A stretch of 38,956 nucleotides of DNA from a bacterium. Its GTDB lineage: Bacteria; Hydrothermota; Tepidihabitantia; Tepidihabitantales; Tepidihabitantaceae. The position numbers and the translations under genes are program-made. Where the stretch lies: positions 1-38,956 of the forward strand of contig JAWOHE010000100.1 of assembly GCA_046485285.1 (NCBI GenBank), given 5' to 3'. Each line of letters opens with the position of its first letter. Within the stretch, counting starts at the first letter, position 1. Below the pieces are notes generated by a model that had not been told where the DNA came from, made no database searches, and saw nothing but the letters and a program-made list of their open reading frames with translations. Shown here in pieces: positions 1-38,956 of this stretch.

Positions 1-2
1 AC

Positions 3-827
3 GGCGCCTTTGCGGACCGTTGGTACGAGGTAGCCGTATCGAACGGAAAAGAAGTGCAGAAGCTCGAATTTGAATGGGACCAGCCGGTCGACCCGGAGCG
101 GGTGGCTGCTGCCGTTAAAGTGGGCGGGTTCGAAGCCCTGACCATTGTCCACAACGAGACCTCCACCGGGATGCAGAACCCCGTCAAAGAAGTGGCGGAG
201 GCCGTCCGCGCGGTTGCGCCGGATACGCTCATCCTCGTGGACGCAGTCTCTTCCCTGGCTGGCGCCAGGATCGAAATGGACGCCTGGGGTCTCGACATGG
301 TGCTGACTTCCTCGCAGAAAGCCATCGCCCTGCCGCCCGGCCTGGGCCTGGGGGCCGTCTCCGACCGCGCCATGGGCAAGGCCGAAAAGGTCGAGAACCG
401 CGGCTGGTACTTCGACCTGGTCCGCATGGAAAAGCACCGCCTGAAAGATTCTTCCCCGGCAACCCCGGCCATGTCGCTGATCTTTGCGCTCGACCGCCAG
501 CTCGACCGCATCCTGGCCGAGGGGTTGGAAAACCGCTTCGCCCGCCACACTGCCATGGCGCGGCGTGTCCAGGAATGGGCGGATGCGCACGATCTGTCCA
601 TGTACGCGCCTGAAGGATATCGCTCACAGACAGTCACCACCATCAAAAATGAGCGCGGCATTGACATTTCGGAATTGAACGCTTTCCTGAAGCAGCGCGG
701 CATGCGGATTGCAAATGGGTACGGTCCATTGAAGAACAAAACCTTCCGCATCGCGCACATGGGCGAGATCCAGATAGAAGACCTGGAAGAGTTATTCGCA
801 GCGATGGAAGCCTACCTGAAACGATAG
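3..827 (+). CDS. Class V PLP aminotransferase (serine-pyruvate/alanine-glyoxylate family), 5'-partial
   Basis: Motifs VHNETSTG, LVDAVSS, SSQKAIALPPGLG (PLP lysine) and FRIAHMG. The frame is open back to the window edge (GAFADRWYEVA...), so the true start lies outside the window. Confidence 0.9.
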   Translation, partial: GAFADRWYEVAVSNGKEVQKLEFEWDQPVDPERVAAAVKVGGFEALTIVHNETSTGMQNPVKEVAEAVRAVAPDTLILVDAVSSLAGARIEMDAWGLDMVLTSSQKAIALPPGLGLGAVSDRAMGKAEKVENRGWYFDLVRMEKHRLKDSSPATPAMSLIFALDRQLDRILAEGLENRFARHTAMARRVQEWADAHDLSMYAPEGYRSQTVTTIKNERGIDISELNAFLKQRGMRIANGYGPLKNKTFRIAHMGEIQIEDLEELFAAMEAYLKR

Positions 828-847
828 CCATCCCCAATATTTTCAGT

Positions 848-1014
848 ATGAACGATACTTTTGATGTAATCATCCTCACCGGCCGCCCGGCCTCCGGCAA
901 GAGTGAGATCATCGACTTTCTCACCTACCTGCCTGATGATGTCAGGCGAGAGCGCTATCACATTGCCAGTTTCGATGTGCACGACGATTTCCCCATGCTG
1001 TGGACCTGGTTCGA
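848..1014 (+). pseudogene. N-terminal fragment of a P-loop hypothetical protein, cut at an apparent junction
   Basis: MNDTFDVIILTGRPASGKSEII contains a Walker A motif. After ...MLWTWF (TCGA at 1011-1014) the frame becomes the antisense shadow of kaiC and GC content rises abruptly. Confidence 0.7.
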
Positions 1015-2715
1015 CCGGCGCGCGGCCGCGGAGCGGTCCAGCTCCTGCCTGGCGGCCGTGGTCTTTTCCCGCTTCAGCTCGTCGAGCCGGGCCTGCAGCG
1101 TCCGCACCTCCGCCTCCAGCACGAGCTGTTCGTGGGTGAGCTCCTGCCGGCGGCGGTGGGAGGCCTGGCCGGCGGCGACCACCGCGGCCTTGTCGCGCGA
1201 CTCCTGGTTGACGCGGGCGGAACCGGTGCGGACCTCGCCGCCGCCGGCATACACGTCCGCCAGCTTGATACCCTTGTCGGTAATCATGAACTCGCGCATC
1301 TGGTTGGAATGCGCCATGCCGCGGCTCTTGAGGATACACAGTACCCGGTTGCGCTCGCTGGCGGACTCGACCATCCGCAACAGGACCCAGGTGTCCATCA
1401 GCGAGGAGACACTGCTCTCGGTCCGGTCGATGGGTTTGCCGCCCTCGGTCAGGCTGGTGAACAACGTGGTGATGCCTCGGCTCTTGAGGAAGTCAACCAC
1501 CCGCATCAACATCGTCTTGACCTCGCCCGGGTCGCCGATGCTGGTCAGGCCGGTTATCGGGTCCATCACCACGACCTCGGGGTGCCATCGGTCAACCAGT
1601 TCGTGGAGGGCGACCAGGTGGCTCTCCAACCCGTAAAGCGTGGGTCGGACCGAGTGAAACTGCAGGCACCCCTTGCGCAGGTGCGGTTTGAGGTGAAAGC
1701 CGATGGACCCCATATTGCGGACAAGCTGGTCCGGCGACTCCTCGAACGAGGAGTAGAGGCACCGGCCGCCGCGCCGGCAGACGCTGTCCACGAGCGCGGT
1801 GGCGACGCTGGTCTTGCCCGTGCCGGCGGTGCCGCTGACCAGGATGCTGCTGCCCTGCCAGTAGCCCTTCCCGGTCATCATCGTATCCAGGCGCGGAATA
1901 CCGGTGGAGATGCGCCGGGCCGAAACCGCGTGGCCGAGGCCGAGCGACGTGATGGGCATAACGCTCAGGCCCTGCTCGTCAATCATCGTCGGGTACTCGT
2001 TCGTGCCGTGCCTGCTGCCGCGGTACTTCACGACCCGGAGCCGGCGCGTGGCAACCTGGTTGGTCACGCGGTGGTCGAGCGCAATCACGCAGTCGCTGAC
2101 GTATTCCTCCAGGCCGTAGCGCGTGAGCTGGTGGTCCTGGCCCTGCTCGGCGGTGACCACCGCGGTCACGCCCCGGTCCTTCAGCCAGCGGAACAGCCGG
2201 CGCAGTTCGGCGCGCAGGATGCCCTCGTTGGGCAGGCTGGCAAAAAGCGATTCGATCGTGTCGAGCGCGACGCGCTGCGCGTGGACTTCGTCAATCATCG
2301 CGCCCAGCCGGATGAACAGCCCCTCGAGGTCATACTCCCCGGTCTCCTCGAGTTCACTGCGCTCGATGGTGACGCTGTCCACCGCCAGCTTCTTCTGCCG
2401 GATGAGCGCCGGCAGGTCGAACCCGAAGCTGGCGACGTTGCTGGCCAGCTCGGCCCCGGTCTCCTCGAACGCCATGAACACCCCGGGCTCGCCGAACTCC
2501 CGGGCGCCGCGGACGATGAACTCCATCGCCATCAGCGTCTTGCCGCAGCCTGCGCCGCCGCAGACCAGGGTCGGCCGGCCGCGCGGCAACCCGCCGCCGG
2601 TGACTTCATCCAGCCCGCGAATGCCGGTCGGGCATTTCGCGAGCGACTTCAGTCTGCCGGCTCGGGCCGACCGCCCCCCCGGGGCCTTACGCACAGGTCT
2701 TTCTCGCCTGGTCAT
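958..2715 (-). CDS. kaiC: KaiC-like double-domain ATPase/kinase (KaiC2-type); natural 3' end probably lost at 1011
   Basis: Two Walker A motifs (GGAGCGKT, GTAGTGKT), EEYVSD, VKYRGS, LKSRGMAHSNQ, phosphosite region VSSLMDTW, and a C-terminal coiled coil. RBS GGAGG lies upstream. The last ~17 codons come from the other fragment. Confidence 0.93.
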   Translation of the reverse strand: MTRRERPVRKAPGGRSARAGRLKSLAKCPTGIRGLDEVTGGGLPRGRPTLVCGGAGCGKTLMAMEFIVRGAREFGEPGVFMAFEETGAELASNVASFGFDLPALIRQKKLAVDSVTIERSELEETGEYDLEGLFIRLGAMIDEVHAQRVALDTIESLFASLPNEGILRAELRRLFRWLKDRGVTAVVTAEQGQDHQLTRYGLEEYVSDCVIALDHRVTNQVATRRLRVVKYRGSRHGTNEYPTMIDEQGLSVMPITSLGLGHAVSARRISTGIPRLDTMMTGKGYWQGSSILVSGTAGTGKTSVATALVDSVCRRGGRCLYSSFEESPDQLVRNMGSIGFHLKPHLRKGCLQFHSVRPTLYGLESHLVALHELVDRWHPEVVVMDPITGLTSIGDPGEVKTMLMRVVDFLKSRGITTLFTSLTEGGKPIDRTESSVSSLMDTWVLLRMVESASERNRVLCILKSRGMAHSNQMREFMITDKGIKLADVYAGGGEVRTGSARVNQESRDKAAVVAAGQASHRRRQELTHEQLVLEAEVRTLQARLDELKREKTTAARQELDRSAAARRSNQVHSMGKSSCTSKLAM

Positions 2716-2835
2716 TCAGCTTTCCTCCATCTCACGGCGACACCCGCCGGGCTCATGTCCGCGAGCGCGCCCGGCGGCGCAACGCGACTCGCGCGGCGGC
2801 TTCGACACCTTTGACTCCGCGGTATCGTGAACCGA

Positions 2836-2864
2836 ACTCTATCGGCCCGCGAGGTTCTTGTCAA
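2836..2864 (-). promoter_or_regulatory. Sigma70-type promoter pointing toward kaiC
   Basis: TTGACA-N17-TAGAGT on the minus strand. Confidence 0.55.
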
Positions 2865-3025
2865 GCTGCTTTCCGGCTTGTTTCCGGCGGCGCGGGCACC
2901 ACGCCCAGCCGCCGGGCCCGGCGCCGGTGGAACACCGCGTCCTCGACCGCCGGGGCGCGCGGCCGCAGGGTGACGTCACCAAGCTCGGCCAGGCAACCGA
3001 GGTTGAACGGCGCGCCCGGCCACGG

Positions 3026-3053
3026 TTGCAGGCGCTCGCCGGCGCGGTAGAAT
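3026..3053 (+). promoter_or_regulatory. Sigma70-type promoter, probably leaderless, for the ABC operon
   Basis: TTGCAG-N16-TAGAAT. The GTG start is 6 nt downstream and there is no SD. Confidence 0.55.
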
Positions 3054-3059
3054 CGGCCG

Positions 3060-4070
3060 GTGTCTTCCACCGCGGCGCGCGGCGCGCTGGCCCCGGCGAT
3101 CGAGGTCGACGGCCTCGCCAAGAGCTTCAAGGACTTCGTCGCGGTTGATAAGGTTTCCTTCTCGGTCGCCCCCGGCGAGCTCTTCGGCTTCCTCGGCCCG
3201 AACGGCGCGGGCAAGACGACGACCGTCCGGATGCTCTGCACCCTGACCCGGCCGACCGCCGGCCGCGCCCGGGTCGCCGGCCACGACGTCGCCCGCGAGC
3301 AGGACGCCGTCCGCCGCGCCATCGGCATCATATTCCAGGACCCGTCGCTCGACGACCGGCTGACCGCCCGCGAAAACCTCCGCTTCCACGCGATGATCTA
3401 CAAGGTCCCCGGCCGCGAGGTCGACGAGCGCATCGCCCGGTCGCTCGAGTGGATGGAGCTCACCGACCGCGCCGGCGACCTCGTGCGCGAGTTCTCGGGC
3501 GGGATGAAGCGCCGGCTCGAAATTGCCCGCGGCCTCCTCCACGCCCCCCGGGTGCTGTTCCTCGACGAGCCGACCCTCGGCCTCGACCCCCAGACCCGCA
3601 ACCGCATCTGGCAGCGCCTGCTCGCGCTCCGGCGCGACCAGCAGGTGACGCTGTTCCTGACCACCCACTACATGGAGGAGGCCGAGAACTGCGACCGGGT
3701 CGCGATAATCGACCACGGCCGCATCGTCGCGCTCGACACGCCGGCGGTGCTCAAGGCCGGCGTCGGCGGCGACCGCATCCGGCTGACGACCGGCGACGAC
3801 GCCGCGGCCGTCCCGGAAATCAGCAACCGCTACGGCATCGAGCCGGCGCGCGAGGCGGGCGGGCTCTCGTTCATCGTGCCCGACGGCGCCGCGTTCGTGC
3901 CCCGGCTGGTGCGCGAGCTGGCGGTGCCGGTGCTGTCGGTCAGCGTCCACCCGCCGACGCTCGAGGACGCCTTCCTCAAGCTCACCGGCCGGGAAATCCG
4001 CGACGGCGCGGCGAGCTCGGGCGAAAAGCTCCGCACCCGGCTCCGGCGGATGGGCCGGGCCTGGCGGTGA
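3060..4070 (+). CDS. ABC exporter ATP-binding subunit (DrrA family)
   Basis: GPNGAGKTT, FSGGMKRRLEIA, LFLDEPT, LTTHYMEEA, and C-terminal PTLEDAFLKLTG. Confidence 0.93.
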   Translation: MSSTAARGALAPAIEVDGLAKSFKDFVAVDKVSFSVAPGELFGFLGPNGAGKTTTVRMLCTLTRPTAGRARVAGHDVAREQDAVRRAIGIIFQDPSLDDRLTARENLRFHAMIYKVPGREVDERIARSLEWMELTDRAGDLVREFSGGMKRRLEIARGLLHAPRVLFLDEPTLGLDPQTRNRIWQRLLALRRDQQVTLFLTTHYMEEAENCDRVAIIDHGRIVALDTPAVLKAGVGGDRIRLTTGDDAAAVPEISNRYGIEPAREAGGLSFIVPDGAAFVPRLVRELAVPVLSVSVHPPTLEDAFLKLTGREIRDGAASSGEKLRTRLRRMGRAWR

Positions 4071-4828
4071 TGGCGATGTTCGACCTCGCCTGCATCCGGA
4101 TGATCTGGCAGCGCGACATCATCCGCTACTTCCGCGAGCGGAGCCAGCTTTACGGCTCGCTCGCCCGGCCGGTGCTCTGGCTGTTCATCCTCGGGATGGG
4201 CCTGCGCGGGCCGGCCGCGCACATCGAGGGCGTGAACTACACCCAGTTCATCTTCCCGGGCATCATCGCGATGACCGCCATCTTCACCTCGATCCAGTCG
4301 GCAATATCGATAATCTGGGACCGCGAGTTCGGCTTCCTCAAGGCGATCCTCGTCGCGCCGGTGCCCCGGACGTCGGTCGTCATCGGCAAGGGTCTCGCCG
4401 GCACGACGCTCTCGCTCGTCCAGGGCGCCATCATCCTCGCCCTCGCGCCGCTCGTCCGGGTCCCGATCGCGCCGCTCAACATCGCCCCGCTGCTGCTCGT
4501 GATGGCGCTGCTGTCGTTCGGGCTGACCGGCATCGGCATCGTCATCGCCGCCCGGATGACCTCGTTCCAGGGCTTCGGGACGATAATGAACTTCGTCATC
4601 ATGCCGATGTGGTTCCTGTCCGGCGCGCTGTTCCCGGCCCGCAACCTGCCCTGGTGGCTGATGACTCTCGTCCGGGTCAACCCGCTGACCTACGGCGTCG
4701 ACCTCGTGCGCCGGCTCGTGCTCGGCTTCGGGTTCTACCCGGCCTGGCTAGATCTCGCCTTCCTCGCCGGCTTCGGCGCGCTCGCGACCGGGGCCGCGGT
4801 CTTCTTCTTCAACCGCGGCGAGTACTGA
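4070..4828 (+). CDS. ABC-2 type permease
   Basis: About 6 hydrophobic segments, DREFGFLKAILVAP, FLSGALFP, NPLTYGVD. The ATG overlaps the upstream TGA. Confidence 0.92.
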   Translation: MAMFDLACIRMIWQRDIIRYFRERSQLYGSLARPVLWLFILGMGLRGPAAHIEGVNYTQFIFPGIIAMTAIFTSIQSAISIIWDREFGFLKAILVAPVPRTSVVIGKGLAGTTLSLVQGAIILALAPLVRVPIAPLNIAPLLLVMALLSFGLTGIGIVIAARMTSFQGFGTIMNFVIMPMWFLSGALFPARNLPWWLMTLVRVNPLTYGVDLVRRLVLGFGFYPAWLDLAFLAGFGALATGAAVFFFNRGEY

Positions 4829-4850
4829 CGTCCGGACCGGCGTGACGGCC

Positions 4851-5534
4851 ATGACCGACCCCGGAAGCGAAGCCGCCGGCCCGGCGTCCTGCCCGGTCTG
4901 CCGCGGCCGGCGGGTCGGGCTATTCCTTGCCGTCGGCGGCCGCGGCTACTGGCGCTGCGACTCCTGCGCCGCCACCTTCCTCGACCGGGCCGACCTGCCC
5001 GGCCCGGAAGCCGAGGCCGCGCGCTACCGGGAGCACCGCAATGACCCGGACGACCCGGGCTACCTTGCCCACCTTCGCCGGCTCGCCGACCCGATGCTCG
5101 CCCGCCTCCCCCCTGTCCGCGCCGGGCTCGACTACGGCTGCGGTCCGTCCCCGGCGCTGGCCCGGCTCTTCACCGCCGCCGGCCACTCGGTCCGGCGCTA
5201 CGACCCGCTGTTCTGCCCGGAGCGGGCCGCGCTCAGGGCGACCTACGACTTCATCGCCTGCTCCGAGGTCGCCGAACACTTCCACCGCCCGGCGCTCGAG
5301 TTCGCCCGCCTCGACCGCCTGCTCCGGCCCGGCGGCCTGCTCGGGGTGATGACCCGGTTCCTTGTCGACGACGGCGGCTTCGCGAACTGGCACTACCGGC
5401 GCGACCCGACCCATGTCGTCTTCTACAAGCCGGAGACCTTCCGGCTACTCGCGGCCCGGCTCGGCTGGGACTGCGAGTTGCCCGGCCCGGACGTCGCGCT
5501 GATGCGCCGGCCTGCCTCGCGAACCGGGTCTTGA
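4851..5534 (+). CDS. Class I SAM-dependent methyltransferase with N-terminal Zn ribbon
   Basis: CPVC...CDSC, GLDYGCGP, YDFIACSEVAEH, WHYRRDPTHV. Start could be GTG 4842 or ATG 4851. Confidence 0.85.
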   Translation: MTDPGSEAAGPASCPVCRGRRVGLFLAVGGRGYWRCDSCAATFLDRADLPGPEAEAARYREHRNDPDDPGYLAHLRRLADPMLARLPPVRAGLDYGCGPSPALARLFTAAGHSVRRYDPLFCPERAALRATYDFIACSEVAEHFHRPALEFARLDRLLRPGGLLGVMTRFLVDDGGFANWHYRRDPTHVVFYKPETFRLLAARLGWDCELPGPDVALMRRPASRTGS

Positions 5535-5564
5535 CTCCGGCCTGAAACCGCCGCAAGCTGTCTG

Positions 5565-5819
5565 ATGCCGACAGACTCAACCGAATCGAACGCGGGGCAG
5601 CAGCCGTCCCGGGACGGCTCCCGGGCGAAGCTGGTCATCGCCGGCATCCTGGCGATCCTCTGCCTTGTCGTGTTCTTCCAGAATCTCGAAACCGTGACCG
5701 TGCAGCTCTTCTTCTGGCCGGTGACAATGGCCAAAATCCTGCTGATGCTGCTGATGGCATTCATCGGCCTGGTCATCGGCTGGATCCTGGCCACGCTGAG
5801 GAAGCGGGCGCAGAGTTGA
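5565..5819 (+). CDS. LapA/DUF1049-family small membrane protein
   Basis: Two TM helices around FFQNLETVTVQLFFW. A possible promoter TTGACT-N17-CAAGCT (5531-5559) lies 5 nt before the ATG. Confidence 0.8.
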   Translation: MPTDSTESNAGQQPSRDGSRAKLVIAGILAILCLVVFFQNLETVTVQLFFWPVTMAKILLMLLMAFIGLVIGWILATLRKRAQS

Positions 5820-5872
5820 ACCCGGGCCGGCGGGTGACTCCCGGCGGCCCGTCGCGTCGCCCGTGTCGGCCA

Positions 5873-5900
5873 TTGACGTCGAGCCCGAACGGACTACCAT
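5873..5900 (+). promoter_or_regulatory. Sigma70-type promoter
   Basis: TTGACG-N16-TACCAT, upstream of RBS GAGGT and ATG 5938. Confidence 0.55.
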
Positions 5901-5937
5901 CTGCGAATCAAGGTCCTGAAACCGACTGCGAGGTAGC

Positions 5938-7134
5938 ATGATGAAGTCGAGCACGGTCGTCGCGCTGGCCGCAATCGTCCTCTTCACTGCAGGCACGCCG
6001 GCCGCCGCACAGGAGGTGGCCGACCCCCACGAGGGCCGGGGCAGTTTCCTGCTCCAGCAGATTCCGCTCGGCCTCTGGTACGGCTCCGGCCTGTCCTCCT
6101 TCCTGACCAATGACAACACCTCGAGCAAGGTCCAGGCCGCGGTAGGCCTGCTCGGGTCGTCGGCCTGCTACTTCGGACCGCTCGCCCTTGTCTGGAACCG
6201 GCCGATGTCGAACGCCCAGGCCCACCTCGCGGTCGCGTTCGGCTACCGCGGCATCTTCGCCGGCTTCGCGCTCGGCGACCTGTTCAACCTCGGCAACGAG
6301 CGGGTCTGGGACCAGGAGTCCCAGATGTACTACGACCGGTTCAACGTCCGGCCGCGGATGGGCCTGATGGTGCTGACCAGCATGGCCAGCCAGGTCGGCG
6401 GCTACTTTCTTGCCCGCGATATGAGCCTCGGCCAGGCGACGCTCGTGACCACCTACTCCGACTTCGGCTGGACCAACGGCCTGCTCGGGGCGCTGACCGA
6501 ATTTGACCTTTCCGACGGCCGGCGCGAGCTGAAGCTCTCGGGCTGGTACCTAGGCGGGCTCGCCGCCGGCGCGACCGCCGGCTGGTTTCGCCAGAAGAAC
6601 TGGGACTGCACCGAAGGCCAGGTCACCTTCGTCCGCACCGCCGGCGCCCTCGGCCATGTCGTCCCGCTCTGCGCGGTCTACGCGCTCACCGGCATCCCGT
6701 TCGAGGACGACGAAGACCGGGACCGGATGGCCTGGCTCGGACCGCTGATGCTTGCCGGCAACATCGGCGCGGTCTACGGCGCGGAGCGGCTCATCCACAA
6801 CGCGCCGCTCGGCACCGGTGACGGCTACATAACCCTCGGCTGCACGGTCGCCGGCGGCCTGCTCGGCGCCGGCCTCGGCTGGCTCTTCACCGACGAGAAC
6901 GCCCGGTGGGCGGCGCGGCCGGTCCTCGGCGGCGGCGCGCTCGGCGCCGTCGGCGGGCTCGCCCTCGGCCTCCGGCTGACCCCGGGCTGGAGCGCGGCGT
7001 TCTCGGCCGCGCCGCCCGGGCGCGACGGCCGGGCACGGGTCCACGTCAACACCGGCGCGCTCGCCGGCGCGGTCGTTGACTACGCGGCCCGGCGCGAGTT
7101 CTCGGCGCCGAGCCTCATCACCGTCGAGTTCTAG
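5938..7134 (+). CDS. Hypothetical exported/membrane protein with Gly-rich helical repeats
   Basis: Signal peptide (..PAAA-QE), many Gly-rich hydrophobic segments, and a terminal Phe. Confidence 0.75.
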   Translation: MMKSSTVVALAAIVLFTAGTPAAAQEVADPHEGRGSFLLQQIPLGLWYGSGLSSFLTNDNTSSKVQAAVGLLGSSACYFGPLALVWNRPMSNAQAHLAVAFGYRGIFAGFALGDLFNLGNERVWDQESQMYYDRFNVRPRMGLMVLTSMASQVGGYFLARDMSLGQATLVTTYSDFGWTNGLLGALTEFDLSDGRRELKLSGWYLGGLAAGATAGWFRQKNWDCTEGQVTFVRTAGALGHVVPLCAVYALTGIPFEDDEDRDRMAWLGPLMLAGNIGAVYGAERLIHNAPLGTGDGYITLGCTVAGGLLGAGLGWLFTDENARWAARPVLGGGALGAVGGLALGLRLTPGWSAAFSAAPPGRDGRARVHVNTGALAGAVVDYAARREFSAPSLITVEF

Positions 7135-7145
7135 CCCGGACCGGG

Positions 7146-8525
7146 TCAGATCGGCAGCAGCAGCTTGACAGTCGTGAAGTAGATGACGAGCCCGGTGATA
7201 TCGACGGTGGTCGTCAGCGCCGGGCTCGCGACCACCGCCGGGTCGAGCCTGAGCCGGGCCGCGGCAAGCGGCAGGACCGCGCCGATCAGCGTCGCGGTCA
7301 CCACCTGCAGCGCCAGCGCCACCGCGATGGCGACCCCGACCATCGACAGCGAGACGCCCGCGGGCAGCGCCGCCGAGCCCCCGTGCAGCGCCACCCGGCC
7401 GTAGGCGACCAACCCGAGCATCAGCCCCAGCATCAGCGCGATCTGCAGCTCCTTGCCCAGCACCCGGAAGATGTCACCGGGCTTCATCTCCCGGAGCGCC
7501 AGCGCCCGGACGACCAGCGACGCCGACTGGCTGCCGGTATTCCCGCCCGTGCCGACCAGCATCGGCATGAACGCGGCCAGGATCACGAGCTGCTTCAGCA
7601 TGCCCTCATAGCTCTGGACGATGAAACCGGACACCAGCCCGAGCGCGGCCAGCGCCAGCACCCAGAGCGACCGGCGCCGGAAGTGCCCCCAGGCCGACGT
7701 CTTGAGGTAGCCGAGCGCCTCGTGGCTGCCGCCGATTGCCATCAGCTTCTCGATGTCCTCGGTCTGCTCCTGGACGATGACGTCGAGCGCGTCGTCGTGG
7801 GTGATGATGCCGACCAGCGCGTCGCCCTCGTCCACCACCGGTAGCGCAATCAAGTCGTACTTCCGGATCCGCCGCGCCGCCTCTTCCTGGTCGTCGCTGA
7901 CCCGGACCGAAATGACGTCCGGGTGCATCACGTCGCGGACCAGCGCGTCGGGCTTTGCCAGGATCAGGTCCTTGAGCGAAACGTGCCCGAGCAGTCTCCG
8001 CTGGTCGTCAAGCACGTAGGAGTAGTAGATCGTCTCCTTGTCCGGCGCCTCCCGCCGCAGCCGCTCGATCGCCTGCGCGACCGTCTGGCCGGGCGCGAGC
8101 GTGGCGTACTCCGAGGTCATGATCGCGCCCGCGGTCCGCTCCTCGTAGGACGCCAGCCGCCGGATGTCCTCCCGCTCCGCCATCGCCAGCGCGGGCAGGA
8201 TTGCCTCCTGCCGCTCCTCGGACAGCCGCTTGAACAGGTCGACCCGGTCGTCCGGCGGCATGTCGGAAAACAACCGGGCCAGCTCCTCGCGCCGGAGCAC
8301 GTCCAGGACTTCCTCCTGCACGTCCTCCTCGAGGTGGCTGAAGACATCGGCCTGGACCGGGTGCGAAGCGTGCCTCAGCACCTCCCAGACTTCGGCCGGC
8401 TCGAGCGCCGACAGCATCTCGGCGACGATGGCCGGGTGGCTGGTCTCACAGAATTCGCGCAGGGTGTCGAACTGGCCCTCGGCGACCAGCTCGCGCAGTT
8501 CCGGTACGAGCAGCGGGTTCTTCAT
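7146..8525 (-). CDS. mgtE: Magnesium transporter MgtE
   Basis: MgtE N-domain, TAGAIMT, CBS pair (YDLIALPVVD), GTGGNTGSQSA, LDPAVVASPALTTTVDITG. RBS GGAGGTG. Confidence 0.96.
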   Translation of the reverse strand: MKNPLLVPELRELVAEGQFDTLREFCETSHPAIVAEMLSALEPAEVWEVLRHASHPVQADVFSHLEEDVQEEVLDVLRREELARLFSDMPPDDRVDLFKRLSEERQEAILPALAMAEREDIRRLASYEERTAGAIMTSEYATLAPGQTVAQAIERLRREAPDKETIYYSYVLDDQRRLLGHVSLKDLILAKPDALVRDVMHPDVISVRVSDDQEEAARRIRKYDLIALPVVDEGDALVGIITHDDALDVIVQEQTEDIEKLMAIGGSHEALGYLKTSAWGHFRRRSLWVLALAALGLVSGFIVQSYEGMLKQLVILAAFMPMLVGTGGNTGSQSASLVVRALALREMKPGDIFRVLGKELQIALMLGLMLGLVAYGRVALHGGSAALPAGVSLSMVGVAIAVALALQVVTATLIGAVLPLAAARLRLDPAVVASPALTTTVDITGLVIYFTTVKLLLPI

Positions 8526-8528
8526 CGC

Positions 8529-8617
8529 TCACCTCCGTCGGCCACAGCCGTGCCGGCCGCGGCCGGGAGGTGACGTGTCGGCTCAGTCGGGCGGCAAGGT
8601 CACCTGCCGGGCCGCAG
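8529..8617 (-). promoter_or_regulatory. Alternative RBS-sequestering and anti-sequestering hairpins in the mgtE leader
   Basis: 8529-8573 forms a ~20-bp hairpin pairing TCACCTCC with the SD GGAGGTGA. Its 5' arm can instead pair (~17 bp) with 8599-8617. Confidence 0.7.
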
Positions 8618-8710
8618 GCGCGGCGAACTCGGGTGCGGCTCCTCGGGCTCGTCGCCGGACGAGTCCCGAGTGATGTAGCGGCCCGTGCGGCCGCCATCCG
8701 TTACGTTCAA
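8600..8710 (-). CDS. Putative mgtE leader peptide, 36 aa (MNVTDGGRTGRYITRDSSGDEPEEPHPSSPRLRPGR)
   Basis: TTG start 6 nt after AGAAAGGA. It lies downstream of a promoter, has an acidic/Pro-rich then Arg-rich C-terminus, and its stop sits in the anti-sequestrator strand. Confidence 0.55.
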   Translation of the reverse strand: MNVTDGGRTGRYITRDSSGDEPEEPHPSSPRLRPGR

Positions 8711-8757
8711 TGCGTTTCCTTTCTCCGACCGGCCTTTCGCACGGTCGAACGTCGTAG

Positions 8758-8785
8758 ATGTTATCCTGCCGGAGTCGCCGGTCAA
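8758..8785 (-). promoter_or_regulatory. Sigma70-type promoter of the mgtE leader
   Basis: TTGACC-N16-TAACAT. Confidence 0.6.
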
Positions 8786-8803
8786 CACCGCCGTGCCTGC
8801 TCG

Positions 8804-9610
8804 TCACCCCTCGAACCTCCTCACCTCCTCGTACAGCCTGATGACCTCGTCGCGGACCTCGACGAGCACCCGGTCGGACAGGATGCCCGGCCCGAGCGCC
8901 TTCACCCGCGCCTCCACATCCCTCAGCCGCTCCGCCCGGCTCTTCCTCCGCCTCCCCCGCCCGACCCGCTTTGACTCTTGGCTCTTGGCCTTTGGCTTCT
9001 GGCTTTCGGCCCTTGGCTCCTGGCTTATCCCCTCCTCCGCCTTCTCTATCGCTTTCCACACCATCCTGCCGTAGCTCAGCGCCACCTTCTGCGCCACGTA
9101 GCTCAGCTCGCTCCCGGACCGCGCCAGCTCCTCCGTCACCGCCCGGTCCACCGCCCGGTACCGGTGCCGCGCCGCCAACTGCCGCGCCAGCGCCTGCGCC
9201 CGCCTCGCCGGCGCCACCGGCTTCTGCCCGGCCCGCTTCCGCGCCGCCTCGGTCTTCAGATCGTAGACATTGAGCCGCGCCGCCTCCCGGCTCTTGTCCC
9301 CGGCAAGCCCGGCCAGCGCCGTTTCCCGCGCCCGCGTCTCCCGCACCGGCGGCCGGGAAGTGTACCGGTCCAGCACCGGCACCAGCTCCCCGAACGACGC
9401 CCCGCAGGCCCGCAGGTAGTCCGCGAGCAGCGCCAGCGAGAACTGCCGCAACCGCCCCCTCTCCAGCCTGCCCAGGTGCAGGTGGAAGCCCGGCCTGCGC
9501 CCCATCACGTGCGCCAGCTCCCGGAGCGGAAGCCCGGCCGCCCGCCGCAACGACCGCAGGCGCCCGCCCAGTTCGGCCATCATCCCGACGCTCTCAGCCA
9601 AACTCTTCAT
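8804..9610 (-). CDS. XRE-like helix-turn-helix protein with basic helical C-terminal extension
   Basis: LGGRLRSLRRAAGLPLRELAHVMG...LGRLERG matches an XRE HTH pattern. SD GAGGTG precedes TTG 9613 / ATG 9610. Confidence 0.7.
   Translation of the reverse strand: MKSLAESVGMMAELGGRLRSLRRAAGLPLRELAHVMGRRPGFHLHLGRLERGRLRQFSLALLADYLRACGASFGELVPVLDRYTSRPPVRETRARETALAGLAGDKSREAARLNVYDLKTEAARKRAGQKPVAPARRAQALARQLAARHRYRAVDRAVTEELARSGSELSYVAQKVALSYGRMVWKAIEKAEEGISQEPRAESQKPKAKSQESKRVGRGRRRKSRAERLRDVEARVKALGPGILSDRVLVEVRDEVIRLYEEVRRFEG
8972..9027. repeat. 8 x 7-bp degenerate tandem repeat (TGGCTYY-like) inside the HTH gene
   Basis: tgactct tggctct tggcctt tggcttc tggcttt cggccct tggctcc tggctta. Confidence 0.85.
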
Positions 9611-9629
9611 CAATCACCTCACTACGACA

Positions 9630-9658
9630 AGGATAGTGATTATTATCCAACAGTGCAA
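9630..9658 (-). promoter_or_regulatory. Promoter of the HTH gene with an overlapping imperfect palindrome (candidate operator)
   Basis: TTGCAC-N17-TATCCT on the minus strand. GGATA-GTGATTAT-TATCC at 9631-9648 overlaps the -10 and spacer. Confidence 0.5.
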
Positions 9659-9731
9659 CCGCCAGATTACAGCCATACCGCTGTCATTACAGGCCTTATC
9701 TCACTTCCGAATTTCCCCCCTCCCCTATCCC

Positions 9732-9935
9732 CCCGGTGACCCCCCCGGTCATCGGGCCGGTAACTCAGGGCGTGACCCGGCCGGTCGTTCCCCGGGCAAT
9801 CCGGCGAGTGACCCGGCCAGTGATTCGGCCGGCAATCCGGCCGGTCACCTTCCCGGTCATCCGCCCGGCAATCGGCCCGGTCACCGACCGCGTCACCGGG
9901 CCGGCGACCGACCTGGTCACTCGCCAGGCCATTCC
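9732..9935. repeat. 17 x 12-bp degenerate tandem repeat array (consensus ~SCCGGYVAYCCG)
   Basis: Units in register: cccggtgacccc, cccggtcatcgg, gccggtaactca, ... ccaggccattcc. Flanked by TATCCCC (9726-9732) and GGGGATA (9948-9954). Confidence 0.85.
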
Positions 9936-10072
9936 CGGAGTGCGGGTGGGGATACGCCGAACGGCTGACCGTGCGCGGTGTTGCGAGCCGGGCTCTGGAG
10001 CCCTGCTTCCCGGCACCGCCCTCCTCGCCTCGGGCCTCCTGGCCCGGGCCCCGACGCGCGGGCGATTCGGAC

Positions 10073-10100
10073 TTGACAGACCGGCGCAGCGGACTATGCT
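10073..10100 (+). promoter_or_regulatory. Sigma70-type promoter
   Basis: TTGACA-N16-TATGCT, about 125 nt before AGGAGG and ATG 10228. Confidence 0.6.
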
Positions 10101-10227
10101 GGTGCCGAACAGATGGGATGGAGTGCCGGGGTGTGTCGGCAGGCACCGCCGGGCAGTAAGAGAAGCGGCAGGCCGAGGTGCCCGGTCTGCCATGAGTTAA
10201 TGCAGAAACGCCCGCAAGGAGGAAGAT

Positions 10228-12141
10228 ATGCACCGGTACAACCCACGCACTAACACCTCGCCCCGCGTTGTCCTGTTGCTGCTGACTCTTGCGGCCCTGA
10301 GCACTGCGGCCTTTGGGGAGTGGATACCGCTTGCCCCGGTCGGCGGAGAGTCTGAAGAAGAGGTAGGTCCGGGCGGCTGTATGGCCCGGGGACGCGGTCA
10401 CACCTTCGTCGCCATCGGCGACCTCGAGGAAGCCGTCTACGCATACGATGAATCGGCTGGCGAGTGGGTCGAGAACGAGGACCTGCAGGAGATGCCCGTG
10501 GTCATAGACGTGGCTGGGGCGATGGCCTATGAGCGCATCCACAACTACCGGCTGTTTGTCGCCCCTGACGACGCTGCGGATTCCCTGCTCAATGTCTACC
10601 ACTTTCACCACCCTTGGGGACTGCTTGAGCTGTGGCGCAACCCGGATGTGAGTGCGCCACTGCGTCTGCCTGACTCGGTCGGTCAGGGCGTCGCGCTGGC
10701 CTTCCGTCCGGTCGAGGACCCGGCTTCAACGCTGAGTGGCCACCTTTATCTGCTTGTCGGCGCTCGAACCCGTCGGTTCTGGCGTCGTCCGTTTCAGCAG
10801 CTCGGCTGGGCGCCAGATGCGCTCTGGCCTCCGGACGGCGGCGAGGTTTCAATGCAGGGTCTGTACCTGGACTGGCAACCGCTGGTTGGCGCCCGCGGCT
10901 ACCACCTGCAGGTGGCCGTCGAGTCCGGGTTCCTTTCGCCCTTACTTGACGTCCGGACAACGGCAGCCGAGTACTATCCGCCCGGCAACCGGCTGCCCGA
11001 GGGCAGAGCCCTGTACTGGCGCACGCGAGTGACACGGGTGAGCGGCGACGGCATCTGGAGCCCGGTGCGCAGCTTCCGGCTTTCGGGCGAACGGCGGTCG
11101 TCGGCAGCCCATCGATATCCGCCGGACGGCACGCTCACTGCCGGTGACTGGTCGGTGTTCGACTGGTCGGCGGAGAACGATGCTCGGGCCTACCAGCTGC
11201 AGGTCTCTGACTCGAGAACGAGGCAGCCCGTGCTCGACACCTTACTGGAGACCAGTGAGTTCATCTGGACCGGGCCGTTGCTGCGCGGCGAGTACGCGTG
11301 GCGAACGCGCTGGCAGGACGGAGTAGGCAACTGGCGTGATTGGAGCGGACCCAGCGGGCTCTTGTCGGTCCACGGCTGGGAAAGCCTGCCGAGCGTTCCC
11401 TGCCAAGAGACGGTTGCCGAGGGCGCCGCCATGTGCTACACGAAGGACCTGAATGGCGCGGAGAGCCTGTATGTGCTCGTCGGCAACAACAGCCGGGAGT
11501 TCTGGCGGTTCAACGTCAACGCCGGCACCTGGACGCCACGGGCGAACACGCCTTGGCAGCAGCAGGGCGGGGTATCCATCACCCCGAATGGCTGGTGGTC
11601 AGGATACCCGGAAGCCCTCTTCGCGTTACCGGGTGAGAACGACGACTCCCTGTGGCGGTACTCTATCGCCGATAGCTGGCGCAGCAGTAGGAAACTGCCA
11701 AGAGTGAGGCCACAGAACGGCGTTCCCTACGGTTCCTGCATCAACTGGGACGAGGGGTCCGCCCTGCACTTCGTGCTGGCCGGCGATTACGACCCGGAGG
11801 AGGAGACCAACTTCTACGCCTGGTCTCCGGGTGACGATGGTGACGGCCCGATGTCAGCCGGACAGACCGGGCGGGCGCAGGAGCCGGTCAGCGTTGACCG
11901 TGGCACCGGGTTGCTTGCGCTGAGCTACGCGCTGGAACGGACCGGGCCGGTCCGGGTCGTCGTCCACGACGCGGCCGGGCGCCGGGTCCGGGTGCTGGCG
12001 GCCGGCCCGATGCCGGCCGGCGTGTACCGGGTGAACTGGGACTACACCGCCGACCGCGGCGGGAAAGTGAGGAGCGGTGTCTACTTCATCAGGCTCGACC
12101 TCGCCGGAAGACCGGCGAGCGTCAAGGTTCCGGTCTGGTAG
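10228..12141 (+). CDS. Secreted Kelch-like beta-propeller protein with two FN3-like inserts and a C-terminal FlgD-Ig-like domain
   Basis: Signal peptide. Blade motifs GxxMxY...LYxLVG...FWR. Two PPDG..DW..YxLQV..WRTR repeats. Tail VHDAAGRRVRVL..NWD..GGKVRSGVYFIRL. Confidence 0.75.
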   Translation: MHRYNPRTNTSPRVVLLLLTLAALSTAAFGEWIPLAPVGGESEEEVGPGGCMARGRGHTFVAIGDLEEAVYAYDESAGEWVENEDLQEMPVVIDVAGAMAYERIHNYRLFVAPDDAADSLLNVYHFHHPWGLLELWRNPDVSAPLRLPDSVGQGVALAFRPVEDPASTLSGHLYLLVGARTRRFWRRPFQQLGWAPDALWPPDGGEVSMQGLYLDWQPLVGARGYHLQVAVESGFLSPLLDVRTTAAEYYPPGNRLPEGRALYWRTRVTRVSGDGIWSPVRSFRLSGERRSSAAHRYPPDGTLTAGDWSVFDWSAENDARAYQLQVSDSRTRQPVLDTLLETSEFIWTGPLLRGEYAWRTRWQDGVGNWRDWSGPSGLLSVHGWESLPSVPCQETVAEGAAMCYTKDLNGAESLYVLVGNNSREFWRFNVNAGTWTPRANTPWQQQGGVSITPNGWWSGYPEALFALPGENDDSLWRYSIADSWRSSRKLPRVRPQNGVPYGSCINWDEGSALHFVLAGDYDPEEETNFYAWSPGDDGDGPMSAGQTGRAQEPVSVDRGTGLLALSYALERTGPVRVVVHDAAGRRVRVLAAGPMPAGVYRVNWDYTADRGGKVRSGVYFIRLDLAGRPASVKVPVW

Positions 12142-12187
12142 CGGGCATCGGCAGGAGCGGCGCAAGCGCCCCTCCTGCCCCGGCCGG

Positions 12188-13636
12188 CTGTGGCTGCTTG
12201 TCGCCGCCGTGCTGGTCGCCGGTGTCGCGCCCGCCCAGGTGCTCGATACGGTGCTGCGTTTCCCCGGGCGTCGAGTCGGCGCTCTAGTTCTTCTCCCGGA
12301 CCAGGACCGGGTGTACGTCCCGGTACCGACCTACAACTACGCTCCGAGTACGCACTCCCGGGACCTGTTCGCGTTCGTGCTCGATGAGGCGTCCCACGAG
12401 GTCATCGGGCAGTTGCGACTGCCGGGCATTCTGGGCCGAACCGGACCATCTCAGGACCTGCTGAACCCGAAGATGGAGCGATTCTACTCCGGCGACTGGG
12501 GCGTCGCCGGCGACGAGATCCTGACCGCCGTGGTCGACTACCGAACCGACACGTTCCTGCGCTGGGTGGACACGAAACACTACTTCCAGATCGCCGCGCT
12601 CAACCGGTTGCGCAACCGGGTCTACGGCGTTGCCGGGACGCTCGGGGTGTTCGACTGCGAAACCGAGTCCATCGTCCGGGTCATCGCGGCCGAGCACGAG
12701 CTGGCCAGCTTCTCGGTCTGGGATTCGGTCGGCGACAAGGTCTACGTCGGCACGGCCCCCTTCTTCACCCGACCGGACCTGCTCACCGCGGTTGACTGCC
12801 GGACCGACAGCATCGTCGCGGTCCTGCGCACCGGCACGGATTCCCCGGAGCGGGAGTGGGTGGTCTGCGCCACCGAGTTGCGGAAGCTGTACATCGCGTC
12901 ACCCTACCCACCCAGCTTCAACCTGGCGGTCGTTGACTGCGACGCCGATACCCTCATCCGGTCGCTGAGGGTCGGCCGCGCGGTGGGCGGGCCAATGGTG
13001 TACAACCACGCCGAGAACAAGCTCTACTTCACAACCTACAACCAGCGCCTGCCGCCATATGACACGCTGGCGCTGGTGGTTGTCGACTGCCGGACCGACA
13101 GCATCGTGCGGCTGGTCCGCTCCCCCGGGTTGAACGGCCGCGGGCTGTTCATCTCGCAGGCATTGGCGGACTGGAGCAACCGACTCTACTTCGTGGTCGG
13201 AGACGGTCACGACATCCTGCTGTCGGCGCTCGACTGCCGGACCGACAGCATCGTGGGCCAGGCACGAATCCCGCGTCGCAACGTGGGGTTCGTGTACGCA
13301 AACCCGAGGAACCGGATGCTTTATGTTGCCGCCAGTTGGGACTCGGTGTCAGGCTACCAACAGGAACTCCAGATATTCCGCGACGAACTGCAGGCCGTGA
13401 GTGAGGAACAGCCGGCTGCGACGCGCCCGTCCGCGCCCCTGCGCGTCGCGCCCAACCCTGCGCGGAACCTCCTCCGGCTGTCCGGGACCGAGGACGTCGG
13501 GCTCTACGCGTCGGACGGCCGCCGGGTCGCGGTCCTCCAGCCCGGCGAGAACGACGTCCGGCACCTCGCCCGGGGCGTCTACTTCGTCCGCCGATGGGAC
13601 ACCGGCGAGTCGGCCCGGCTGGTGCTGGTGCGGTAG
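12188..13636 (+). CDS. YncE/YVTN-like beta-propeller protein with a T9SS type A-like C-terminal domain (start uncertain)
   Basis: Repeated [V/L]DC[R/D]TDSIV and KLY/KVY blade motifs, signal-like LWLLVAAVLVAGVAPA, and tail VAPNPARN...DGRRV...LARGVYFVR. No ATG is in frame near the signal peptide. Confidence 0.75.
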   Translation: MWLLVAAVLVAGVAPAQVLDTVLRFPGRRVGALVLLPDQDRVYVPVPTYNYAPSTHSRDLFAFVLDEASHEVIGQLRLPGILGRTGPSQDLLNPKMERFYSGDWGVAGDEILTAVVDYRTDTFLRWVDTKHYFQIAALNRLRNRVYGVAGTLGVFDCETESIVRVIAAEHELASFSVWDSVGDKVYVGTAPFFTRPDLLTAVDCRTDSIVAVLRTGTDSPEREWVVCATELRKLYIASPYPPSFNLAVVDCDADTLIRSLRVGRAVGGPMVYNHAENKLYFTTYNQRLPPYDTLALVVVDCRTDSIVRLVRSPGLNGRGLFISQALADWSNRLYFVVGDGHDILLSALDCRTDSIVGQARIPRRNVGFVYANPRNRMLYVAASWDSVSGYQQELQIFRDELQAVSEEQPAATRPSAPLRVAPNPARNLLRLSGTEDVGLYASDGRRVAVLQPGENDVRHLARGVYFVRRWDTGESARLVLVR

Positions 13637-13983
13637 GGCCGGAATCAGCCGACGGCCTGCGGCCATCCTGGCGAGCAAGTGGCAGGCCCGGGGTCTGTCG
13701 CCCGAGCTGCTGCGGAAAGTCTGTCACTAGGTGTTTGGCATCAGGCTGCCCGCCGGGGGTAGCCCGGGCGGTCAGCGCCGCCGGCCGGTCGGCCAGCCGG
13801 GCGGCCCGGGAAGCGCGATGCCCGGTGCGGAATCCGGTCTGTGCAGGCGTCGCCACCAGGCGCGAGCCCGACCGGCAGGGCTCCTGTGGCATTCCGGGAT
13901 TGCATCGTGTACACGAACGACGCGGCCGGCAGATTGCCGGCCGGGTGAGGGTTGCGTGTGCCTGCTGTCGGCCGCCGGGTCCG

Positions 13984-14997
13984 CTAGCGTATCCCGCCCG
14001 GCCGGCGGATGTCGAGACGCAGCGGCGTTGCGCCGCCGTCCTCGGCCGGAAACAGGTCGAGATGGACAACTTCCTTGCCCCGCACCAGCGCCGAGCCGGT
14101 GACCGCCGTCCCTTCAATCCGCCAGGCCTGCCCGACGCCGACCGATGGCCGGGCGACCTGCGCCGCCGACGCCGCGTCGCGCAGGACCGCCCGGACGTCG
14201 TCGGCCGTCATCGCGCCCGCCGGCCTGCCGGCCAGCGCATCGACGACGTAGGACTCGAGCAGGCGCGGCCAGAGGGCGCGGAACAGCGCCGGCGAGCCGA
14301 ACACGTCGACGCAGACGAACCGGCCGCCGACCGCGACCGCGACGCCAACCGCGCCCGGTGCGAGCGCCGGCACCTGGCTCTCGAGTTTCGCGCGGTAGCC
14401 CCTGACCTCGTCCTGGACGTTCCTGTCCTCGAAGACCGCGTCGAACCGGCTGGTCGGCGCGGCGACCCCGAGGTCGGCCTTGTTGGCGCTGATTTCGGCC
14501 CAGACCTCGGACTGGTCCCGGGTGTTGGCCGCCCTGCCGCGCACCCGGCCGGCCGCGACCTGGCCCTTGCTCGAGAACTCCATCGTCTCGCCGTGCCAGC
14601 GGCCGTGCTCAACGCAGTACACCGGCAGTTCCAGCCAGCCCGAGTTCGGCGGCAGGAGCACGTCGCGCTCGAGCATCCGGTTCTGCTTCGCGCCGGTAAT
14701 TATCTCGCCGGCCAGCCCGAAGACGTGGCCGTTCGAGGTGTTGCGGACCCGGACAAGGTTGACGTCGCCGCCGTCCTTCTCCTGGACCTCGACCCGGCCC
14801 CGGGCAATCGCCTTGTCGAGGGTCAGGTAGCTGCCGGACCCGCCGGTCGCGCCGACGAGTGGAAACACGGTCAGGTTGCCGTGCCGGACCGCCGGCCGGA
14901 CCGCCAGCCGGCCGAGGACGCCGGAGAGCGGGTTGGCCGCGGCCAGGAGCGGAATCGCGAGGGCGGCCGCAAACCCGCCCGCGGTGATGTGTTTCAT
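13984..14997 (-). CDS. Exported DUF6569/ARPP-1 family protein
   Basis: NLTVFPL, YLTLDKAI, GEIITGAKQNR, PVYCVEHGRW, QSEVW, LWPRLLESY match the family as recalled. N-terminal signal peptide; SD AGGAGG 5 nt before the ATG. Confidence 0.78.
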   Translation of the reverse strand: MKHITAGGFAAALAIPLLAAANPLSGVLGRLAVRPAVRHGNLTVFPLVGATGGSGSYLTLDKAIARGRVEVQEKDGGDVNLVRVRNTSNGHVFGLAGEIITGAKQNRMLERDVLLPPNSGWLELPVYCVEHGRWHGETMEFSSKGQVAAGRVRGRAANTRDQSEVWAEISANKADLGVAAPTSRFDAVFEDRNVQDEVRGYRAKLESQVPALAPGAVGVAVAVGGRFVCVDVFGSPALFRALWPRLLESYVVDALAGRPAGAMTADDVRAVLRDAASAAQVARPSVGVGQAWRIEGTAVTGSALVRGKEVVHLDLFPAEDGGATPLRLDIRRPGGIR

Positions 14998-15053
14998 ACG
15001 GTCCTCCTCCTGCCCGCGGCCGCGAGCGCGGCCGTGGGCGTTGTCTTCGCTCA

Positions 15054-15668
15054 TCAGTCAAGTCTGAAGTCGTAGGGAATCGCGACCCAGACCCGCACCG
15101 GCTGGATGCCCTGCGCGCCGGGCCGGAACCGCGCCTGGCGCGCCGCGGCCAGCGCCGCCTCGTCGAGCAGGCTGCTGCCCGAGCCCTTGAGCAGTTCGGC
15201 CCGGCTGACGCTGCTGTCCGGCTCGACGAGCAGCTTCACGACGACCCGGCCGGAGATGCCCGCGGCCCGGCAGAGCTCAGGGTAGGCCGGCTTCGGCAGG
15301 TTGAGCGGCGACGGCGGCCGCTCGATGACGACCCCGAGCGGGACCTCGACGTAGCCAGGCTCCGGCCTCGGCCGCTCGAAGATCCGGTCGCCGGTGGTGA
15401 TGCCCGGGTCGGCATCTCCCCCGTCCGGCGCCGCCACCGGCAGTCTCGGCCGGACCCGGGGCACCGGCGGCGCGGGCACGACGAGGTCGAGGTTCGCGGG
15501 CCGGTCGAAGGCGTAGACCTGCGCCGAGTGCGGCCGGTACGGGACGACCGGCGCGGGCTTGAGCGCCAGGAACCCGGCAATCACCAGGGCCAGCGCGGCG
15601 ACCATTGCCAGCCTCAGGTCGCGGTCGTAGTCCTGCTCCAGGTTGTGCGGTCTGCATCGGTGAGTCAT
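15054..15668 (-). CDS. Energy transducer TonB family protein
   Basis: N-terminal TM anchor, Pro-rich linker, and TonB_C (PAYPELCRAAGISGRVVVKLLVEPD...LDEAALAAA..RFRPG..PVRVWVAIPYDFRL). SD AGGAGG. Confidence 0.88.
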   Translation of the reverse strand: MTHRCRPHNLEQDYDRDLRLAMVAALALVIAGFLALKPAPVVPYRPHSAQVYAFDRPANLDLVVPAPPVPRVRPRLPVAAPDGGDADPGITTGDRIFERPRPEPGYVEVPLGVVIERPPSPLNLPKPAYPELCRAAGISGRVVVKLLVEPDSSVSRAELLKGSGSSLLDEAALAAARQARFRPGAQGIQPVRVWVAIPYDFRLD

Positions 15669-15687
15669 GATGACCTCCTGCCGATAC

Positions 15688-15714
15688 ATACCGCCGGGGC
15701 CGGGCGGCTATTCC
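15688..15714 (-). promoter_or_regulatory. ECF-sigma promoter, copy 2 (before tonB)
   Basis: GGAATA-N17-GTAT, the same architecture as the site in front of the sigma gene. Confidence 0.65.
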
Positions 15715-15738
15715 GGGCAGGTGCGGGATGCGGGCGGG

Positions 15739-16746
15739 CTACCGGGCGCTGTCCGGCTCCGGGGCGGGCAGGAGCAGGCGCTCGATGCTGACCCACGCCC
15801 GGGCCGGGACGCCCTCGTGCAGGTCGGGCGCGAACCGCCCGCCCGCGACCGCCAGCCGGAACAGGCTGTCGACCGCCGGGTCGCCGGAGCTTCTCAACAG
15901 CTCGACTTCGCTGACCGTGCCGTCCGGCTCGACCAGCGCCCGGGCGCCGACCATTACCGTGTCCGGGCCCGGCGCGGCCGGGAGTGGGCCGAGCGCGAGG
16001 ACCCGGCCGGCAAGGTCCGGGACCGCGGTGTCGAGCGGACGCCGTAGCTTCGCCGCCTTGAGGGCCTCGGAATCGCTGAAGTCTTCGTCACGCGCGAGCG
16101 CGACTTCCGGCGCGGCCGGCTCCGCGGCCTCGCCGACCAGGTCCGCGCGGCCTTCCTGCGCTGCGATGGCGGTGCCGCGCCCCGGCGCGGCGGCCTTGGC
16201 CGCCGGCCGGCCCGCCGAAGCGGCCCCGGCCAACCGGTCGGTCTCAACCGGGGACTCGGTCTCCGGCGCGGCTTCAGGCCGGGGAGCGGCCGAGACGATC
16301 GGGTCCGGCGTTGCGGGCTCCGGCGCGCGACGGGCCGCGGTCAGCTCCTCGCCGATGAGCGCCGGCCGCGGGCGCTGGGGCAAGCCGGTGAGGACCCGCC
16401 AGCCGCCGACAGCCGCGATCATTACCGCGGCGACGCCGGCCGCGACCGTCGCGAGCCGCATCCAGGCGAACCGCCGGCCCGGCCCTGGAGCGGGCATCAG
16501 CCGGTGGCCGGTCCGGAGCCGGCGCCAGACCTCGCGCCGGTGCCAGTCCCAGTAGTCGTCGGCCAGCGGCGGGTGCTCGTCCTGCCGGACCAGTCCGTCG
16601 ACCGCCTCGAGCGCCTCGAGCTCGCGCCGGCAGTCCGGGCAGCCGGCGAGGTGGGCGGCGACCTTCTCCGCCGCCTGCGGCTCGAGCTCGCCGTCGAGGA
16701 AGCGCTCGAGCAGTTCCCGGGTCGAACGGCAGTCTTCTTTCATCAT
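15739..16746 (-). CDS. Anti-sigma factor: zf-HC2 (ZAS) + TM + low-complexity linker + TonB_C-like domain
   Basis: FLDGEL...HLAGCPDC is a ZAS motif. TM LATVAAGVAAVMIAAVGGW. C-terminus ALVEPDGTVSEVELLRSSGDPAVD...FAP...GVPARAWV. Start overlaps the sigma stop (ATGA). Confidence 0.82.
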   Translation of the reverse strand: MMKEDCRSTRELLERFLDGELEPQAAEKVAAHLAGCPDCRRELEALEAVDGLVRQDEHPPLADDYWDWHRREVWRRLRTGHRLMPAPGPGRRFAWMRLATVAAGVAAVMIAAVGGWRVLTGLPQRPRPALIGEELTAARRAPEPATPDPIVSAAPRPEAAPETESPVETDRLAGAASAGRPAAKAAAPGRGTAIAAQEGRADLVGEAAEPAAPEVALARDEDFSDSEALKAAKLRRPLDTAVPDLAGRVLALGPLPAAPGPDTVMVGARALVEPDGTVSEVELLRSSGDPAVDSLFRLAVAGGRFAPDLHEGVPARAWVSIERLLLPAPEPDSAR

Positions 16747-17315
16747 TTCCGCGGCAGGTGCTCCTTCAGCAGTTCCCGCAAGTGCCCGCGGGCCCGGCTC
16801 AGCCGCGACATCACCGTGCCGACCGGGATGCCGAGCGCCTCGCCGATTTCGCTGTAGCTCATCTCCTCGCGCACCCGGAGCACCAGCACCGCCCGCTGTT
16901 CGACCGGCAGGCGGCCCAGCGCCCGGTCGAGCGCCCGGCCCAGCTCGCCGCCACCCGGCCCGGGCTTCGGGTCCGGGACGTCCCGCCACTCGCTGCCCGG
17001 CTCGCCGCCCGGCAGGGGCTCGAGCCGGACCCGCTTGCGCCGGCGGAAGTGGTTCATGCAGAGGTTGACGGTTATCCGGTGAATCCAGGTGTAGAACCGG
17101 TACTGCGGGTCGAACCGGCCGATTGCCCGCCACGCCCGGATGAAGGCCTCCTGGGAGACGTCCTCCGCGTCGGCGTGGTTGCGGACGAACGACCAGGCCA
17201 GCCGGTAGACCGCGTTGCTGTATCTCATCATCAAGTCATCGAATGCCCGGGTGTCGCCCTGCTGGGCCCGGCCAATAAGCTCGAGGTCCGACGCCTGACC
17301 CGCCGGGTCACTCAT
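16743..17315 (-). CDS. ECF RNA polymerase sigma factor
   Basis: Region 2 DAEDVSQEAFIRAW..FYTWIHRITVN and region 4 SYSEIGEALGIPVGTVMSRLSRAR. Confidence 0.95.
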   Translation of the reverse strand: MSDPAGQASDLELIGRAQQGDTRAFDDLMMRYSNAVYRLAWSFVRNHADAEDVSQEAFIRAWRAIGRFDPQYRFYTWIHRITVNLCMNHFRRRKRVRLEPLPGGEPGSEWRDVPDPKPGPGGGELGRALDRALGRLPVEQRAVLVLRVREEMSYSEIGEALGIPVGTVMSRLSRARGHLRELLKEHLPRK

Positions 17316-17321
17316 AGCTAA

Positions 17322-17348
17322 CTACGGTTTTCGGGCGCGGGGTATTCC
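17322..17348 (-). promoter_or_regulatory. ECF-sigma autoregulatory promoter, copy 1
   Basis: GGAATA-N17-GTAG, with the ATG 6 nt later (leaderless). Confidence 0.65.
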
Positions 17349-17353
17349 GCTGA

Positions 17354-18670
17354 CTATCCGAATCGCCGGCCCTGGAACTTGCTGCCCTTGACCAGTCCCT
17401 CGTAGTGCCTCATCACGAGGTGCGCCTCGATCTGCTGGAGGGTGTCGAGCGCGACGCCGACGATGATCATCAGGGTCGTGCCGCCGAAGTAGAACGGCAC
17501 GCGGAAGGCGCTCATCAGGTACCAGGGCAGGAGCGCCATCAGGGCGAGGAAGATCGAACCGGGCAGGGTCAGCAGCGACAGGCTGCGGTCGATGAAGTTG
17601 GCGGTCTTCTCGCCCGGCCGGATGCCGGGGATGAACCCGCCGTAGCGCTGCATGTTGTCGGCCATGTCGCGCGGGTTGAAGACGATCGAGGTGTAGAAGT
17701 AGGTGAAGAAGATGATCAGCGCCGCGAACAGCAGGCTGTAAAGCCAGCCGCCCGGCGCGAGGATCCGCTGGACCGTGCCCAGCCAGGGCAGGCGGTCCCC
17801 GAAGAAGCCGGCGATCGTCGAGGGGAAGACGATCAGGCTCTGGGCGAAGATTATCGGGATGACGCCGGCGGTGATGACCCGGAGCGGGATGTGGGTTGAC
17901 TGGCCGCCGTACATCCGCCGCCCGACGATGCGCTTCGGGTACTGGACCGGGATCTTCCGAACCGCCATCGTCAGCAGGACGACCCCGGCGTAGATCAGGA
18001 AGATCATCGCGGCGATGACGACCAGCGCCAGCCAGCTGATTTCGCCGGCCCGGACCATTGCGAACGTCCGGCCGATGTCGGACGGCGTGCTGTCGAGACA
18101 ACCGATCAGGATCAGGAACGAGATGCCGTTGCCGATGCCCCGGTCGGTGATGAGCTCGCCCAGCCACATCGCGAAGACCGTCCCGGCGGTGAGCGTGAAT
18201 ATCGTCATCATCCGGAAGAAGAACCCCGAGGTCATCACCAGCGGCCCGAGCACCGTCGCCGGCTGGCTCTCGAGGTAGACCGCGATCGCCGCGGACTGGA
18301 TCACCGCCAGGCCGACCGTCGCGTAGCGGGTGTACTGGTTGACCTTCTTCCGGCCTTCCTCGTCGCGCTGGAGCTTCTCGAGCACCGGGAAGACCGAGCC
18401 GAGGAGCTGGAAGACGATCGACGCGGTGATGTAGGGCATGATCCCCAGCGCGAGGACCGACGCCCGGCTCAGCGCACCGCCGACGAAGACGTCGTAGAGG
18501 CCGAACACCGTCCCGCGCATCTGGCCGAGCAGGTAGCCGAGCGCCTGGGCGTTGATGCCCGGGACCGGGATGTGGCCGCCGAGGCGGTAGACCACCACCA
18601 TCGCCAGCGTGAAAATGATCTTCTTCCGGAGGTCCGGAATCTTGAAAATGTTGGGAACGCTGCCGATCAA
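17354..18670 (-). CDS. secY: Preprotein translocase subunit SecY
   Basis: LGIMPYITASI, WLGELITDRGIGNGIS, AGVIPIIFA, GGFIPGIRPG, FGGTTLMIIVGV. Confidence 0.98.
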   Translation of the reverse strand: MIGSVPNIFKIPDLRKKIIFTLAMVVVYRLGGHIPVPGINAQALGYLLGQMRGTVFGLYDVFVGGALSRASVLALGIMPYITASIVFQLLGSVFPVLEKLQRDEEGRKKVNQYTRYATVGLAVIQSAAIAVYLESQPATVLGPLVMTSGFFFRMMTIFTLTAGTVFAMWLGELITDRGIGNGISFLILIGCLDSTPSDIGRTFAMVRAGEISWLALVVIAAMIFLIYAGVVLLTMAVRKIPVQYPKRIVGRRMYGGQSTHIPLRVITAGVIPIIFAQSLIVFPSTIAGFFGDRLPWLGTVQRILAPGGWLYSLLFAALIIFFTYFYTSIVFNPRDMADNMQRYGGFIPGIRPGEKTANFIDRSLSLLTLPGSIFLALMALLPWYLMSAFRVPFYFGGTTLMIIVGVALDTLQQIEAHLVMRHYEGLVKGSKFQGRRFG

Positions 18671-19104
18671 GCGACGACCTCGGCCTTGCCGCCCGCCTTC
18701 TCGATCTTCTCGCGGGCGCTGCTGCTGAACGCGTGGGCGACGACGGTCACCGCCCGGTCGAGCTCGCCGTTGCCGAGCACCTTCACCGGCCGGCCGCGGC
18801 GGATGATGCGCCGCTCGCGCATCAGCTCGACCGTCACCCGGTCAGCGCCGAGCCCGGCGATGGTGCCGATGTTGACAACCTCGTACGACACCCGCATCGG
18901 GCTGTTGAACCCGCGCTTGCCGACCCGGCGGTAGAACGGCATCTGGCCGCCCTCGAACCGGGCGTCGAACTCCGACGCCGAGTGCTGGCCGGCGCCCTTG
19001 GTGCCCCGGCAGGAAGTCTTGCCGTGCCCGGACCCCGGCCCGCAGCCGACCCGCTTGCGCCGGCGGTGCGCGCCCTGGTCCGGCTTCAGGTCGCCGAGCC
19101 TCAC
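18667..19104 (-). CDS. rplO: 50S ribosomal protein L15
   Basis: RVGCGPGSGHGKT, FEGGQMP, KVLGNGEL, SAREKIEKAGG. Confidence 0.97.
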   Translation of the reverse strand: MRLGDLKPDQGAHRRRKRVGCGPGSGHGKTSCRGTKGAGQHSASEFDARFEGGQMPFYRRVGKRGFNSPMRVSYEVVNIGTIAGLGADRVTVELMRERRIIRRGRPVKVLGNGELDRAVTVVAHAFSSSAREKIEKAGGKAEVVA

Positions 19105-19280
19105 AGCTCCTCCACGGTCACGAGGTGCTTGATCTTGAAAATCATCCCGCGGACGGCCGGCTTGTCGTCGTGCACGCGCGTCGAGCCGACCCGGCGCAGG
19201 CCCAGCGCCCGGGCGGTCTTCTTCGCGCCCGGCTTCTCGTCGATCACGCTCTTCGCGAGCCTAACCTTGAGCTGCTTCAT
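19101..19280 (-). CDS. rpmD: 50S ribosomal protein L30
   Basis: MKQLKVRLAKSVI...LGLRR...PAVRGMIFKIKHLV; position between rpsE and rplO. Confidence 0.95.
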   Translation of the reverse strand: MKQLKVRLAKSVIDEKPGAKKTARALGLRRVGSTRVHDDKPAVRGMIFKIKHLVTVEEL

Positions 19281-19803
19281 GTTGCGCCGATGCCTTCGCG
19301 AGGTGCCGCACCGGCTTGTTGCGCGATGCCGCGACCTGGTCAATTGTTCTCAGTTTCTGGAGGGCGGTGATCGTCGCCCGGGCGGTGTTATAGGGGTTGC
19401 GCGAGCCGAGCGACTTGCTCAGCGCGTCGCGCAGGCCGGCCGCCTCGAGGACCGCGCGGACCTGCGAGCAGGCGATCAGCCCGGTGCCCTCGGAGGCGGG
19501 CCGGACGATGACGCGGCTCGCGCCGTACTTGCCCTGGGTTTCGTGCGGAATCGTCCGCCCGGTCGTCGCGACCCGGATCATGTCCTTGCGCGCGCGGGCG
19601 GTGGCCTTGCGAACCGCGACCGCGACTTCCTTCGACTTGCCGTGGCCCAGGCCGACCTGGCCCCGGCCGTCGCCGACGACGACCGACGCCGAGAGCTTGA
19701 GCTGCTTGCCGCCCTTGACGACCTTGGATACGCGCTTGATGTTGATCACGCGCTCGATCAGTTCCTGGTCGAGCAGGCCGCCGACCTCAGTAGCTTCTCT
19801 CAA
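19261..19803 (-). CDS. rpsE: 30S ribosomal protein S5
   Basis: RVSKVVKGGK, VVVGDGRGQVGLGHGK, RPASEGTG, KSLGSRNP. Confidence 0.97.
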   Translation of the reverse strand: MREATEVGGLLDQELIERVINIKRVSKVVKGGKQLKLSASVVVGDGRGQVGLGHGKSKEVAVAVRKATARARKDMIRVATTGRTIPHETQGKYGASRVIVRPASEGTGLIACSQVRAVLEAAGLRDALSKSLGSRNPYNTARATITALQKLRTIDQVAASRNKPVRHLAKASAQHEAAQG

Positions 19804-20147
19804 AACTCGAGACCTCCCTCGCGCGCGGCCTCGGCCACCGCCTTGACCCGGCCGTGGTACCGGTAGCCGGCGCGGTCAAACACGACCTTGCGGATGCCGC
19901 GCTCCCTGGCCTGCTCGGCGATCAGCCGGCCGACCTCGCGCGACAGGTCCATCCGCTTGAGCTTCTTCTCCCGCAACGCCGGCACGAGCGAGGAAACCCC
20001 GGTGATCACCCGCCCCGCTCCGTCATCGACAAGCTGAACCGCGATCCCGCGGTTGCTGCGCGCGACACACAGCCTCGGCCGCTCGGCCGTGCCGATGACG
20101 CGGTGGCGGAGATGCAGGTGACGCCGTTTTCGACTGTCTTTGATCAT
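19800..20147 (-). CDS. rplR: 50S ribosomal protein L18
   Basis: GTAERPRL, VVFDRAGYRYHGRVKAVAEAAREGGLEF. Confidence 0.97.
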   Translation of the reverse strand: MIKDSRKRRHLHLRHRVIGTAERPRLCVARSNRGIAVQLVDDGAGRVITGVSSLVPALREKKLKRMDLSREVGRLIAEQARERGIRKVVFDRAGYRYHGRVKAVAEAAREGGLEF

Positions 20148-20154
20148 TCCGGCA

Positions 20155-20182
20155 ATACTATTCGGGAAAACCGGCTTGTCAA
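20155..20182 (-). promoter_or_regulatory. Sigma70-type leaderless promoter for rplR
   Basis: TTGACA-N16-TAGTAT, ATG 7 nt downstream, no SD. The -35 overlaps the ddl stop. Confidence 0.65.
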
Positions 20183-21141
20183 GAACGCCCCCGGGACTGC
20201 AGCGCATCGGCCAGGATCCGGAAAACCAGCTCGTCGTAGGATATCCCGGCCGCCGCGGCCTCCGCCGGCAGGTCCGAGATGTCGGTCATCCCGGGCAGGG
20301 TGTTAATCTCCAGCACGAACGGCCGGCGGCCGTCCCGGATGACGAAGTCGACGCGCGAGAAGCCACGGCAGCCCAGGAGCTTATGCACCCGGAGGGCGAG
20401 TTCGCCGGTCCGCTCAGCCGCGCGCCGGCCGAGCCGGGCCGGGATCACGAACTCGGTCTCGCCCCGGGTATACTTCGCCTCGTAGTCGTAGAACCGGCGC
20501 CGCTTCGGGACGAGTTCGAGGATCGGCATCACCTCGGTGCCGACGATGCCGACCGTCGCGATCATCCCGGGCACGAACTGCTCGAGCAGGATGCCGCCGA
20601 AGCCCCTCCGGACCCGGTCGCTACGGTCGGCCGCCCCACGCCGGGTCTCGATCAGCTCGATGCCTACGCTCGACCCCTCGGCACGCGGCTTCAGCATCAT
20701 CGGGTAGCCGAATGCCCTCTCGGCGGCCCCTAGCGCCGCCTCGAGGTCATCGTCCTCGTCGACCGCGACGAAATCCGGCGTCGGTATCCCGGCCTGCCGG
20801 AACAGGAGCTTGCAGAGCAGCTTGTCCATCCCGACCGCCGAGGCCGCGACCCCGGAGCCGGTGTACGGAATCCCGACCAGCTCGAGGTAGCCCTGGATCG
20901 TCCCGTCCTCGCCCGGCCGACCGTGGAGGATGATGAACGCGATGTCGATCTTCGCCCGCGCGATGTCGGCCGCGAAATCCCGGGTGATGTCGATGCCGAC
21001 CGCGTCGTAGCCCTGGCCTCGGAGCGAGTCGAGCACCCGCTGGCCGGAGAGCAGCGACACCTCGCGCTCGCTCGACCAGCCGCCCATCAGCACGCCGATC
21101 CGGCGCTTGCGCAGCCGCCGGACGATGTCGCTCCGGCTCAC
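20179..21141 (-). CDS. ddl: D-alanine--D-alanine ligase
   Basis: GGWSSEREVSL, LHGRPGEDG, GSSVG, FYDYEAKY, LEINTLPGMT. Confidence 0.96.
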   Translation of the reverse strand: MSRSDIVRRLRKRRIGVLMGGWSSEREVSLLSGQRVLDSLRGQGYDAVGIDITRDFAADIARAKIDIAFIILHGRPGEDGTIQGYLELVGIPYTGSGVAASAVGMDKLLCKLLFRQAGIPTPDFVAVDEDDDLEAALGAAERAFGYPMMLKPRAEGSSVGIELIETRRGAADRSDRVRRGFGGILLEQFVPGMIATVGIVGTEVMPILELVPKRRRFYDYEAKYTRGETEFVIPARLGRRAAERTGELALRVHKLLGCRGFSRVDFVIRDGRRPFVLEINTLPGMTDISDLPAEAAAAGISYDELVFRILADALQSRGRS

Positions 21142-21166
21142 CGCCCGCCGCCTCCCCGACCCGCGG

Positions 21167-22588
21167 TCACCATTGGCCGTCCTTCAGGTACTGGTCGATC
21201 GAGTTCGCGGCGATCCGGCCCGCGCCCATCGCCAGGATGACCGTCGCCGCGCCGGTGACGATGTCACCGCCCGCGAACACCCCGCGCTTGGCGGTCCGGC
21301 CGGTCGCCGGGTCGACGACAATCGTGCCCCGCTTGCTGACCTCGAGGCCGGGCGTCGTCCGGGGAATCAGCGGGTTCGGGCTGTTGCCGATTGCCACGAC
21401 CACCGTGTCGACCGGGATGCGGAACTCGCTGCCCGGGACCGGGACCGGCCGCCGCCGGCCGCTCGCGTCGGGCTCGCCCAGCTCCATCCGGAGGCACTCG
21501 AGCTCCTTCACCCAGCCCTGCCCGTTGGCGACGTAGCGGACCGGGTTGGTCAGGAACTCGAACCGGATACCCTCCTGTTCGGCGTGATGGACCTCAGCGG
21601 CGCGGGCCGGCAGTTCCTGGCGCGAGCGCCGGTAGACGATAATCGATTCGTCGGCGCCGAGCCGGAGCGCGGTCCGGGCCGAGTCCATCGCGACGTTGCC
21701 GCCGCCGATCGTCGCGACCCGCTTGCCCCGCACGATCGGCGTGTCGTACTCCGGGAACAGGTAGGCCTTCATCAGGTTCGAACGGGTCAGGTACTCGTTG
21801 GCCGAGTAGATGCCGAGTGCGTTCTCGCCCGGCAGGTCCATGAACCAGGGCTTGCCCGCCCCGGTGCCGACGAACACCGCGTCGAAGGGCGCAGCCCGTG
21901 CTCCTGCATGCTCCTCGAGCAGTTCGTCGATCGTCCGGGTCATCCCGACGACGAAGTTGGTGACCAGCTTCGCGCCCATCTCGCGCACGAAATCGACCTC
22001 GCGCTTGACGATGCTCTTGGGCAGGCGGAACTCGGGGATTCCGTAGACCAGCACGCCGCCGGGGGCGTGCAGGGCCTCGAAGACGGTGACCTCGTGGCCG
22101 AACTTGATGCAATCGCCCGCCACCGTCAGCCCGGCCGGGCCGGCGCCGATCACCGCGACCTTCTTGCCGGTCGGCGGCAGCTTCTCGCACATCACGCACT
22201 CGCCCTGCCGGGCCTCCCAGTCGGCGATGAACCGCTCGAGGTTGCCGATCGCGACCGGCTCCATCTTCTTCGCCAGCACGCACTCGCCCTCGCACTGGGT
22301 CTCCTGCGGGCAGACCCGGCCGCAGATCGCCGGCAGGACGTTGGTCCGTTTCATCACCGTGATCGCGTCCCAGAGTTTGCCCTCGGCGATCCGGCCCACG
22401 AAACCGGGGATGTCGACCTGAACCGGGCAGCCTTTGACGCAACTGGGCTTCTTGCACTGCAGGCAGCGCCTGGCCTCGACCGCCGCCTCCTCGGGCGTGT
22501 AGCCGAGCGGCACCTCGTCGAAGTTCCGGGCGCGGACCCTCGGCTCCTGCTCGCGCATCGGTGTCTTGGTCGGGCTCGGCTTAGCCAT
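21167..22588 (-). CDS. NfnB/SudA-type flavoprotein (often annotated NADPH-dependent glutamate synthase, homotetrameric)
   Basis: RCLQCKKPSCVKGCPV, CGRVCPQETQCE, GAGPAG, GGGNVAMD, FAGGDIVTGAATVILAMG. Directly follows an NfnA-like gene. Confidence 0.92.
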   Translation of the reverse strand: MAKPSPTKTPMREQEPRVRARNFDEVPLGYTPEEAAVEARRCLQCKKPSCVKGCPVQVDIPGFVGRIAEGKLWDAITVMKRTNVLPAICGRVCPQETQCEGECVLAKKMEPVAIGNLERFIADWEARQGECVMCEKLPPTGKKVAVIGAGPAGLTVAGDCIKFGHEVTVFEALHAPGGVLVYGIPEFRLPKSIVKREVDFVREMGAKLVTNFVVGMTRTIDELLEEHAGARAAPFDAVFVGTGAGKPWFMDLPGENALGIYSANEYLTRSNLMKAYLFPEYDTPIVRGKRVATIGGGNVAMDSARTALRLGADESIIVYRRSRQELPARAAEVHHAEQEGIRFEFLTNPVRYVANGQGWVKELECLRMELGEPDASGRRRPVPVPGSEFRIPVDTVVVAIGNSPNPLIPRTTPGLEVSKRGTIVVDPATGRTAKRGVFAGGDIVTGAATVILAMGAGRIAANSIDQYLKDGQW

Positions 22589-23447
22589 TCGCCCCCTCCC
22601 CGCCCCGGCAGGCGCACTTGTTGCGCTTCTCGAGCCAGTTCTCGAGCGACCGCTTCTCCTCGGGAAGGTAGACCCGGAGCCGGGTCATCAGTTCGTCGAA
22701 GTCGACCTTGTGGCCGTCGAACTCCGGCCCATCCACGCAGGCCAGTTTCATCTCGCCGCCGACCGTGCACCGGCAGACACCGCACATCCCGGTTGCGTCG
22801 ACCATGATCGGGTTGAGGCTGACGACGGTCGGGATTGCCGCCGACCGCGTGCAGTTGGCGACCATCTTCATCATTATCACCGGCCCGACCGCGAATACCC
22901 GGCCCGGCTTCTCGCCCCGTGCCAGCAGCTCGTTCAGCGCGTCGGTCACGAACCCCTTGCGGCCGTAGCTGCCGTCATCGGTCGTCACGATCAGCTCGTC
23001 GGCCACCGAACGCATCTCGCGCTCCATCGTCACGAGCGCCTTGTTGCGGAATCCGATGATCGCGATGACCCGGTTCCCGGCCGCCTTGAGCGCCCGGGCG
23101 ACCGGGAAAATCTCCGGCGTCCCGACCCCGCCCGCCACGCAGACCGCGGTGCCGTAGTCCTCGATCTCCGAGGGACGTCCGAGCGGGCCGATGAGGTCCA
23201 TGATGTCCTGGCCGGCCTCGAGCTCGCCGAGTTCGCGGGTCGTCTTGCCGACCTCCAGGAACACGATGACGACGACGCCGTCGTCCGGGCGGGCATCGGC
23301 AATCGTCAGCGGAATCCGCTCGCCCTGCTCGTGGACCCGCAGGACCACGAACTGGCCGGGCTGGGCCTTCCGGGCGATGTCGGGCGCATCAAGCTCGAAC
23401 CGCTTGATGCCCGATGCCAGCACGTCTTTCTTCAGAATCCTGGTCGT
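22581..23447 (-). CDS. NfnA/SudB-type FAD/NAD-binding [2Fe-2S] subunit; probable ACG start
   Basis: PGQFV, GERIPLT, GPLG, MVDATGMCGVCRC, CVDGPEF. AGGAGG is followed by ACG-ACC-AGG-ATT-CTG-AAG-AAA. Confidence 0.88.
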   Translation of the reverse strand, partial: TTRILKKDVLASGIKRFELDAPDIARKAQPGQFVVLRVHEQGERIPLTIADARPDDGVVVIVFLEVGKTTRELGELEAGQDIMDLIGPLGRPSEIEDYGTAVCVAGGVGTPEIFPVARALKAAGNRVIAIIGFRNKALVTMEREMRSVADELIVTTDDGSYGRKGFVTDALNELLARGEKPGRVFAVGPVIMMKMVANCTRSAAIPTVVSLNPIMVDATGMCGVCRCTVGGEMKLACVDGPEFDGHKVDFDELMTRLRVYLPEEKRSLENWLEKRNKCACRGGEGANG

Positions 23448-23501
23448 AAGTCCTCCTGAATCGGTGGCCCGCTTGGCGGGCGGTTCGGACGCGGCCAGCA
23501 C

Positions 23502-23542
23502 CCGGTCCGGCAGGGCGACGTCAGGCCGTCCTGCCGGACCGG
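23502..23542. terminator. 16-bp GC stem-loop after gdhA (no U-tract)
   Basis: ccggtccggcagggcg / cgtcctgccggaccgg. Confidence 0.45.
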
Positions 23543-23548
23543 CAACAA

Positions 23549-24907
23549 TTAGACCACGCCCTGGTCAATCATCGCGTCGGCGACCTTCACGAAGCCGGCG
23601 ATGTTCGCGCCGTTGACATAGTTGACCCACTTGCCATCGTTGCCATGGACGACACACTGCTCGTGGATCGCTCTCATGATTCCCTGCAGTCGCTTGTCGA
23701 CCTCATCGCGGGTCCACGACAGCCGGAGGCTGTTCTGTGACATCTCAAGGCCCGAAGTCGCAACCCCGCCGGCGTTCGCCGCCTTGCCCGGACCGTACAG
23801 GATCTTGGCCTCAAGATACTGCTCAATCGCCTCTGGGGTCGAGGGCATGTTGGCGCCTTCCGACACGACGTAGATGCCGTTCTTCAGCAGGTTGGCGGCG
23901 TCCCTGCCGTTGATCTCGTTCTGGGTCGCGCTCGGGAAGGCACAATCGGCCTTGTAGGCCCAAAGCGGGTTGTGGTCCGCCTTCGGGTCAGCCGGCGTGA
24001 ACACGGCGCCGGTGAACTTGTCGGCGTACTCGCTGATTCGGCCGCGCCGGACGTTCTTCAGCTCCATCACGAATCCGAGCTTCTTGTTGTCGATGCCGGC
24101 CTCATCATGGATGCAGCCGCTGGAGTCGGACAGCGTTATGGCCTTCGCCCCGAGCTGATTCAGCTTCTCGACGGTGTACTGGGCGACGTTGCCCGAACCC
24201 GACACGAGACAGCACTTGCCCTGCAGCGTGTCGTTCCGCGTCGCAAGCATCTCCTGGGCGAAGTAGACTGCGCCATAGCCGGTCGCCTCGGGCCGGATCA
24301 GCGATCCACCCCAGTTCCTGCCCTTGCCGGTAAGCACGCCGGTGAACTCGTTGGCGAGCCGCTTGTACTGGCCGAACAGGAACCCGATCTCGCGGCCGCC
24401 GACGCCGATGTCGCCGGCCGGGACGTCGGTATCCGGACCGATGTGACGGAACAGCTCGGTCATGAAGCTCTGGCAGAAGTGCATGACCTCGTTGTCTGAC
24501 TTGCCTTTCGGGTCGAAGTCGGAGCCACCCTTGCCTCCGCCCATCGGCAACGTGGTCAGTGAGTTCTTGAACACCTGCTCAAAAGCCAGGAACTTGAGCA
24601 TCCCAAGCGTCACTGTCGGGTGGAAGCGCAGACCGCCCTTATACGGGCCGATTGCCGAGTTCATCTCGACCCGGAACCCGCGGTTGATCTGGACCTCACC
24701 CCTGTCGTCGACCCAAGGAACCCGGAATATTATCACCCGCTCCGGCTCGCAGATGCGCTCGAGTACCCTGTGCTGACGGTACTTGGGGTTGCGGTCAATG
24801 AACGGCATCAGTGAGGTGACGACCTCCTCGACTGCCTGGTGGAACTCGGACTCCGCCGGGTTCCGCCTCTTCACGCCTTCCATGAAGGCTCTTACTGCAT
24901 CCGACAT
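23549..24907 (-). CDS. gdhA: Glutamate dehydrogenase, NADP-specific GdhA type
   Basis: GPYKGGLRFHP, MGGGKGGSDFDPKGKS, DVPAGDIGVG, RPEATGYG, GSGNVA, GANIAGF. SD AGGAGG. Confidence 0.95.
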   Translation of the reverse strand: MSDAVRAFMEGVKRRNPAESEFHQAVEEVVTSLMPFIDRNPKYRQHRVLERICEPERVIIFRVPWVDDRGEVQINRGFRVEMNSAIGPYKGGLRFHPTVTLGMLKFLAFEQVFKNSLTTLPMGGGKGGSDFDPKGKSDNEVMHFCQSFMTELFRHIGPDTDVPAGDIGVGGREIGFLFGQYKRLANEFTGVLTGKGRNWGGSLIRPEATGYGAVYFAQEMLATRNDTLQGKCCLVSGSGNVAQYTVEKLNQLGAKAITLSDSSGCIHDEAGIDNKKLGFVMELKNVRRGRISEYADKFTGAVFTPADPKADHNPLWAYKADCAFPSATQNEINGRDAANLLKNGIYVVSEGANMPSTPEAIEQYLEAKILYGPGKAANAGGVATSGLEMSQNSLRLSWTRDEVDKRLQGIMRAIHEQCVVHGNDGKWVNYVNGANIAGFVKVADAMIDQGVV

Positions 24908-24992
24908 ACACATCCTCCTGTAAGGGCTGTTGGTGCCGATGTTCCGCACTAACGCCCCTTGATACCCCGGCTCCTGCGACATCAGGCCGAGC

Positions 24993-25020
24993 ATTATACC
25001 TCCCGCGCCACACCGGTCAA
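24993..25020 (-). promoter_or_regulatory. Sigma70-type promoter for gdhA
   Basis: TTGACC-N16-TATAAT. Confidence 0.7.
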
Positions 25021-25102
25021 CTCGACGGTCCGGCCGGACGGGTCGACGAACTGCCGGGACGGGCGAACACTCGTAGCAGGCTGCAAGAGGGGGAACCAAC
25101 GT

Positions 25103-25130
25103 CCGCCGGGGTCCTTGCGGACCCCGGCGG
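25103..25130 (-). terminator. Perfect 12-bp hairpin with GCAA loop after the second dehydrogenase
   Basis: ccgccggggtcc-GCAA-ggaccccggcgg on the minus strand; no clear U-tract. Confidence 0.55.
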
Positions 25131-25180
25131 GAGGATGTGCCCCGGGTGGCTAACCCACTAGCCAGAGGGGCTTGTCGGTC

Positions 25181-26482
25181 TCACGGAAAAATGCCGCGCT
25201 CGACATAGCAGCGCTCGAGGCGTCGGAGCGCGACGACGTAGGCAGCGGTCCGCCAGTCAACGTCGAACTCCTGTGCCGCGCTGCGGACCCTCCGATAGGC
25301 GGCCGTGATCTTCTTATAGAGCTTCGTATCGACCTCATCGAGGTCCCAGTACTCGCTGCGCTTGTTCTGCAGCCACTCGAAGTAGCTGACGATCACGCCG
25401 CCGGAGTTGGCCAGTATGTCAGGCAGCACGTCGATGCCCGCCTTGTGCAGGAGGATGTCACCGAACGGATCGGTCGGGCCGTTGGCGCCCTCGGCGACCA
25501 GCTTGCACCTGAGGCTCGCGGCGGTCTTGCCGGTGATCTGGTTCTCAAGGGCCGAGGGGATGAAGATGTCCGCTTCGGTCGCCAGGAAGGTCTCGTGGTC
25601 AATGGCAGTGGCCTTGGAGTATCCGTACACACCGCCCTTCTGCTTCGCGTAGCGGGTGAGGTCCTCGGCGTCCAGCCCCTCGGGGTTGGCAATCGCACCG
25701 GTGACGTCCTCGACCGCAACGAGCTTCGCACCATGCTGGTCCATGAGCCGGGCGGCCCAGGAGCCAACGTTGCCGAACCCCTGAACGAAGTAGCTCGTCT
25801 TCGCCAGATCCACGCCCTTGCCCTTGGCCCACTCCTCGATGCAGTACACGACTCCCTGCCCGGTGGCCTTCTCGCGGCCTACCGAGCCGCCTAGTCCGAC
25901 CGGCTTGCCGGTGACCACGTGCATGCACCGCCCGCGCTCCTGAGGGTGAACCGAGCTCAGGTAGGTATCGAGAATCCAGGCCATGACCTGACCATTGGTG
26001 TTCACATCCGGAGCCGGGATATCGTACTCCGGACCGATGTTCTGCCCCAGCGCGTAGGTGAACCGACGAGTGATGCGCTCCAGTTCGGTCTTGCTGTACT
26101 TCGACGGATCGATGCAGACGCCGCCCTTCCCGCCGCCGAAGGGGATGTCGGCGATCGCCGACTTCCAGGTCATCCAGGTCGCGAGTGCCTTGACCTCGTC
26201 GATGTCGGTGTCGGGATGGAAACGCAGGCCGCCCTTGAACGGACCCAGCGCATTGTTGTGCTGAACGCGGTAGCCCGTGAACATCTCGACCCGGCCATCA
26301 TCCATCCGGGCCGGGAAATGCACGGTAATCTCGTTGACTGGTGCGGCCAGGATCTTCCGAACGTTGTCAACGAGGCCGATCAGGTCTGCCGCGCGGTTGA
26401 ACTGCCGCACGACATTGTCGTAGACACTCGTCTTCACTGGTATGCTGGTGGTGGTGTGTACGACGCTCGCGGAATTGGACAT
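25181..26482 (-). CDS. Glu/Leu/Phe/Val dehydrogenase (catabolic NAD-GDH-like)
   Basis: GPFKGGLRFHP, PFGGGKGG, DIPAPDV, VTGKPVGLGGS, QGFGNVG, EGANGP, NSGGVIVSYFEW. Confidence 0.94.
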   Translation of the reverse strand: MSNSASVVHTTTSIPVKTSVYDNVVRQFNRAADLIGLVDNVRKILAAPVNEITVHFPARMDDGRVEMFTGYRVQHNNALGPFKGGLRFHPDTDIDEVKALATWMTWKSAIADIPFGGGKGGVCIDPSKYSKTELERITRRFTYALGQNIGPEYDIPAPDVNTNGQVMAWILDTYLSSVHPQERGRCMHVVTGKPVGLGGSVGREKATGQGVVYCIEEWAKGKGVDLAKTSYFVQGFGNVGSWAARLMDQHGAKLVAVEDVTGAIANPEGLDAEDLTRYAKQKGGVYGYSKATAIDHETFLATEADIFIPSALENQITGKTAASLRCKLVAEGANGPTDPFGDILLHKAGIDVLPDILANSGGVIVSYFEWLQNKRSEYWDLDEVDTKLYKKITAAYRRVRSAAQEFDVDWRTAAYVVALRRLERCYVERGIFP

Positions 26483-26509
26483 TCGATATCTCCTTTCACT
26501 ACCGAGAAA

Positions 26510-26836
26510 CTAGCGATACTCCTCGCAGTGCCAGACACCGCCCTCGCGCTGCGCCCAGGCGCAGGTCTCGCGGTTTGCGCAGTTGACGCACAGACCCTTC
26601 GAATGCGGCATCTCGGGCCGCAGGTCGGCCGGGTCAGAGCGAAGGACCTCGCTCAGGTCGGCGCGCGCCGGCTCCTCGGAGTGCCCGTCGTACATCTCGC
26701 AGAACTGCACGGGCTTCTTGGCATTGCGGGCGTAGCTGCAGTGGTCTGCATTGTTGCAGTTGGTGCAGAGCCCGGCGAGCTCGATCTTCCTTGGTGCGCC
26801 GGACTTCTGCTTGACACTCACTCTGGTCACTGACAT
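26510..26836 (-). CDS. Small protein (108 aa) with two tandem 4-Cys motifs
   Basis: GLCTNCNNADHC..FCEMY and GLCVNCANRETC..HCEEY. SD AGGAGG 5 nt before ATG 26836. Confidence 0.8.
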   Translation of the reverse strand: MSVTRVSVKQKSGAPRKIELAGLCTNCNNADHCSYARNAKKPVQFCEMYDGHSEEPARADLSEVLRSDPADLRPEMPHSKGLCVNCANRETCAWAQREGGVWHCEEYR

Positions 26837-26936
26837 CCGATCCTCCTGTTTGTTATGCCGGACTTCGTCAGAATGGCAGTCGCAGTCTCGAACCTGATTT
26901 GCTGAACTTCTGGCGACTGACATCGCCAGTGTTATA

Positions 26937-26952
26937 TGCACGGAGTGTACCA
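26937..26952 (-). promoter_or_regulatory. Sigma54 -24/-12 promoter
   Basis: TGGTAC-ACTCC-GTGCA (GG-N10-GC), directly downstream of a sigma54 activator gene. Confidence 0.7.
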
Positions 26953-27087
26953 AGAACCTGCTGGACGATGGAAGATCGGACTGCCGCACTAACTTGCCTA
27001 TGCGTTACTACTTACACGCTGAACTCCCTGATGAATGGCTACATTGCCCTGCTCGGTTGTCAGTGGTGGGCTGAGGAGGAAAGGGCC

Positions 27088-27140
27088 AGTGAGGACTAAG
27101 TCCTCACTCAGCAGTCAGGTCGTGGGGTCTTGGTCCGCAG
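27088..27140. promoter_or_regulatory. Candidate enhancer (UAS) palindromes
   Basis: Perfect AGTGAGGACT-A-AGTCCTCACT (27088-27108) and a degenerate copy GTGGGG-N7-CCGCAG 33 bp away. Confidence 0.45.
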
Positions 27141-28473
27141 TCGGTTCACCCAGCTTCTTGCGTAGAGTCTTGCGGTCGATGCCGAGAATCGCGGCCGCGC
27201 GGCTCTTGTTGCCATCGACACTCGAGAGAACGTTGCGCACATACTCAGCCTCGACCTCGGCCAGTGTCCGGGTCACGTCCGGCGGCTGCGCAACTGCAAA
27301 ACGCATGTGACTGGGCAGGTCCGGGACGTCAATCAGGTCGCCCTCGTGCATGACTATCAGCCTTTGCACCAGGTTCTCGAGTTCGCGGACGTTGCCCGGC
27401 CAGGCATATCCGGCCAGCACGGCCAACGCGGCGTCAGTTAGCCTCGGCGCCGATCGCCCGTACTCACGGCTGAACCGCTCGATGAAGCTGCGAGCGAGCA
27501 GGAGGATGTCGTCGACGCGCTCGCGCAGCGGTGGGACCGCGATGGTAATGACGTTGAGCCGGAAGAACAGGTCCTCTCGGAATGCGCCCTTCCGGACCCG
27601 GGTCAGCAGGTCCTTGTTGGTGGCGGCGATGACCCGGACGTCCGCCTTGCGCGGCCGCGTGTCACCGACCATGCAGACTTCCCTGTCTTGGAGCACACGC
27701 AGCAACTTGACCTGCATGGCCAGGCTGGTCTCGCCGATCTCGTCGAGGAAGATCGTCCCGCCCTCGGCGGTCTGGAAGAAGCCCGCCCGCGACTCGCTGG
27801 CACCCGTGAAGGCACCCTTCACGTAGCCGAACAGCTCGCTCTCCAGCAGGCCTTCGGGAATACCGCCGCAGTTGACGGGCACTAGTGGTGCCGAGCTTCG
27901 GGAACTCGAGTAGTGAATGGCGCGGGCGACGAGTTCCTTGCCGGTACCGCTCTCGCCGGTGATGAGCACCGTCGCCGACGCCGTCGCTGCCTTCTCGATG
28001 GCTCGAAAGACCTGACGCATCGGCGGCGAGTCGCCAATCAGCCCGTGTGGCGCGAGCACGACGCCGATCGACGAAGGCCGGCCCGCGCGACGGAGTTGGA
28101 GCTTTGCCAGGCTGCGCCCGACCGCGGCACGCAATTCCTCGGCGGTAAACGGCTTGGAGAGGTACTCGCCGGCCCCGGTCTTCATCGCCTCGACCGCCCC
28201 GCTGACGGTGGCGTAGCCGGTTATCATCATCACCTCCGTCTCGCGCGCATTCTCGCGGACGTGCCGGACCAGATCGAGACCGCTGACGCGGGGCATCTTG
28301 AGATCGGTAATGACAAGGTCAACTGCATGCTCATCGAGCAGGGCGATGGCCTCGGGCACGCCGGTCGCGGTCAGGACACGGTAGCCGGTGGCTTCGAGGT
28401 TGCGACGCAGTACCTCGAGCGTGGACTCGGAGTCGTCGACCGCGAGGATCAGGGCAGGTGGGCTCTCAGGCAT
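27115..28473 (-). CDS. Sigma54-dependent response regulator (NtrC family)
   Basis: Receiver (VDD, TDLKMP), GESGTGKE, GAFTGA, FLDEIGE, WPGNVREL, and Fis HTH. Confidence 0.96.
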   Translation of the reverse strand: MPESPPALILAVDDSESTLEVLRRNLEATGYRVLTATGVPEAIALLDEHAVDLVITDLKMPRVSGLDLVRHVRENARETEVMMITGYATVSGAVEAMKTGAGEYLSKPFTAEELRAAVGRSLAKLQLRRAGRPSSIGVVLAPHGLIGDSPPMRQVFRAIEKAATASATVLITGESGTGKELVARAIHYSSSRSSAPLVPVNCGGIPEGLLESELFGYVKGAFTGASESRAGFFQTAEGGTIFLDEIGETSLAMQVKLLRVLQDREVCMVGDTRPRKADVRVIAATNKDLLTRVRKGAFREDLFFRLNVITIAVPPLRERVDDILLLARSFIERFSREYGRSAPRLTDAALAVLAGYAWPGNVRELENLVQRLIVMHEGDLIDVPDLPSHMRFAVAQPPDVTRTLAEVEAEYVRNVLSSVDGNKSRAAAILGIDRKTLRKKLGEPTADQDPTT

Positions 28474-30175
28474 CGGTCACCTCCTGCCGGCGCGGCAGGC
28501 GGACAGTGAATGTGCTGCCGACGCCGACCTTGCTGTCAACGTCAATCGAACCGCCGTGGGCGGAGACGATGCCGTGGACGACTGCGAGGCCGAGACCAGT
28601 ACCCTCATTGACGTCCTTGGTGGTGAAGAATGGCAGGAATGCCTGACGCATCACTTCCGGCGTCATCCCGACGCCCGTATCGGTAACCCGGAGCACCACC
28701 CAGTCGGTTTCGGCGCTGGTCTCGACGGTCAGACGGCCGCCTCGCGGCATTGCCTGCACGGCATTCACGGCCAGGTTGATGAGCACCTGCAGAATCTGAC
28801 TCGCGTCGGCCTCGACCTCCGGCAGGACCGGCGCGGGCATCCGGACGAGTTCGACGTCGTTCTTAACGCACCGCCCTTCCAGGAAGAACAGTCCGTCCCG
28901 AACCAGCGCGTTCAGGTCGACCGGGCCCGTGCGGGGCGGAGACTGACGGGCGAACAGCATCAGCTTGCGGATGACCTCCCGGGCATGGAGCGCAGCGTCA
29001 CTGATTCGACGGGTATCCACGCGCGCCTGCTCGCATAGGCCGGGGTCGCCGGCGAGCAACTCGGCGAAGCCAAGGATGTTCGTCAGCGGCTCGTTGAGTT
29101 CGTGGGCGATGCCGGCGGCCAGTTGCCCGATCGTCGCGAGCCGGTCGGCGTGACGGAGCTGCTCCTGGAGTCGATCCTTCTCCGCCTCGGCCTCGTGACG
29201 CTCGAGCAGCAACCCGAGCTCGCGGACGACGGCTGCCAGCAGGTTGGTCTCCTCGAGCAGGAACGGATCGAGCTCCAGGCTCGCGCCCGGCTCGGGGTAG
29301 CTGACGATGACCCGGCCCCGCTCGACGCCATCCAGCTTCACCGGCATCTCTAGCGTCGGGCCGCCTGCGCGCCAGCCCGGGGTGAGTACGTCGGTGCGGT
29401 CGAGAACGACACGGACCGCTGCCGTCTCGGGATACTGGAACGCCAGGCGGACCTGCTCCGCGATGCCGACCAGCAGATCGGGCGAGTCCGGGGACTGCTG
29501 CTCGACAAGCCGGGCGATGCTGTAAAGGCAGGTCAGCTCCTTGACGCGCTCGCGTAGTGCAGCCTGGGCCCGGCGGTCGGCAATGGCGAGGCCGAGTGTC
29601 TGGGCCATCCCCTCGTAGTGCTCGATCTCTTCCTCGCGGAAGAGCCCAGGTCGGGCGCTCTCGAGCAGCAACAACCCGGCGCTCGTCTCGTCGACGACAA
29701 AGGCAATCAGACAGAGCGAACGGGTATCGTCGGCAACGCCGAGCGTGACCTGCGCCGAGCCAGCTTCAAGGACGACCGGGACCCGGGCGTCCGAGGTCCA
29801 GAAGCTGCCGTTGGGCGTGAATCCGGGCAGGCCGGGCGGGGCCGTGTGTTCGACGACCATCTGGCAGATGCGCTCAAGGATCGGGTGACGCGGGAGCCGG
29901 CAGGCGGTGGCAGCGTTGGCCGGGCTCGGGTAGAGCTCGAGGTCCTCCCTGCCGTCCTGCCAGGCCTGCCAGCGGAAGCTCGTCTCCGGGCCCCACAGTC
30001 GAGTCTCAATGCCGTCACAGTCGGAAAGATCGAGGGCGAGCCGCGACATCTCACGCATGAACTCCAGTCGTGGGGTGCCGCGGTTGGCGAAGCGGAGAAT
30101 CCGGCGCGACAGCAGCCAGAAACGCTGGGCGATGTCGGTCGCCGACCGGCCGCCGGGGTCACGGAGCGAGGACAT
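28466..30175 (-). CDS. Soluble sensor histidine kinase with GAF-like input domains
   Basis: GIAHELNEP, NLAVNA, DTGVG, FFTTK, GTGLGL. No TM segments. Start M36 of the ORF is supported by the promoter. Confidence 0.92.
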   Translation of the reverse strand: MSSLRDPGGRSATDIAQRFWLLSRRILRFANRGTPRLEFMREMSRLALDLSDCDGIETRLWGPETSFRWQAWQDGREDLELYPSPANAATACRLPRHPILERICQMVVEHTAPPGLPGFTPNGSFWTSDARVPVVLEAGSAQVTLGVADDTRSLCLIAFVVDETSAGLLLLESARPGLFREEEIEHYEGMAQTLGLAIADRRAQAALRERVKELTCLYSIARLVEQQSPDSPDLLVGIAEQVRLAFQYPETAAVRVVLDRTDVLTPGWRAGGPTLEMPVKLDGVERGRVIVSYPEPGASLELDPFLLEETNLLAAVVRELGLLLERHEAEAEKDRLQEQLRHADRLATIGQLAAGIAHELNEPLTNILGFAELLAGDPGLCEQARVDTRRISDAALHAREVIRKLMLFARQSPPRTGPVDLNALVRDGLFFLEGRCVKNDVELVRMPAPVLPEVEADASQILQVLINLAVNAVQAMPRGGRLTVETSAETDWVVLRVTDTGVGMTPEVMRQAFLPFFTTKDVNEGTGLGLAVVHGIVSAHGGSIDVDSKVGVGSTFTVRLPRRQEVTDA

Positions 30176-30183
30176 GCGACCAT

Positions 30184-30211
30184 AGGCTAGCACGCCGACC
30201 GGGCTTGTCAA
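30184..30211 (-). promoter_or_regulatory. Sigma70-type promoter of the kinase (near-leaderless)
   Basis: TTGACA-N16-TAGCCT, ATG 8 nt downstream. Confidence 0.6.
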
Positions 30212-30328
30212 TGCCCATCGGCCGGCCCGCTCATCCTGCCACTGCGCATACTGATCCAGACGGAAGGCACCCTTCGCCAATCCCCGCGACGCCAGGGGGT
30301 CGCGGCCGAGGCGGCTGGCCCGCGCCGG

Positions 30329-30356
30329 TTGACCGAGTCGGGACCGGTCCTATACT
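30329..30356 (+). promoter_or_regulatory. Sigma70-type leaderless promoter of thiL
   Basis: TTGACC-N16-TATACT, in-frame GTG 5 nt downstream. Confidence 0.65.
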
Positions 30357-30361
30357 GGCCC

Positions 30362-31402
30362 GTGCCCGGCAATCGCCCCGCGCGCTTCCCCTACCCGGAC
30401 GAGGACAGCTTCATCGCCGCGCTCCGACGCGACCTGCCCGCGCGCGGACGGGTCCGGCTCGGCATCGGCGACGACGCCGCCGTGCTCGACGGCGGCCTGG
30501 TCGTCACTACCGACGGCTACCGCGAGGGCGTGCACTTCGACCTGCGCCGCTTCTCCTGGCAGGAAGTCGGCCGGCACTGCGCCTACGCCGCCCTGTCCGA
30601 CGTCGTCGCGATGGGCGCGCGGCCGGCCGCGCTGTTCGTGACCCTCGCCCTCCCGCCCGCAACCCGGCGCCGGAACCTAGCCGCGCTCTACCGGGGCCTG
30701 GACTCAGTCTGCGCCCGGCTCGGCTGCGAGATCGCCGGCGGCGATACGATCGCGGGGAGCGAGCTCCTGCTCGCCCTCACCGCTACCGGCCGGACCCGGC
30801 GGCCACTGTTGCGCAACGCCGCCCGGCCCGGCGATCTCCTGTACGTCACCGGGCAGGCGGGCGTGGCTGAGACCGGCCGGCTCATTCTCACCAGGGACCC
30901 GACGACCTCCCGCCGCAACCCGGCGGTAAGCCGCCACGTCCTGCCGATACCCCGGCTCGAAGCGATGCTCGTCCTGCGGCCGCGCATCCGCGCGCTGATT
31001 GACACATCGGACGGCATCGCCGCCGATGCCCGGCGTATCGCCCGGGCGAGCGGAGTCCGGGTCGTGGTCGAGCCGGATCGCCTGCCGGTGCTCCCCGAAA
31101 CCCGCGCATACTGCCGGGAGACCGGGCGGACCTTGACCGACTTCGTCCTCACCGCCGGCGAGGATCACGAACTGCTCTTCACCTCCGGGCTGCCCATCCC
31201 GCCAGAGGTTGACGGAGTCCCGGTCACCCGCATCGGCCGGACGGAGCGCGGCCGCGGGTTCTGGCTCGAACATGCCGGCCGGGCAAGGCGGGTCCACCTG
31301 CACGGCTACGATCACTTCCGGCCGCTGGACGCGCCTGTTGATAAGATGTGGACAGCCTGTGGGCGAAGCCTGCCTGAGCAGGGCTCTAGAGACGGGACCT
31401 GA
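30362..31402 (+). CDS. thiL: Thiamine-monophosphate kinase
   Basis: GIGDDAAV, SDVVAMGA, GGDT, IDTSDG, GEDHELLFT, GYDHF. Confidence 0.93.
   Translation: MPGNRPARFPYPDEDSFIAALRRDLPARGRVRLGIGDDAAVLDGGLVVTTDGYREGVHFDLRRFSWQEVGRHCAYAALSDVVAMGARPAALFVTLALPPATRRRNLAALYRGLDSVCARLGCEIAGGDTIAGSELLLALTATGRTRRPLLRNAARPGDLLYVTGQAGVAETGRLILTRDPTTSRRNPAVSRHVLPIPRLEAMLVLRPRIRALIDTSDGIAADARRIARASGVRVVVEPDRLPVLPETRAYCRETGRTLTDFVLTAGEDHELLFTSGLPIPPEVDGVPVTRIGRTERGRGFWLEHAGRARRVHLHGYDHFRPLDAPVDKMWTACGRSLPEQGSRDGT
31336..31366. promoter_or_regulatory. Three DnaA-box-like 9-mers at 11-bp period
   Basis: TGTTGATAA, TGTGGACAG, TGTGGGCGA versus consensus TGTGGATAA. Confidence 0.5.
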
Positions 31403-31504
31403 CGAACTCATTCGGTGTCTTGGAATTCCCGAGTCTGAGGCCATATTCACTAAAGGTATCCTTTGCGGCGACTTACGTAATAGCAGGGATGTATTAACTC
31501 AAGC

Positions 31505-31557
31505 TTGACAACCCAATCAGTTGTGGTTATAACAGTAGTTGACACTATATGAAGTGC
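31505..31557 (+). promoter_or_regulatory. nrdR-nrdD promoter with tandem NrdR boxes
   Basis: TTGACA-N17-TATAAC. Boxes acccaatcagttgtgg (31511) and acactatatgaagtgc (31542) start 31 bp apart. Confidence 0.7.
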
Positions 31558-32040
31558 CCCTACTGCGGAGTTGACGACGACCGGGTGCTTGACTCGCGTC
31601 CGGCGCAGAGCGGTGCCGCCGTGCGCCGCCGCCGCGAGTGCGTGCCCTGCGGCCGCCGATTCACCACCTACGAGTATGTCGAGAGGACCGGGCTGGCGGT
31701 CATCAAGCGCGACGGACGGCACGAGCCGTTCGATCGCCAGAAACTGCTCGCCGGTCTGCTGCTCGCCCTGCGCAAGCGGCCAGTGGGCCGCGAGCAGGTC
31801 GAACGGCTGGTTGACGAGGTCGAGACCGAGCTCGCCGAGGGCTGCCGGGTCGAGGTGTCGTCGCGCAAGCTGGGCGAGATCGTCCTTCGCCGCCTGCGCC
31901 GGCTCGATGCAGTCGCCTACGTCAGGTTCGCTTCCGTATACCGCCAATTCGAGAATGCCGACCAGTTTGTGGCCGAACTGACCAACCTCAAGAAAGGGGG
32001 AGCCAGTGCCGATTCCGGGGGACCGGGCCAGAACCGATGA
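31549..32040 (+). CDS. nrdR: Transcriptional repressor NrdR
   Basis: MKCPYC, RRRRECVPCGRRFTTYE, ATP cone, VAYVRFASVYRQF. Confidence 0.97.
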   Translation: MKCPYCGVDDDRVLDSRPAQSGAAVRRRRECVPCGRRFTTYEYVERTGLAVIKRDGRHEPFDRQKLLAGLLLALRKRPVGREQVERLVDEVETELAEGCRVEVSSRKLGEIVLRRLRRLDAVAYVRFASVYRQFENADQFVAELTNLKKGGASADSGGPGQNR

Positions 32041-34489
32041 ACTGACGGCCCACCAGCAGGAGAGCGTCGAGGGGCAGCCCGACGTCGCGCCGAGCCCCGC
32101 GCCGCCCGCGTTCACTCACATCAAGAAGCGCAACGGCAACGTCGTGCCGTTCGACCTGAACCGCATCATCGAGGCGATCTACCTCGCCGCCCGCTCGGTC
32201 GGGGTTGACAACCGCGGCCTTGCCACCCGCATGGCCAACCAGGTTACCCAGCAGCTCCGGGCTGACCGGGGCGACTGCACGCCCGCGGTCGAGGAAATCC
32301 AGGACGCGGTCGAGGCCGTCCTGATCGCCAACAACCAGGCCCGCATCGCCAAGTCCTACATCCTCTACCGCGAGCGGCGCAACCGGGCACGGATCAAGAA
32401 GCTCCTGACCAGCGAGGAGGAATCAACCCAGTACGCCGTCTTCGTCCGGACCACCGACGAGGAAGTCCTGAAGTGGGACCGCAACCGCATCAGCCACGCG
32501 CTGGTCCGCGAGACCCACCTGCCGCCCGAAGTCGCCGGCAAGATCGCGACCGAGGTCGAGGACGTCATCATCAATTCGAAGGTCAAGAACGTCACGACCA
32601 GTCTGGTCCGCGAGATCGTCAACGCCAAGCTCATCGAGCACGGCTACGAGGAGCAACGCAAGCGGCACACCCGGCTCGGCGTCCCGCTCTACGACGTCGA
32701 GCGCATCCTGCTCTACCCGAACAAGGAGAACGCGAACATCCCGCACAACCCCGAGGCGACGAACATGACCCTCGCCGAGTGGATCAACAAGCAGTTCGCG
32801 CTCGCCTCGGTCTTCGACCCGGACGTCGCCGACGCCCACACCTCGGGCGACATCCACCTCCACGACCTCGGCTTCATCAACCGGCCCTACTGCTCGGGCC
32901 AGTCGCTCGAATACGTCAAGAAGTTCGGGCTCAACCTGCCCAACGCGCTCTCGATCGCCAAGCCGGCCCGCCACCCCGAGACCCTGCTCGCCCAGATGGT
33001 CAAGTTCTCGGCCGCGCTCCAGGGCCACTTCGCCGGCGCCATCGGCTGGGACGCGGTCAACCTGTTCATCGCCCCGTTCACGGTCGGGATGAGCGACAAA
33101 GAGGTCCACCAGCTCGCCCAGATGCTGGTCTTCGAGTACTCCCAACAGAACGTCGCCCGCGGCGGCCAGGCGATCTTCTCCGACGTCAACCTCTACTGGG
33201 AGGTCCCGAAGCACTTCGAGGACGTCGACGCGATCGGCCCGGGCGGCACCTACACCGGCCGGAAGTACCGCGACTACCTGCCCGAGGCCCAGCGCTTCGT
33301 CTGGGCGATGTTCGACATCTACAAGGACGGCGACGGCTCGGGACGCCCGTTCTTCTTCCCCAAGCCGCTCGTCCACATGACCGAGCGGTTCTTCGACACG
33401 CCCGGCTGGCAGGACTTCCTGCTCCACATCTCCGACGTCGCGGCCGAGAAGGGCAACACCTACTTCGTCTTCGACCGCGGTGAGACCGCCAAGATCAGCG
33501 AGTGCTGCCGGCTCAGCTTCAAGCTCAACCGGACCGACCTCGACGACGCCCGGACGCCCTGGAAGATGCGCTACTCGGCGCTCCAGAACGTCACCATCAA
33601 CCTGCCCCGGGTTGCCTACAAGGCCAACCACAACGACGAACAGCTCTTCAAGCTCCTCCGCGAGGCGCTCGAGGTCGCGGTCCGCGCCCACCTCCAGAAG
33701 AAGACCTTCCTCGACAAGCTGCTCGAGCTCAAGCAGGAAGGCCCGCTCGCGCTCCTGACGATGGATCTCGACGGCGAGCAGTACCTCCGGATGCGCCGGG
33801 CGACCTTCCTCGTCGGCATCCTCGGCCTCAATGAGCTGGTCCAGTACCACACCGGCAGCCAGCTCCACGAGTCCGAGGCGGCGTTCAAGTTCGGGCTCAA
33901 GGTCGTCGCTTACCTCCACCTCGAGTGCCACCGGCTCTCCCGCGAGCACGAGCTCCACTTCGTCCTCGAGCAGACCCCGGCCGAGTCCACCGCCTACCGC
34001 TTCGCCCGGCTCGACCTCGCCGCCTTCCCTGACCACGCCCAGCAGGTCGTCAAGGGATCGATCGAGGACAAGTCGACCTACTACACCAACTCGACCTACC
34101 TCAACGTCAGCGAGGCGGTCGACCCGATTGACCGGGTCTACCGCGAAGGCAAGTTCCACGACATGATCGAGGCCGGCGCGCTGACCCACGTCTGGCTCGC
34201 CGACGCCCGCCCGCCGAAGGAATCGGTCGCCGCCTTCGTCCGGAAGACCTACGACACCACCCGCAACGCCCAGGTCGCCTTCTCCCCCGAGTTCACGACC
34301 TGCCGCTGCGGCCGGACGACCCGCGGCCTCGTCGACGTCTGCCCGTACTGCGGCTCGGCCGAGGTCGACTTCATCACCCGGGTGACCGGCTACTTCTCCC
34401 GGGTTTCGGGCTGGAACGCCGGCAAGCGCGCCGAGCTGCTCGACCGCTACAAGAACGGCATCGGCCGGTTCGGCAACCGCGGCGGTTGA
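32006..34489 (+). CDS. nrdD: Anaerobic (class III) ribonucleoside-triphosphate reductase with two ATP cones
   Basis: GDIHLHDL, PYC, ECCRL, EQTPAES, YYTNS, Zn ribbon, and glycyl-radical motif RVTGYF. Confidence 0.95.
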   Translation: MPIPGDRARTDELTAHQQESVEGQPDVAPSPAPPAFTHIKKRNGNVVPFDLNRIIEAIYLAARSVGVDNRGLATRMANQVTQQLRADRGDCTPAVEEIQDAVEAVLIANNQARIAKSYILYRERRNRARIKKLLTSEEESTQYAVFVRTTDEEVLKWDRNRISHALVRETHLPPEVAGKIATEVEDVIINSKVKNVTTSLVREIVNAKLIEHGYEEQRKRHTRLGVPLYDVERILLYPNKENANIPHNPEATNMTLAEWINKQFALASVFDPDVADAHTSGDIHLHDLGFINRPYCSGQSLEYVKKFGLNLPNALSIAKPARHPETLLAQMVKFSAALQGHFAGAIGWDAVNLFIAPFTVGMSDKEVHQLAQMLVFEYSQQNVARGGQAIFSDVNLYWEVPKHFEDVDAIGPGGTYTGRKYRDYLPEAQRFVWAMFDIYKDGDGSGRPFFFPKPLVHMTERFFDTPGWQDFLLHISDVAAEKGNTYFVFDRGETAKISECCRLSFKLNRTDLDDARTPWKMRYSALQNVTINLPRVAYKANHNDEQLFKLLREALEVAVRAHLQKKTFLDKLLELKQEGPLALLTMDLDGEQYLRMRRATFLVGILGLNELVQYHTGSQLHESEAAFKFGLKVVAYLHLECHRLSREHELHFVLEQTPAESTAYRFARLDLAAFPDHAQQVVKGSIEDKSTYYTNSTYLNVSEAVDPIDRVYREGKFHDMIEAGALTHVWLADARPPKESVAAFVRKTYDTTRNAQVAFSPEFTTCRCGRTTRGLVDVCPYCGSAEVDFITRVTGYFSRVSGWNAGKRAELLDRYKNGIGRFGNRGG

Positions 34490-34707
34490 AGATCAGGGTC
34501 ACGGTCCGGCCCGGCTGCCGGACCGAGGGAACCGAGGAGCGGCCCCCGGGGCCGCTCCTCGTCAAGGTCCGCGCCCCGGCGCGCGAGGGCCGGGCCAACG
34601 ACGCGGTCATCGCCGCGGTCGCCCGGCACTACGGCGTGCCGAAGAGCTCGGTCCGGGTCGTCCGCGGCCGCACCGGCCGCGACAAGGTCATCGAGCTGCC
34701 CGACTGA
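34486..34707 (+). CDS. DUF167/YggU family protein
   Basis: VKVRAPAREGRANDAVI..A..YGVPKS.V..VRG.TGRDKVI. Confidence 0.88.
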   Translation: MKIRVTVRPGCRTEGTEERPPGPLLVKVRAPAREGRANDAVIAAVARHYGVPKSSVRVVRGRTGRDKVIELPD

Positions 34708-34713
34708 AGCCGG

Positions 34714-36216
34714 CTACTCCGAGTACTCGACCAGCAGCCGGAAGTCGGTCGGCTGGATCTGGTAGTCGGTCTTGACGTCAATCGCCAGCCTGTAGCGCCG
34801 GGCGAACTCTGCCAGCCGGTCGTACCAGTCCGCGGTCAGGTAGTCGGTCACCCACGGCGCGGCGAGCACCCGGATCCGCCGGCCGGCGATTCTCGGCAGC
34901 CGCGCCAGTACCGCCCGCTCGATCTTCATCGCCACCTCGGCCCGGGAGCGGACCCGGCCCGAGCCCTTGCAGGTCGGACAGGTCTCGCACATCGCGTACA
35001 TCATTCCGGGCCGGGTCCGCTCGCGGGTCATCTCGAGCAGGCCGAACCGGCTCATCCGCGAGTAATCGGCCTTGGCCCGGTCGTTGGCGAGCTGGGTCCG
35101 GAGCTCCTGGACGACCTTCTCGGTGTTCTTCGGGTCGTCCATGTCGATGAAGTCAATTATCAGGAGGCCGGCCAGGTCGCGCAGGCGGATCTGGCGGGCG
35201 ATCTCGGCCGCCGCCTCGATGTTGGTCGAGAAGATCAGCCGCTCCGGGTCATCCTCCTTCGACGACCGGCCGGTGTTGACGTCGATCGCGACCATCGCCT
35301 CGGTTTGGTCGATGGTGATGAACCCGCCCGACTTCAGCCAGAGCCGCTTCTGGAAGACCCGGTCGAGCTCGGCCTCGATCCCGGCCTGCTCGAGCAGGGG
35401 CACCTCGCCCCGGTAGAGCTCGACCTTGCGCTTGAGCTTCGGCGCGACCTGGTCGAGGTAGGCGAGGATCTCCCCGTGTCGCTCCTCGCTGTCGACGACC
35501 ACCTTCTCGACCTCGCCGGTGAACAGGTCGCGGACCAGCTTGACGCCAATTGACGGCTCGTCGTAGACGACCGCCGGTGGCTTCGCCGGCTCGGCCCGGG
35601 CCCGGATCGTCTCCCAGGTCTGCTCGAGCTGGCGGTACTCCTCGGCGAGCTCCTCGGGCCGGGCCTTCTCGGCCACGGTCCGGATGATGAGCCCGGCGTG
35701 GCGGGACTTGAACCGGCGCGCGGCGGCGCGCAGGCGGGTCCGCTCGCGCCGGTCGGAAATCCGGCGCGACACGCCGATGCGCTCCGCGTTCGGGAAGTAG
35801 ACCAGGTAGCGCCCTGGTATCGAGACGTACGAGGTCAGCCGGGCGCCCTTCTCGGCGAACGGGTCCTTGACGACCTGGACAAGGATATCCTCACCCTCGT
35901 TCAGCGAGATCGTCCGCGGCCGGCCCTGACTGTCCTTGTCCCGGTTCTTCTCGGTGCCGTCATCCTCGTCGTCGAGCGTGTCGAACTCCGGGATCTCGTT
36001 GAGCGGCAGGAAGCCGTTCTTGCGCAGCCCGACGTTGACGAACGCGCCCCTGAGCCCGGGCACGACGTTCTCGACCCGGCCCTTGTAGACCCGGCCGACC
36101 AGGTTCCGGCTCTCCTCGCGTTCGACGTAGAACTCGACCAGCCGGTCATCCTCGATGATGCCGACCCTGGTCTCCCACTCGTTCGCGCTTATCACTATCC
36201 GTGTCTTGACACTCAT
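34714..36216 (-). CDS. Rne/Rng family ribonuclease
   Basis: S1 domain (YKGRVENVVPG..AFVNVG), KGARLT, IDVNTG, RQIRLRDLAGLLIIDFIDM, CPTCKGSG. Confidence 0.95.
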   Translation of the reverse strand: MSVKTRIVISANEWETRVGIIEDDRLVEFYVEREESRNLVGRVYKGRVENVVPGLRGAFVNVGLRKNGFLPLNEIPEFDTLDDEDDGTEKNRDKDSQGRPRTISLNEGEDILVQVVKDPFAEKGARLTSYVSIPGRYLVYFPNAERIGVSRRISDRRERTRLRAAARRFKSRHAGLIIRTVAEKARPEELAEEYRQLEQTWETIRARAEPAKPPAVVYDEPSIGVKLVRDLFTGEVEKVVVDSEERHGEILAYLDQVAPKLKRKVELYRGEVPLLEQAGIEAELDRVFQKRLWLKSGGFITIDQTEAMVAIDVNTGRSSKEDDPERLIFSTNIEAAAEIARQIRLRDLAGLLIIDFIDMDDPKNTEKVVQELRTQLANDRAKADYSRMSRFGLLEMTRERTRPGMMYAMCETCPTCKGSGRVRSRAEVAMKIERAVLARLPRIAGRRIRVLAAPWVTDYLTADWYDRLAEFARRYRLAIDVKTDYQIQPTDFRLLVEYSE

Positions 36217-36219
36217 CAA

Positions 36220-38631
36220 TCAATCCTCCAGGGGCGTCCGCACCGGGCCGCCCCGGTCGATCAGGCAGTCCAGCCGCCGGACTTCGAGGGTCCGGACTGC
36301 CGGTTCGGCAATCTCCGTGAGCCGCGCGAGCGCCGGGAACAGCCTGACCCCGGGCGCGATCACCAGCTCGAATTCCAGCGCGCCGCCGGGCAGCGGCGTC
36401 GCGGACCGGAAGCCCGGCACGAGCCGGGCCCGGTCGGCGATGCCGTCCGGCGCCACCCCGGCCGCGACGCGGTAGCGGCCGAGGTTGATCTCCTTGCCCA
36501 GCGTCGGCCGGTCGCGCGGGACGGCGCGGCCGGCCTCGAGCCCGAGACCGCGGGGCAGGAACGGCCCGAGGTCCCGGACGATGTCGCCCGAGTACCCGGC
36601 GACGAAGAAGACGTCGAAATACTCCGCGTTCGACGCCAGCCCGACCGGCAGCGGCGGGCCGAACGACAGCATCGGCTTCGGCGAGAAACCGTGGGTGTAG
36701 GCGACCGGCAGGCCGCTCCGGCGCAGGGACCGGTAGAGCGCCCGCACCCGGTCGAGATGCCCGGCCCAGCGGAACTCCTCGCCGACCGAGTGCCGCACGC
36801 GGAACCGCACCTTCGGGCCCGGCTCGGCCGCGGGCTGGAACCTGCGCCGGTAGGCACGCTCGACGGCGGACGAAGGCTCGGGCCGGGCCGGCGGCGTCGC
36901 GTCCGGGCAGACGCCGCAGCCCGTGCAGGCCGCGCCCGCGCAGTCCGGCGTCGGCTCACCCCGCCCGGCCCGCTCCCACTCCCGGCGCAGGTAGTCCGGG
37001 CTGACCCCGGTGTCGATTAAGTCCCACGCCAGCGGCTCCCCCGGGGCGCGGCCGGCGACGTGCGGCGCCGGGTCGACGCCGCACGACTCGAACGCCGCCT
37101 GCCAGCGGCTGAAGTCGAAATGCTCGCTCCACTCCTGGAACAGCCCGCCCGACCGGTAGACGTGCTCAATGACCGGGCCGAGCCGCTCGTCGCCGCGCGC
37201 GAGCACGGCCTGCAAGTACGAGCTCGCGGGGTCCTCCCACTTCGCCTTGACGTTGCGCCGGGCCAGCCGGCCCCGGACCCGGTCCAGCTTCGCCCGCAGC
37301 TCCTCGATGCCGGCGAACCCGGCCCACTGCAGGGGCGTGTGGGGCTTCGGCACGAACGGACTCAGGCTGTAGCGTACCGTCCGGCCCCGGCAGATCCGGG
37401 CGACCTCGTCGACGAACCGGACCATCTCGTCGAGGTCGGCGTCGGTTTCGGTCGGCAGGCCGAGCATGAAGTACAGCTTCACCCCGTTCCAGCCGCCGTC
37501 AATGGCGGTCCGGACCGCCTCGAGCGTCCGGAGCTCGGAGATGTTCTTGTTGACCAGCGCCTTCAGCCGCGGCGAGGCAGTCTCGGGCGCGAAGGTCAGC
37601 CCGGTCTTCTTCACCTCCTGCAGGTCGAAGGCGAGCTCGGCCGAGAAATCCTCCCCGCGGGTCGAGGGCAGCGAAATCGCGACCCGTCGGTCCCGGAACT
37701 GCGCGTTGAGCCGGCCGACCAGGCCCAGTAGGTCAGGGTAGTCGAGCGCGGACAGCGACAGCAGCGAAACCTCCTCCCAACCGCTCTCCCGGATGCCGCG
37801 CTCGGCCAGTCGCAGCACCTGCCCGGTGTCACGGAACCGCACCGGCCGGTTCAGCATCCCGGCCTGGCAGAACCGGCAGCCCCGGGTGCAGCCGCGGGCG
37901 ATCTCGAGCGTCAACCGGTCGTGGGTGACCTCGCAGACCGGCACCAGCGGCGGCAACGGGAAGTCCTCCTCGCGCAGCTCGGCGACCGCCCGGCGCCGGA
38001 CCGCGCCCGCGGCGCGCGGGCTGTGTCCGGGCACGTAGAGTCCCGGGATGCCGGCCAGCGCTGCCCGGAGCGCCTCGCGGTCGCGGCCGTCCCAGCCTGC
38101 CCGGACCCGGGTGATGTCGACGACCGCCTCCTCGCCGTCGCCGATGACGAACGCGTCGAAGAAGCCGGCAAGCGGCAGGGGATTCACCGTGCACGGCCCG
38201 CCGGCGATGACCAGCGGGTCCGTGGCCCCGCGCCGCTCCCGGACGAGCGGGATGCCGGCCAGCTCGAGCAGGTAGGGCACGTTGGTATAAGAGAGCTCGC
38301 TCTGCAGTGAAAGCCCGACGATGTCGAACGACCGCACCGGCCGCTTCGACTCGAGCGCGTAGAGCGGGATGCCCCGGCCGCGCAACAGCGCCCCGAAATC
38401 AGGCCACGGCGCATAGACCCGGTCACACAAGGCGCCCGTGGTCCGGTTGAGGATCGAGTAGAGAATCCTGAGGCCGTAGTTCGAGGTGCCGAGCTCGTAC
38501 ACCTCGGGCATCCCGAGCACCCACCGCACCATCCCGGGCGCCGGCTCCCGCGCCAGAGCGTTATACTCGGCGTTGGTGTAGCGAATCGGACGGGCGACGA
38601 GGGGTAGAACCTCGTTCAATCGGTCTGACAT
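36220..38631 (-). CDS. Radical SAM protein (TIGR03960-like) fused to a DUF2344/TIGR03936-like domain
   Basis: RGCTRGCRFC, GLTFAPE, KLYFMLGLP, FVPKPHTP; C-terminal HLD..R.LRRSGLPVAYTHGFSPKP..SFGPPLPVG. Confidence 0.92.
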   Translation of the reverse strand: MSDRLNEVLPLVARPIRYTNAEYNALAREPAPGMVRWVLGMPEVYELGTSNYGLRILYSILNRTTGALCDRVYAPWPDFGALLRGRGIPLYALESKRPVRSFDIVGLSLQSELSYTNVPYLLELAGIPLVRERRGATDPLVIAGGPCTVNPLPLAGFFDAFVIGDGEEAVVDITRVRAGWDGRDREALRAALAGIPGLYVPGHSPRAAGAVRRRAVAELREEDFPLPPLVPVCEVTHDRLTLEIARGCTRGCRFCQAGMLNRPVRFRDTGQVLRLAERGIRESGWEEVSLLSLSALDYPDLLGLVGRLNAQFRDRRVAISLPSTRGEDFSAELAFDLQEVKKTGLTFAPETASPRLKALVNKNISELRTLEAVRTAIDGGWNGVKLYFMLGLPTETDADLDEMVRFVDEVARICRGRTVRYSLSPFVPKPHTPLQWAGFAGIEELRAKLDRVRGRLARRNVKAKWEDPASSYLQAVLARGDERLGPVIEHVYRSGGLFQEWSEHFDFSRWQAAFESCGVDPAPHVAGRAPGEPLAWDLIDTGVSPDYLRREWERAGRGEPTPDCAGAACTGCGVCPDATPPARPEPSSAVERAYRRRFQPAAEPGPKVRFRVRHSVGEEFRWAGHLDRVRALYRSLRRSGLPVAYTHGFSPKPMLSFGPPLPVGLASNAEYFDVFFVAGYSGDIVRDLGPFLPRGLGLEAGRAVPRDRPTLGKEINLGRYRVAAGVAPDGIADRARLVPGFRSATPLPGGALEFELVIAPGVRLFPALARLTEIAEPAVRTLEVRRLDCLIDRGGPVRTPLED

Positions 38632-38641
38632 TCAGCGGGCA

Positions 38642-38669
38642 ATCGTAACACTCGCACCGGCCAAGTCAA
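38642..38669 (-). promoter_or_regulatory. Sigma70-type promoter of the radical SAM-rne operon
   Basis: TTGACT-N16-TACGAT, ATG 10 nt downstream, no SD. Confidence 0.6.
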
Positions 38670-38767
38670 GCTGCGCCAAGGCATCTTGACCGACGGCCGC
38701 AAGGCCCGGAGGGGTGGCTGCATCCTCGCAGTGCGGGCACTCACGCCGAGCGTGAAGTCTGGAATCG

Positions 38768-38956
38768 GGTAGTGTGCATTAATTCTGTTGAAAGCCGGGG
38801 CCGTTGCAGGCGATTGTCGGGCGGAGTCTGAGGTACGCGCCGGCGCGGAGCAGAATGGATTCCGGGGTGTTTGCCGTGCTGATCGCTCTCCGCAGGAGAT
38901 TGTGCATCGACTCCACCGCGTTGGTCGTGGTCGGCAGTGCCAGTTCCGGGTGGCGC
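38768..38956 (-). mobile_element. End of an IS256/Mutator-like element: transposase C-terminus (38779-38955) and probable terminal inverted repeat
   Basis: Reading frame RHPELALPTTTNAVESMHNLLRRA...GFQQN* has a T-N-x-x-E motif. The stop lies within a GGTAGTGTGCATTAATT end sequence. Confidence 0.6.

Follow-up and report, generated by a model that had tools for sequence, protein, structure and literature searches.

Among bacterial Mg2+ channels MgtE is the commonest; the RNA element known to control it is the M-box. Ribosome-mediated Mg2+ sensing through acidic and proline-containing nascent chains has, to our knowledge, been worked out only in the enterobacterial mgtA and mgtCB leaders. The mgtE leader found in the window (the whole stretch of DNA that was analysed, 38,956 bases) raises the question of whether a ribosome translating a short upstream ORF could act as the sensor for such a channel. 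An initial annotation had described a promoter, a Shine-Dalgarno sequence (SD) with a TTG start, a 36-codon uORF, a 20-bp hairpin burying the SD of mgtE and an alternative helix of ~17 bp, and we found all of these to be present. The interpretation offered with them is supported in part; each computational check that it suggested turned out favourably. Our preferred reading, to which we give slightly better than even chances, is that the leader is a leader-peptide translational attenuator with the ribosome as sensor, yielding more channel at low Mg2+.

Layout of the mgtE leader

The features of the locus, all on the minus strand, are as follows.

8758..8785 (-): promoter, sigma-70-like; -35 TTGACC at 8785-8780, 16-nt spacer, -10 TAACAT at 8763-8758
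8717..8726 (-): SD of the leader ORF, GGAGAAAGGA, 6 nt upstream of the TTG
8600..8710 (-): leader ORF (uORF); TTG at 8710-8708, 36 codons, TGA at 8602-8600
8630..8653 (-): acidic/proline core spanning codons 20-27 (D E P E E P H P); candidate site of ribosome stalling or abortion
8611..8624 (-): small hairpin GCCGC/GCGGC, 8624-8620 with 8615-8611; equivalent to family helix S1:S2, present in minimum-energy folds
8599..8617 (-): anti-sequestrator arm, formed by the last uORF codons and the stop; partner 8574-8557
8583..8588 (-): conserved GACTGA; stop of the leader ORF in the orthologs L002 and L003, out of frame in the window
8554..8574 (-): anti-SD arm (..GTCACCTCCCGGCCGCGGCCG), common to both competing helices
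8529..8550 (-): 3' arm of the sequestering hairpin, containing the mgtE SD GGAGG at 8536-8532
7146..8525 (-): mgtE, 459 aa, with MgtE_N, two CBS domains and the MgtE transmembrane domain

One sigma-70-like site was found, against 0.0 expected from shuffled sequences, and the leader is 278 nt long. Both promoter hexamers are kept in the same-genus orthologs L002 and L003, where the spacer diverges, and AACATCT is retained in a variant of the leader from sequencing runs X1, X6 and X7. No intrinsic-terminator-like site was found at the mgtE leader. The gene itself has Pfam matches to PF03448 (3.3e-25), PF00571 (1.6e-22) and PF01769 (2e-34), and the genome has no second gene of this type. It looks monocistronic, with its own promoter.

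The uORF encodes the peptide MNVTDGGRTGRYITRDSSGDEPEEPHPSSPRLRPGR, with the C-terminal end ...DEPEEPHPSSPRLRPGR, and five of its 36 codons specify proline. At the position of its TTG start, L002 and L003 have ATG. A longer, 62-aa form of the leader ORF beginning with GTG was rejected; it is not expected on the transcript because its start, at 8788, lies upstream of the -35 hexamer. Many overlapping spurious ORFs can be drawn in this region of high-GC DNA with few stops.

The leader peptides of L002 and L003 end in ..PRD*, at the conserved GACTGA, which in the window is shifted out of frame by two extra bases between the core and GTGACC. After this 2-nt frame change, the window uORF stops 74 nt before the mgtE ATG, and it lacks the conserved C-terminal tail and the stop at 52-68 nt before the ATG that are seen in the family described below. 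The leader recurs at ~92% identity in contigs of the three sequencing runs, none of which has an indel in the uORF, so the early stop is real and not an assembly error. These variants show no substitutions in 8612-8668, and seven (X7) or eight (X1/X6) in codons 4-14. Substitutions at 8608 and 8609 in the X1/X6 variant produce uncompensated mismatches in the middle of the anti-sequestrator helix. Among 23 sequencing runs, no RNA dataset carrying the leader is listed.

A leader-ORF family across phyla

Treated initially as a local oddity, the leader proved instead to be one member of a large multi-phylum family, and the uORF is conserved far beyond its genus. In a set of 176 upstream regions of MgtE orthologs (155 unique), a nucleotide profile (nhmmer) matches 98, or 83 of the unique ones, and 59 of those 83 are near full length. 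Family members precede one MgtE clade, the window leader being a divergent member, and the titles of the deposited records assign them to Desulfobacterota, Acidobacteriota, Zixibacteria, Ignavibacteria, Hydrogenedentota, Kiritimatiellae and WOR-3. When the 176 regions were screened without bias for acidic/proline ORFs, 43 appeared in the sense orientation and one in antisense (duplicates counted). All ORFs from this screen belong to one peptide family, with the consensus MSDSDGSHSCxxxTQELTQxEPDDPGPRR.., ~45 codons long against 36 in the window.

In 57 of the 59 near-full-length leaders (the row of the window leader being corrected by hand) an ORF of 25 aa or more ends between 45 and 90 nt upstream of the mgtE ATG; 43 of the 59 contain a strict [DE][DE]P. 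The other 16 include two without a qualifying ORF and one subgroup without an acidic core. Of the 35 unique aligned leaders, 28 begin exactly 19 codons ahead of the core and have a GGAGG located 5-8 nt upstream of that start; the family SD, GGAGG(A), stands at the same distance from the start as in the window leader. One of these 28 leaders has an in-frame stop. Short variants also occur (L033, L090, L098, L107 and L064), with the core 3-9 residues after the likely start. In most members the sequestering hairpin begins ~8-12 nt after the stop, and the ATG follows the stop by 64-68 nt. Judged by eye, many family leaders are less GC-rich, yet keep the 45-codon frame open.

The pattern of variation within the ORF is that of a coding sequence. 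Entropy at the three codon positions is 1.22, 1.23 and 1.50 bits in 56 leaders chosen by nucleotide profile, and 0.89, 0.88 and 1.23 bits in 28 leaders chosen by motif. Codons 23 and 24 are acidic in 47 and 46 of the 56 leaders, with D and E interchanging at the third position, while proline occupies family position 25 in 41 and position 27 in 31; the most constrained feature of the peptide is the acidic pair preceding proline. Gaps in the ORF alignment upstream of the core are mostly of 3, 9 or 27 columns (judged by eye), the exceptions being one of 1 column and one of 2 columns, in the L064 and L098 rows, which start at an internal Met. As judged from these alignments, selection on the acidic [DE][DE]P core acts on its amino acids, and the ORF looks translated.

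The window leader was recognised as a member without the help of its own group. A profile built from 33 non-WOR-3 leaders and run against both strands of the window gives a single match, 8722..8512 (-), with E = 3.8e-11 and 36.2 bits, covering profile positions 9-238, and a peptide profile lacking the WOR-3 rows matches residues 1-29 with 20.3 bits. The TTG at 8710 lies 19 codons before a six-residue core match starting at D20, the core sits at the family position of [DE][DE]x[DE][DE]P, and an SD-sequestering hairpin is accompanied by a competing helix with the 3' part of the ORF, as in the family. There is one leader copy per genome, always at mgtE, in five of five genomes searched and in the window's own.

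Several closer relatives give no profile match at E <= 10, namely L112 (75% MgtE identity), L114 (72%) and L004-L008 (63-66%), the last being other genera of the same taxonomic family as the window. In having the leader, the window's genus therefore resembles distant phyla and differs from the genera nearest to it. That a single-copy leader ORF is conserved before mgtE in genomes assigned by their labels to seven or more phyla suggests an old or repeatedly transferred ribosome-as-sensor solution, one that substitutes for the M-box.

The expectation that the leader would match no Rfam family and differ from the M-box was borne out. Searches of the whole window at the gathering threshold and of 8400-8900 at E 10 returned two chance-level matches, MH_s10 (15.4 bits, where the gathering score is 81) and Six3os1_3, both of which we discarded. 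With an E-value threshold of 10 for the window and the gathering threshold for 36 related loci, the M-box (RF00380) found no match, nor did it in the whole 88%-complete genome; it did match the control genomes of B. subtilis and L. lactis. In the 36 related loci the Rfam models found nothing but tRNAs, and three leader peptides had no match in Pfam and NCBIfam. The peptide profile retrieved 31 proteins out of 5.8 billion, all unnamed or called 'hypothetical protein', and the literature searched, which covered few subscription journals, yielded no description of a leader ORF before mgtE. By these sequence comparisons, the uORF belongs to a large, widespread and apparently unnamed multi-phylum leader family.

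Competing helices and their energetics

The sequestering hairpin pairs 8573-8554 with 8550-8529 over 20 bp, with a 2-nt bulge, and buries the GGAGG at 8536-8532. The 110-nt stretch that contains it folds at -61.0 kcal/mol (z = -4.0), and none of 200 shuffled sequences folds as well. The alternative helix, 8617-8599 with 8574-8557, comprises 7 + 4 + 6 bp (checked by hand) and becomes the minimum-energy fold, extended to ~22 bp, when the 3' arm is blocked or untranscribed. In the window, L002, L003, L059 and L140 alike, RNA that is nascent or has its SD arm blocked takes this ON fold as its minimum-energy structure. With no ribosome on the uORF, the small hairpin 8624-8611 is predicted to occupy the 5' part of the anti-sequestrator.

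Both alternative stems covary, as the initial annotation had anticipated. In the family alignment (35 related rows selected by motif, so that shuffle counts overstate significance) the sequestrator has 92.5% of its cells paired against at most 44.6% in slid controls, nine pairs changed on both sides, and no shuffle out of 500 reaching the observed value on all five measures. The anti-sequestrator, S2:S4, is paired in 83.0% of cells against at most 42.1% in slid controls, with 19 cells changed on both sides and a covariation score reached by 0 of 500 shuffles; at one of its pairs, 11 of the 35 rows have an A.C mismatch. There are also three-way changes, in which the shared arm and both of its partners vary; for example, columns 142/231/256 read A-U-A in two rows, columns 157/220/273 read G-C-G in one, and columns 153/221/272 read G-U-A in three rows and A-U-G in three others. 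Support for S1:S2 is modest (pairs in 77.5% of cells; 13 of 500 shuffles attain its covariation score), and a hairpin considered in the first 10 codons, H0, was dropped as unsupported, its score being reached by 113 of 500. RNAalifold recovered only the sequestering hairpin from the 35-row alignment; the remaining helices were first suggested by visual inspection, and their pairs were tallied afterwards.

In folds of the two conformers both helices form as had been proposed, but at equilibrium the SD stays buried, the OFF fold of the window being more stable than the ON fold by 17.6-18.6 kcal/mol. The difference is 15-19 kcal/mol across three WOR-3 leaders, and in L059 the two folds are nearly isoenergetic. 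We scanned the leaders with a 27-nt ribosome mask placed at each codon, under equilibrium folding. In the window, the unpaired probability of the mgtE SD was 0.00 (to two decimals) at all 36 positions, with no opening at the core; L002 was flat at 0.20, L003 and L140 reached at most 0.19 and L062 at most 0.08, and in L059 the SD opened to 0.55-0.58 at codons 20-21 and not at 25-27. Since the SD is buried at equilibrium and the OFF fold is far more stable, the switch can work only kinetically, during transcription. A heuristic estimate (findpath) of the ON-to-OFF barrier is 13.0 kcal/mol for the window and 19.1 for L002; strand displacement of the ON helix by the SD arm could nevertheless be fast, which counts against a kinetic trap. 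The stalling geometry that had been proposed holds: a ribosome with its P site at codons 22-27 leaves 8617-8599 free for the anti-SD arm, and a ribosome at the stop codon covers it.

Mechanism, alternatives and known systems

In the mechanism that we favour, the RNA would fold as it is transcribed, and the ON helix (8617-8599 with 8574-8557) could form before the SD arm exists. A leading ribosome that passes the acidic/proline core would unwind 8617-8599 and terminate there, and the anti-SD arm, freed by this read-through, would capture the SD in the much stabler OFF hairpin. At low Mg2+, a ribosome stalling or falling apart at codons 20-27 would leave 8617-8599 free; the small hairpin 8624-8611 would then be masked or irrelevant, the ON helix would persist as a kinetic trap and mgtE would be translated. 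The net outcome would be more MgtE channel when cytoplasmic Mg2+ is low. We infer translation of the leader ORF, the signal and the direction of the switch from sequence; Mg2+ as the signal, with the ON state at low Mg2+, is proposed solely from the acidic/proline core and the function of the gene. Synthesis of acidic/proline nascent chains aborts more frequently at low Mg2+, a property exploited by MgtL, and in E. coli a preceding nascent chain counters the destabilisation of the ribosome in a length-dependent manner with a plateau near 30 aa, according to the cited portion of that study (10.1101/2021.02.02.429294). Because the core of the mgtE leader follows 19 residues, the nascent chain would counteract destabilisation and the effect may be weak.

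A bolder version of peptide sensing, which we consider an outside chance, is that the ~45-residue peptide is more than a stretch generically difficult to translate: a dedicated arrest peptide that senses, within the exit tunnel, Mg2+ or some other cation, the small-residue acidic N-terminus MSDSDGSHS acting as sensor and the near-invariant E/D-D-P-G-P as effector. We take the latter to resemble the G|P junctions of SecM arrest and of viral 2A bond skipping. If true, this would be a pan-phylum ribosome-based cation sensor replacing the M-box in many anaerobic lineages, with a sensor overlapping an RNA that in its own right switches between two nearly isoenergetic states.

The covariation of several helices would also be found if the leader were primarily a ligand- or metal-binding riboswitch-like RNA, in which a multi-stem fold controls the SD stem and the ORF is secondary or tolerated. 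Nucleotide conservation in the first 10 codons includes third codon positions, AGTCATAGTTGCC recurs there and is partly kept in L098 and L107 despite a closed frame, the near-equal energies of the ON and OFF folds in L059 are as expected of a ligand-tipped switch, and the Thioalkalivibrio 'mgtE motif', in the cited part of its description, also sets an SD and AUG at the foot of a stem that is large and imperfect (PMC11109978). We nonetheless think this reading unlikely, given a strong SD and start codon conserved at a fixed distance, a frame open in 57 of 59 leaders, excess entropy at the third codon position, D/E interchange at the invariant acidic positions, indels upstream of the core that are mostly in frame, and no match to any Rfam family. 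The hypothesis that the leader is no more than a chance open frame in GC-rich DNA beside an ordinary structured 5' UTR could appeal to the high GC content, the scarcity of stop codons and the many overlapping spurious ORFs of the region, but is scarcely credible when a profile from other phyla matches the leader site alone in the window (E = 3.8e-11), sense ORFs outnumber antisense ones 43 to 1 in the screen, and many members from leaders that look less GC-rich by eye keep the 45-codon frame.

Granting translation, the same RNA switch might report the supply of proline or charged tRNA-Pro, or general translation capacity. Five of the 36 window codons are for proline, the family prolines at positions 25 (41 of 56) and 27 (31 of 56) are frequent, and a Salmonella leader ORF, mgtP, is described in the cited part of one report as responsive to charged tRNA-Pro (PMC8092293). 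Yet the tightest constraint falls on the acidic pair before the proline and the regulated gene is always a Mg2+ channel, at one copy per genome. Consecutive prolines need EF-P, and none of that kind are present; we hold this reading to be about as unlikely as the riboswitch-like one. A simple positive coupling, with ribosomes that finish the leader ORF melting the base of the hairpin as a constitutive enhancer and not a sensor, would suit the position of most family stops, with ~8-12 nt left to the hairpin and 64-68 nt to the ATG. It appears very improbable: the window stop lies 26 nt before the hairpin, out of reach, a terminating ribosome would even in the family open the lowest pairs only and not CCUCC:GGAGG, and the covarying anti-sequestrator helix and the conserved acidic core would be left unexplained.

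Natural variants of the leader exist by the dozen, among them short, long and acidic-core-less forms and frame-shifted tails like that of the window, and together with the covarying ON and OFF helices they make the attenuation mechanism directly testable. Some riboswitch candidates upstream of mgtE may likewise be leader-peptide attenuators.

Among known systems, the M-box (ykoK, RF00380) shares the leader position before MgtE-type genes and presumably the same physiological purpose, and the mgtE leader differs from it in containing a conserved, apparently translated ORF. MgtL acts through Rho transcription termination, whereas the mgtE leader has no terminator-like site that we could find, its output helix hides an SD and the gene is mgtE, not the P-type ATPase gene mgtA; both systems choose between alternative folds of the leader RNA. 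The MgtL leader of mgtA in E. coli and Salmonella likewise encodes an acidic/proline chain (EPDP), thought to report Mg2+ through ribosome destabilisation in the part of the study cited (10.1101/2021.02.02.429294), but there the motif directly follows the initiator Met of a 17-codon ORF, while the core of the mgtE leader comprises residues 20-27 of 36.

SRC-65-1, called the 'mgtE motif', a strong riboswitch candidate from one gammaproteobacterial genus, Thioalkalivibrio, lies upstream of mgtE and has several stems, the last of which is large and imperfect, is supported by covariation and carries the SD and AUG at its bottom (PMC11109978). It is interpreted as a riboswitch and no ORF is mentioned in the cited part of that paper; compared by description only, it may overlap the mgtE leader family. 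A uORF reported with a Mycobacterium M-box encodes, in the cited part of that work, a different peptide and lies behind the M-box (PMC12810186).

The closest parallel is mgtQ-mgtB of Salmonella, where, in the cited part of the report, acidic codons and alternative stems free the ribosome-binding site (RBS) of mgtB (Choi et al. 2021, PMC8092293). To the extent covered there, the design of the mgtE leader is not new in kind: a translational switch with an acidic-residue uORF for a Mg2+ transporter has already been published. Each has a small ORF whose acidic codons destabilise the ribosome, stems that exclude one another and a stem sequestering the RBS; in each the gene is one for a Mg2+ transporter and control is exercised at translation initiation. 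The mgtE leader fits the features of an mgtQ-type switch (acidic uORF, RBS stem, alternative stem over the uORF) as a functional resemblance only. As described, mgtQ has 8 codons, lies between mgtC and mgtB of an operon and regulates a P-type ATPase; the mgtE leader ORF has 36 codons (~45 in the family), stands in a 5' leader before a gene for an MgtE channel, carries its core after 19 residues and occurs in many phyla.

The mgtE leader and its two folds

A 278-nt non-coding stretch separates mgtE from the HTH-type gene upstream, whose stop is at 8804. As the initial annotation had described, this gap contains a promoter and an SD followed by the TTG of a 36-codon upstream ORF (promoter scan and ORF reading). 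The promoter is the sole sigma-70-like site (shuffle expectation 0.0), and the same scan found no terminator-like site.

8525-7146, minus strand: mgtE, 459 aa, with MgtE_N, two CBS domains and the MgtE membrane domain
8785-8758, minus strand: sigma-70-like site, TTGACC-16-TAACAT
8726-8717, minus strand: leader-ORF SD, GGAGAAAGGA, then six bases and TTG
8710 (TTG) to 8602-8600 (TGA), minus strand: leader ORF, 36 codons

A 20-bp hairpin, interrupted by a single 2-nt bulge, occupies the final 50 nt 5' of the mgtE ATG; in it, pairing of UCACCUCC with GGAGGUGA hides the mgtE SD (the OFF state). The 110-nt stretch containing it folds at -61.0 kcal/mol (z = -4.0), a stability equalled by none of 200 shuffles. 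Besides this hairpin, the initial annotation had proposed a helix of about 17 bp between the last codons and stop of the ORF (8617-8599) and 8574-8557 (the anti-sequestrator, or ON state), and this is also found, with 7 + 4 + 6 pairs. Lengthened to ~22 bp, it is the minimum-energy fold if the 3' arm is blocked or untranscribed, and it remains so with a ribosome at codon 22, 25 or 27; when both conformers are folded, ON forms without the 3' arm and OFF with it.

The gene bordering the promoter (8804-9613, minus strand) encodes 269 aa, with an HTH_31-like domain at the N-terminus (26.7 bits, narrowly missing the cut-off of 27; E = 6.8e-6) and a C-terminus rich in Lys/Glu/Arg. Its 3' end aligns with the sequence 5' of the leader in L002 and L003, two loci with same-genus orthologs of mgtE, which shows that the genus has kept this neighbourhood. 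A 158-aa ORF (8583-9059, minus strand) crosses the leader in another frame and ends at a conserved GACTGA (..VTLPPD, then stop); its last seven codons alone are meaningful, as the ancestral tail frame of the leader family described below, and the remainder is a GC-rich artefact over the upstream gene.

A family of leader ORFs

From 190 loci encoding MgtE relatives we obtained 176 upstream regions. A blind screen of both strands for ORFs (8 aa or longer) containing an 8-residue acidic/proline-rich stretch returned 43 ORFs in sense and 1 in antisense, all belonging to one peptide family with the consensus MSDSDGSHSCxxxTQELTQxEPDDPGPRRxRxAxxDVNGRxxxRx, to which the window peptide aligns. A nucleotide profile matches 98 of the 176 regions (83 of 155 unique sequences), which bears out the expectation of a conserved peptide in mgtE leaders. 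Fifty-nine of the 83 are near full length; in 57 of the 59 an ORF no shorter than 25 aa has its end 45-90 nt 5' of the ATG, and 43 carry [DE][DE]P. Built without the WOR-3 rows, the profile has one match in the whole window, the leader itself (E = 3.8e-11). According to unchecked depositor titles, carriers include Desulfobacterota genera, Acidobacteriota, Zixibacteria, Ignavibacteria, Hydrogenedentota, Kiritimatiellae, Sedimentisphaerales and CSSED10-310. Searches of five whole genomes and of that of the window (a 2.34-Mb assembly, 88% complete) found one copy of the peptide in each, invariably at mgtE; the peptide has no match in Pfam or NCBIfam, and its 31 database copies are all unnamed. 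The profile does not match the closest relatives outside the genus (L112, L114 and L004-L008; 63-75% MgtE identity). One of these, L112 (75%), carries about 60 nt 5' of its ATG a promoter-like TTGACG-17-TAGTAT of its own and a short leader without an ORF, where CUCCGG can pair with CCGGAG or, bulged, with the SD region, perhaps another kind of arrangement that does without an ORF.

The MgtE orthologs of the two same-genus genomes are 90% and 84% identical to that of the window, and their leaders can be aligned with it (a same-genus relative, L032, publicly labelled candidate division WOR-3, has the same leader as L003). Both promoter hexamers are kept, AAAGGAA and then ATG occur at the position of the window's TTG, and the first 27 codons are gap-free although heavily substituted. 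The acidic/proline core (codons 20-27, D E P E E P H P in the window) is kept as D-E/Q-P-D/E-E-P-H-P. In both genomes the frame extends to the conserved GACTGA and the peptide ends in ..PRD, while in the window two additional bases 3' of the core bring the stop seven codons sooner, within a conserved GTGACC. We compared the leader with contigs from four coded sequencing runs. Two variants (X1 and X6; X7), ~92% identical over 8450-8733, differ from it by 22 substitutions and by the loss of a single nt at 8568, within the anti-SD arm; the sequence in the fourth run, X8, is like that of L002. The ORF is free of indels in both variants, so the window's early stop is genuine. Codons 4-14 carry seven substitutions in X7 and eight in X1/X6 and codons 15-33 (8612-8668) none, which makes the core the most constrained part.

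Several signs in the alignments are consistent with translation of the leader ORF. In 28 of 35 unique aligned leaders a start codon lies exactly 19 codons 5' of the core, with GGAGG 5-8 nt before it; a stop interrupts the frame in one of these 28. Among 23 sequencing runs, none with the leader was listed as RNA. The third codon position is the most variable, with entropies of 1.22, 1.23 and 1.50 bits in 56 leaders chosen by nucleotide profile, and 0.89, 0.88 and 1.23 in the 28 motif-selected rows, where the first two bases of codons 23-25 are invariant as a consequence of choosing rows by the motif. Among the 56, D or E occupies position 23 in 47 and position 24 in 46, and Pro position 25 in 41. 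Gaps 5' of the core mostly span 3, 9 or 27 columns, the exceptions being one of 1 column and one of 2 in L064 and L098, which start at an internal Met; frame changes are confined to the ORF tail (window, L188, L145, L058). The near-invariant E/D-D-P-G-P at consensus residues 23-27 resembles the G-P junction used by SecM for arrest and by viral 2A peptides for skipping a peptide bond. The window has P-H-P at the consensus PGP position. The 2A 'PGP motif' is reportedly the subject of a paper from 2026.

The family also includes variant forms. In the short-form leaders L064, L098, L107, L033 and L090 the upstream start is absent or its frame closed by a stop, and the sole possible start is an internal Met 3-9 residues before an E-D-P-G core, an arrangement like that of MgtL, whose core is near the N-terminus. 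L068, L085 and L160 have a 27-nt (9-codon) in-frame insertion (alignment A1, columns 174-200) in the inner-hairpin loop, directly before the leader stop, which lengthens the tail and leaves the frame intact. A further subgroup (L125, L143, L046, L141, L118/L044) matches the profile and has a ~45-codon frame beginning M-x-D-x-D-G-S, without the acidic/proline core (for example MTDADGSPRCPKRGLHG...); these leaders are natural variants that could test the model.

Covariation and energetics of the competing helices

Helices were counted on the 35-row alignment. RNAalifold recovers the sequestering hairpin alone; the others were proposed by eye and then counted. S1 is CCGCGA, immediately 3' of the core. 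S2, within the ORF, comprises CGCGGCCGG and GUGAAC, with partners CCGGCCGCG and GUUCGC in the anti-SD arm S4, which is common to both helices; S5 is the SD arm.

Pairing and covariation of the leader helices (rows are related and partly motif-chosen, so shuffle counts are not probabilities)
Helix; cells paired; best slid control; changed on both sides; shuffles reaching the covariation score
Sequestrator S4:S5; 92.5%; 44.6%; 9 pairs; 0/500
Anti-sequestrator S2:S4; 83.0%; 42.1%; 8 pairs, 19 cells; 0/500
Inner hairpin with stop codon; 74.7%; 47.6%; 8 pairs, 22 cells; 2/500
S1:S2; 77.5%; 51.2%; 3 pairs, 13 cells; 13/500
First-codons hairpin H0; 71.6%; 43.3%; 6 pairs, 7 cells; 113/500

Among these related rows both competing helices covary, in keeping with the stem covariation anticipated by the initial annotation. 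At several positions of the shared arm a change goes with matching changes in both partners, as a two-state switch predicts; one anti-sequestrator pair is an A.C mismatch in eleven rows. The window leader belongs to a large family of mgtE leader ORFs whose two-state RNA covaries, and is a divergent member with a shifted tail.

OFF is more stable than ON by 15-19 kcal/mol in the window, L002 and L003, and a ribosome mask at any codon leaves the window SD closed at equilibrium; the mask opens the SD in L059 alone (0.55-0.58, codons 20-21). For L059 and L140, OFF is nearly matched in energy by an ON fold that includes additional pairing of S1 with the inner 3' arm. Nascent RNA folds ON before the SD arm exists, and a direct-path heuristic puts the ON-to-OFF barrier at 13.0 kcal/mol for the window and 19.1 for L002. 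Given the stability of OFF and the closed SD under the mask, the leader would have to act as a kinetic switch set during transcription, a plausible mode of action.

Proposed mechanism and relation to known systems

A ribosome passing the core would unwind the anti-sequestrator and terminate on that arm, whose 3' end is the window stop codon; the anti-SD arm, once freed, would capture the SD (OFF). A stall or abort at codons 20-27 would leave the arm free and the small S1 competitor masked (ON). That a conserved leader ORF is coupled to an SD switch we regard as highly probable. For the full Mg2+-sensing model, with ON at low Mg2+, the balance tips only slightly in favour; both signal and polarity are inferred from gene function and precedent. 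Translation of acidic/proline nascent chains is aborted more often when Mg2+ is low (10.1101/2021.02.02.429294), an effect exploited by MgtL and countered by the preceding chain, with a plateau near 30 aa. The 19 residues ahead of the core may weaken the effect; they are mostly small (S, D, G, T), and that this matters is speculation.

Rfam searches found no M-box in the window or in its genome; the leader is not an M-box, as the initial annotation had held. The literature searched, mostly outside subscription journals, yielded no description of an mgtE leader-ORF family, which is apparently undescribed. The last stem of the family is similar to that of the 'mgtE motif' riboswitch candidate, which is reported from Thioalkalivibrio only (PMC11109978) and may overlap with the family. 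The regulatory kind is already known, and the finding of the window leader is itself real. The same logic of acidic codons, alternative stems and RBS release is described for Salmonella mgtQ-mgtB (PMC8092293), and MgtL-mgtA shares the logic of the window leader. In contrast to both, the window leader has a longer ORF, an internal core and another regulated gene, and we saw no sequence relationship.
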